NCBI GenBank assembly: GCA_951406725.2 | Contig: OX597834.1 | Location: forward strand, 20,956,001 to 21,020,000 | Reading direction: 5' to 3' | From: Octopus vulgaris | Taxonomy: Eukaryota | DNA: 64,000 bases | Part shown: one piece after another, positions 1 through 64,000 of the stretch | How positions within the stretch are numbered: position 1 is the first letter of the stretch | How the letters are laid out: every line of letters starts with the position of its first letter | Translations under genes and position numbers: made by a program | The notes under the pieces: model-generated | What the model saw: the letters and a program-made list of their open reading frames with translations, nothing else | Told to the model about the DNA's origin: nothing | Database searches by the model: none

Positions 1-379
1 GTATTTCACATTGTTCCATTGCACTCAGCTGGCAAAAACTGATCATGTTTCCATGTTCTTGTGAATACTTCTACTCGTGTTTTGTCATGCTGCTTCACAC
101 CTTCAATTTATTTTGATAATTGATAATGTAAAACACAGTATTACAATTTGAAAAGCTTCGGTTGATGTTGCTAGTGAAATATATATATATGCTCTATGTT
201 ATGTATTGAGTACTTTTTTTTGCTATTTGTAAATATAAATGTTCACCAATCAAACAATGTATGTACGTAAACATAAGGGTATATGTTTGCATGTGTATGA
301 ATATATGTGTTTGTGTGTATACAATATATATATACACACACTCACTGAACATTCAGTAACAGGAAACTATAATAATTTC

Positions 380-527
380 ATTTCTTTTTATTTTTCAGGT
401 AAGTACAAATTGATTCAACACTTCACTGAACTCCAGTTGAATAAGCAACCATTGTGAATGGTTCTTAAAAATATTTCCAGCTGAATGACGATAAAAGCCG
501 GTTTCTCCCATTCACTAACAGGTTAGT
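380..527 (+). promoter_or_regulatory. Candidate recursive splice site (polypyrimidine-CAG|GTAAGT at 398/399) with downstream cryptic donor CAG|GTTAGT at 521/522
   Basis: tttctttttatttttcag|gtaagt in non-repeat sequence; the 123-nt segment 399-521 has stops in all three frames. Confidence 0.4.
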
Positions 528-613
528 TACTTAACTGTCTCCTGTACAATAGTTTCCAAGATAAACCATACACAATGATGTTTTTCCCTTTTCTTCATTT
601 CTTTCTCTCCATC

Positions 614-1115
<502 letters not shown>

Positions 1116-1917
1116 AGTGAATTGTAGATCTAGTTATATCTAGAGACAAGTCCCTTCCTTTCCTTGTAGTTTTTATTGTAGCTTTATTTACAAAGAGCTA
1201 CTGGAGATCGTTATCTTCCCTCTTACATTCTCATGCCATTTTAATTTCTTACTGATCCACCTTTAGAGTCATACTTGGGTAAGCACGAACAATCATCTTT
1301 TCAGCTTCCAAACAATATTTAGGTCCTTTTGAATACAATCTGAAACATACTTATGCTATTTGTGGACCTAAAATAGAAATTTTCTTTTCAATTTGTTAAT
1401 TTGTTTTACAAACCAATATATATATATATACCAAATACTTCCTTAGATTTTTCCTGGTCAGTCCTTACAACAACAACAACATCGTCTTTTGTATTGCAGT
1501 AACAAAATGCAAAAGTGTTGCTTTTGTGCTGAAAGCAACCTGTCATGTCATATATTTCACTTTTGTTGGAATCTTTTCGCATTCGATTTTCCATCTTGGT
1601 TTGGAAACAGTCAAACATTTAAGTTGATTTGGATGAGATTTTAAACCAAAGTATTTCTCAACTTTTTCTTAGGCTTTTTTTTTTTGGCAAATTCATTTAA
1701 AACTAAGATGTTACTACCTAGAGCAAAATTGTATAATATATTCAGTGATGTATATATAATTTTTATTGGTATCTATTTCTTTCTAAACACTGAAGCATTG
1801 AATTAATTGGATTATGTAAATCCAACAAACATTGTGTAATTAATCCTACCAGGTAATTTGTCAAAACACATAAAATATCAAATATGTATTTTTCATATTT
1901 TATTAATATGATATATA

Positions 1918-1982
<65 letters not shown>

Positions 1983-2211
1983 TCCTGGCTTAACAGCCCT
2001 CACCGTTTGCTTTTACTGTCCTGTTCTGTTACCAATTCCACCCTCCGCAAAAAATCCCAAATTTGATTTAATTTGCTTTGTAGGAAGGACTGTTTCAACA
2101 AAGTCATGTCTTGTCCTTACCTTTGAAACGTGAAGTAGTTGAAACAGGGACAACTGAAGAAGGGGAATATTCTTTATGTTGTATGTCTCATTTCTCTGTT
2201 TGTTATTTTCA

Positions 2212-2539
2212 TTACTCTTTTACTCTTTTACTCTTTTACTTGTTTCGGTCATTTGACTGCGGCCATGCTGGAGCACCGCCTTTAGTCGAGCAAATCAACA
2301 CCAGGACTTATTCTTTGTAAGCCTAGTACTTATTCTATCGGTCTCTTTTGCCAAACCGCTAAGTGACAGGGACGTAAACACACCAGCATCGGTTGTCAAG
2401 CAATGCTAGGGGGACAAACACAGACACACAAACATATACACACACACTTATATATATATACATATATACGACAGGCTTCTTTCAGTTACAGTCTACCAAA
2501 TCCACACACAAGGCATTGGTCGGCCCGGGGCTATAGCAG
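2212..2539 (-). mobile_element. SINE family A (tRNA-derived), 5'-truncated
   Basis: Reverse complement of the 3' part of the full copy at 5359-5757, with the (GTAAAAGA)n tail. Confidence 0.9.
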
Positions 2540-3412
2540 ATGGTGCTCAAAACTACATACATAGCTAAAGTATTGCCGAAATACAAAACAGATCCTAATT
2601 AGAAGTTTCTCATTAGTGAAACATAACATAAAGTCTTTGATATTTTCCAGACTCATTAAAATATGCATGCAATTAAGTTTATTTTTATTTATATATTTAC
2701 TGATGTTCATTTCTGAACCGTAAATCAATAGTTTAGCTTAAAAAGAAGATAAAAACAAGATTTTAAAAAACCCTGAATATTTGACACACTATTTCTAAAG
2801 TAACAGACTTGTTAAGATCTGGGACTGACATGTTGCTTTATTAAGTTTCACATATTGTAAACTAACAAACTCTGGTATATCTGTGACTGACATTTCATTT
2901 TATTAGCATCTTGTCAGTAAATAGCTCCTTTCTTTGGTTCGGTATCCCTTTCCTCACTTCCCCCACACCATGCCAAACATTTTGGAATGACATCAGTGTA
3001 GTATTTCAATAGAAAGTCCATAACAGATATCTATTTCTGTCAGATCTACATTCTTACATTCATTAAATATTCAGTGAGTCTTAATTGTGTCATTTCAATG
3101 CTAATTTTGCCAAAGTTTTGTTATTCTGTTTCCAGAAGTGTTTTGCTATTTATTTCAGGTCTGTAGGCATATTAAATCAAATATTTTTTTACATTTTTCT
3201 TTTTTCTTTTAGTTAGCTATTAGAATGTTGTATATAAAAACCTTTTTTTTAGCTAGACCCACCAGACAATGTACTTAATAGTTTATACACTGTCCAAGGT
3301 TATATGAAGCACTTTACTTTATGCAAGCCCTCAACTAATCCCACCCCACTCCATGTCACTAACCCAAACTCTGGCCTTGGCTTTCCAGAACATTTTTAAT
3401 TTAAAAAACTAT

Positions 3413-3580
3413 AGGTGTAGGTATGGGTGTGTGATAAGAAGTTTGCTTCCTGACTTCATGGTTCTGTGTTCAGTCCCACTGAGTGGCACCTTGGGCAAGT
3501 ATCTCTACAAAGCCTCAGGCAGACCAAAGCTTTGTGAGTGGATTTGGTTGACAGAAACTGAAAGAAGCCCATCATATATG
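3413..3580 (+). mobile_element. SINE family A, head fragment
   Basis: Diverged A/B boxes followed by ggcaccttgggcaag...ctgaaagaagccc. Confidence 0.85.
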
Positions 3581-5358
3581 TTGGTGTTGCATGCGTTGTT
3601 AATCCTAGATATATAAATAAGATCAGACAGTCGTGCTTGGAATGTCTTTGAATATAGTCACTTAAGAATTGCTTGAAGTTAAATATTATCTAAGGGCCTT
3701 CATACAATGGCTGAAGAGGCCTTGTCTAGGTTGGAAACAGAATAGCTGTCTACACACATTCTTTCTACACTATTTCCCCCACCCCACAGTTCCTCACCGA
3801 GTTTTTCTTTTCTTGCAACTCCTGCACAAAAGATGCATTTCTATTTATGTATGTTTTTCACATTTTTTTTCCAATCTGCTCCAGACATTGAAGCCAAAAC
3901 CAAAACAAACCCACAACCCCCATCTCACCCAAACGCTTCAACCATCTTTATATATATATATGCACACATACACATTCACATATATATAGATAAATATATA
4001 TTTACATATATGAATATACATATTTATATATAAATATATATATATGTATATAGATAGATATATATAAATGCATAATACATATATATATATATATACATAC
4101 ACATACACATATATATATGTATATATATAAATATATATTTACATATATGAATATACATATTTATATATAAATATATATATATATGTACATAGATATATAT
4201 AAATGTATAATACATATTTATATATATATATATATATATGTATATAGAAAGATAGATATAAATATATACATACATATAAATATATATATATATAATATAT
4301 ATATATATATATCAACTTCTATTGTTGTTAATCAAAGTTTTATCTGACAAACTGATAATTCCAGCCCTGTCCCACCGACCGACCAACCAACCACCCAACC
4401 AACCAACCAACCAAACCTACCAACCACCGCTCCTTCCCTGTTCCCACCAGTCCTCCTCTCCCCATCTTCCCCTATATCCCACCATTCCAATCTCCCAATA
4501 CCCACCTACCCCCCGCTACTCTGCTTCACCCACCCACCCCACCTCTTTCCACCAACATCCACCCCTTTCCACCACCACCACCACCATGACCACCACCACC
4601 ACCACGACCACCCAAATCAACCCACCCCCCTCACCATTCCATTAACCACCACAGCCCCCCAACTACCACCACCCACCATCCACACTCACAAACCCAATTA
4701 ATGTAATTTGTTTACATAACAGCCTGTTTTATCTTTTAATTTAGTCATTAACCATTAATACTGTTTGTTTTCATTTGCCAATCCATCATATAATGTTTGT
4801 AGTGATAAGAGAAGAGGCCAAACCATTCGGTTTCCCTCTTTTAGTTTTTTCCTCTTTCCTTCCTTTTGTTGGCATTGGTTTTTTTTTTTGGCTTTTTGTT
4901 GGTTTTTCTTTTTTTTTGTTTGTTTTTGGTTTTTTTAGCCTAGGGCTCAGGGTAAATTGTCTCAAAATATGGTTAATTTTGTGGTTCGGATGACTTTCCT
5001 AAGGGCCAGTTCTTATCGTTTCTACCCCATTGCCACTGCATCAACCACGGATACCGATACGTACCTCAAAGAAACAGAAAGACAGACACAGATAGAGAGA
5101 TAGATGGACACACCGACAGATACATGGATGGATAGAGGGAGAGGGAGATATACAGGCAGAAAGATATATGGCCAGATAGACAGATAGGGGGAGAGATGGA
5201 GAGAGTGACAGACAGACAGATCTGCTGACAGATAGATGGGTACAGAGACAGACAGATACATGGACAGATAGAGTGAGAGACAAACAGACAGATATACTGA
5301 CAGACAGACAGAGAAACACATACACAGACAGACAGTGAGATAAATAGACAGACAGATA

Positions 5359-5757
5359 GGCGCAGGAGTGGCTGTGTGGTAAGTAGCTTGTTTTGCAACC
5401 ACATGGTTCCAGGTTCAGTCCCACTGCGTGGCACCTTGGGCAAAAGTCTTCCACTATAGCCTCGGGCCGACCAAAGCCTTGTGAGTGGATTTGGTAGATG
5501 GAAACTGAAAGACGTCCACTGTACATGCGTATATATATATATATATATATATATATGCATGTGTGTTTGTCCCCCTAGCATTGCTTGACAACCGACACTG
5601 GTGTGTTTATGTCCCCGTTACTTAGCGGTTCTGCAAAAGTGACCGATAGAATAAGTACTGGGCTTACAAAAGAATAAGTCCCAGGGTCGAGTTGCTCAAT
5701 TAAAAGGCGGTGCTCCAGCATGGCCGCACTCAAATGACTGAAACAAGTAAAAGAGTA
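5359..5757 (+). mobile_element. SINE family A, full length (tRNA head, internal (TA)n, GTAAAAGA tail)
   Basis: Pol III A box TGGCTGTGTGG and B box GGTTCAGTCCC; more than 15 homologous copies in the window. Confidence 0.92.
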
Positions 5758-6464
5758 TAGATAGACAGAGAGACAAACTGATATGTAGACAGATAGATAA
5801 ATAGACAGACAGACAGACAAATACATACACAGACAGACAGACAGAGAAACACATACATTGACAGACAGATACAAAAATAGACAGACAAACAAACAGACAG
5901 ACAGTAAATTAGGATGATTAACAGTGATCATGGATACAAAAGGATATTTACAAACGGTGTTTGTTCATGCATTATTTGGTAACACTTGGCTGTGAAAACA
6001 TTTGCTTGTTATATAATACAGACATCAATTGTACAGCTTGGCTTTGGTGTCTTCATCATTTTGCAGGATTTGGCAGAGCAGTGCTGTGCCTGTGTCCTTG
6101 TTTAGAAGTCATCGTACCTTCTGACTCTGAAGTTTTAAATGGAATTTTATCCACTGGAAGGTGGTGGTCTGATACTCCTGAGGGCTAAACAACAGCTGCC
6201 AAACCCAAGCACTGACTTGCAAAGATCTCATATCAGGGCCAAAGAGATATTATCTCTATACAGGGCCAGATTAAGACCCATAGAGGCCCTAAGCCCTTTA
6301 AAGATTTTGTTGTCCCTATGTATATGTAATTCAAAATATAAATAAACAGTAAGATGGAAAAGTCTTTGCTCAGATCCTCCCTATGACACCATGAACACTT
6401 TGAAATTATATTTCCAATCATATGAACCACTTCAAATATTATCTTAGGAATATGGGACGGAGCT

Positions 6465-6625
6465 ATGGCAGACCTAAAGCAACATGGAGAAGGTCTGCAA
6501 GAAATTGAGGTCCTGGGAGGTGGCACCATCTGGGGCAAATGTAACCCGTTGTCAAGGATTGAGATAGATGGAGATATCTTGTTGGTATCCTATGCAACAC
6601 ATGGAGCCAAAGGATTTAATTAATG
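6465..6625 (+). mobile_element. Degraded RTE-clade LINE 3' end
   Basis: Translates GRPKATWRRS...DRWRYLVGILCNT, the typical RTE C-terminal GRP..TW...DR..W motif. Confidence 0.6.
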
Positions 6626-6631
6626 AATGTA

Positions 6632-7040
6632 ACATCATCATCATTTAGCATCCTCTTTCCATGCTAGCATGGGTTGGACGGTGCAACTGGGGTCTGGGAA
6701 GCCAGAAGCTGCACCAGGCCCAGTCTGATCTGGCAATGTTTCTACAGCTGGACGCCCTTCCTAATGCCAACCACTCCGTGAGTGTAGTGGGTGCTTTATA
6801 TGTGCCACTGACACAGGTGCCAGATGAGGCTGGCAAACAGCCATGATTGGATGGTGCTTTTTACATGCCACTGGCACGGAGGCCAGGCGAGGCTGGCAAT
6901 GGCCACGATCGGATGGTGCTTTTTACGTGCCATCAACATGGAAGCCAATCGGGGCCGCGCTGGCAACAGCCACATTCGGATGATTCTCTTATGTGCCACC
7001 GGCACTGGTATCACAGCTACAATTTCCATTGATGTTGATC
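6632..7040 (-). mobile_element. RTE 3' UTR fragment (same family as 38835-40753) with (GAT)n tail
   Basis: catcatcatttagcatcctctttccatgctagcatgggttggacgg... matches 38835-39130. Confidence 0.9.
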
Positions 7041-7431
7041 GATTTTGGTTCGAATTTTGAGACAGGGTTGGATTAACCATTAAGCAAAATAAGCATGTGC
7101 TTAGGGCATCAAGGGAAGGAGGGGGCACCACAGAAATGATAGATGGTTTATGGCACAAAAGAAATCACTTTAGATTTCCTTAGATAATATTTGAAGTGGT
7201 TCATATGATTGGAAATATAATTTCAAAGTGTTCATGGTGTCATAGGGAGGATCTGAGCAAAGACTTTTCCATCTTACTGTTTATCTATATTTTGAATTAC
7301 ATATACATGGGGGCACCAAAATCTTTAAAGGGCTTAGAGCCTCTATGGGTCTTAATCTGGCCTTGTATAGAGATAATATCTCTTTGGCCCTGATATGAGA
7401 TCTTTGCAAGTCAGTGCTTGGGTTCAGCAGC

Positions 7432-7600
7432 TGTTGTTTAGCCCTAGGTCTACTCTAACTTATGATCAAAGGAATTTCCATCCATGACCGTCCCATCTAT
7501 TTGAGAGTGTGTACAACTACATTACTGGATGTGTTCTTTTCCTTTCCTGAAATTGCATGGTGTGATCTGAGGGAGATTTGGCTGCTATTGGGCAATCATG
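7432..7600 (-). mobile_element. SINE-like family F fragment (related pieces at about 12010-12160, 21565-21640, 36418-36675, 57010-57170)
   Basis: Shared motif atagcagccaaatctccctc and (CAA)n tail. Confidence 0.65.
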
Positions 7601-8414
7601 TAGATACATCCTTCTTCGTGCATATATCTGGGAGTTTTTCCAATTACCAAACTTAAAAGATAAGTACTAGGGAGCTCAAGATGGTGCTCCAGCATGGCCA
7701 TAGTTCGGTGACTGAAACTAGTAAAAGACAAAAGATAAGAAAAAAATAAAAAACAAAGAGATGAAAACTGCAAAGTAAAGAGACAGAATAGAGATAATGC
7801 CATACATGGCCATTCCACTGAAGTGTTTCCAAAATAAATTTTTTCCAAAAATGGAAGAATTTAAGTAGAAGCTGAAATTATTAAATCACGCTCTCAGACA
7901 CATTGGAAGATTCACCATTCTTAAAACTGAATAACATATTATAATAACAGACAAATACCGACAGGCTGATTCTCCAGAGCTGGAATTGTTTCCATCCGTA
8001 CACCCAACATAAGGGCTTCCATATGTCTGACTCCACAAGGAAATTTCCGAAATATTCCCTCTCCAAAATACAGAAGAATCAAGACAGCAATTTCGGTATG
8101 GGCTGTGGACACCACACGCAGACAGAAATATCAATTAGGAGCATAGTGTGATATATTTAGTAAACCATTATTCAATCTGCAAGTTATAATAATAGATGTA
8201 AATACAGACATGCCTTTCCTCAGAAGCGGCATTATGTCTCCATCCGTAAAACTCAGGAACTGCTTCCATATGTTGGTTTTCTAAAGAAATTTCCTATCCT
8301 AAACATATATTTTCCATTCTCCAAAAATATAGGCATAGATTTAGGCACATATATCTATATATATATATTATATTTATTTATATATATATATATTATATTT
8401 ATATATATATAATA

Positions 8415-8459
<45 letters not shown>

Positions 8460-8460
8460 T

Positions 8461-8530
<70 letters not shown>

Positions 8531-8672
8531 TAAGTATATATACATATATATTATACATTTATATATACATAGATATTATACATATATATACATATATATT
8601 ATATATATATATATACATATATATTATATATATATATATATTATATATATATACATATATATATTATATACA

Positions 8673-8708
<36 letters not shown>

Positions 8709-9204
8709 TGTATGTATATGTATATATATATATATCATGAAATGCATTAGGATAATGCAGAGATTTAGCAAGAACAAGATAAGATGAAAACAAAAGACCC
8801 CGAGTCTGAGAGTTCTGCAGTATGTTATAATAACATATAATAAAGTCGTACTGGCCCTTAGATATGATGTTATGATTCCATTGCTACCCCCTTCCCCCCC
8901 ACACACACACCAAAAAAAAAAAGCAAAAAGAATTAGGGAGCAGAATCCAAAAGTATTATGTAAGTAAATGAGATCAAATCACAGACGTATGAGGAAGGAT
9001 TAAAGGAGCCCTATTTTTTTCTTTGTAAGATCAACATCTATCGATGTGTGTATGTATATAAATAAGTGTGTGTGTGTGTGTGATTGTGTGTGTGTGTGTG
9101 TGTGTGTTGTGGGAGTAAGGGAGAGAAAAATACACATATGTTATAAAAACTTTTAGATAGTTTTTTAACAGGAATGTTCTGGAAGCTATATCTAAGACTT
9201 AATA

Positions 9205-9222
9205 CATTATTGTTATTATTAC

Positions 9223-9284
<62 letters not shown>

Positions 9285-9308
9285 TTATTTTTATTTTTAT
9301 TATTATTA

Positions 9309-9398
<90 letters not shown>
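9205..9398. repeat. (TTA)n microsatellite
   Basis: Direct reading. Confidence 0.95.
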
Positions 9399-9399
<1 letters not shown>

Positions 9400-9534
9400 C
9401 TACCTAATTCCTATACCCCAATACTTACAATGGAACAACAACGTCTTTGCTTTTTTAGATTATTTTTGTCCCCTTTTTTCTTCATCGACTGACTACAATA
9501 TCAAAATGCACACGTGTGTGTGTATATATATATC

Positions 9535-9806
9535 ACCGTGATCACCGTGACCGACCAGGCTATCAGATGTTGCTACACATCACTGGTCACAATGCGCTTC
9601 ACATTGTTTTAGCCTTCAAATGACGCCACCCCACTGGCTAAGTGTGGTGAAAGAGAACAGTAGGGTTCACCACCACCCACTGCCGGAGCCTCGTGGAACT
9701 TTTAGGTGTTTTCGCTCAATAAACACTCACAATGCCCAGTCTGGGAGTCGAAACCGCGATCCTACGACCGCGAGTCCGCTGCCCTAACCACTGGGCCATT
9801 GCGCCT

Positions 9807-9808
<2 letters not shown>
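9535..9808 (-). mobile_element. SINE family D (tRNA-derived), internally deleted
   Basis: Reverse complement of ggcgcaatggcccagtggttagggcagcggactcgcggtcgtaggatcgcggtttcgactcccag (A and B boxes). Confidence 0.88.
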
Positions 9809-9861
<53 letters not shown>

Positions 9862-10145
9862 CAAGGTTCAATCCCATTGTATGTCACTTTGGACCAGGGT
9901 CTTTTATTATATTGATAGTTTTTGAGACGAACCTAAACTTGTGGATGGATTTTGGTAGATAGAAACTGTGGAAGCTTGTTATATATTTGATTGCTCCAGC
10001 TGGTCATCTAGCTTGTGTAGGGCACAGTGCTGGAGCCCTGACTGATAATGATGTATATATTTTTAACCTATTCTTAGTGTTAGCCCTAGTTTCAAATTTA
10101 ACTCCTCTGAGGCAGTGAGAGAGAAACAAAATAGATGTGTGTATT

Positions 10146-10204
<59 letters not shown>

Positions 10205-10253
10205 GTTTTTTTAGGGTTTGCGAAACTCATGGACACAGCGCCTTTCTTCATAC

Positions 10254-10890
10254 TTAACCATTACACCAAAGTTATTTTACTAAATTCTTCATCTTCTCCA
10301 AATTAATTCCAACAGAAGTATGATAACAAAAAGGTTAAGTTGGAGCTGTTGAGTGAATCTTTCTCTGTCTTTTACAGAATGGCAAATATTTGAACCAGAC
10401 CTTCTGGTTCCTCTGCCTGCCAGCTTACAAGCTTTTTAACTTTTTTTGCTCCAACCTAACTGAGACTGCTCCCTGCATCTATAATACAAATTTATTGTTA
10501 AGTTATCTAAATTACAAACCAGCTATCAAATTTTCATGTTAACTCATGTTCCAAACACCAGATTAGTTATTTTACTAAATTCTTCCTTATTTTCAAAACT
10601 AATTAAAAAAAAGGCAATGCATATTAAGACAAAGATGATAATGAAATTGTTAAATTAGAGTTGCCAAGAGAATCCTCCTGTCTTTTACAATATGGCTAAT
10701 ATTTGAACCAGATCTTCTGGTTCCCTGCCTGCCAATTTATTAGCTTAACTCTTTTGATACCAACCCACCTGTGACTACTTCTGGTTCCATGATAGAGTTA
10801 CCATTTTTTAAAGTGACCTTAATTAAAACCATTCGTTAAAATTTCATACAGATTTATGTTTCAAACACCAGCTTAATTAATGACAAAGAT
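10254..10890. repeat. Diverged tandem duplication (about 310-bp period) containing TTAA-bounded piggyBac-like MITE remnants
   Basis: atatttgaaccagaYcttctggttcc and gttattttactaaattcttc each occur twice; ttaacYcttt.../...aaaggttaa ends. Confidence 0.6.
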
Positions 10891-11272
10891 TTAATATTTC
10901 ATTTTTGTATTCGGTTTGCAAGATTCTTTATGTGAATTCGTGTATTGAAGCATATTTTGTGTCTGGAGAGAGTCATTCTCTTTTAGTGCCTTATTGTTTA
11001 ATGTACTCACCAGTTCAATTTCCACTCATTTAATTATTTAATTTTTTCTAAAACTTTCGTTGTCTCTTGCAATATTTTCCATAGTCATTGACTCTGTCTG
11101 TTATGTTTATTTGTTTGTGTGTGTACATCAGTGTGCATGTGTATACATATGTGTGTGTGTGTGTGTGTTTGTGTATTTGTGTACCTCTGTCTCCTTGTGT
11201 GTGCATGTTTGAGCGTTTTAATAGATTCTTCCTTATTTTAGAAAATAAATAGAAACAGAAGAAGTATATATT

Positions 11273-11670
11273 CTTTTCTACTCTAGGCATAAGGCCCGGA
11301 ATTTTGGTGAGAGGAGGCCAGTCGATTAGATCAACCCCAGTACACAACTGGTACTTAATTTATCGATCCTGAAATGATGAAAGGAAAAGTCGACCTCAGC
11401 AGAATTTGAACTCAGAACATTAAGACAGATGAAATACCTATTTCTTTACTACCCACAAGGGCCTAAACACAGAGAGGACAAACAAGGACAGACAAATGGG
11501 CTAAGTCGATTATATCGACCCCAGTGCATAACTGGTACTTAATTTATCGACCCCGAAAGGATGAAAGGCAAAGTCGACCTTTGCGGAATTTGAACTCAGA
11601 ACGTAACGGCAGACGAAATATAGCTACGCATTTCGCCTGGCATGCTAACATTTCTGCCAGCTCGTCGCCT
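11273..11670 (-). mobile_element. SINE family C (tRNA head plus Nin/Deu-like central domain), dimeric
   Basis: Two copies of ctttgcctttcatcctttcggggtcgataaattaagtaccag on the minus strand; B box GAGTTCAAATTC. Confidence 0.9.
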
Positions 11671-11691
11671 TAATTCAACAAAAATATTGTA

Positions 11692-11950
11692 TAGGTACAG
11701 GTGTGGCTGTGTGGTAACAAGTTTGCTTCCCAACCACATGGTTCTGGGTTCAGTCTCATTGTTTGGTACCTTGAGTGTCTTCTACTGTAGCCTCAGGCTG
11801 CCTAAAGCCTTGTGAGTGGATTTGTTAGACAGAAACTGAAAGAAGCCTGTCGTGTGTGTGTCCCACCACTTAACAACTGGTGTTGGTGCATTTACATCCC
11901 TGTATCTTAACAGTTTGGCAAAACAGACTGATAGAGTAGGTACCAGTAAA
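11692..11950 (+). mobile_element. SINE family A, diverged
   Basis: Homology to 5359-5757. Confidence 0.85.
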
Positions 11951-12413
11951 AGAAGATAAAAAAAAAGTAGATAACAAAATTGTTAAAAGCAAAAAAAAAA
12001 AATTAAAAAGAGCCAAGCACCCCTGTCTCTTAAATTAAACTCTACCATGCTTAAAATTTAGAAAATAAAACAGAAGGTCATGCTTGGAGTACCTTTGACC
12101 AAAGGTCTATTTGTACGATCAGGATTGGCCTTTGAGTGATAATCAGCAACAGCAATAACGACAACAACAACCTAGGACTCTACATGTGCCATAGATAAAA
12201 CAGCCACAGTTTTTGGTAAAGTTACTCACGGAATGAACAAACATTTGGCAGCAGCTATTTATGTTCAAAGAATGGCGTTAAAACATGGAAACCTTGCTGT
12301 GTTAATTCTACAAAAGTCACATCTGGCAGCGAAAGGGTTAGCTGGCTTTCTCGAAATATCTTTCTTGCACTCTGTTTCTGTCTGTATATGTATGTACATA
12401 TGTGTGTGTATGT

Positions 12414-12633
12414 GAGTAGTAGTAGTAGAAGTGGTGGTGGTGGTGGTGGTAGTAGTGGTAGTAGTAGTAGTAGTAGTAGTAGTAGTTGTTGTTGTTGTAG
12501 TATTTGCTGTTGTAGTAGTAGTAGTAATAGTAGTAGTAGTGGTGGTGGTGGTGGTGGTGGTAATAGTAGTAATAATAGTAGTAGTAGTGGTAGTAGTAGT
12601 GGTGGTTGTAGTAGTAGCAGTAGTAGTAGTAAA

Positions 12634-12669
<36 letters not shown>

Positions 12670-12670
12670 G

Positions 12671-12706
<36 letters not shown>

Positions 12707-12708
12707 GA
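12414..12708. repeat. (GTA)n/(GTG)n/(GTT)n compound trinucleotide tract
   Basis: Direct reading. Confidence 0.95.
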
Positions 12709-13276
12709 AGTTGTTTCTGACAAATTATCTATTGGAATTTTTTTTACCTCTCTCTCTCTCTCTTTTTATTCTTTCTTCACTTTGTCTCTTTCTTTCTTTC
12801 TTTCTTATTTTTTTCCTTATTCTTTACTCTTTCACCTCTTCATCTGCATTTTGCTTCTTCACCTCTGTTTCTTTCTCACAATCTCTCTATTGTTTTCTAC
12901 ATTTCCCCCCTTATTTCACCCTATCCATCTTCAACCCTCTCTCTCTCTCTCTCTCTCTCAAAAATCCTCTCTATTTCAATTTTCCCTAATATTTCTCTCT
13001 TAATTTCTTCAACCTCTTTCCTTCTCTCCTTCTCTCTTACTCTCTTTATCTTTCTCCCTCCCTGCTCTCCTCTTCTCTCTCTCTCTCAATCATTTTCCTT
13101 CTCTCTCTTATTTTTCTCTATTTCTCTCCTCACTTTTACCATCTTAATTTCTTTTTTCTTTCTCTCAATCTCTCTATCCCTCTCTCACTCACTTTTCCCC
13201 TGTATTTTTTCTTTCAATCTCTCCACCCCTGTGTCCCTCTTCCCAACTCTTTTTCTCCATATCCTCTCTTCCACAC

Positions 13277-13321
<45 letters not shown>

Positions 13322-14441
13322 TTCACTCTTAGAATATTACATTTCATAGTGTTTAATTGGATTTTAAAATTATTAATTATATTTTAATTTTTTCTCCTCC
13401 TCCTATTTGATACGCTGAAATTTTATTATAAAATTTTTACAATTTTCTAAAAAAAAAAAATAATATAATAAAAAAATTTTAATATGGTATCTCCTCAAAA
13501 ATTAAAATATTTTCTCTCAGAAAAAAAAAAAACATATCTTTCAATTTTCTTCGTTTTTTTAAATGAAACAAAATTTTTTAAAAAAATTATTACAAATGAA
13601 AAGTTAAAATTCATCAAAAATTTCCGCGTATGTCATAGTGAATTACTAAACATATTTAAGATGTTAATCAAATTGGTTGATAGGTCATTTCAAAGGTAGA
13701 AAGATCTGCTTTTCATTGCTTTGCTAACCACCACAGAAATTCTTCAGAACATTTCTACAGCACCATACAAACCCTTAAATATTCATGAATTCCTAATCTT
13801 AGAAACCAATTTGAATTCGCTTACCAAATATTATTCCATCATGTTTTCTGGTCACAAATCTCTTTGGTCAGCATCACCATTGCTTGATATATTGGATTAG
13901 ATGCAAGTCTCTTCCATTGATGAGAAGCATAGTTTCCCTTCCCGCCTTTCTCTTCGCTTACCATTTATTATTAGTTTTTTTTTTTCCTAATGTATCAAAT
14001 TACCATACCAGTTCCACATAATAAAGCTTATACTTTGAGTCAGAGAAAAATCCTTCCCCCCGCCATAGCCAAACACCACCACCACGCCATCACAGATCAA
14101 ATTCTTAATTCACCTTCTCACAAAGTTCAGAGACTTTTGTCAGAAGTCTCATTCCAAAGGGAGAACAAAAAGAAAAGGAAAGAAAGAAAGAAAAGGAGAA
14201 TGAGAGGAGAAGTAAAGAAAATATTTATCTGTTTAAATGTCAAATCGTTCTCCATGACTCTCAGAATGTTCTTGCTTTCCTCTAAACTATTTCTTCTTTG
14301 GTGAGTGACAGTTTACTAAGCAGGCATATAATTTCATGACTATTTGACTCAACTCACAAATTAACAGTCTCTATACGAGTGTGTATGTGTAATAAAATGC
14401 TAGCGATTACTATTATCATTAGTAAAGAGTGAGAGAGCAAT

Positions 14442-15220
14442 ACATGCCATCAAAGTGACACTGGGGTACAAATATACAAAGCCCAAATTACTCATCAAGA
14501 CTGCATGTCTGATAGGGGCACACCAAACACATGCACGACATGGTGATCTTATATTAAGATAAACGGTGCATGACTGTGCAAGTGGGGCCCATCATGTAGC
14601 CCATTCTGCTCAAAAAATCCCTGAATGAGAATTGTTTAAGGATGTTGAATGAAACACCCATATTTGCAGAGGTGAATTATTTAAACCCCAAAGAATTCCT
14701 CTTAACACTTGGCTTTGATGTTCCCCCAATACTCCTGCTTGTGATCAGAGATTATTATTATCATGCCATCAAAGTGACACTGGGGTACAAATATATGAAA
14801 TCCGTTATACCCATCATAACTGCCCATCTGATAAGGGTACATCAGGTATATGTGCGTGACATGGTGATCTCATATCAAGATAAACAGTGCATGACCTTGC
14901 AGGTGGGGCCCAGTTAGAATTTTCATTGGGTCGAGTAACCCATCCCACTCAAAAGGTCCTTGAATAAGGGTTGTTTAAGGATGTTGAACGAAACACCCAT
15001 GTTTCCAAAGGTGAATTATCCAAACCCCAAAGAATTCCTCTCGATACATGGCTATGATGCTCCCCCACTACCTCTGCTTGTGATCAGAGATGCACATATC
15101 ATCAGCCACTAAGGGACATGCTCAACTGGTTAAGATGAGACAACTGTCAAGCAAATCTTTGGTAATGAGCAGAATGTTTGCTGTAGTCCATCTTTTATAC
15201 TAAGACAAAACAATGCACAT
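14442..15220. mobile_element. Unclassified interspersed-repeat-like element with a partial tandem duplication of about 310 bp
   Basis: catgccatcaaagtgacactggggtacaaatata at 14442 and 14762; gtgatcagagat at about 14741 and 15080. Confidence 0.7.
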
Positions 15221-15227
15221 GATGATG

Positions 15228-15318
<91 letters not shown>

Positions 15319-15319
<1 letters not shown>

Positions 15320-15500
15320 GGTAGGAGCTGGCAGAATTGTTAACACACTGAGCAAAATGTTTAGTGACATTTCATTCTGAGTTCAAATTCTGCCAAGGTC
15401 AGTTTTGCTTTTCTTCCTTTTGGGATCTATGAAACACATACCAGTTGAACATTGGGGTCTACGTAACTGACTAGCCCATCCACTCCCCACTAAAATTTCA
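15319..15500 (+). mobile_element. SINE family C, diverged
   Basis: gagctggcagaattgttaac...tctgagttcaaattctgccaaggtc. Confidence 0.8.
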
Positions 15501-15569
15501 TTAGCACACCTTTCAAGCTGTACAACCCATGCCAGCATGGAACATGGATGCCAAGAGGTGATGATGATA

Positions 15570-15950
15570 TGTATGGTAAGAAGTTTGCTTCCCAACCCCA
15601 TGGTTCTGGGTTCAGTCCCACTGTATGCCACCTTAGGCAAGTGTCTTCTACTCTAGCCTCAAGGCAGACAAAAGCCTTGTGAGTGGATGTGGTAGATGGA
15701 AACTGAAAGAAGCCCATCGTATGTATGTGTGTGGTGGTGGTGGGGTCTGTATTTGTCTGTTTGACAACCGGTGCTGGTGTGTTTACATCCCCATAACTTA
15801 GTGATTCAGCAAAAAAGACTGATAGAATAAGAACCAGGCTTTGAAAAGAAGCACTCCTGGGGTCGAATCATTCAGCTAAAAATTCTTCAAGGCAGTGCCC
15901 CAGTATGGCCACAGTGTAATGACTGAAACAAGCAAAAGATAAAAGAAAAA
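15570..15950 (+). mobile_element. SINE family A
   Basis: Homology to 5359-5757. Confidence 0.85.
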
Positions 15951-16771
15951 GAGACATGAACACAAAAAAAAATAAAGCAAGAAAAAAAGAATCCCCCCCA
16001 CCTCCCATAAACGTAGATATTATTACCATATAAGGACATCTCCCCTTCTTTACCAAATGTTTTATTTGCTTCAACCTTTTATTCACTAAACAGTCTTCAG
16101 GCTAAAATGTTAGGCCTACATGTAGAACAAGGAACGTATTATAAGGGGGGGGGGGAAAGAAAACGGAAAAGAGAACTAAAACCATTTTCTGATGGAAAAA
16201 GAAATTGGTAAAAAAATATGAAATAAAAGCACAAAATTAAAATGTTTGCCTTTCTCTGGAAATTGTGAGGATAATGTTAAAGTTTGGCACAGTAAAACAA
16301 CGCCTGATGTACACAGGTTGGTATGGAGCATTGGAAACTCTGCCTGGAGCACTGAAGCATTATTGCATTTTTCCCCTCTCTCTATATATAAGTGTATATA
16401 TATATGTATATATATATGTATGTATATATGTAAGCTTGTGTATGTGTGATTTGGTTTGCATGTGCAAGTGTCAAAATCTGCAAATGTGTGTGCGTGTGTA
16501 CATGCACTTGTTATTTGTGTTCATATAATGGTATTTGCGGATGCGTGTATTGGTATATACCCATATTAGCGTATATGTGCTCAGGCATATTTACACATAC
16601 GTAAATATATGTGTGTATGTGTATATATGAATGTGTGTGTGTGTGTGTATATATATATATTTATATGCGTGTTTATGTGTACATCATGCACATGCATATG
16701 TGTATATAAAATATATATATATATATATATAAATGCATGTATGGGTATTCATATATGTGCATGTGTGCATG

Positions 16772-16831
<60 letters not shown>

Positions 16832-16963
16832 ACTATGTTCATGTATGCATAAAAGTAATTTAATGTTACTACATGTTACATTTTTGCATGTGCACTGCAT
16901 GCTTAATGGCTGGTTTGGCATGCACATATATACTTGCACACATATATACACATATATATATCT

Positions 16964-17008
<45 letters not shown>

Positions 17009-17555
17009 AGGCCACATTTATATACATATATACATATATATATATATACAAACATACACACACATGCACACACATAGAGGGAGTTTTGAAATGTTGGCTG
17101 TGCATATATATATACATATATATATGCATAAGGTATTATATGCACATACGAGAGTGTATAATGATTAAAGCATTTTTACATATGTGCACACATTCTGTTT
17201 CTCTTTTGGGAACAAATACTTTTTGTGATAGGCGTATTTAAACTTTTAATAACACTCCAATGAATGATTAATTATATCAATATAGAAAATTCTGCACACA
17301 TATATTGTTGCTGCTGTAGTTGTTGCTGTTGTTAATATTTATGTGTGCAATATTATTTCATGCATTTAGTGTTGCACTGAAGCAGGGAACAACAAAATGC
17401 TGAGAGGTTATTAAAATATTGTTGCACGTATTATTTAAATTTTAAGCCCGAAAAAAAAAAAAAGAAATATCTATAAATATTAATACATACAGGAATACTG
17501 CAGTTTTGTGTCTTTCTACTGTGTGACAACACTGAATGAGGTATACAGAATGCTT

Positions 17556-17594
<39 letters not shown>

Positions 17595-17635
17595 ATAGAT
17601 ATATGTGTGCGTGTGTGTGTGTGTGTATGTATGTA

Positions 17636-17958
17636 TCATCATCATCATCATCATTTAGCTCCTGCTTTCCATGCTAGCATGGGTTGGACGGTTCAACTGG
17701 GGTCTGGGAAGCCAGAAGGGTGCACCAGGCCCAGTCTGATCTGGCAATGTTTCTACGGCTGGATGCCCTTCCTAACGCCAACTACTCCGTGTGTGTAGTG
17801 GGTGCTTTTATGTGCCACTAGCATAGGGGCCAGACGAGGCTGGCAAACGGCCACGATCGGATGGTGCTTTTTAAGTGCCACTGTCACGAGGCCAGTCAGA
17901 GCAGTGCTGGCAACGGCCACATTCGGATGGTTCTCTTACATACCACTGGCACTGGTAT
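17636..17958 (-). mobile_element. RTE 3' UTR fragment
   Basis: Matches 38835-39130; (CAT)n tail on the plus strand. Confidence 0.9.
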
Positions 17959-18144
17959 CGCTTTATCCGTTTACTAGTTTCAGTCACTGGATTGTGGCCA
18001 TGCTGGAGCACCACCTTGTATATATATGTATATGTAAAATAATAAATCCTAAAAAAACGAAGAACAAACACAATAAAAAAACGACAACACGAGGACGTGG
18101 TACATGCAAAGTATTAGCAGATGCTCAGGGAAGGAAAGAAAGGA

Positions 18145-18179
18145 GTTTTACATTTCGAGCAATGCTCTTCTTCAGGAAC
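18145..18179 (-). ncRNA. Minimal type I hammerhead ribozyme motif (Penelope pLTR-type) within an element at about 18036-18255
   Basis: Minus strand reads GUUC-CUGAAGA-A-GAGC auu GCUC-GAAA-UGU-A-AAAC: canonical core, stem II and a minimal stem III. Confidence 0.7.
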
Positions 18180-18489
18180 ATGAGACAGAGGAAAGTCCAA
18201 TAGAAAAAGAAGACAGAGGAAAAAAATTGCCAAACGATTCACATGTGGTTACACACTGAGGTCAATGTAATTGGCTATCCCCTCTGCCAAATTTTCAGGC
18301 CTTTTGCCTACACTAGAAAAGATTGTTGTTGTTGTTACTACTACTACTACTAAGTCTAGACCTGTGAATCTGGAGAGGGCACTTGCTCTCAGTGTTCAGG
18401 TAAATATCAAATGGTGGGGTTCCTCAATCATCCCTAAAAGTCATCCTGTATCAGGAGGGCTACATATATCTCTCTCAGCCTCCTTGTCA

Positions 18490-18644
18490 CCATTTTTCAA
18501 CAATCTAAGTATGTCACGAGGTTTCCAGACATAAGTTCTATTCACGTGTCGAGTTTCATCAAAATCAATAAAACGATGTAGAAGGAGTTAGATAACAACA
18601 CCACAAACAAACACGCACCAATTTTCCACTTATGTATTAGATAT

Positions 18645-18648
<4 letters not shown>
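18490..18648 (+). mobile_element. Possible Helitron/Helentron-type non-autonomous remnant (related piece at about 33945-34030)
   Basis: gagtttcatcaaaatcaataaaacgatgtagaaggagttag...tatgtattagat resembles the 3' regions of such elements. Confidence 0.35.
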
Positions 18649-18684
<36 letters not shown>

Positions 18685-18686
<2 letters not shown>

Positions 18687-18880
18687 TTCCACTTGTTTCA
18701 GTTATTTGACTTCAGCCTTGCTGGAGCACCGTCTTTAGTCAAATAAATCAATCCCAGGACTTATTCTTTGCAAACCTAGTACTTATTCTATCGGTCTCTT
18801 TTTGCCAAACTGCTAAGTAATGGGTGCATAAACACACACAAACATAAATATATGTATATACATACACACACACACACATA

Positions 18881-18915
<35 letters not shown>

Positions 18916-19072
18916 CAGGCTCCTTTTAGTTTCCGCCTACCAAATCCATTCACAACGCTTTGGTCGGCCTGAGGCTATAGTAGAAGACACTTGCCCAAAA
19001 TACCACACAGTGGGAATGAACCTGGAACTGTGTGGTTGGGAAGCAAGCTTCTTACCACACAGCCATGCCTAC
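18685..19072 (-). mobile_element. SINE family A, full length
   Basis: Reverse-complement homology to 5359-5757. Confidence 0.9.
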
Positions 19073-19109
19073 GCACACACACACACACACACACACATAC
19101 ACATTCACA

Positions 19110-19327
19110 TGAGCGGGTGCTGAAAAATTCCTGGTAATAAGGATATTACGAAAGGCTTAGTTGGAGGGCCAACCTTCCAAGTTCTTTTACAGACCTTAGA
19201 AAAACTGAAGGACTGCTGCAATAAGTGTGTGAATCTGAGAGGGCAATATGTTGAATAAAATCATAATTGATTGATCCTCCTGTATTTTCTTTTACCTAAA
19301 GCCAGGAACTTTTCAGTACACCTTTTG
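19110..19327 (+). mobile_element. Mariner-derived MITE (internal deletion derivative)
   Basis: TIRs ggtgctgaaaaattcctgg / ccaggaacttttcagtacacc; interior translates LEKLKDCCNKCVNLRGQYVE*, like a mariner transposase C-terminus. Confidence 0.75.
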
Positions 19328-19346
19328 TATGTATATCCTTTGTATT

Positions 19347-19820
19347 GGGTGCACAAGGCCTCAAATTTTGGGGAAGGGACTAGGTTGATTATGTTGACCC
19401 TAACAATCTTTTCTTGTGAACGGTAGGAGAGTCCAGTTTGCTGGACATTGTTGTAGAGCTGAAAAAGAGGTAATTTCTACTCTTCTCCTCTGGAAGCCAT
19501 CTACTCGCAATACCAGAGGGCGCACACTCTCCTACCCTGATGTAATCTCCAGGGATACAGGCATCCAGCAACAGGACCTCCGCAATGCCATGATGGACCG
19601 TGAAGCCTGGCGTAGCATGGTAAATTCCATTGTCTCGACCACGGTTGAACAATGATGATGATGATGATGTTGACCCCTGTGCGTAACTGGTTCTTATTTA
19701 AACAACCATGGAAGGATGAAAGGCAAAGTCAACTCTGGCAGAATTTGAACTCAGAACATAGTGGCAGAGGAAATACCACTAAGCATTTTTCCCAGCATGC
19801 TAACAATTCTGCCAGCTCAC
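19347..19820 (-). mobile_element. SINE family C interrupted by a LINE fragment
   Basis: SINE homology on both sides of 19401-19666. Confidence 0.8.
19401..19666 (+). mobile_element. 5'-truncated RTE-like LINE (second family) with (TGA)n tail and 10-bp TSD
   Basis: GRRVQFAGHCCRAEKEVISTLLLWKP...MDREAW; TSD ATGTTGACCC at 19391-19400 and 19667-19676. Confidence 0.88.
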
Positions 19821-19867
19821 AGCTTTTGTATATATCTAACATGTTATATATATATGATGGTAGTGTA

Positions 19868-20247
19868 GGTGTAATGGCCCAGTGGTTAGGGCAGCAGACT
19901 CGCGGTCATAGGATTATGGTTTCAATTCCCAGACTGAGCATTGTGAGTGTTTATTGAGTGAAAATACCTAAAGCTCCATGATGCTCCGGCAGGGGTGGGG
20001 AACGAACCCTGCTCTACTCTTTCAACATAACTTTCCCTCACTCTTTCTTCCTGTTTCTGTTGTACCTGTATTTCAAAGGGGCCAGCCTTGTCACACTCTG
20101 TGTCACGCTGAATCTCCCCGAGAACTACGTTAAGGGGACACATGCCTGTGGAGTGCTCAGCCACTTGCATGTTAATTTCATGAGCAGGCTGTTCCGTTGA
20201 TTCGGATCAACTGGAACCCTCGTCCTTGTAACTGACCAGAATTCCAC
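19868..20247 (+). mobile_element. SINE family D, full length
   Basis: A box TGGCCCAGTGG, B box GGTTTCAATTCC; homologous to 9645-9808 and 26406-26568. Confidence 0.9.
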
Positions 20248-20796
20248 GATATATAGATATATAACGATATGTCTGTAGGTTTTTGTAAAGAGGAAGATTT
20301 TTATGAGGTCTGGTCAGCAATAATAATGGGTGTTTCACTTGAAAACCAACACCAAACACCATCAGCACTACTGTCGAGACACTTTCAAAGGAACTTGTCG
20401 AACCCCTTACAACGCCCTATATCACACAAACACCACACACACACTGCCCCTGTCTCCTAAGTAATTTAGGGGGTAGATAAATAACAGGATATGTTCAATG
20501 TTTTGACTACATCTTCAATGGACTCTGTCTGTCTGTCTCTCTCTCTGTCCACTACCTTCGCCCCCGCCCCCACCACCACCACCCCTGGATATTCTTACTG
20601 TTGCTAGAATTACAAGACAGTTTTCTTTTTCGTTGTTTGTTGTTGGTTGTTTGTTGTTGTTTTTTTTTGTATAAGAAGGCTTTAAACTGTATTACTTATA
20701 TTTTATGTGGCATGTGTCATCTTTCATTTAAGTTCTTTTTATGTTGGCTGGGCGCGGGGGGGGGGAGGGATGGGGGGCTGGAATATCTGTTGTTGG

Positions 20797-21074
<278 letters not shown>

Positions 21075-22053
21075 TCGGAATAAGGAAGTGTAAGGAAAGA
21101 AATACAATAAAAAGAACATACACAATAAAAAAAAATATCATACACAGACACACACATGAATAAAAAAAAAACAAAAAAAAAAACAAATAAGAAACAATAA
21201 ACAAGTAAACAAAAAATAAAAAAAAGCCCGGGTGATGAAGAATGGAGGTAAAAGTTATTTATGTGTAGAAGAGGTGGAGTGAAAAAGGAGAAGAAAGAGA
21301 GAAAGGCAATAAGGAAATCCCCCCTCACCCCCACGCCGGAGCTGAGGAGGAGGAGGAAAAGGAAGGAAAGTTTACTAATGAGCTAACTTATATGACAAGA
21401 TTCTTGTATGTCTTGGTGTCCTCATCCTTCAAATCTCTCTCATTATAATGTTTTATTCTTCTACTGTTTACTGTCGGTGTGGGGGTGGGCGAGGATGGAT
21501 TGTCAGTCTTATAAATAATCCTGCTTTGAAATGCCAACAAGACACGACGCCCCTCTCCAAGCCAGCAAAGGTGCTTCTATGTGGTCGTCTGAATTGCTAA
21601 AAATAGCAGCTAAATTATATGCTCCCACCCAGCCATGCACCCACTACCTCTATAACCATATTACTCTTACCATTTTCATTTATTCATTTATTTGTGTTTT
21701 GATGGGTGTTGGAGACGTTTTGGCACAGCTTTTGGGTGCCACCTCTTTGACATGGCTGACACAACACCAGCTTACTTGACATCAAACATTTCAATGTTTC
21801 TCTGCTTTTCTCTCTTCTCTATCTTTGTCTCTCTCTCTCTTCTTCCCTTTCTCCTCTCCCAGTCTGTATCTATCTATCTATCTATCCATATATATATATA
21901 TATATATATATATTACAGAGATGTACTTGCATAGCAAGTAATTTGATCTGAGATCGTGTGCTGAAACAAAAACAATTGCAGCGTGGAAGGTGTTTGTAAG
22001 CCATTTAAGAAACACACAAAAGCCGTTCGATTCACTTTAACATTTAAGTTTAA

Positions 22054-22104
22054 TTTGTCAAAATATTTTCGTCACTTTAAGACCGCGACCTGTTCACTGA
22101 CAAA
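22054..22104 (-). ncRNA. Variant minimal hammerhead ribozyme (G3:C8 core), left arm
   Basis: UUUGUCA-GUGAACA-G-GUCGC ggucuuaaa GUGAC-GAA-AAUAUU-U-UGACAAA. Confidence 0.65.
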
Positions 22105-22126
22105 AACGAGAAATGCAGTACGGATT

Positions 22127-22177
22127 TTTGTCAGTGAACAGGTTGCGGTCTTAAAGCGACGAAAATATTTTGACAAA
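22127..22177 (+). ncRNA. Variant minimal hammerhead ribozyme (G3:C8 core), right arm
   Basis: UUUGUCA-GUGAACA-G-GUUGC ggucuuaaa GCGAC-GAA-AAUAUU-U-UGACAAA. Confidence 0.65.
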
Positions 22178-22218
22178 TTAAACTTAAATGTTGAAGTGAA
22201 TCGAACGGCTTTTCTGTG

Positions 22219-22260
<42 letters not shown>

Positions 22261-22302
22261 CACACATGGACACATACAAACACACTCATATGTACATTTT
22301 TT

Positions 22303-22655
22303 TATTCTTTTACTTGTTTCTGTCATTTGACTGCAGCCATGCTGGAGCACCACGTTTAGTTGAACAAATTGAGCCCAGTGCTTCCTTTTTTAAAGCCTGG
22401 TACTTATTTTATCGTTCTTTTTTGCTGAACTGACAAGTTACAGGAACATAAACACACCAACACCGGTTGTCAACTGATGATAGAGGAACAGAGACAGATA
22501 CAAAGACACTCTCACACATAATGGGCTTCCTCACAGTTTCCATCACAGTTGGTCAGCAAATGACTATAGTAGAAGGCACTTACCCAAGGTGCCATGCTGT
22601 GGAACTGAACCCAGAACCAAGTAGTTGGGAAGCAAACGTCTTATCCATGTGGCCA
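22303..22655 (-). mobile_element. SINE family A, diverged
   Basis: Reverse-complement homology to 5359-5757. Confidence 0.82.
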
Positions 22656-23484
22656 CTTTGTCACTTTAACCAATACAAAATAGTAAAATACACACACACA
22701 TCCATACGCACGTATACATACGCACACACACACGTATACACACATATACATACACACACACACACGCACACATATGTTGACTAACGATTAATTCTGAGAC
22801 TGTAGCCTGATGACTGACAGTGTTGTAAAAACTACTGCAAAAACATGGTTTTAAGTTCCACTCTGTAGAAATGGATATGGACATGTCTTGAAACCCGGCA
22901 CCAAGACCTGATTGGCAATTATGGTAACTAAAACAGTATCATATATCATAGCACGGGAGGTAGAATCGGATTATCTTTTGGTTAAGAAAATCCCTCAAAA
23001 ATAAGCAAAGCAATATCCTTTTGTTTAGTTCAGGTTCTCAACTTAGCTACTCTGCTGTAAATAGTCAGTTTTGGTTAAAATATATTTCGAGTTTTGCAAA
23101 AACACAAGACTATCATTGAAGATCTTCTTAAAGTTTGTGTAACTTGTTTCAACAGCTGCTCATTAGATAATCAATAATGGGATTAGTATTAGGGATTTAA
23201 AAGATAATTACAAATAAAGAACGTATCTTCCGTTTCATCTACTTGTAATGGTTTGTTTTACGTCTGTTCTTCCATGCTAAGCATGGGTTAGAGGAAAAGC
23301 TGCTATTGAGGAATTGCTTGAAGCTGGATGCTCTTCCTGTTGCTAACCCTTACCTGTTTTCCAGGTAAGGTGTCTCTTAGGGAAAGTGACAACAATGCCA
23401 TTGTTTGTAGGGATTTCTGAGAAACAAAAGTGATAAATAAACTTCAGCACATACAAACACACGCACATATATATTATATACATA

Positions 23485-23896
23485 GGCGTAAGAGTAGCTG
23501 TGTGGTAAGTAGCTTGCTTACCAACCACATGGTTCCGGGTTCAGTCCTACTGCGCGGCACCTTGGGCAAGTGTCTTCTACTATAGCCTCGGGCTGACCTA
23601 AGCCTTATGAGTGGATTTGGTAGATGGAAATTGAAAGAAGCCCGTCGTATATATATATGTATATATATATATATATGTATGTATATGTGTGTGAGTTTGT
23701 GTGCCTGTGTTTGTCCCTCCAACATTGCTTGACAACCGATGGTGGTGTGTTTACGTCCCCGTCACTTAGCAGTTCGGCAAAAGAGACCGATAGAATAAGT
23801 ACTAGGCTTACAAAGAATAAGTCCCGGGGTCGATTTGCTCAATTAAAGGCGGTGCTCCAACATGGCCACAGTCAAATGACTGAAACATGTAAAAGA
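23485..23896 (+). mobile_element. SINE family A, full length
   Basis: High similarity to 5359-5757. Confidence 0.92.
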
Positions 23897-24245
23897 TGTA
23901 TATGTGTGGGGGAATAGGCAACAGTTTTTTTTTTCAATTACTAACTACCATAATTCATTCACAAATGCTTTCAAGAGCCTGATGTGTTAAGTGGAAGACA
24001 CTTGTTCAAAGAGCGGCACATTGGGATTGAACTTACGAGCATGTGATTACAAAATGAACTTCTAAACCACATGAGCATTCTTGCACTTTCAATAAACAAA
24101 TGTATGACACTGCATGTACGACAGTGAGGTTTGTTTACAATTAACAAGTGATATGAGGACAAGGAAATGGAAACAAATTGACTCCAGGACATATTTTTGT
24201 TAAGCCTTGTATAAACTCCATCAGTCTCTTTTGCTGAACCACAAA

Positions 24246-24603
24246 GTGCTGGAGCACCGCCTTTAGTCAAGCAAATCGACCCCAGGACCCATTCTTTGTA
24301 AGCCTAGTACTTATTCTATCGGTCTCCTTTGCCGAACTGCTAAGTTACAGGAACGTAAACACACCAGCATTGGTTGTCAAGCAATGCTGGGGGAACAAAC
24401 ACAGACACACAAACATATACACACACATATACATATATATATATATATATATATACGATTGGCTTCTTTCAGTTTCCGTCTACCAAATCCACTCATAAGG
24501 CTTTGGTTGGCCCGAGGCTATAGTAGAAGACACGCAATAGGACTGAACCCAGAACCATGTGGATGGTAAGCAAGCTACTTACCACACAGCTACTCCTACG
24601 CCT
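24246..24603 (-). mobile_element. SINE family A, near full length, inverted relative to 23485-23896
   Basis: Reverse-complement homology. Confidence 0.9.
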
Positions 24604-25306
24604 ATGTATATAATATATGTATATATATATGTGTGTGTGTGTATAAACACACACACATACATATATACATACAAACACACGTGTATATACATACTTACGT
24701 TTACATAAATGTGGTCCAACAAATGGTGGCATGGAAGGTGGACATTTGAAGATGTCGATCTGTCTGTCTGTCTTTCTGTCTGCCTGCAAATGAATGTTGG
24801 CATGGGAGATTAGGAGAATTCTACCTAATGGTACCAATTGAAGTGGGGTCAATGTCTGAGAGGGAATCAGATCAGTAAGTGAAAAACCCGGTGCCGTACA
24901 CTCAACCTTTACCTCTTCTCTTCGAGAGGTCAAGAAATAACAGAATAAACATAAAGGAGGAAACTATAAAGCTATGTTTATTCAAACTTACTAAAAGAGA
25001 TGGCATTATTTCCTCTCTCACTCCACACACACACACACACACACATACACATGCATATGCATAGACAGAGTCGGAGGCACACATTCTTTGATAAAGACAT
25101 ACATCTCTCAACATTCTCTCTTCAACTCCTTGCCATATTCTTTCTGGAGGCACCAATGTTAATTGGACAATTACCTCGCTAAACGAGATGTAAAATGTAG
25201 CTTTTTTTGTTTTGTTTTATCTTTGTACACACACACATCTATGTATGTATGTATGTATGCATGTATCTATGTATCTATCTATATCTATCTGTCTCTCTAC
25301 CTATCA

Positions 25307-25338
<32 letters not shown>

Positions 25339-25621
25339 GTCTGTCTATATATATATATCATCATCATCATCATCATCATATATCATCATCATCATTTAAC
25401 GTCTGTGTTCCATGCTAGCATAGGTGAAAGTCATAAATGACAGAAAGATATTTACACAGACACATACATCCTCACACACATATACATATATGTATATACA
25501 TAGATATATATATATATGTATGCATATATATATAATATATGCAGAATTACAAATATACATATATGTACACACACTCACACACATACACACAGACATACAC
25601 GAACATGTCTTCATACATGTG

Positions 25622-25669
<48 letters not shown>

Positions 25670-25809
25670 CATATATATATATACATATATACATATATAT
25701 ATATGTACACATACACACATATATATACATATATACACATAGACGCAATGTGTGTGTATGTATGTGTGTCTGTTACATATGTGCATGTGTGTGTGCGTGC
25801 GTGCGTGCA

Positions 25810-25848
<39 letters not shown>

Positions 25849-26271
25849 GTGTGTGTGTGTGTGTGTACAGCCAGAAATATGTTGCTGTTTGAGTGCTCTA
25901 ATAACATCAGTGAGACCATTTCAATATCAGTTTCTGCTTGTCAATCTCTGTGACTGTCAGTCATTATCTGTCTGACTGTCTGCTCCACCCCACCCACCCT
26001 ACTCCTACCCCCACTCGTGTCTCTGTCACTCCTCTCCACACACACTCTCTCTCTCTTCCTCTCTCTCTCCTCACACCCTCTCTCAGTCTTTTCCCCCTGC
26101 ATCCCCTCACATACAGCCACGGAGAATTCAAATTAATATTTGCAAATATTCTTGGAAGTCATTCCTTTATGTTCTGTTCCGACTTTTCCATTCTTGCATA
26201 ACCTTCCTCTATCTATGAATCCCAGAAAGTTAAACATTTATGTGTGTGTGTGTGTCTTTGTATATATAGAC

Positions 26272-26303
<32 letters not shown>

Positions 26304-26405
26304 GCTTGTAAATATATATGTATATGTGTGTGTATATATTTGTTTTGTTTTGTTTTGTTTTTCCAGTTTCAGCTCTTGAGCTGTGGCCATGCTGGGGCAC
26401 CGCCA

Positions 26406-26568
26406 TTGTGGTGAAACAGTACAGCAGGGATCACCACCCCCTGCCGGAGCCTCGTAGAGCTTTTTAGGTGTTTTCGCTCAATAAACACACGCAACGCCCG
26501 GTCTGAGAATCGAAACCGCGATCCTGCGACCGCGAGTCCGCTGCCCTAACCACTAGGCCATTGCGCCT
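26406..26568 (-). mobile_element. SINE family D, head
   Basis: Homology to 19868-20030. Confidence 0.88.
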
Positions 26569-26620
26569 CTACATATATATATATATATATATATATATGA
26601 TGTAAGTATATGTATATATG

Positions 26621-26665
<45 letters not shown>

Positions 26666-26696
26666 GATGTATGTATATATAGGTATGTTTGTATAT

Positions 26697-26748
<52 letters not shown>

Positions 26749-26984
26749 ATGTTTGTATGTATAAATTTATGTCCCAATGTATGGATTGAAGTAATCTCAT
26801 AGTATTTTTTTTTTTAAATGTATCATTGTACAAACCATAAAAATTATATAGTAATATAGAAGAGAAAAGGACAAGGAGTGTATAAAGTCAGAAATGGTAG
26901 AAATAGTTGGACGAAATTTGATTTATTGTTAAATAAAATTTCATCAAACATTTTCAGTTATTTATGACTTTATAGTCTTAACTA

Positions 26985-27540
26985 GCATTCTGTTGGTTAC
27001 AGTGCCAAGGGTTTTAGTTAATCTGACAAGCAAAGGAATAGTTTACTTGTGAAGTTAACATGCAAGTGGCTGAGCACTCCACAGACATGTATACCTATTT
27101 CTTTACTACCCACAAGGGGGTAAACACAGAAGGGAACAAACAAGGACAGACAAACGGATTAAGTCGATTACACCGACCCCAGTGCGTAACTGGTACTTAA
27201 TTTATCGACCCCGAAAGGATGAAAGGCAAAGTCGACCTCGGCAGAATTTGAACTCAGATCGTAGCCGCAGACCAAATACCGCTAAGCGTTTCGCCCGGCG
27301 TACTAACGTTTCTGCCAGCTCCACAGACATGTATACCCTTAATGTAGTTCTGAGGGAGTTTCAGTGTAACTCAGAGTGTGACAAGGCTGGGCCTTTGAAA
27401 TACAGGTACTGCTCATTTTTGCCAACATTCTTGCAACATGAAATAAAATGTCTTGCTCAAGGACTCAAGGCATCACAAGGAATTGAACACACAACCTTAT
27501 GATCATTAGGCAGATACCCTAACCACTATGTCCCATGCCT
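26985..27540 (-). mobile_element. Family D-related SINE split by a nested family C SINE (27096-27318)
   Basis: 19-bp direct repeat ctccacagacatgtatacc at 27077-27095 and 27319-27337. Confidence 0.85.
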
Positions 27541-27766
27541 TCACATATCTGATATTACTATTATTGATAATAAGCCTCGAAAGGATAGAAGGCGAAGTCA
27601 ACCTCAGCGGTATTTGAACTCAGAACGTAAAGCGTACCAGGTATCTTATGATTGATACCTCTTATGTGTTTGAATGTAGACTGTGTGCGTGTGTGTGTGT
27701 GTATATATATATATATACATATATACATATATATAAACATATATATATACATATACACACACACAA

Positions 27767-27827
<61 letters not shown>

Positions 27828-27922
27828 CATATACATATATACATATATGTAAACATATATACATACATATATACATATATATATAAAACATATATATATA
27901 TATGTGTGTGTATGTATGTATG

Positions 27923-27963
<41 letters not shown>

Positions 27964-28319
27964 GTGTGTGTGTGCGTGTGTCATATGTCTATGTGTGTAT
28001 GTGTATAAAGGGAAAAAGTGATTCAAGGGCCAATAGTTTCAATAAATGCATTGTACCAAATTCTCAGCCTTTGAGTCACTTTTGGTTTGGTAAGTTTTCT
28101 GCCTATTAAAATATCTATCTCTCTATACAATAGACGTACGTGTATGCATGCATGCACTTACACGTCTCCACATGCATCGCATCGAGATGTACATGCAGAT
28201 ACGCATGCATTTACCCAAATTCTATAATTGTACATGCAGTTTGGCTGTGTCCTAACCACCCTTACAGAGCTAGAGGGAGAGAGAGAGATGTGGGTGGAGG
28301 GAGTCATATTAACATACCT

Positions 28320-28356
<37 letters not shown>

Positions 28357-28537
28357 TGTATTTACACATGTATGCCACTGTAATGTTTGCGTGTGAGCAT
28401 GCATATTTGAGCATGCATGTGTGTCTGATCTTGTGACATACTTCATATGATATATATATAAGTACAATTATTTGTACACATGCATGTACTGTATATAGGT
28501 AAATATTCATATACATATATCTATATATATATATCTA

Positions 28538-28577
<40 letters not shown>

Positions 28578-28641
28578 TTATATGAAAATATATATATTCA
28601 TATGTATAAATATATATGTATATACATATAAATATATATAC

Positions 28642-28730
<89 letters not shown>

Positions 28731-29608
28731 TATATCGATAAATATATATATATATATAACATATATGTGTGTATGTATGTATACACACGGACATAATATA
28801 TATATATATACAGATTTGGTGGTGCAAGCAGGAAAATAGAACACAAGAGCGGAATATATATTCTATTAAATATCAGCTGAAGCTACAGAGTGACTCAAGG
28901 GCTGATAGTTTCATACATTGTGTCACTTAACAGTACAAAAGAATGCATACATATATATATGTATTTGTGTGTGTATGTATATGTTTATATACGTGTGTAT
29001 ATATATATATATATATGTCATCATCATCATAACCATCATCATCGTTTAACATCCGCTTTCCATGCTAGCATGGGTTGGATATGTATATATATATAATTTA
29101 TATTTCATATTATATAATATAAATGATATATATGATATATATGATATATATGTTAGTATATGTGTGTGTGTATACATATATGTATATATACATATTTGTG
29201 CATGCGTGTGTGTGTGTGTGTGTGTGTACATTTACACAGACATGTGGGTGCAACTGTACTTTGATACTTGTTTGTAACTATCACGCATGCACACACACAC
29301 ACACACACACATCTAATCATACATGCACATGCACAGACAGCTAATCATACATGCACACACACACACACACACACACTACAAAAGTTACTCTCCCCAATTG
29401 CTAATTAAGCAAAGTTAACCTGCAGCATGCTCCCGTCTCAAGACCCCATCACCCTACTGCGGCTACCCTGCCCCGTCTAACCCTATCAGTCCTCACCATC
29501 TCCACCGCCACCACCACTACCACTGTTGCCCTCATCATCACCACCACTGCCACAGCCACCTCCTTCGCCATCACTACTACTACTACTACTCTACTACTAC
29601 TACTTCTT

Positions 29609-29658
<50 letters not shown>

Positions 29659-30418
29659 GCTACCACTACCACCGCCACCACTGCCACTACCACTGGTGCC
29701 ACTACCATCACCACCTCCACCATTCACATCCTTTCGCCAATAACAAATTTCTGAACTAGCTCTCTTTTTCTTTTTTTCTTTTTATCTTTTCTTTCAAAAA
29801 AAAAACAAAGAAATAGAAACGGCTCAAGAACAACAACAACAACAACAACAACAGTTTAGGACAGCAAGACTGTACTTCAGGAATTTGCATTCTCTCTCTT
29901 CCGATTCTCCTCCTCCTCCTCCTCTTCTTCTTCTTCTTCTTCTTCTTCTCACACATACACATGCTTACACACACACATATATACACACCAACAATGAAAT
30001 ATATACACATGCATGAACACACACAGTCACTCACACACACGCACACATATATACACACACAGGCATGCACACACTTGCACAAACAGTCATGCACACGTAC
30101 ACACACTAACATATTTACAGATGCCTTTGCACACACAAACATACACACTCACACACACATACTCAAAAGCACAAGCAGTCATTGACATACACACATATAT
30201 ACTAACATACACACATATACACTAACACACACATAACCATCACACCGACATGTATGCACATGCACATACATATATCTATATACACACTGTGATTGAGTCA
30301 CACACATACACACACACACTCTTGTACTCACAATCATACAATCATTGACACACACACACTCACACATACTGATATCTATTACACATACACACACACACTC
30401 ACTGTCGCGCATATACAG

Positions 30419-30549
30419 TATACCAAACCCACTCACAAGGTTTTGGTCGGCCCAAGGCTATAATACCAGGTACTTGCCCAAGGTGCCATGCAGTGGGACT
30501 GAACCTGGAACCATGTGGTTGGTAAGCAAGCTTCTTACCACACAGCCGC
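30419..30549 (-). mobile_element. SINE family A, head
   Basis: Reverse-complement homology. Confidence 0.88.
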
Positions 30550-30744
30550 ATACATTTTTGAACACATCCTACATACATATGTCACATATACAATTACACA
30601 CACTGCATACATATACATGCTCTTATGCACACACACACACACTTTCTAACTCTTCATACATATATACGTACATACAGTGTTGTTCATCTATGTATTTATA
30701 CATAGCGGATTTTCTCTTCACACACATATACATATCTACACATA

Positions 30745-31163
30745 GGCGTAGGAGTGGCTGTGTGGTAAGTAGCTTGCTTACGAACCATATGGTTCTGGGT
30801 TCAGTCCCACTGCGTGGCACCTTGGGCAAGTGTCTTCTACTATAGCCCCGGGCTGACCAATGCCTTGTGAGTGGATTTGATAGACGGAAACTGAAAGAAG
30901 CCCGTCATATATATGTATATATATATATATGTATGTATGTGTATATGTTTGTGTGTCTGTGTTTGTCCCCCCAACATCACTTGACAACCGATGGTGGTGT
31001 GTTTACGTCCCTGTCACTTAGCAGTTCAGCAAAATAGACTGATAGAATAAGTACTAGGCTTACAAAGGATAAGTCCTGGGGTTGATTTGCTCGACTAAAG
31101 GCGGTGCTCCAGCATGGCCACAGTCATTTGACTGAAACAAATAAAAGAGTAAAGAGTAAAGAG
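30745..31163 (+). mobile_element. SINE family A, full length
   Basis: A/B boxes, internal (TA)n/(TG)n, GTAAAGA tail. Confidence 0.92.
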
Positions 31164-31927
31164 TATACATATATAAACATTGCATAAATACATACACATG
31201 TGCAAATATAAATACAGATACACATACAAAGATATATACACTCACGTGTGCATGTATGCATCTTATAGATGTGTGTAAAAGGAAATATATACATTTTTTC
31301 ATCTATGTACATTTTACTGAGTTAGGTATATGTATTTGCACATATGCGTATGCACAGACACACATATATAGATATGTGTGTGTATCTGAAAATGTATATG
31401 TACGTGCGTGTATGTGTGTGTGTGTGTGTGTGTGGGTGTGTACTTTGCTATTTGATTCTTGTATTAATCTGGGATGTATCCTTTATGACTCCGGCAGAGA
31501 TTTAAGCTTCCATTTATCATCATCATCATCATCACCATCATCACCATTGTCGTCGTCATCATCATCATCATCATCACCGGCAGTCTTTATTTCCTCTTGG
31601 ACACTCTGAATGGCTTTGATAATTGCAGGCAGCAAGTGCTGTACGTATGCGCGTGTGTGTGTGTGTGTGTGTGCACGCGCGTGCACGAGTGTGTGTGTGT
31701 GTGTTTGTGTGTGCATCCAGGTGTTATGCATGTGTCTGTGTGTTTGTGTCATTGTTTATGTGAATATGTATGTGTGTGTGCATGTGTGTGTTTGTGCGTG
31801 TTTATACACATGACTCTGTGTGTGTGTGTGTGTTTCAATGTGGAGAGTATCTCGTTAATATGTAAATGGTTCTCTATGAAAACACAAACCTGCATGTTTT
31901 TTTATGTCTCTCTGTGTGTGTATGTGT

Positions 31928-31988
<61 letters not shown>

Positions 31989-33119
31989 ATAAAAACAAAA
32001 CAATGAAAAATAGAAAGAATGCGTATTCGCGTGGCAACGTAGGAAAAAAAAGTAACGGATGTTATTGTTGAAGTATAATGGTGTAAGAGGTGTGTGGAAG
32101 GTAGGGTACGTGTACCTGTCTGCGCGAACATGTGCATGTATGTGTATGTGCGTGTGTGTGCGTGTGTGTGTGTGTGTGTGTACAGTCGTTTTCCAGTGGA
32201 AGAAACATGAAGTATCCATGCCATTCTTCTTACCACCGCGACCATCACCACCATTGTCAAAGAACCTCACACCCAGTACCACCTATGTGCACCTACGCCA
32301 GTGCACATGCGATCACCACAAACGCTAGCATCACCACTAGCACCAGTGCAAGTTACAACCTAACCCTCACCTCTGTGCAACCATTACCACTGTGACAACC
32401 ATTACCACCACCACCACCAATGTAATCTCTATCTCCCACCATCACCACCACTACCACCACCTCCAGTGTAATCACTAGGTACTACCACTACCACCATGAA
32501 CACCACCACAATCGACACCATCACTGCCACCACAGCCATCACCACCACCACAGCCATCACCACCACCACCGCCACCACAACCATCACCGCCACCAGCTCC
32601 AGTACAGTTACTACCTCCCACTGCAACCACTACATACCATTGCCACCTCCAATATCCCCACCATCACCACCACCACCACTGTCACTGCAGCAGTGTAGTC
32701 ACTACCTCACACCACCACCACCACCACCACCAGGTGCAGTCCAGACACTACCTCCCACCACTATGAACTAACATCACACCTACTTCCACTACCTCTCACC
32801 ACCAAGAACAACAACCATTTCTTTAATCTTTCTCTCTATGCTACAACCTCTGTCATCCATCACTCATCATCCATCACCTTTACTCGTCCCCAACATCTTA
32901 GTCACAGCCATCATTATCACGTTCATTAGTCTCATTATCTTATTGATAATCAAGATGTTTCTGATTATTCCTGTCAGAAAATTTCAGAAATGCTTGGCTT
33001 TTTTGTAAATTTTATTTTATTAATTCTTCTTTTTTTCTTTTGGTGGGTGGGGTGGCTCACCTGTTTTCTCACCTGAAAAGAACTTTGAAACAACAGCAAC
33101 AACAAAGAACAACAATGAC

Positions 33120-33400
33120 TGTTTCCAATTCAGGCACAAGGCCAGCAGTTTTGAAGAGAAGCAGGGCAGTTCTTACTTATTTCTTTACTACCCACAAGGG
33201 GCTAAACACAGAGAGGACAAACAAGGACAGACAAACGGATTAAGTCGATTATATTGACCCCAGTGCGTAACTGGTACTTATTTAATCGACCCTGAAAGGA
33301 TGAAAGGCAAAGTCAACCTTGGCGGAATTTGAACTCAGAACGTAGCGGCAGACGAAATAGCACTGAGCATTTCGACCGGCATGCTAACGTTTCTGCCAGT
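33120..33400 (-). mobile_element. SINE family C
   Basis: Homology to 11437-11670. Confidence 0.9.
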
Positions 33401-33469
33401 TCTTACTGTCAACCGCCCTGCCCCCACTAATTTGGCTGGTACTTTATTTTGTCGACCCTGCGGCACTAT

Positions 33470-33590
33470 GTAGCTTGAGTGTATGCCACCTGGGGTGTGC
33501 CACCCTTCCTTTTTCCACTCCACCGGACCCCACAAAAACCACATATTGCCTACTGTAGACCCCAAAGTGGTGCCCCTTTAAAACCCAGAA
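33470..33590. mobile_element. Unclassified repeat, inverted relative at about 50640-50730
   Basis: Shared ttttaaaggggcaNca...gtaggcaRtatgtg...ttttgtg.ggtc on opposite strands. Confidence 0.55.
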
Positions 33591-33654
33591 GCCAAAAGAA
33601 ATGCTGCTAAGCATTTTGTTTAATGCTTTGATGTTTCAGAAAAAATAAAGGTAT

Positions 33655-33892
33655 CTTCTTGAGTCGTTCCAAATCAAGGGCCATTTTTCCAGTTTCCATG
33701 GCACACAAATTCCAAACCTGGATGGCACACTGGTCCATCACAGGGTTATTCATTTTTGTCAGCTGAGTGGACTGGAGCAGTGTGAATGGAAGTGTTTTGC
33801 TCAAGAACACAGTGTGTACCCAGGCCAGGAATTGAAACCACAATCTTATAATCATGAGTCCAACACCCCAACCACTAAGCCACACACCCCGC
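33655..33892 (-). mobile_element. SINE family E (tRNA head, CORE-like cttgagcaaaacactt); pieces also at 1-40 and about 23975-24085
   Basis: Minus strand gtgtggcttagtggtt...ggtttcaattcctgg (A/B boxes) and cactcagctg. Confidence 0.75.
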
Positions 33893-34027
33893 ACCAGCCA
33901 TGGTTCTACTAAACCATCATTCAATTAATAATAATGATTTTGGTTTCAAAATCCCAAAATCTAATGAGTTTGTGCCAGTCATGAGGCCAAACATTCCTGT
34001 AAGTTTCATCTAAATCCATCCAGCAGT

Positions 34028-34269
34028 TCTTCTTCTTCTTCTTCTTCTTCTTCTTCTTCTTCTTCTTCTTCTTCTTCTTTTCTTCTTCTTCTTCTCTTCT
34101 TCTTCTTCTTCTTCTTTTCTTCTTCTTCTTTTTTCTTCTTTTCTTCTTCTTCTTCTTCTTCTTCTTCTTCTTCTTTCTTCTTCTTCTTCTTCTTCTTCTT
34201 CTTCTTCTTCTTCTTCTTCTTCTTCTTCTTCTCTTCTCCTCCTCCTCCTCCTCCTCCTCCTCCTCCTCC

Positions 34270-34302
<33 letters not shown>
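34028..34302. repeat. (TTC)n then (TCC)n then (TCA)n compound tract
   Basis: Direct reading. Confidence 0.95.
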
Positions 34303-34303
<1 letters not shown>

Positions 34304-34307
34304 TGTT

Positions 34308-34523
34308 ATTTCAACTCTAGGCACAAGGCCTGAAATTTGGGAGTGATGGAGATAGTCAATGGCATCGACCCCGTTGCTCAACTGATATTTATTTTATTGA
34401 CGGCCCCCAAAAGGATGAAAAGCAAAGTCGAGCTCAGCGGAATTTGATCTCAGAATTTAAAGTCAGAAATAATAGCATTTAGCATTTCGTCCCACGCTCT
34501 AACGATCCTGTGAGCTTGCTTCC
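34308..34523 (-). mobile_element. SINE family C, diverged
   Basis: aaggatgaaaagcaaagtcgagctcagcggaatttga. Confidence 0.8.
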
Positions 34524-34794
34524 TTAAACCTTATATGGCAAGATATCATCATTTAATGTTTTGTTAGAGAACAGCAGACATTATCAATTGATGTTTGAAA
34601 AATTTCACATGGATACAGCCAGCATCAGTTGATGCCTAAATGTCTACTTCATTAAATTTGCCAAAGCCCAACGCAGCCCTTATCGAAGCCAGGAATCAGG
34701 TCCCAAATGGAAAATCACAAAAGTTTATTTTTTTTCTTCTTCATCTTGCTCTGGATGGAAAAAAGCGCATCGACCCATCGTTCACCTATACAAA

Positions 34795-34996
34795 CACACA
34801 CACACACACTAGTTCAGACTCACAGACACATACATGCACACAAACACACACACACACACACTAGTTCAGATTCACAGACACATACATGTACACATACACG
34901 CACACACACACACACACATGCTAGTTCAGACTCACAAACACATACATGCACACATACACACACACACACAAGTTCAGATTCACAGACACATACATG

Positions 34997-35031
<35 letters not shown>

Positions 35032-35603
35032 CATTCACTCAATTTTCTTGCTTTCATATATACATACGCATGCACACCTGTACTCTTTCTTGCTCCCATC
35101 CATTCCCTTGACTGCCCCCGCCATCTACTCACTCTTGCCCACCTCCCACAAACCCTGCCTCTCATTGGTCCACTCATTGAGCTCCAGCTTGGGAGCTCGA
35201 CCTCAACAACAACAACATTGACACACTTTACCCCTTCCCAAGCACACGCACACTCGCACACTCACACATACCCCACACAAATACACCCGTACACATACAT
35301 ACACATTCATTCTCGCCATACTCACGCATACACAAAATGCACACACACACATACAATATCACACACACTCAGACATACAGAACCACACACACATATACTC
35401 ATACACAGTTACACACACAGTCCAATCATACTCTTATACACAAATCCTCACACACACACACATTCACGCACACATACACACACTAGTTCAGACTCACAGA
35501 CACATTCACACACATACACACACACACACACTAGTTCAGACTCACAGACACATTCACACACATACACACACACACGCTAGTTCAGACTCACATACACATT
35601 CAT

Positions 35604-35639
<36 letters not shown>

Positions 35640-35662
35640 TCAGACTCACAGACACATTCATG

Positions 35663-35695
<33 letters not shown>
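34795..35695. repeat. Minisatellite of about 50-60 bp (cactagttcagactcacagacac plus (CA)n) in two clusters, 34795-35030 and 35470-35695
   Basis: Eight copies of the agttcaga core. Confidence 0.9.
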
Positions 35696-35700
<5 letters not shown>

Positions 35701-37014
35701 CATTCACTCGCCCTCCTTAATACAATCTTCTGCTTACCTTTTCCCACCCCTCCCTCCCTCATCATCATCATCATCAACATCATCATCACTATCATTTCCG
35801 CTTCTTTCTATTATCCTCTCCAGTACAAACACAAAGCCACCCACAATAGGTGGATGCTTCACCCCCAATCACCATCACCCCAACCACCACCAACACCAAC
35901 ACCCCCTGTTTGTTTATTTGTTTATCTCTTTTGTTTATTTGTATTTATTTGTTTACTTTTACGTTTTGTTTTGGCTCCTTTTTTATTGCATTTGATCCAT
36001 GTGTGTGTGTGTGTGTGTGTATGCACATGTGCATATGTGTGTGAGTATGTGTATGTATATATTTATATATATGTGCGTATATCTATGTATGTGTGTATAT
36101 TTATACATATATGTATATGTATGTATATGTATGTGTGTATATTTATATATATATGTATATCTATGTATGTATGTGTGTACAATTATACATATATGTATAT
36201 GTATGTGTGTATATTTATATATATGTATATATGTATATCTATGTATGTGTGTGTATATTTATGTATGTATGTACGTATATATGTATGTATGTATGTATGT
36301 ATATCCATGTATGTGTATGTATATTTATGTTGTTTTGGTTTGTTATCTTTTTTTGTTATTTGTTGTGACCACAGTAACACTCATAGACTGTTGCAACCAA
36401 TGAGAGAGAGAGAGAGAGCCTCTATGTGGTCATTCGGCTTACAAGAAATAGCAGTTAACTAATCTCTCCTAAAATGTAAGACATCCACCCCATCGTCTTA
36501 GACAAAACGACACATTCCTACATAATGTGGTCCTTAGTTTCTTGCACATTTAATGAAAATACCAAAAAAAACCAGATGATTATAACACAGGTTGGTCATG
36601 GATAGAATGCTTTTAATCATAAATCTGCTCAATCAGGGCTCTAATCTGGTGCTAAACAACAACAACACCAACAACAGCATTGTCTACTCATATTCCAGAT
36701 TCCTTCTACCAGACATCTTCCCACCCTGCCACCCATTCTTTCCACCCTGGCCCCTCATCATCATGGCTAGATTTTTGTTCTTCTTTCCTGCACCCCCTCC
36801 CCACACCACACACCCCACCATATACACCTACACACAACCACACCTTGTTTGCTCTAAACCCTTCTGGCACCACCACCACCACCACCCTACTAACTACACT
36901 CACATACCCATGCCCTGTATTCTCTGCCTTGACCCCTTTTCCATGATCTGTAGGAACACAACACCTTTCAGGAGTTTACACAATAGGCCTTCTACGCCTC
37001 TATTTCTCTCTCTT

Positions 37015-37076
<62 letters not shown>

Positions 37077-37106
37077 TATATATATGTATATATATACACA
37101 CACACA

Positions 37107-37145
<39 letters not shown>

Positions 37146-37305
37146 CTTTATATTTTTCTCTCTCTCTCTCTCTATCTATCTATCTTTCTATTTAACCTAT
37201 CTATCTATCTATCTATCTATCTTTCTCTCTTTCAATCTTTCTTACCACTCTTGTACTCTTTCATCACTCCTGATCCTTCTTTTGTAATCACATTCTTTCC
37301 TCCCT

Positions 37306-37336
<31 letters not shown>

Positions 37337-38226
37337 ATCTATCTATCTAGCTTGCTTTCTTTTTGTCCCTCTTTCAATCTTTCTTACCCTTCCTTTACTC
37401 TTCCATCACCCCTGATCCTTCATTTACAATCGCATTCTCTCTCCCCCTCCCCCTCTCTCTCTATCTGTCTATCTATCTATCCATCTTTTCTACCATTTCT
37501 GTAATCTTCCTTCACACCTGACCCTTTCTCTGCAATCTCCCTCTCACCCTACCACTCTTTCCCTCCTACCCCGATTCTCTTCCACCCTGTCTTTCTACCC
37601 ACACCATCCCCCATTCCATGAATGATCTCAACTGAGGCCATCCTCTGCCTCCTCCTCCTCCTCCTCCTCAACTTACTCATCCTCAATAAATCCCAGTCCA
37701 GACATTGTTTCATCACCAGATGTAAGGTAGAGAGAGAGAAAGAAAGAACCGAGAGAGAAAGATAGATAGAGAGACAGAGAAAGGAGGAGAGTAACAGAAT
37801 AAGAGAATAATGAAATAATAGTGGTGGTAGCAGACAGGGGCAGGGGAATAAAAGAATAAGGGAACAATGGAATACTTGTTGGTAGGAAACTCACTGCTTA
37901 CAACTCTTTAGGCAGCAATCCACCCACAATTCGATTGTTGTATAACCCCGGGTCATATAAGGATGGACACAGCATAAAAACATCCCCACCTCATTTTGTA
38001 GGTGGGTGGGGAAAAGGAAGTGCATGCAGTGACTTGTAGCATTCATTCTAGTTCTCTGTTCTCTGGGTTCAAATCGCACCATGGTTAACTTTTTTATTTT
38101 TATTTCTCTGGGGCTCGATAACTAAACTACCAGTTCGATCCTGAGGTCAATTCTTTGTTTTTGTTTTTGTTTATCTGGTCTTTTTTTCTCTTATCTCTCT
38201 TTTTCACCTTTGTCTCTATCTCTATA

Positions 38227-38460
38227 GGCGGCAAGCTGGCAGAAACGTTAGTACGTCGGGCAAAATGCTTTGCAAAATTTCATCTGCTGTTACGTTCTGA
38301 GTTCAAATTCCGCCAAGGTTGACTTTGGCTTTCTTCCTTTCTGGGTCGATAAATTAAGTACCAGTTACGCACTGGGATCGATGTAATCGACTTGATCCCT
38401 TTGTCTGTCCTTGTTTGTCCCCTCTATGTTTAGCCCCTTGCGGACATTAAAGAAATAAGA
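38227..38460 (+). mobile_element. SINE family C, full monomer
   Basis: ggcggcaagctggcagaaacgttag...gagttcaaattcc...aaagaaataag. Confidence 0.9.
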
Positions 38461-39120
38461 AATTAGAGGAATATTCCGTTGGATAATTCTGAATATATTT
38501 CCCTAACCATAATGGTTTCCTGGAGTATAAATATTGCCAATATCAAAACTAAGGATAACACTGAAGTACCAATAGCATTACCTTTGGTTCTGTAATTATA
38601 TACCACCTTTTAAGACCAACACATGTTTCTATTGCACCAATTAGTAATCGTTGAAATTGCAACCCTCCTATAAAATGATGCACTCTCTTCAGGGTCTAAA
38701 TTTGATATATATCCCTCAGTATGACTGTTTAAGGATTTTCTTTTATATTATAAACTCTGCATTGTATAATGTATATTCATGTATATGTACATACGTATAT
38801 ATGTACGTATATATATATTTACATTTTTATATATCATCATCATCATCATCGTCGTTTAACGTCTGTTCTCCATGCTAGCATGGGTTGGACGGTTCGACCG
38901 GGGTTCTGGGAAGCCAGAAGGCTGCACCAGGCTCCAGTCTAAATTTGGCAATGTTTCTACAGCTGGATGCCCTTCCTAACGCCAACCACTCCGTGAGTGT
39001 AGTGGGTGCTTTTTACGTGCCACCTGCACAGGTGCCAGGCGGGGCTGGCAACGGCCACGGTCAGATTGGTGTATTTTATGTGCCACCGGCACGGAAGCCA
39101 GTCGAGGCGGTGCTGGCATC

Positions 39121-39575
39121 GGCCACGAGTCGGATAGTGCTTTTTACGTACCACCAGACCAGGGATCCTGGCTGGTTCAATTCGATTTCGATTTCGCTTG
39201 CCCCAACATGTCTTCACAAGCAAAGGGGGTTGGCAAGGGTGCCTGTCGTACGGTCGCATTGGAGTATTTTACGTGCCACGGCCACGAGTCGGATAGTGCT
39301 TTTTACGTACCATCAGACCAGGGATCCTGGCTGGTTCAATTCGATTTCGATTTCGCTTGCCCCAACATGTCTTCACAAGCAAAGGGGGTTGGCATGGGTG
39401 CCTGTCGTACGGTCGCATTGGAGTATTTTACGTGCCACGGCCACGAGTCGGATAGTGCTTTTTACGTACCACCAGGCCAGGGATCCTGGCTGGTTCAATT
39501 CGGTTTCGATTTCGATTTCGCTTGCCCCAACATGTCTTCGCAAGCATGGGGGGTTGGCATGGGTGTCTGTCGTCG
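39121..39575. repeat. 159-bp tandem repeat (about 2.9 copies) in the RTE 3' UTR
   Basis: ggccacgagtcggatagtg starts at 39121, 39280 and 39439. Confidence 0.93.
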
Positions 39576-39656
39576 GATGAGGTTCTATATCGACTTCGCT
39601 TGCCTCAACCGGTCTTTGTGTCCAAGGGAGGAAAGGCATTCATAAGTGGGCTGGGC

Positions 39657-40750
39657 TCACTTGTCCTGCCTGGTCTTCTCACGTACAGAATATTTCCAAA
39701 GGTCTCGGTCTCTGGTCATTTCCTCAGTGAGGCCTAAAGTTCGAAGGTCGTGCTTCACCACCTCGTCCCAGGTTTTCCTGGGTCTACCTCTTCCACGGGT
39801 TCCCTCAACTGCTAGGGATTGGCACTTTCTCACACACCTATCTTCATCCATTCTCGCCACATGACCATACCAGCGCAATTGTCTCTCTTGCACACCACAA
39901 CTGATGCTTCTTAGGTACAACATTTCTCTCAAGGTGCTAACGCTCTGTCGAGTATGTACACTGACATTACACATCCATCGGAGCATACTGGCTTCATTCC
40001 TCACGAGCTTACGCATGTCCTCAGCAGTCACGGCCCATGTTTCGCTGCCATGTAGCATGGCTGTTCGTACACACGCATCATACAGTCTGCCTTTTACTCT
40101 GAGCGAGAGGCCTTTAGTCACCAGCAGAGGTAAGAGCTCCCTAAACTTTGCCCAGGCTATTCTTATTCTAGCAGTTACACTTTCAGCGCACCCACCCCCA
40201 CTACTGACTTGGTCACCTAGATAACGGAAGCTATCAACTACTTCTAGTTTTTCCCCTGGAAAGTGACGGAAGTTGTTTTCTGCAGATTTTCGGAGGTTAA
40301 TGCTCCCGAGCATCTGCCACATACAAAAACTATCTTCCCAGTTAGCCTACCTTTGACATTGCTGCACCTCTTATGTGTCCATAGCTTACACTGGGTACAT
40401 CTTATAGAGTTTCTACCTACACCTTTTCTACAGATCGAGCAGGGCCATCTTCCTGAAGATATTTGTGGATTGTCTACCTTTCTACTTATTAGTACTTTGG
40501 TTTTAGCTAGGTTGACTCTAAGGCCCCTTGATTCTAAACCCTCCTTCCACACCTGGAACTTCTCCTCCAGTTCTGATAGTGACTCAGCAATAAGAGCAAG
40601 GTCGTCAGCGTAGAGGAGCTCCCAGGGACAGCCTGTCTTGAATTCCTCCGTAATTGCCTGGAGTACTATGATAAATAGGAGGGGGCTGAGTACTGAACCC
40701 TGGTGGACCCCAACCTCTACTTTGAATTCTTCTGTGTACATGTTGCCAAC
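39657..40750 (-). pseudogene. RTE reverse transcriptase ORF remnant with internal PHD finger; single frameshift near 40250-40257
   Basis: ORFs 40244..40741 and 39657..40322 join at ...VTFQG/EKLEVVDSFRYLG; no in-frame stops otherwise. Confidence 0.92.
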
Positions 40751-40880
40751 CCTATATATATATATATAAATTTAAAATAAGTGTGAGAAATTAGATATTA
40801 ATTTAATTAACATCGATTTCACCCCAGTGGTCTATCATAAAAAAAAAATGAAGGTTCAGTAAAATTGTATTATATATATA

Positions 40881-41202
40881 TTAGAGGGAAACTACCATGT
40901 GGACACCCATATGCTAGAAATAGATCTGCTACGGTCCCACGACCAAGAAATGTTCTCAAGAAAAATTTAGCAAAACAACCAAAACGTAATAGAGCAAGAC
41001 AAAAAAAAAGTAATAAAAATATGGATTATTCTTATACATGTTTCACTATCAACAAATTACGCAATCTTACGTAATTGTCTGTAGATCATCGGTACGACCG
41101 TCCAAGGTGAATATAATTTGCAAGACTGCATACTAGGACGTGGTGTCACCATAACAGATCTATTTCTAGCATATGGGTGTCCACATGGTAGTTTCCCTCT
41201 AA
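40881..41202. mobile_element. 322-bp element with perfect 48-bp terminal inverted repeats inserted in (TA)n; carries a degenerate hammerhead-like motif on the minus strand
   Basis: 40881-40928 is the exact reverse complement of 41155-41202; minus strand 41022-41104 reads CCGAUGA...long hairpin...GAAACAUGUA. Confidence 0.85.
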
Positions 41203-43040
41203 TATATATATATGTTTATATAAGAAGAAGAAGACAAAAGGATCAAAGAATCCAGGCAGATATCAATAAAGCACTCAGTGTTAAAACAAATTTAGTTAAC
41301 TATATCAAACAATTGGACACCAATAAAGGCAAATGGATACAGATACTTCAAAGTCACTATCACTTTTCTACTTAGAGTGTAACTTACACTCTATCTGCAA
41401 AAATAAGTGTTGAGTAATTTTTCAGTATAATGTTAAATTGATTTTATTAAACTCAACATAAAAAAACAAACACACACATATATATACATATATAAACACA
41501 AACACACACACACACACACATATATATGTATAAGCACATATATATTTATATATTTGTGTATGTAGGTGCATAGGTACATACACATGTGTACACACTCATA
41601 TTCATATATGTGTATATACGCACATGCAGAAAGCGAGGAAGAAGTAAAGTGATGTAAACAAACAAAAGCTGAATGTTAAAAAAAAAATGTTTGTGTGTTG
41701 TAAAGGATGTTAAATAAATAAATTAATAAAATAAAAAACCTCTTTATTTCTTTGAAAAATTGGAATTGCATCAATATCTGAAAGGCACTTTGTGTCTGTG
41801 TACTTAGGTTTATATTTGTCTATGTGTGTGTTTGAGTGTGTGTGTAAATGTGTGTTTAAGTGTGTGCTTGTGTGTTTGGGAGTGTGTGTGTTTCTGTATA
41901 TGTGTTTATTAGTGCGTCTCTGACAGACTATTGCACACGTATACAAATACCCCCCCACACACACATCCATAAATACATACATACAGATACTCATGTTAGT
42001 GTATATATTTGTCTGTTAGTGTGTGTGTGTATATACATATGTATTTGTGTATATACATATGTAAGTGTGTATATATATATATATATATATATAGATAGAT
42101 AGATAGATAGATAGATATGTACATTTGTGTGTGTGTGTATGTGACTGTTAGTGTGTATATCTTTGTCTGGTGGTGTATCTATACGCATCTACTAAAAACC
42201 TAGATGCGTATACACTCACCATAGTGTGTGTGTTGACCTGCGTGTGTTAACTCATTAATGTATGTGTGTATGTAAATATGTACACATGTATGTATGTACA
42301 TATGAATGTTATGTATGTATTTCCGTGTATGTGCCTGTGCATATGATTATGTATGTATGTGTGTGTGTATGTATGTATGCGTGTATGTATGCATCCTTGT
42401 ATGTATGCATGTGTGTGTGAATGTATGTATCTATGCATGCATGTGTATGTATACATGTATGCATGTGCATATGAATGTTATATATATATATATGTATGCA
42501 TGTACGTATGTATAGGATAATGTGAGTTAGTGGTAGCATGAGTATATACATATGTATGTTAGTGTGTTCTACATTAATATATTGATATGAAATTGTGTGT
42601 GTATGTGTATATATATAAATATATATACATATATATATATATGGGTAATATATGGGTGGATGTGTGTGTGTATGTTTATGATTTTTCTGTATGTTCAAGT
42701 ATACGTATATACATATATGTCTGTCAATGTGTATAATGTTAGTATGTGTTTATGTAACTATATATATGGGTATGGATGGATGGATGGAGAAAAAGGCTGT
42801 TTAGAATCTGCATCAATGAATGAATGTGTGTCTGTATATATATATATGGGTTACTGTGTGTTAGCATGCAAATGTGTGAGTGTGTGTGTGTGTGGCAAGG
42901 GAACTGTCTGTGTGTGTATATAGTTACTGTGTGTGTGTTAATGTGTGCCTCTCTAATTGTGTTTGCTGCAGTATATATATTACAGTTCATATACAAGAAT
43001 ATACACACATACATACTACGTACTTACATACATACAAATG

Positions 43041-43071
<31 letters not shown>

Positions 43072-44325
43072 GCATGTCACTGTGTGTATATATATGTATT
43101 GCGTTCTTGTCCCATTTTGTATTTTTATATATATTTTTTATACATATATATAATATAATATATATACAATATATATGAATATATATGTTACTGTACATAG
43201 GTATATATATATATATACACAAAATAATATATCATACAATAATATAAATCATATATATTATATAACATGTATGTATGTATGTATGTATGTTGCTGTAGTG
43301 TGTGTGTGTGTGTGTGTCTTTTGTTTATCTCCAGTCCACACCATTTGTTTGCTTTAGAAGCCAAAGGATATTATTATGTAATAAAATATTATTTCTCCAT
43401 CTCACCAAACAAAACACACATAAGGACAATGAGAACGACAACGATGACGACGTTGATGATTACAGCAGTACTAAGACTACGGTGGTGGTGGTGGTGGTGG
43501 TGGTGGTGGTGGTGATGGTGCTGATACCGTTGGGGTGGAGGTATTGATGATGTCATTACAATGATGGTGGTAGTAGTAGTAATAGTGGTGGTGGTAGTGG
43601 TGGTGGTGGTGGTGGTGGTGGTGGCAGGGGTGCTTATACAGTTAGGTGGTAGCATTGGTGAAGCCATTATAGTAATGGTAGTGGTAGTGGTGGTGGTGGT
43701 GGTGTTGGTAGCATTGGCGGTGGCAGTGATAGCAGTAGTAGTGGTAGTAGTAGCACTAGAGGTGGTGGTGTTGGTGGCAGTGGTGGTTGCAGCGGTGGTG
43801 ATGGTGGTAGAGTGTACCGGTGGTGGTGGTGGTGGTGGTGTAGAAATGGTTGTGTAGAGGACAGTAGTGAAGGTAGTACCAATGCTAGCGACATTGCAGT
43901 TGTGGCGGTGGTGGTGGTGGTGATAGCAGCAACAAAGAAGGGCATACTAGTACAGTGGTGATGGTAGTTATGGTACAGCAATGGTAGCCGGTGGTGGCAT
44001 TACTAGAACAGCAGCAATTTTTAGTCATACAATGGTATTAGTACTAGCACAGTGGTGCTGCTAGTACCATTGTGGCAATGGCGATGGTACAGGCACCAGT
44101 ACCTTGGTCAGATGGTAGACCAGTCTGCGAGAAGTTTTTCCTGATCTGTTCTGTTTACGTTATGAATCAACATTTTTATGATCTTGTTCATATGCAAAAA
44201 AAATCTTTCTTTTGGTTGATTTTGTTGTTTTTGTTTACATGAGATAAAGTACAATGCAGTGGGACTGAACCTGAAACCATGCGGTTAGTAAGCTACTTAA
44301 CACACAGCCACTCCTGTGCCTACTA

Positions 44326-44361
<36 letters not shown>

Positions 44362-44377
44362 CACTAGAGACATAACA

Positions 44378-44761
44378 GATACGTTATCAAAGAAGCTTGA
44401 GAGGCGGTTGGATGGAACTTACACTCGCCTCCTTATGAGAGCTCAAAATCTCTCGTGGAAGCGTCATCCAACCAAAGTACAAATATATGGGAAACAACCA
44501 CCTGTGTCATCTCTTGTGAAAGGTAGAAGAGTCCAGTTTGCAGGACATTGTTGTAGAGCTGAAAACGAGGTAATTTCTACTCTTCTCCTCTGGAAGCCAT
44601 CTGCTCACGATACCAGAGGGCGCACACTCTCCTACCCTGATGTAATCTCCAGGGATACAGGCATCCAGCAACAGGACCGCCGTAATGCTATGATGGACCG
44701 TGAAATCTGGTGTAACATGGTGAATTCCATTGTCTCGGCCATGGTCGAACAATGATGATGT
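44378..44761 (+). mobile_element. 5'-truncated RTE-like LINE (same family as 19401-19666)
   Basis: LERRLDGTYTRLLMRAQNLSWKRHPT...FAGHCCRA...MDREIW; (TGA)n tail. Confidence 0.9.
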
Positions 44762-44938
44762 TAACAGATACATGATTAATAAACAAAAATGACATATATA
44801 TACACACACACACACACATAAATATAAAGTTAGATAGATATAGATTTAACTATTGATATAGATATGTATGTGTGCAATGGCTAACATAAAATTATTATTG
44901 TTATTGTTAGAGCACATATATGTCTGTATATATAAATA

Positions 44939-44983
<45 letters not shown>

Positions 44984-45839
44984 GCATGTTGTATATATAA
45001 AAAAGTATATATATATATTTACATGTTTATATATGTGTATATATATATATATATATGCACATGCACACACTCATATATATGCACATATATACAAACATAC
45101 ATACATATATATGTGTGTGTGTGTGTGTGTGTATGAATGTGCATAAATATACACACATTTAATATTACATATATATCTAAGAGATAGCTGTTCTCTTGCA
45201 TATACATTTATGTGTATGTATATATGTGTGTGTGAGTGTGTATGCATGTGTGTGTGTGTATGTGTGTGTGTGTATCACACACCCACACACACACAGACAC
45301 TCATATATATGTACATATAGTAAATTTAATCTTTATATGCATATACACACATCATGTCAAGCTATCACCTTAGATATACATTTATGCATGCATATACATA
45401 AATCTATAACCCCTCTCACACACACATATACATATAGATAGGAATGGACATACACACACTTACACCAACACACGTATATATAATTAATTTATTGATGTTT
45501 CAACAAAAAAACCCACACACACGCTCTCTATAACGTTAATTTATTTATTGATATTTTGAAGGAAAGAAAACAGAATTCTTAGAAGCAAAAACTATTCTTT
45601 TCTTCCATAAATATTTAAAATTTAAATTAATGCTAAATAAAGTAGAACTTCTTTCTCTCTGTATAGTTTTAAGTAATGTGTCTATAAAAATGTGAGTGTA
45701 TGTATATATATGTATATACATATATATGTATGTATATAATGTAAAAGTGTGTGCTTGTATACAGTTGTATATACAAGTGTGGAGAGTGTCTTCATGTATT
45801 TGTGTGTATATATATATATATATATATACATACATAGTA

Positions 45840-46000
45840 GGCACAGGAGTGGCTGTGTGTTAAGTAGCTTGCTTACTAACCGCATGGTTCCAAGTTCAGT
45901 CCCACTGCATGGCACCTTAGGCAAACATCTACAATAGCCTCAGGCTGACCAAAGCCTTGTGAGTGGACTTGGTAGACAGAAATTGAAAGAAGCCTGTCAT
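45840..46000 (+). mobile_element. SINE family A, head
   Basis: Homology to 5359-5520. Confidence 0.88.
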
Positions 46001-46339
46001 ATATATATATATATATATATATACTTATATATATGTATGCACAAATGATTATGTATGATAGCATTTATCCAGCAATGTTGGATGGATTCATCATGAACAA
46101 TGTATCTCACCTGTTTGATACTTGTTTAAAATTTTATCTGAAGTTGGTGGATTGTATGTTATGACATAATATATGAATACATCAAGAAAATTGCATCAAA
46201 ACATCTGTCAACTTTGCCTTTCATCCTTTAAGGGTCGATAAAATAAGTACCAGTTGAGCACTGGGATCAATGTAATTGGCTTACCTCCTTCCCTAACACT
46301 TCTAGCCTTGAGCCAAAATTTGAAACTATTATCATTATT

Positions 46340-46598
46340 GGCACATCGTGCCGGTGGCACGTAAAAAGCACCATCCAATCATGGCCGTTACCAGCCTCGC
46401 CTGGCCCCGTGCCAGTGGCACGTAAAAGCACCCACTACACTCATGGAGTGGTTGGCGTTAGGAAGGGCATCCAACCGTAGAAACATTACCAGATCAGACT
46501 GGGCCTGGTGCAGCCTTCTGGCTTCCCAGACCCCAGCTGAACCGTCCAACCCATGCTAGCATGGAAAGCGGACGCTAAACGTTGATGATGATGATGAT
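46340..46598 (+). mobile_element. RTE 3' UTR fragment with (GAT)n tail
   Basis: Reverse complement of 38835-39095. Confidence 0.9.
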
Positions 46599-46702
46599 TA
46601 TTATTATTAATATTATTATGGAAACCATTACGATTATTATTATTATTATTATTATTATTATTGAAACCATTACTATTATTATCATCATCATCATCATCAT
46701 CA

Positions 46703-46885
46703 AGGTGGTAAGCTGGCAGAATTGTACACCATGCAAAATGCTTAGCATCATTGCATCTGTCTTTACATTCGGAGATCAAATACTGCCATGGTTAACTTTG
46801 CCTTTGACCACTTCAGGGTCAATAGATCAAGTACCAGTTGACTACTGTGGTCGATGTACTCAACTTACCCCCACCCCTCACATTT
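46703..46885 (+). mobile_element. SINE family C, diverged (another piece at 46205-46327)
   Basis: ggtggtaagctggcagaattg...aagtaccagttg...ggccttgtgcc. Confidence 0.78.
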
Positions 46886-47399
46886 CTGGCCTTGTGCCAT
46901 AATTTAAAAAAAACAATCTTAATTAATATGGTGGTAACACAGGATGCAACAGAATGTTGACTTCTTTCATGTGGTGTTTCAGCCGTTAAGCCATGGTTGG
47001 AAATTATAAATATCTTTTGATGACAGACAAACAGGAAGACATGTTTGACTTTTTGTTTTCTCTTCCGCCTCGGAAAACTTTTTTCTGCGAGTAAATAAAT
47101 GTCAGAATATTGCTGTGATGATTGATGTAATATTAATGGCAAATTCTTCACTTAGGTAATATATGTACAAACAAACCAAAACAAAAAATGATAAAAATAC
47201 AGAAAAATATGGATGAATAAATTATGCTAGCAGCTTTCGTTAGTTGTTGTTGCAACACTTAGCACTGCAGAATAGATGAACTGAGCACATAATAATCATC
47301 ATCATTTTTATGATGGACATGCATGTATGTTAGTATATGCGTGAGTATGCACTGGTTTGCAAGTTTGTATGTGTGGTTATATGATTGTGTATGTGTGAG

Positions 47400-48160
47400 T
47401 TTGAATTTTCATGTGTGCCTAAGTGTGTGTATGTGTGTCCGTATGTGTGAGTGTGTGTGTGTGCGTGTGTGTGTGTGTGCGTTTGCTTGTAAGTATACGT
47501 GTGTGTTTATATGATCATGTATGTATGCATTTGCGTTTTCCTGTATGCCTAAGTGTGTGTGTATGTGTGTCTGTATGTGTGTGCGTGTGTGTGTATATTT
47601 GTTTGTAAGTATACGTGTGTTTATATGATCATGTATGTATGCATTTGCACTTTCCTGTATGCCTAAGTGTGTGCGTGTACATGTGCATTTGCTTGCAAGC
47701 ATACATGTGTGTCTATATGAACATGTATGTATGCGTTTCCATTTCCCTGTATGCCTAAGTGTATGTGTATATGTGTCTGTATCTGTGTGTGCGTGTACGT
47801 GTGCATTTGCTTGCAAGCGTACATGTGTGTCTATATGATCATGTATGTATGCGTTTCCATTTTCCTGTATGCCTAAGTGTGTGTGTATATGTGTCTGTAT
47901 GTGTGTGTGTGTATGTGCATGTGCATTTGCTTGCAAGCATACATGTGTGTCTATATGAACATATATGTATGCGTTTCCATTTTCCTGTTTGCCTAATTGC
48001 GTGTATGTTTCTGTGTGTGTCTGTATGTGTGTGTGTGCATGTGCATGTGCTTGCAAGCATACATCTGTGTTTATATGAACATGTATGTATGTATGCGTCT
48101 GCATTTTCCTGTATGCCTAAGTGCGTGTGTGCATGTGTGCGTATTTGCTTTTAGGTGTAA
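47400..48160. repeat. Minisatellite of about 110-122 bp, about 7 copies, derived from (TG)n-rich sequence
   Basis: Recurrent ttttcctgtatgcctaagtg and tttgcttgcaagc. Confidence 0.9.
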
Positions 48161-49280
48161 GCGTGTGTTAATGCATTCACATATGAGTGTGCAGTTTTTG
48201 TATGGCTGTGTGCATGTGTATTTGCTTGTATGCATGACTGTGGGTGTACACGGCCATGTGTGCACGAAGGTGCATTTCCTTTTATGGTTATGTGTGTGTG
48301 CATGTATGCAGGCATCAGCTGATGATTACACTGTCATCTACGTATGAATGTGCATTATCCTGTATGGCTTTGCGTACAGATATTTATATGATCACGTATG
48401 CATGTGTCTCCATATGATCGTGTGTATAAATGTGTTTATACCGCCATGTATGCATGAATGGACATTTTCCTGTGTGGCTGTGTGTGTGTAGAATAGTGGA
48501 AGTCATTGCCTTACACACATAAATTCATGTTATACAGACGGACATTTGTGTATATTTGTATACATTTGCAATCATACATTTTTATATATGTATGTATGAT
48601 GTATGTATGTATGTATGTATGGTTGTATGTATTTGAGTATGCATGTGTTTGTATATATGTATGAGTATATGTGTGTGTATGTATGTATGTATGTATGCAT
48701 GTGTGTGTATGTATCTATGTGTATATGTATGCTTGTATGTATGCACATATATATCTGTTTGTATGTATATATGCCTCTATGTATGTATATATATATAACG
48801 TTTGTATGTATGTATATATGCATGTGTGTATGTATGTATGTATTTATGTATGTGTGTATGTATATATGCATGTGTGTATGTATGTATGTATTTATGTATG
48901 TGTGTATGTATGTATGTATGCATGTGTGTATGTATGTATTTACGTATGTGTTTATGTATCTATATGTATGTATGCATGTGTGTATGTATGTATTTATGTA
49001 TGTGTATATGTATCTGTGTATGTATGTATGCATGTGTGTATGTATGTATTTATGTACGTGTGTATGTATCTATGTGTATGTATGTATGTCATTATTCAGT
49101 TTTATTTCAAGATTTCTTGCCAATAGAGAAAGACCAGGTTTCTAACCTAGATCCAAGGCTCTTTCATTAGAATTTCAACAACATTAACAGAGTTTTTCCA
49201 TATGTATGTGCAGATATGTATGTATGTATATATGTATGGATGTATGTATCTATCTATCTTTCTATCTATATATCTATCTG

Positions 49281-49312
<32 letters not shown>

Positions 49313-50050
49313 CCTATCTATATATATATCTATCTGTCTATCTATCTATCTATCTGTCTGTCTGTCTGTCTATCTATGCATGCATGCATGCATGCATGTA
49401 TCTGTGTCTGTATGTCTCTATATATCTATGTATGTATGTATGTATGTATGTATGTATGTATGTATGTATGTATGCGTGTTAGAGTGTATGTGTTTATGCA
49501 TATTTATCTGTATGTGTCCATGCATGTGATATCTAAGGCTGTATGCATACATATGCATGCTTGTTGGCATATGCACACACATGCATTCTCATACAAAGCT
49601 ATGGATTTAAACCCCTGTATGTGCATATGTGAGTGCACATGTGCAACATCAATACAGATTCAATTTAGATTTCTAAAAAATTTTAACACATACATGATGC
49701 ATACCATTTGTTTCTGTATGTAATTAGCAAATTGGATTACAAACCACCATTTGTTGTTGTCGTTGTTGCTGTTGTTGTTGTTGTGCAGTTTACATCTGGA
49801 AAGCTGGCATCGGTCAAATATTTCATAAGAAAATACAGTTTAATATGAATTGGCAATAAGGTGATGGTGAGTTGTTGGCGGAATCGTTACCACACTGGGA
49901 AGAAATGTTTGGTGGCATTTCATTGGTCTTTGTGTTCTGAGTTCAACTTCCATCAAAGTCGACTTTGCCTTTTATCTTTGGAAGGTTGAAAAGATAAGTA
50001 CCAGTGGAAAGCTGAGGTCGGTGTGATCAACTTAACTTCTACCCTGAAAA

Positions 50051-50490
50051 TAAGTTAAGTTAAGTTAATTTTTTTGGCTCAAAAAGTAAAAAGCAAAGCC
50101 ATGTAGGGGGACATGGAGTTATGTACAGGAAGGGTTTTCATGCAAAGAGTTCAGGCCATTTCTGATCAAGAGAGACTTTGAACTGAGCGGTCGTTGGCAT
50201 CTTCACTATCTCGTCCGGCAGCTTATTCCATGGATCTGCAACCCGGATGGAGAAAACCCCTCTCCTTCGATTGAGATGAAATCATCGCAGATAGAGCTTT
50301 TCGGAGTGACCCCGCAGCCGATGCTCTGGAGCAGGAGTGAAGAACAGCTCTTTCGAGAGTTTACACTTTCCGCTTATGATGTTGTGAGCAAGAATGAGAT
50401 CACCACGGCATCGTCGTTTTTCTAGGGAATAAAGGTCAAGCATCTTCAGCCTTTCTTCATAAGACAAATGCTTCAGACCAAGAACCATGC
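50051..50490 (-). mobile_element. CR1-clade LINE 3' end with (TTAAC)n tail, inserted in a family C SINE (49859-50525)
   Basis: LKHLSYEERLKMLDLYSLEKRRCRGDLI...RGHSEKL...FSIRVADPWNKLP. Confidence 0.9.
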
Positions 50491-50929
50491 AGGTAGCCAG
50501 TGGCCTTGTGCCTGAAATTTGAAACTGGTATCAGTTATCAATTGAAATATGTTATCAGCATCAGTAAAACATTATGAAGATGCCCTTAGGTTCAGAGATC
50601 AAATCATGTTGGTATTGACATTATCTTATATGTATAAGGGCAGTAAGGGTGGCCTGCCCCGGGTGGCACTTTTAAAGGGGCAGCATGTAGGCAGTATGTG
50701 TATTTTGTGTGGTCTGGGGAGGCAAACATCGTCTTTTAGGGTCCATGTTGCATGCTGCATACGTTGGATGGTTTGACAGGATGCTAAGGTCTTAAGGACT
50801 ACAGCTTGCCCCAGTGTCTGGTTTGGCATGGTATCTACAGCTGCATGCTCTTCCTCTGTAATTCTGTTTATATATTACATACACATATATTTATTATGCA
50901 CACACACAAACAGATACACAAATCATCAA

Positions 50930-51340
50930 ATCATCATCGTTTAGCGTCCGCTTTCCATGCTAGCATGGGTTGGATGGTTTGACCGGGGTCTGGGAAGCCA
51001 GAAGGCTGCACCACGCCCAGTCTGATTTGGCAATCTTTCTACGGCTGGATGCCCTTCCTAATGCCAACCACTCCGTGAGTGTAGTGGGTGCTTTTTATGT
51101 GCCACCGGCACAGGTGCCAGATGATGTTGGCAAACGGCCATGATCGGATGGTGCTTTTTACATGCCACCAACACGGAGGCCAGGCGAGGCTGGCAACGAC
51201 CACGATCGGATGGTGCTTTTTACATGCCACCGACACGGGGGCCAGGCGAGGCTGGCAATGGCCATGATCGGATGGTGCTTTTTACGTGCCCCCAGCACGA
51301 GGCCAGTCAGGGCGGCGCTGGCAATGGCCACGTTTGGATG
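50930..51340 (-). mobile_element. RTE 3' UTR fragment with four subrepeats of about 62 bp
   Basis: ggtgctttttaYRtgcc recurs at about 51087, 51150, 51212 and 51274. Confidence 0.9.
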
Positions 51341-52721
51341 GGAAAATAATGGATTTGATAACCAGCCTCCCACCGCATAGAGTCAAGTCTGTGGTTCCGA
51401 GCATTGTAAGAATACAGTGCAATGAGTAACATCAGCAGCAGTAGCAGAAGCAGTGGCAGGGGTGGGGGTGCAAGGATGAGGTGACAATAAGAGGAATTGG
51501 CTTGAAATAATTACATTAATTGGTGAGATCAGAACTCACATTTGAGGTGGAGGTGTGTGTGGTGGAGCAGAGAAGAAGTCAACGAGAAAAGATCCGATTC
51601 TCGCTTAATCAATTGTAAATTGTTACCATTTGATTCCGCTTCCATATCTGCTAGTCATGATGTTATTTCTCACAGCATGCCGGTTCCATTTACGGTTCCT
51701 GCCTCATTACAGCCGTTATTTAAATCTCAACACAATGCCTGCGCTGCGATAGATGCAGCTGAGATTTTTATGGCCTGGTGTGCTTCCTTGCATCTGCCGG
51801 CATGTGCACTCGAGCACACATGCACACGCATGCGCATGCATGCACACATACATATACGCAAGCACGTGTACTGTTGTGCATGTTTGCATGCACTCTTGTG
51901 CATATATAAGCACTGACATGCATACATGTACAAACACATGAACAAGTGCGTGTGTATACATACAGACATGCATGAATGCATGCACATTCGTGCATGTATG
52001 AGCAGAAATATGCATACTCGTGCAAGCACATATACACACACTGACGCACACACACAGGTGCTTATAGAGAAAGGATTTCAGATGTACATGCATACTTATA
52101 TGCACACACACACACACACATGCACAGAATACAAACATACACACACAAACATACATACATGCATGCATATACAGACACACACAAAAATAGACATAAACAC
52201 CACGAACACACACACGCTTACATACATATACATGCACACTATGATACATGCACGCACACACACACATTCAGCAAACACATATTTGCACATGCATACACAC
52301 ATACATGGAGGCCAACATATATATGCACACACTCATACATACATACACACAAGCACACACACATACATGCATGTGCACACACACACACACACACCAGTTT
52401 AGCTATACGGGAGTAGTAATAACAAACCTTTCTCAGTTTTATTGTTTGAAGGTGGGGGGTGAGGTGAGGGATGGTGGGGATGGTAGTGATGGGGTGGAGG
52501 TGTGGAAGGGACAACGGTTGAGGGGAGGGATGGTCATTATCTAATCAGCATAAATTGGTAAGGGATTGATTGTGATGTGGTGACTATCATCAATGTTCTT
52601 CCTATCAGCGATGTAACTATTGTTGTTGTTGCTGCTGTTATTCTTAGTGTTGTTATTGTTGTTGTTGTTGTTGTTAGTAGTGGTGGTGGTGGTGGTGGTA
52701 GTTGTTGTTGTTGTTGTTGTT

Positions 52722-52755
<34 letters not shown>

Positions 52756-52963
52756 AAGAAGAATTTTTGAGAGCGGTCAGGTTCATTTTCAGTATTCTCG
52801 TTTGTGAGAGCAGTCAAGTTTATTTCAGATAGTCACATTTTAAAAAGCACTTCTGGCTAATCGTTGAGAGGACCTTAGTGTTGCCTTGGTAGAAGTTTGT
52901 GCTCTCTGAGTGCTATCCTCCTCCTCCTCCTCCTCCTCCTCATCATCATCATCATCATTATCA

Positions 52964-53012
<49 letters not shown>

Positions 53013-53288
53013 AGGCAGCATATTAGCAGAACTGTTAGCATGACAGGCAAACTGCTTATCGGCATTTCATCTGTCACTATGTTCTGGGTTCAAAATTCTG
53101 CCAAGGTTGACTTAGCCTTTCATCCTTTCAGGGTCAATAAATTGAGTACCAGTCAAACACTGGTGGTGGTGGGGGGGGGTCAACGTAATCAACTAGTACC
53201 CTCTCGACCACGGTCGAACAATAATGATGATGAGTACCCTCTCCCAAAATTTCAGGTCTTGTGCCTACAATAGAAAGGATTACCATTA

Positions 53289-53325
<37 letters not shown>

Positions 53326-53530
53326 CATTATTATTATTGAAGTGGTGAAATGGCAGAATTGTTAGCATTCCAGGCAAAACACTTAGAAATATTTCCTCCA
53401 TCTTTACATTCTGAGTTCAAATTCTGCTGAGGTTGACTTCACCTTTCATCCATTCAGGGTCAATAAAATAACTACCAGTTGAACATTGGGGGTCTGCGTA
53501 ATTGACCAGTCCCTCCTGCAAATTTTGAAA
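53013..53530 (+). mobile_element. Two family C SINEs in tandem (53013-53280, 53340-53530)
   Basis: B box and cctttcatccNttcagggtcaataaa in both. Confidence 0.82.
53206..53232 (+). mobile_element. Ultra-truncated RTE-like LINE tail (about 27 bp) with 11-bp direct repeat
   Basis: gaccacggtcgaacaataatgatgatg matches the 3' end of the 19401-19666 element; agtaccctctc at 53195-53205 and 53233-53243. Confidence 0.8.
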
Positions 53531-53566
53531 TCATCATTATTATCATCATCATCATCATTATCATCA

Positions 53567-53618
<52 letters not shown>

Positions 53619-55221
53619 CATTATTATTATCATTATTATTATTGTTGTTGTTGTTGTTATCATCATCATCATCATCATCATCATCATGGTTGGATTTACA
53701 ATAATCAGTTTTATTTATTCTTCGTCATTCACTGTGCCTCCCCGCTTTTGTTGTCCTACAAACAATAAACATTGTAATCACCATCAAAGCTGTTCAATAC
53801 CAGAAATGCAATTATTTGTTTCCTGTATTAACATCAATGAGTCTCTTCCTCTTCAGTCTTACCTCATCATCGTTACCTGTACCTTCACTGTCACCGCTGA
53901 CAACAACAACAACAACACTGCAGTTACTAATGCTGCTGTAACCATCATCACCTCAACCATCACCGTGACCTATGCCACCATCTATACCATCACCGTCACT
54001 GTCACCACCACCAATCACCATTCAGCGCCACCACTACCATCCACCACCCATCCGCCGCCATCACTACCATCATCACCATTGTCACCACCAACATCACCAC
54101 CATCCACCACCACTACCGCCACCAGCACTATCACCACCCATCTACCATCACCACCACTACCATCATCATTACTACTACCACCACTACCACCACCAACCGT
54201 CACCACCACTACCATCACCACCACCACTATCATCCACCACCCATCTACCATCACCACCACTACCACCACCAACCATCACCACCACTACCATCACCACCAC
54301 TACCATCACCACCACTACCATCACCACCACCACTATCATCCACCACCCATCTACCATCACCACCACTACCATCATCATTACTACTACCACCACTACCACC
54401 ACTACCACCACCAACCATCACCACCACCACCACTATCACTACACCATTAATACACCTTAATCTTCAATACCACTTACACCTACTCCACCACCACCACCAA
54501 CACCATCAGCATCACAAGATCACTTACACCACCACCATCAGTACAATGGTAGTACACTGCCACTACTCTACCGCACGACCAATACAATTTATACTAAGCT
54601 TCACCATCACCCCCCATCACTACAACAATGGCACATCACTACCCCCCATCACCATCACCATGGAAGCTGCCAGTACCCCTACCACCACCAACACTACCAC
54701 CACCAACACTACCACCACCAACACTACCACCACCAACACTACCACCACCAACACTACCACCACCAACACTACCACCACCAACACTACCACCACCACCATG
54801 TTACAGTTGGTTTGACTTACATTCCAATCAATTGAGCAATTCAAAAACCTATTTCTGCTACTGTTTCTGGTTGTCTGTTTATTAGTCAGCCCCATGGTCA
54901 GGCCCAGATGAATGTCACACGTTCGCGCATACACATATGCAGTCACGCATACACACAGATGTGCAGTGGTACATTTGTATTCTTCTATGCACGTGCATAC
55001 GCAAAGGCAAATTCACGCTCCTACATGCGCCCCAGGTAGATGCAGTCACACAAATTCTGACAAATACAGATATATACATCTATCAGGGTATTTATCCGTC
55101 TGTATATCTATCCATCAATCAGTTTATCTTTCTGTCTAACTTTCTATCTCTTGGTCTCTCTGTCTGTCTATCTATCTATCTATCTATCTATCTATGCCTG
55201 TCTGTCTATCTGTCTACCTAC

Positions 55222-55300
<79 letters not shown>

Positions 55301-55667
55301 CCTATCTATCTATCTATCTATCTTATCTATCTGTCTGTCTATCTATCCTTCTATCTATCTATCTATCAGTCTATCTATCCTTCTATCAATCTATCTATTT
55401 ATTTATCTGTCTATCGATCTATTTATCTTTCTATCTATGACTCTCTGCCTACCTATCAATCAATAAATCTATGCTTATGATACTTGAACAGGCATATTTA
55501 TAAAATACACATGCCTGTTCAAGTACCTTAAAAGCATGAAACTATTGGTAGCTCTTTTGGTCATATATTTAAATTGATATATATATATATATCGTTTCTA
55601 TTATGTTAAACTGTCATATGTCCAAATTTGCATAATACCAATGATATATATATACACACATATATAA

Positions 55668-55803
55668 ACAATTGCAGCGTGGAAGGTGTTTATAAGCCAT
55701 TTAAGAAACATACAAAAACTGTTAGATTCACTCCAACATTTAAATTTAATTTGTCAAAATGTTTTTGTCACTCTTAAACCGCAACCTGTTCACTGACAAA
55801 ATT
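55668..55803 (-). mobile_element. Single-arm copy of the 21914-22223 family next to (TA)n; hammerhead G12 lost
   Basis: acaattgcagcgtggaaggtgttt...accgcaacctgttcactgacaaa. Confidence 0.85.
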
Positions 55804-55932
55804 CTATGCTGCCATCTTAAGAAACCATCACTGATTGTTAGAGGAACATCATTTTCAACAATGGCCTTTTCTCTTTATATGTGTATGTCTGCTTATCATG
55901 TGTACACACACACACACATACAAATACACCCG

Positions 55933-55964
<32 letters not shown>

Positions 55965-57213
55965 TACATGAACATTTATTCATAGTGGCCGGGTCAAGCT
56001 ATAAAAAAATAAGTGATATTTGTCCCAAGATGACATGCTGTAGGATTGAACCAAGAATCTTATGTTTTAGGAAGCAAACACCCTAACCATTCAGCCATGC
56101 TACACCAACGTTCCTATGGAGCATGACTCAAACAAATAAAGATGGAAAAAAAAATAGAAGACATCAAGCAACCACCTAATCCTCTCCACCTGCCCACCCC
56201 TTCCTTTTTCACCGTAGTGGTTGTAACCTGATGTGGTTAGTCATTGGTTTTCTAGCAAGGTCCACTACTTTACCAGGGGGAAATCTGTGCAATTTGAAAC
56301 CCTAGCAGAAATCTGTAATCTGCTCTTTTTGACACTGGAAGGCCTGAGTGGGGTTTGTCACAGCAGACACTGAATCTTGGGATATGTGTGTGTGTGTGTG
56401 AATGCATGAATGTGTGTGTGTGAAGGTATGAATGCATGCGTATGCATGTGTATGTGTGAATGTATCAGTGTGTTAATGTGTGTGTGTGTGTAAATGTGTG
56501 TGTCTGTGAATGTATGTGTGTGTGAATGTGTGTGTGAATGTATGAATGTGTGTGTGAACGTATGTGTATGCATGTGTGTGCATACGCATGAATGTATGCA
56601 TGTGTGTGTGTGCGTACATGTATGTATAAATGTGTGTGTGTGTGAATGCATGAATGAGTGTGTGTGTGTGTGTGTGAAGGTATGCATGTGTATATGTGAA
56701 TGTATCAGTGTGTTAATGTGTGTGTGTGTATGTGTGTGCGTGTGAATGTATGAATGTGTGTGTGAATGCATGTGTGGTAGGGTGCGAGTGCAGGTGCATA
56801 TATCATCCACCACCCATCTACCATCACCACCACTACCATCATCATTACTACTACCACCACTACATAAGTGTGTATATGTCAGTGAGAAAGATATTTTCTT
56901 GGTCATTGAAGCCATTAGATGATGCGTGCCTCAGAGAGATATCAGGACTTTTTTGGACATGGGATATTAAATAGATAAAAAGAAATCATACTCGGTTGCT
57001 GCTGCTGCTTTGCAAGCCATCCCTCAATGCAATCCAGTCGTATCCATCCCCTGAGAGCATATATAGGGCTACATTATCCAATGTGTCATTCTTCTTTCAA
57101 AATGGTAAGCTATGATTTCGAAGAGATTTTCACTGTTATTTCTAGCAGGTTAACTATGTAAAGGCTCCCAGACGTTAATCTTTTTTTTTGTTTTTTACCT
57201 TTTCTGTTATCTA

Positions 57214-57409
57214 TTACTTGTTTCAATCAATCGACTGTGGCCTCACTGGAGCAGTGCTTTACAGGATCTTAATCAAATAAATCACCTACAGTATTTATTT
57301 CTAAGTCTAGTACTTACTCTTTCAGTGTCTTTTGCTGAACCACTAAGTTAGAGAGACGTGTAAACAAGCTAACAATGGTTGTCAAATGGTGGCAGGTGAC
57401 AAACACAAA

Positions 57410-57450
<41 letters not shown>

Positions 57451-57770
57451 TCCACCACACTCTCAGAGTGGTTGGCATTAGGAAGGGCATCCAGCTGTAG
57501 AAACATTGCCAGATCAGATTGGAGCCTGGTGCAGTCAAACCCTCCAACCCATGGCAGCATGGAAAACGGGTGTTAAACGATAGTAATGATGATGATGATG
57601 ATGATGATATATACGATGGGTTTCCACACAGCTTTCATCAACCAAATTCACTCCCAAGACATTGATAATCCTTATGTCATAATAGAAGATGCTTGGTCAA
57701 AGCGCTGTGCAATGGGACTGAACCTGAAACCGCATGGTTGCAAAGTGAGTTTTTTAACCACAGTGTCATG
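57214..57770 (-). mobile_element. Diverged family A SINE split by an RTE 3' UTR fragment (57455-57608, +)
   Basis: SINE halves at 57214-57415 and 57612-57770; ggaagggcatccagctgtagaaac in the insert. Confidence 0.75.
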
Positions 57771-58007
57771 TCTGCATCATATTTTCCCTAATTTAATTTA
57801 AAACTGCAAAATAACGGGGCTCAGTGTCCCATTCAGCCTTAATTTGAATACAGGTGTCATTACTAAACATTGCTTTTAGTTTATGAAAAAAAATCACTTT
57901 CTGAGAAATCATATAATAAGGATTTTGATAGGAACAACATCAAGATGAGTTAATTATGATTGCACAACAACATTGAAGGAGCCTTGACTTTCTTTGAGTA
58001 AATATCC

Positions 58008-58320
58008 CTTATTCTATCAGTCTCTTTTGCTGAACCACAAAGATACAGGGATGTAAACACACTAACACAGATTTCAGTTGGTGATGGGGAACAAATACAA
58101 ATATATATATATATATATATGCACACACAGGCATGCATGCACACATGCATATATACAATGGTCTTTCTTCAGTTTATGTCGACAAAATCCACTCACAAGG
58201 CTTTGGTTGGCCAGAGATTATCGTAGAAGATACTTACCCAAGGTGTCACACATTGGAACTGATCCAGGAAGCACAAGGTTGGGGAACAAGCTTCCTAGTA
58301 CACAGCCACGCCTGCACCTA
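58008..58320 (-). mobile_element. SINE family A, diverged
   Basis: Reverse-complement homology. Confidence 0.8.
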
Positions 58321-58739
58321 TGAACCTATGCATCTCATTAAGTTTTTTGGGAGCAGTTTGTAAAGATAGACACACACCGTGTAAAAGATCAATGGTAACC
58401 CTGTAAAACATAATTGAGTGTTATTGACGATAAATATATGCAGTACAGTTGACAAGTTGTAAAACTGACCATGTTTACCACAACCAAACGCAAAACACGT
58501 GTAAGTGTGTTTGTGTGTTCATGAAGATAATCGATACTGCAGCTTCTACAAAATGGTGCATATTCACTCCTGATTCCTCAATATACAAAATCTCATGAAA
58601 TGAAATATCAGCAAATAATTCGCTATGTAAAGAAACAGGTTTTTTTTACATATAATCAGGATAGGGGGGAGGAGGGAACAAAAAAGAAAAAACAATATAT
58701 ATATATATATACACACACACATATATATAGATATACATA

Positions 58740-58836
<97 letters not shown>

Positions 58837-58914
58837 TTATATATGTATACACATTTATATATATATATGCATACATATATACATATATATACATATATAT
58901 ATATATACACACAC

Positions 58915-58951
<37 letters not shown>

Positions 58952-59669
58952 CACATATATATATATATACATGTATGCATATATATATACATATATACAT
59001 TGATATGTGTGTGTGTGTGTGTGTGTGTTGACAATCATAAATAAAAACAGAAGGAAATAAAAACCGCTAGTTAATCTGTAATCCAATTAATTATTTAAGA
59101 ATATTTCCTGTTTCAAACGAGATCTGAACATAGAAGAATGCTCCACGTGATTCGATTGAGTTTTAAATATTCCTGGAGATATACCTCATTAATCTTTTAG
59201 TTCACATACAACATAACATGGCTTGGTTTTTGTTTTGTTTATGTTTGTTTGTTTTTTCACTGTTTTTTTTTTTTTTTTTTTTGCTTCTTCTCGGGCCCAT
59301 ATTTCTATAAATTTGACAAATATTTCACTGAAAGGAAATGATTAGTTTTCATTATAGTTTATAACCTAGACATGTATACAGTTTGTCGCATATAATGCTC
59401 AAATGCATCTCTACAATAATATGCATGCACACACACACCTATGCACATTTGCACATACACTTACACACACACCTACTGGTACACATTTGTTGGTATCCGG
59501 TGCATTTATGTGTCTAGTTACGTTGATATCAGTCTCTCTATATATATATCTTTGTGTGTATAACATTAGTTTATATTTACATATATATATATATTTATAT
59601 ATATATATATATATATACATATCGAAAAAACTAATATATATGCATATGTGTGTGTGTTCATATATTTTG

Positions 59670-59746
<77 letters not shown>

Positions 59747-59789
59747 CATATATATATATATATACACACATATATATACATATATACAC

Positions 59790-59855
<66 letters not shown>

Positions 59856-59937
59856 CAATATACACACACATATATATATATCAATATATACACACACACA
59901 TACATATATATACATATATATACACACACACACACAC

Positions 59938-59999
<62 letters not shown>

Positions 60000-60412
60000 A
60001 TACACTAATGTATGTAAATGCACATGACTTGCTGGGGGTCCCACTGTGCACACCATCATGTCTAAACTAACTTTGTAAAGCTGTAATTCTGTAGCCTGGT
60101 CTTAAATCAACACAATTCAAAGTCACCATCCAAATTATTTAATTTCCTCGACAAGTTTCTATTTCCTTCACAAACTTCATGCACAATCTCACATAATTAC
60201 TTTGGCAAGTACGTTGGAATTAGTATTTTGCTGACAAAGTCAGCATAAGGCTTGAATATGTCCGGAGTTGTCTCCCATTATAGCCAGAAAAATAGAAATA
60301 TCAGAAAATGGCTAATAGCGTTCTTCTTTCCTCTTCCCTGCATAGCAATTTTTAGTTAGAATGCTAATGCCCTCTATATTGTGTCTTTTGTTGCCATATT
60401 TCTGTTAAAATA

Positions 60413-60733
60413 TACTCTTTTATTTGTTTCAGTCATTTGACTGTGGCCATGCTGGAGCACCCTCTTTAAGGGTCTTGTTCGGACAAATCGTCTCCAGGAT
60501 TTATTTTTTTAAGTCTAATACTTATTCTGTTAGTCTCTTACCAAACTGCAAAGTTATGGGGGAATAACAGAGCAACACCAGTTGTCAAGCAGTGAAGAGG
60601 ACACAAACACTGATACAAAGACACACACACAGACACGCGTGCGCACACGCACGCACGCACACACACGCACATATATATATGACAGGCTTCTTTCAGTTTC
60701 TGTCTCCCAAATCCACTCACAAGGCATTGGTCA
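60413..60733 (-). mobile_element. SINE family A, 5'-truncated
   Basis: Reverse-complement homology. Confidence 0.85.
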
Positions 60734-61497
60734 GTACAATCCAATAGTACAAGAGAAAGTGCCTGTGTCTGTAAGGAATAGCATAGGCATCTAAAACAAT
60801 TTGTGACAGCATGGTACATGTTTCCAAGTTGTATTCACTTTCAAATGACTGCTAGCACTGCTCTACCATATTGTATAGCTCACATTATTCAGGAAAATCT
60901 GGTATACTGGTATATAAACATGGAGTAGCAAGGCTGGCTCAAAACTGAGTTGCTACATTATGGAGTTTAAGCAGGACATTGCTCAACCCTGTTTATGTAA
61001 AAGACTGAGTTATTAACCAATCAATGCCTGGTTTTCTCATGATAGATCATTCAAGACCCTTCTAGAATGTTCTCGATACAAGGGTTATAAATGGGATTTG
61101 TTTGAGCACCAACTTTTAGTGTGTACGAAACAGTAGTCAACTTCACACACTTCTTTGCCATCAAGATAGCTGTTTCAACACTCCATGCTCAACCTGGATA
61201 TATGTTATCTCTGGCAGATATGAATTGATGTGTGCAGATTCTAATGTTTATTCAAGCTTTAGTACTAAGTCTTTTTATTCAGCTTAACATACGTGTTACA
61301 TGGTATTTCCAATAGATGGGTTCACTTGGTTTGAAGATTATCATCATCAACCAACTCAAAATGTGACTTGTGCAGTGTAAATAGAATCACGATTAATAGT
61401 TCATATGATATTGTTGCCTCATTGCATACAACCTCACAAATATCATCATCATCATCAACATATATATGTATGACAGAACCAAGCAGCAGCAAGAACC

Positions 61498-61913
61498 TAT
61501 TTCTTTATTACCCACAAGGGGCTAAACACAGAGAGGACAAACAAGGACAGACAAACGGATTAAGTCAATTATATCGACCCCAGTGCGTAACTGGTACTTA
61601 TTTAATCGACCCCAAAGGATGAAAGGCAAAGTCAACTTCGGCAGAATTTGAACTCACAATGTAACGACAGACGAAATACCAATTTCTCTACTACCCACAA
61701 GGGGCTAAACACAGAGAGGACAAACCAGGACAGACAAACGGATTAAGTTGATTATATCGACCACAGTGCATAACTGGTACTTATTTAATCAACCCCAAGA
61801 GGATGAAAGGTAAAGTCGACCTCAGCGAAATTTGAACTCGGAACGTAACGGCAGACGAAATACCGCTAAGCATTTCGCCCGCTGTGCTAACGTTTCTGCC
61901 AGCTCGCCGCCTT
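61498..61913 (-). mobile_element. Dimeric family C SINE with a single 15-bp TSD
   Basis: TSD gcagcagcaagaacc at 61483-61497 and 61914-61928; internal unit of about 183 bp duplicated. Confidence 0.92.
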
Positions 61914-63103
61914 GCAGCAGCAAGAACCACCACACGACAATGGCATTAGATATGGCACACAATAAGTCACAAAGGAACCCACGGAGACCAAGTACTGCAA
62001 GGTTTGCCTCATACCTGAGCTGTATAGTATTCAGTTTAATTTATCAATGCTGCAAAGGGATGCAAATCAAACCACACTTCACTAGAATTTGTCCACAAAC
62101 ATATATATTTAAGTGGTCAGCAGTTAACCAAATGTTTTACGGTCACAGACCATTCCAAATAACAGTTCTGCAAGTTTTCCCCTATTACCTGAGGTACATA
62201 TGCTATGCAATTAAATGCATCCACGCCTCAAATCGATACAAACTAAAGTACACTTGACCAGAATTTGTCCACAAATATATATGAAAGTAGTTGGCAATTT
62301 ACCAAATGCTTTTTAATCTACAGTTGGTCATTGCCTATCAATACAATATAAAACTATACACCACAAGTCCTTGTGTCCTAGATTAAACCCCGAGTCTAGT
62401 TTATGGAGCTATAAGCTGACAATAGTAAGAACTGTGATATTGTTACCAGTTAAAAAATGATATTAGCTAATGATATAAACCGTTCACCTCTAAACATTAA
62501 AGAGATCTGTATATCAAACAGTGGAATACGGCAATATGCTAGAATTGTTTCCAGGGAATTAATGTTTAAACTGTAGTACTTTTCACATGTATGGTTTTTT
62601 TTTTCTATTTTTCTTTAGGTTGTTGTTGCTGTGAGGAATTTTTTTTTAATATTTTGTTTTGTTTTTTTTTCCTTTGTGCCTTTTAGTTGTTTTTTCTGTT
62701 TTTCGTCCCTTTTTTTGTTGCCTTTTAACATTTTCCATTTGTTGTAATATAATCTTCATAACTAAAGCCTAGAGGGATAACCGTTGGTTCGTGCTTGTTG
62801 ACATTAAAACCTGCTTTTGTCTCAGTGTGCATGTGTGTGTGTGTATCACATATGTACACATATGTATACATATTCCTATGTAACTAGATGTGTGTGTGTG
62901 TGTATATATATACATTCATACATGCACACACAAAAATACACATATACGTATATGAGCATATCTGATACACACACACATATTGTACCTATATATATATAAT
63001 ATACAATTGTATATACATATATGTAGGTAGAATTATGCATTTACTTTTATAGCTACATCTGCATAAGTACATATATGTACATATATATATGTGTGTATGT
63101 ATG

Positions 63104-63137
<34 letters not shown>

Positions 63138-63179
63138 TATATGTATATATATACATATATGTACATATATGTATGTATG

Positions 63180-63231
<52 letters not shown>

Positions 63232-63256
63232 CGTATGTGTTCCTTCTTTTATGTGC

Positions 63257-63940
63257 TTTTATTTGTTTCATTCATTTGACTGTGGTCATGCTGGAGCACT
63301 GCCTATAGTCGAGCAAATCGACCCCAGGACTTATTCTTTGTAAGTCTAGTACTTATTCTATCGGTCTCTTTTGCCGAACTGGTAAGTTACTGGGACGTAA
63401 ACACACCAGCATCAGTTACCCAGCGATGTTGCAGGGATAAACACAGACATAAATATATACATACATACATACATATATATATATATTGATAAAAATGGTA
63501 AGACAGCAAAAGAATGAAAGAGACCTCAATATTATGTAAATAGAGGAATTTATCTGTAAATGTAATGTGACAATTATTCAGTAGTCAGGATAAAACTCCA
63601 AGTTTCGGATGCTGAGGTAGAAAATCATGCCACCATCTATTCAGTTTTCTGGCCATCGGAAAGATGATGGCATGGATTTCCGCCCCGGCATCCAAAACTC
63701 AGAGTTTTATCATGGCCACCGAATAATTGTCACATATTACATTTTTCAGGTATATATACATATATATATATATATACAATGGGCTTCTTTTAGTTTCTGT
63801 CTACCAAATCCACTCACAAAACTTCAGTTGACCCGAGGCTATAGTAGAAGACACTTGCCCAAGGTGTCATGCAGTGGGACTGAACCTGGAACCATGTGGT
63901 TGGTAAGCAAGCTACTTACAACACAGCCACTCCTGCACCT
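63257..63940 (-). mobile_element. Family A SINE split at its internal (TA)n by a palindromic element
   Basis: SINE 3' half at 63257-63470, 5' half at 63775-63940. Confidence 0.88.
63487..63750. mobile_element. Palindromic Penelope-like pLTR-derived element (arms 63558-63638 and 63662-63744) with a decayed hammerhead on the minus strand
   Basis: Minus strand 63583-63654: GGCCAGAAAA-CUGAAUA-GAUG...CAUC-C-GAAA-CUUGGAG-UU-UUAUCCUGACU. Confidence 0.7.
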
Positions 63941-63942
63941 AT

Positions 63943-63993
<51 letters not shown>

Positions 63994-64000
63994 TATATAT

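Follow-up and report, generated by a model that had tools for sequence, protein, structure and literature searches.

Hammerhead positions are numbered by an established convention, and the C3:G8 tertiary pair is established by crystallography and by engineered swaps. Among described systems, the closest to the ribozymes analysed here are the minimal type I hammerheads in the pLTRs of metazoan Penelope-like elements (PLEs), for which a natural U3-A8 variant has been described (Cervera and de la Pena 2014, PMC4209133; Perreault 2011, PMC3088659). In the portions of PMC4209133 covered, these share with ours the pLTR site, an extra base between positions 9 and 10.1, a G10.1-C11.1 pair and a short palindromic stem III; U17 is common in the alignment there and opposite-strand pairs are reported. 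They differ in the core, which is G3:C8 in our family whereas the published rows begin with CUGA or UUGA only, in the extra base, which is G here and H in the consensus there, and in stem I, which is longer here (7 bp).

The same base swap has been made in the ribozyme of the anole Poseidon element (PAc), where the engineered C3G/G8C hammerhead was partly active (Frangieh 2024, PMC11167929). According to the sections of that paper covered, the PAc protein, modelled as a dimer, both nicks and extends the two strands, and its two RT start sites define the tail, as we propose for our family. In contrast to the mutant, the swap is natural here and fixed in more than 8,000 arms. In our family the ATG is found about 57 nt past the cut site, whereas that of PAc lies within the ribozyme, and the tail measures about 57 nt compared with 30-40 nt. 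The start sites of PAc are given without a strand difference, and inverted pairs are not discussed in those sections.

As a whole, the element resembles the EN+ PLEs of the Neptune clade as described in the parts covered of Arkhipova 2013 (PMC3846280) and Craig 2021 (PMC8557442), which combine an RT, and at the C terminus a GIY-YIG domain, with a CX2-5CxxC linker, inverted pLTRs (an inverted 5'-truncated copy), a tail at one end, a target duplication and a (TA)n bias. Non-LTR retrozymes, in the excerpts covered (PMC7229834; bioRxiv 10.64898/2026.07.22.740005), are likewise short, non-coding, PLE-derived and equipped with a type I hammerhead. Unlike them, our family shows no arrays of tandem 170-400 nt monomers each carrying a hammerhead, and its short copies are stubs with variable junctions rather than a self-propagating unit.

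Two hammerheads on opposite strands of the window

The window, i.e. the whole stretch of DNA analysed, comprises 64 kb of the Octopus vulgaris genome (GCA_951406725.2, contig OX597834.1, 20,956,001-21,020,000, forward strand), and the coordinates below are positions within it. We assigned the following features:

21913..22223, no strand: whole insertion, two pLTR arms of a Penelope-like element joined head to head in an (AT)n/(CT)n target; 90 inverted pairs elsewhere share the architecture
22127..22177, plus strand: minimal type I hammerhead, G3 22134 : C8 22139, predicted cut 22170/22171
22054..22104, minus strand: second minimal type I hammerhead, G3 22097 : C8 22092, predicted cut 22061/22060
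22107..22126, no strand: inversion junction, mostly the ~20-nt leader preceding stem I; the leader start, the inferred RNA 5' end, is where the 5' ends of arms accumulate
22005..22053, minus strand: linker from hammerhead to ORF start, left arm
21973..22004, minus strand: ORF start (ATG 22004) as far as the 'short' 3' end, which is one of the inferred RT initiation sites; locus L108 continues the frame into the element protein, and 3' ends cluster at +119..+129 from G3
21913..21972, minus strand: ~57-nt tail that adds more ORF codons and runs to the second of the inferred RT initiation sites; a cluster of 3' ends starts at +177..+180, and in 87 of 90 pairs a single arm has the tail
22178..22223, plus strand: right-arm linker, broken off a few bases before its own ATG by (CT)n(AT)n
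55666..55817, minus strand: second arm of the same family, solo and tail-less, with G3:C8 but G12A, about 90% identical

The initial annotation had described an inverted 99-bp pair, and the arms at 22008-22106 and 22125-22223 (99 nt each) are indeed 96% complementary across an 18-nt spacer, with mismatches at 4 positions, 2 of them within stem II. The insertion is larger than had been noted, since the left arm continues to 21913 through the ORF start and the ~57-nt tail and ends with the first ~30 codons of the element protein (minus strand); the right arm is terminated at 22223 by the microsatellite. Elsewhere in the window there is a 55-nt piece of a sister family with a C3:G8 core (10906-10960), and further abundant inverted and direct repeats of SINE-like units lie around the element (23448-24639).

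On the plus strand, stem I is formed by 22127-22133 and 22171-22177, and the core GUGAACA (22134-22140, with G3 at 22134 and C8 at 22139) is followed by an extra G (22141), stem II (22142-22146/22156-22160), GAA (22161-22163), AAUAUU (22164-22169) and U17 (22170). The mirror copy on the minus strand parses identically, with G3 at 22097, so that the earlier claim of a complete type I hammerhead in each arm agrees with our parse base for base on both strands. Scanning the 64-kb window with four types of 3:8 core returned two matches only, the paired arms. Stems I and II form the minimum-energy fold of each monomer, with z scores of only -1.40 and -1.59, and an Rfam search of the feature gave no hammerhead match, only hairpin and miRNA models below the cut-offs. 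As the folding z is not significant and no Rfam hammerhead matches, the case against a chance resemblance rests on family-level covariation.

The core of the feature is GUGAACA and not the literal CUGANGA. Its 3:8 pair is Watson-Crick (G:C here, C:G in homologous families), and U4 G5 A6, A9, G12 A13 A14, A15.1:U16.1 and H17 are in place; core and stems are undamaged in 100 of 135 full-length arms. Stems I and II covary, with double changes at 10.4:11.4 in stem II and 2.3:1.3 in stem I that come from few independent lineages. The extra base after A9, G10.1:C11.1 and the short palindromic stem III are likewise found, with A15.2:U16.2 in place of the G:C of the sister families. Judged by its sequence, the feature would work as a minimal PLE hammerhead, departing from the literal consensus but conforming to the structural one.

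A read-through transcript of both arms is computed to fold into a hairpin of -152 kcal/mol. In this predicted fold both ribozymes are masked, as had been suspected from the arm-arm complementarity, and the ribozymes of the window copy are therefore probably masked by arm-arm pairing. Nor can the inverted pair provide a dimer: there is one ribozyme per strand, and with the ribozymes on opposite strands the arms cannot form a hammerhead dimer. Modelled separately, the hammerhead dimer reaches -22.8 kcal/mol compared with -27.9 kcal/mol for the minimum-energy dimer.

A Penelope-like family and the exchange at the 3:8 pair

A search of the Octopus genome (2.8 Gb) yielded 2,049 candidates, of which 40 were scored. 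Exact genome matches numbered 845 for leader plus core, 7,892 for a downstream 32-nt motif and 8,351 for an N3-C8 core pattern, compared with 0-1 for reversed-pattern controls. Of the first 100 listed matches to the N3-C8 pattern, 99 are G3:C8, and more than 8,000 genomic arms carry this core; 128 of 137 arms that were not anchored on the ribozyme are also G3/C8. Assembled contigs from coded organisms A, B and C have a GUGAAC-type core at loose ends. The initial annotation had proposed a repeat family with a covaried core that CUGANGA-type models miss, and the thousands of copies together with the absence of an Rfam hammerhead match bear this out.

Upstream of the ribozyme, longer copies contain a microsatellite- and repeat-rich UTR of ~1 kb and then a GIY-YIG domain (Pfam PF01541, E 2.1e-5). 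In a protein search, in which the best 150 of 7,830 candidates were scored, we found open frames of up to 1025 codons that have RT motifs, a C-x3-C-x2-C linker and a CCHH pattern. At L108, pLTR, ATG and tail run continuously into the element ORF, and the ribozyme lies in the pLTR about 92-94 nt before the ATG. Pfam gave no match for two long element proteins and a PDB profile search gave one RT match (E 1.6e-4); the parent ORF would thus be identified as an RT by its motifs and this one profile match. Its best-matching protein relative is an Octopus vulgaris protein encoded in the same genome.

The single ORF with RT and C-terminal GIY-YIG, the two cysteines that lie between GIY and YIG, followed by histidines further downstream (read from translations; CCHH is the definition given for EN+ PLEs in the part of PMC8557442 covered), the direct or inverted pLTRs (tandem in L108, inverted in most long copies), the one-sided tail and the target duplication all agree with an EN+ PLE. 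The linker has the CX2-5CxxC form of Neptune, although the same paper reports a zinc-finger-like linker for Nematis too. The parent is likely a Neptune-type PLE, judging by the linker motif and (TA)n targeting only. The PLE context with inverted pLTRs and the link to RT/GIY-YIG ORFs that had been anticipated for this locus are supported by the longer copies, L108 and PF01541. Ten older or divergent protein-anchored loci gave nothing informative beyond family A.

With either C or G permitted at positions 3 and 8, the genome gave 9,106 matches, the first 100 listed being 94 G3:C8, 5 C3:G8, 1 G3-G8 and 0 C3-C8. The rows with C3:G8 come from older sister families (450 exact matches; 30 loci viewed in each of two sets), which share the stem I core, the extra G, the stem II ends, the linker and the ORF start. 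Downstream of the ribozyme they are 60-64% identical in 5 of 5 copies compared, and the N-terminal ORF of our family is 39% identical to that of a young sister family (E 5e-29). In an alignment of 15 rows, 3:8 is paired in all (9 C:G, 6 G:C) and stem II in every cell, with A:U/G:C exchanges at 10.4:11.4 and at 15.2:16.2 in stem III and a U:A/C:G change in stem I of the young family; the outer part of stem I is poorly paired in the sister families (67% of cells). The rows were chosen from intact parses and represent about four lineages, so that the 3:8 swap counts as one event and the shuffle control is inflated by relatedness. By our own estimate, the odds of two core changes landing on partner positions with pairing are roughly 1 in 200. 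Because stems II and III also change in compensatory pairs, we read the change from C3:G8 to G3:C8 as real natural covariation of the tertiary 3-8 pair, and the earlier claim that the swap keeps this pair is supported by the C3:G8 homologues. A metagenomic PLE (L247, 29% identity) has the same layout with C3:G8, which makes G3:C8 the derived state. It was the only one of 26 metagenome loci scanned with a convincing paired-core hammerhead, most of these contigs ending too early, and two weak matches inside or antisense to the ORF of L244 were discounted.

Several further hammerheads were seen along the way. A very young sister PLE (L211-L240; L216:58-64 and 4646-4652, plus strand), with copies 99% identical, has intact frames of 1310-1312 codons with a long Asn-rich insert, C3:G8 and a C at position 9 (CUGAUGC), a further non-canonical core. 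In a C3:G8 sister subfamily with C17 (L320, L323, L344, L348, L350) the first base pair of stem I is mismatched, which hints that constraint at the cut-site junction is relaxed. Such changes show that the clade tolerates damage in the core or the closing pair. An unrelated pLTR family of the same genome contains a head-to-head pair of another hammerhead with a U3:A8 core and the palindromic stem III ACGCGU (L194:4130-4410), and canonical CUGAAGA type I hammerheads occur in other repeat families (L200:1682-1750, plus strand; L223, plus strand, two copies).

Conservation and the 5' ends of the arms

Within the family, at the subfamily level, a second allele of at least 10% was found at none of the 42 core or stem positions, compared with 10 of 101 flanking positions and 5 of 9 in loop II (Fisher p 0.027). 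The initial annotation had read the two G-U wobbles in stem II as preserved pairing, but they are C-to-T changes at CpG sites. Stem II and its immediate flanks contain four CpGs, at which 169 arms chosen without anchoring on the ribozyme have 29 C-to-T and 21 G-to-A changes, the latter breaking pairs or hitting loop II or G12; we therefore attribute the wobbles to CpG decay and reject them as evidence for selection.

A class with a mismatched G3-G8 pair has 280 exact matches in the genome. Viewing 30 loci showed 2 copies of sister families, the rest being mostly members of the older subfamily. There, G3-G8 makes up 105 of 3,441 old-loop arms (3.1%) against a neutral C/G transversion rate of 0.64% (12/1,865), about five-fold over neutral expectation (L389-L448), and G8 sometimes occurs on both arms. 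The age of G3-G8 copies does not measurably exceed that of old G3:C8 copies (0.056 vs 0.048, p 0.79), and they have no linked marker in common. The excess and its occurrence on both arms suggest that a broken 3:8 pair may have transposed; the class could represent an intermediate, back-mutation or arm-to-arm conversion.

To locate 5' ends, we compared arms anchored downstream of the ribozyme with 7 natural references; once 3 overlapping loci and 6 with the same flanks had been removed, 98 independent arms remained. Of these, 42 start in a window of 11 nt at the leader, about 22 nt ahead of G3; 4 start upstream of this window, 33 downstream of it but before the cut site, and 16 past the cut site. 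There is no excess at the predicted cut site (3 of 98 within 3 nt, about background), and 79 arms span it. As most arms start at the leader or otherwise upstream of the cut, the templates were mostly uncleaved, as also reported for the anole PLE (PMC11167929, in part). The base before the leader boundary is G in 22 of 48 arms where the genomic base is C or T, which hints at a reverse-transcribed cap, with some of these Gs explained by microhomology. Upstream of the ribozyme, L034-L049 have a branch-point-like ACUAAC, a pyrimidine tract and a CAG ending exactly where most short arms start, a spot that resembles a splice acceptor, an initiator or both. Contigs from runs guessed to be RNA showed neither a GT..AG joint nor an end pile-up, but assembled contigs cannot show RNA ends.

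Origin of the inverted pairs and competing explanations

The 3' ends of the arms are bimodal, at about +119..+129 and from +177..+180 relative to G3. Among 69 downstream-anchored loci there are 31 head-to-head pairs within 700 bp and 38 loci without a partner there, and all 31 pairs combine one tailed with one short arm. The same holds for 87 of 90 pairs over all sets (the window's own insertion not being counted), with 3 ambiguous and none with two tails or two short ends. When 88 pairs were tested for their target, 61 lay in (AT)n, and 20 of the remaining 27 share a target word of 11-14 bp (mode 12). Arms vary in length from about 50 nt to over 4 kb. At least two subfamily-diagnostic differences separate the arms in 10 of 90 pairs (at least three in 7), compared with 62% of random pairs.

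From this we infer that both target strands serve as primers, with cDNA started at two fixed sites and, in at least some cases, copied from two pLTR templates. In such a mechanism, the element RNA would begin about 20 nt before stem I, and the RT/EN protein, probably as a dimer, would nick both target strands about 12 bp apart. Each nick would prime a cDNA on uncleaved RNA, one at the tail site and the other at the short site about 57 nt upstream, and both cDNAs would extend toward the RNA 5' end and be joined there, leaving an inverted pair of which one arm is tailed, together with a ~12-bp duplication. Formation of a stub would not require cleavage, and the ribozyme would instead act in tandem or full-length source elements, releasing the ORF-bearing RNA from a read-through transcript.

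A different origin of the inversion, proposed for rotifer PLEs (PMC3846280, in the part covered), is self-priming, in which one cDNA folds back and the second arm copies the first. The short palindromes at the head-to-head junctions would fit such a model, as would the arms that are identical (17 of 90 pairs) or without diagnostic difference (66 of 90), and gene conversion could produce the discordance of the others. Against it, the tail-less arm ends at a fixed second site and not at random, in 10 of 90 pairs the two arms come from different subfamily haplotypes, L012 and L055 among them, where discordant arms lie inside a single target duplication, and with the anole protein both strands are nicked and then extended, starting at two sites (PMC11167929, in the sections covered). 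The strict pairing of a tailed with a short arm and the mixed-subfamily arms favour both-strand priming over the published model, and we regard self-priming as improbable. Still less plausible is that the palindrome was copied whole as a non-autonomous unit such as a MITE, a fold-back element or a retrozyme. Seven loci (L137, L165, L166, L168, L169, L174, L188) do have an identical junction, but their flanks are identical as well, which points to one stub amplified inside a larger repeat; otherwise junctions differ copy by copy, arms vary widely in length and continue into the RT/EN ORF, and tandem monomer arrays are not seen.

It could be that the G3:C8 hammerhead no longer cleaves usefully and that its fold is retained for structure or protein binding, or is a relic of recent date that has been carried along. 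The missing footprint at the cut site, the G3-G8 class that looks mobile, and the A9C change of the young active sister family and the mismatched first stem I pair of another sister would all agree with this, as would the report that anole PLE ribozyme mutants insert unimpaired in vitro, with no reads ending at the cut site (PMC11167929, in part). On the other hand, formation of the 3:8 pair is limited to the catalytically competent fold according to the part of PMC3884650 covered, and it is hard to see without selection on the fold how two transversions restored the pair while the other ten core positions stayed fixed over about 38% flanking divergence. We consider such a loss of cleavage unlikely, and it is reasonably probable, from comparison of these sequences, that the G3:C8 hammerhead is catalytically active. 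That the resemblance to a hammerhead is due to chance, as the modest folding scores and the Rfam result might have suggested, is refuted by the canonical hammerheads of the sister families, which are homologous in position and sequence and show compensatory changes.

Overall, the feature is likely a dead-end head-to-head insertion of two pLTR arms of an EN+ PLE, probably of the Neptune type, in which the family-wide G3:C8 core would preserve slow, dimer- or protein-assisted self-cleavage. A more far-reaching reading is tentative: a natural active G3:C8 hammerhead may have been fixed in thousands of copies, with the passage from C3:G8 through a transposing G3-G8 intermediate to G3:C8 kept in one genome, and with inverted ends arising by asymmetric both-strand priming that uses a pair of RNA templates and two fixed start sites.

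Among surveys of PLE hammerhead variants, that of Lunse 2017 is reportedly the largest. A natural G3:C8 core was not found in the literature covered, only laboratory mutants (PMC11167929, PMC3884650, in part); this covers the portions of the papers cited and of PMC6155905, PMC6765202, PMC5680766, PMC6962438 and PMC10085705, exclusive of figures and of Lunse 2017, Hammann 2012, Arkhipova 2017, Martick and Scott 2006 and Przybilski and Hammann 2007. A search for twin-priming likewise found no PLE paper using the term. Within this literature, natural variation of the pair is U3:A8 only, and the natural G3:C8 core would be new. The stub itself is an ordinary kind of PLE insertion; the core variant is unusual and well supported.

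We believe that a natural G3:C8 family beside close C3:G8 relatives provides evolutionary evidence for selection on the catalytically competent fold in PLE hammerheads, which bears on the role of the weak ribozymes of these elements, and that the two sisters form a matched natural pair for assay. On a practical matter, searches based on CUGANGA overlook whole high-copy families. Furthermore, the rule of one tailed and one short arm, together with arms from mixed templates, makes the origin of PLE inverted ends directly testable.
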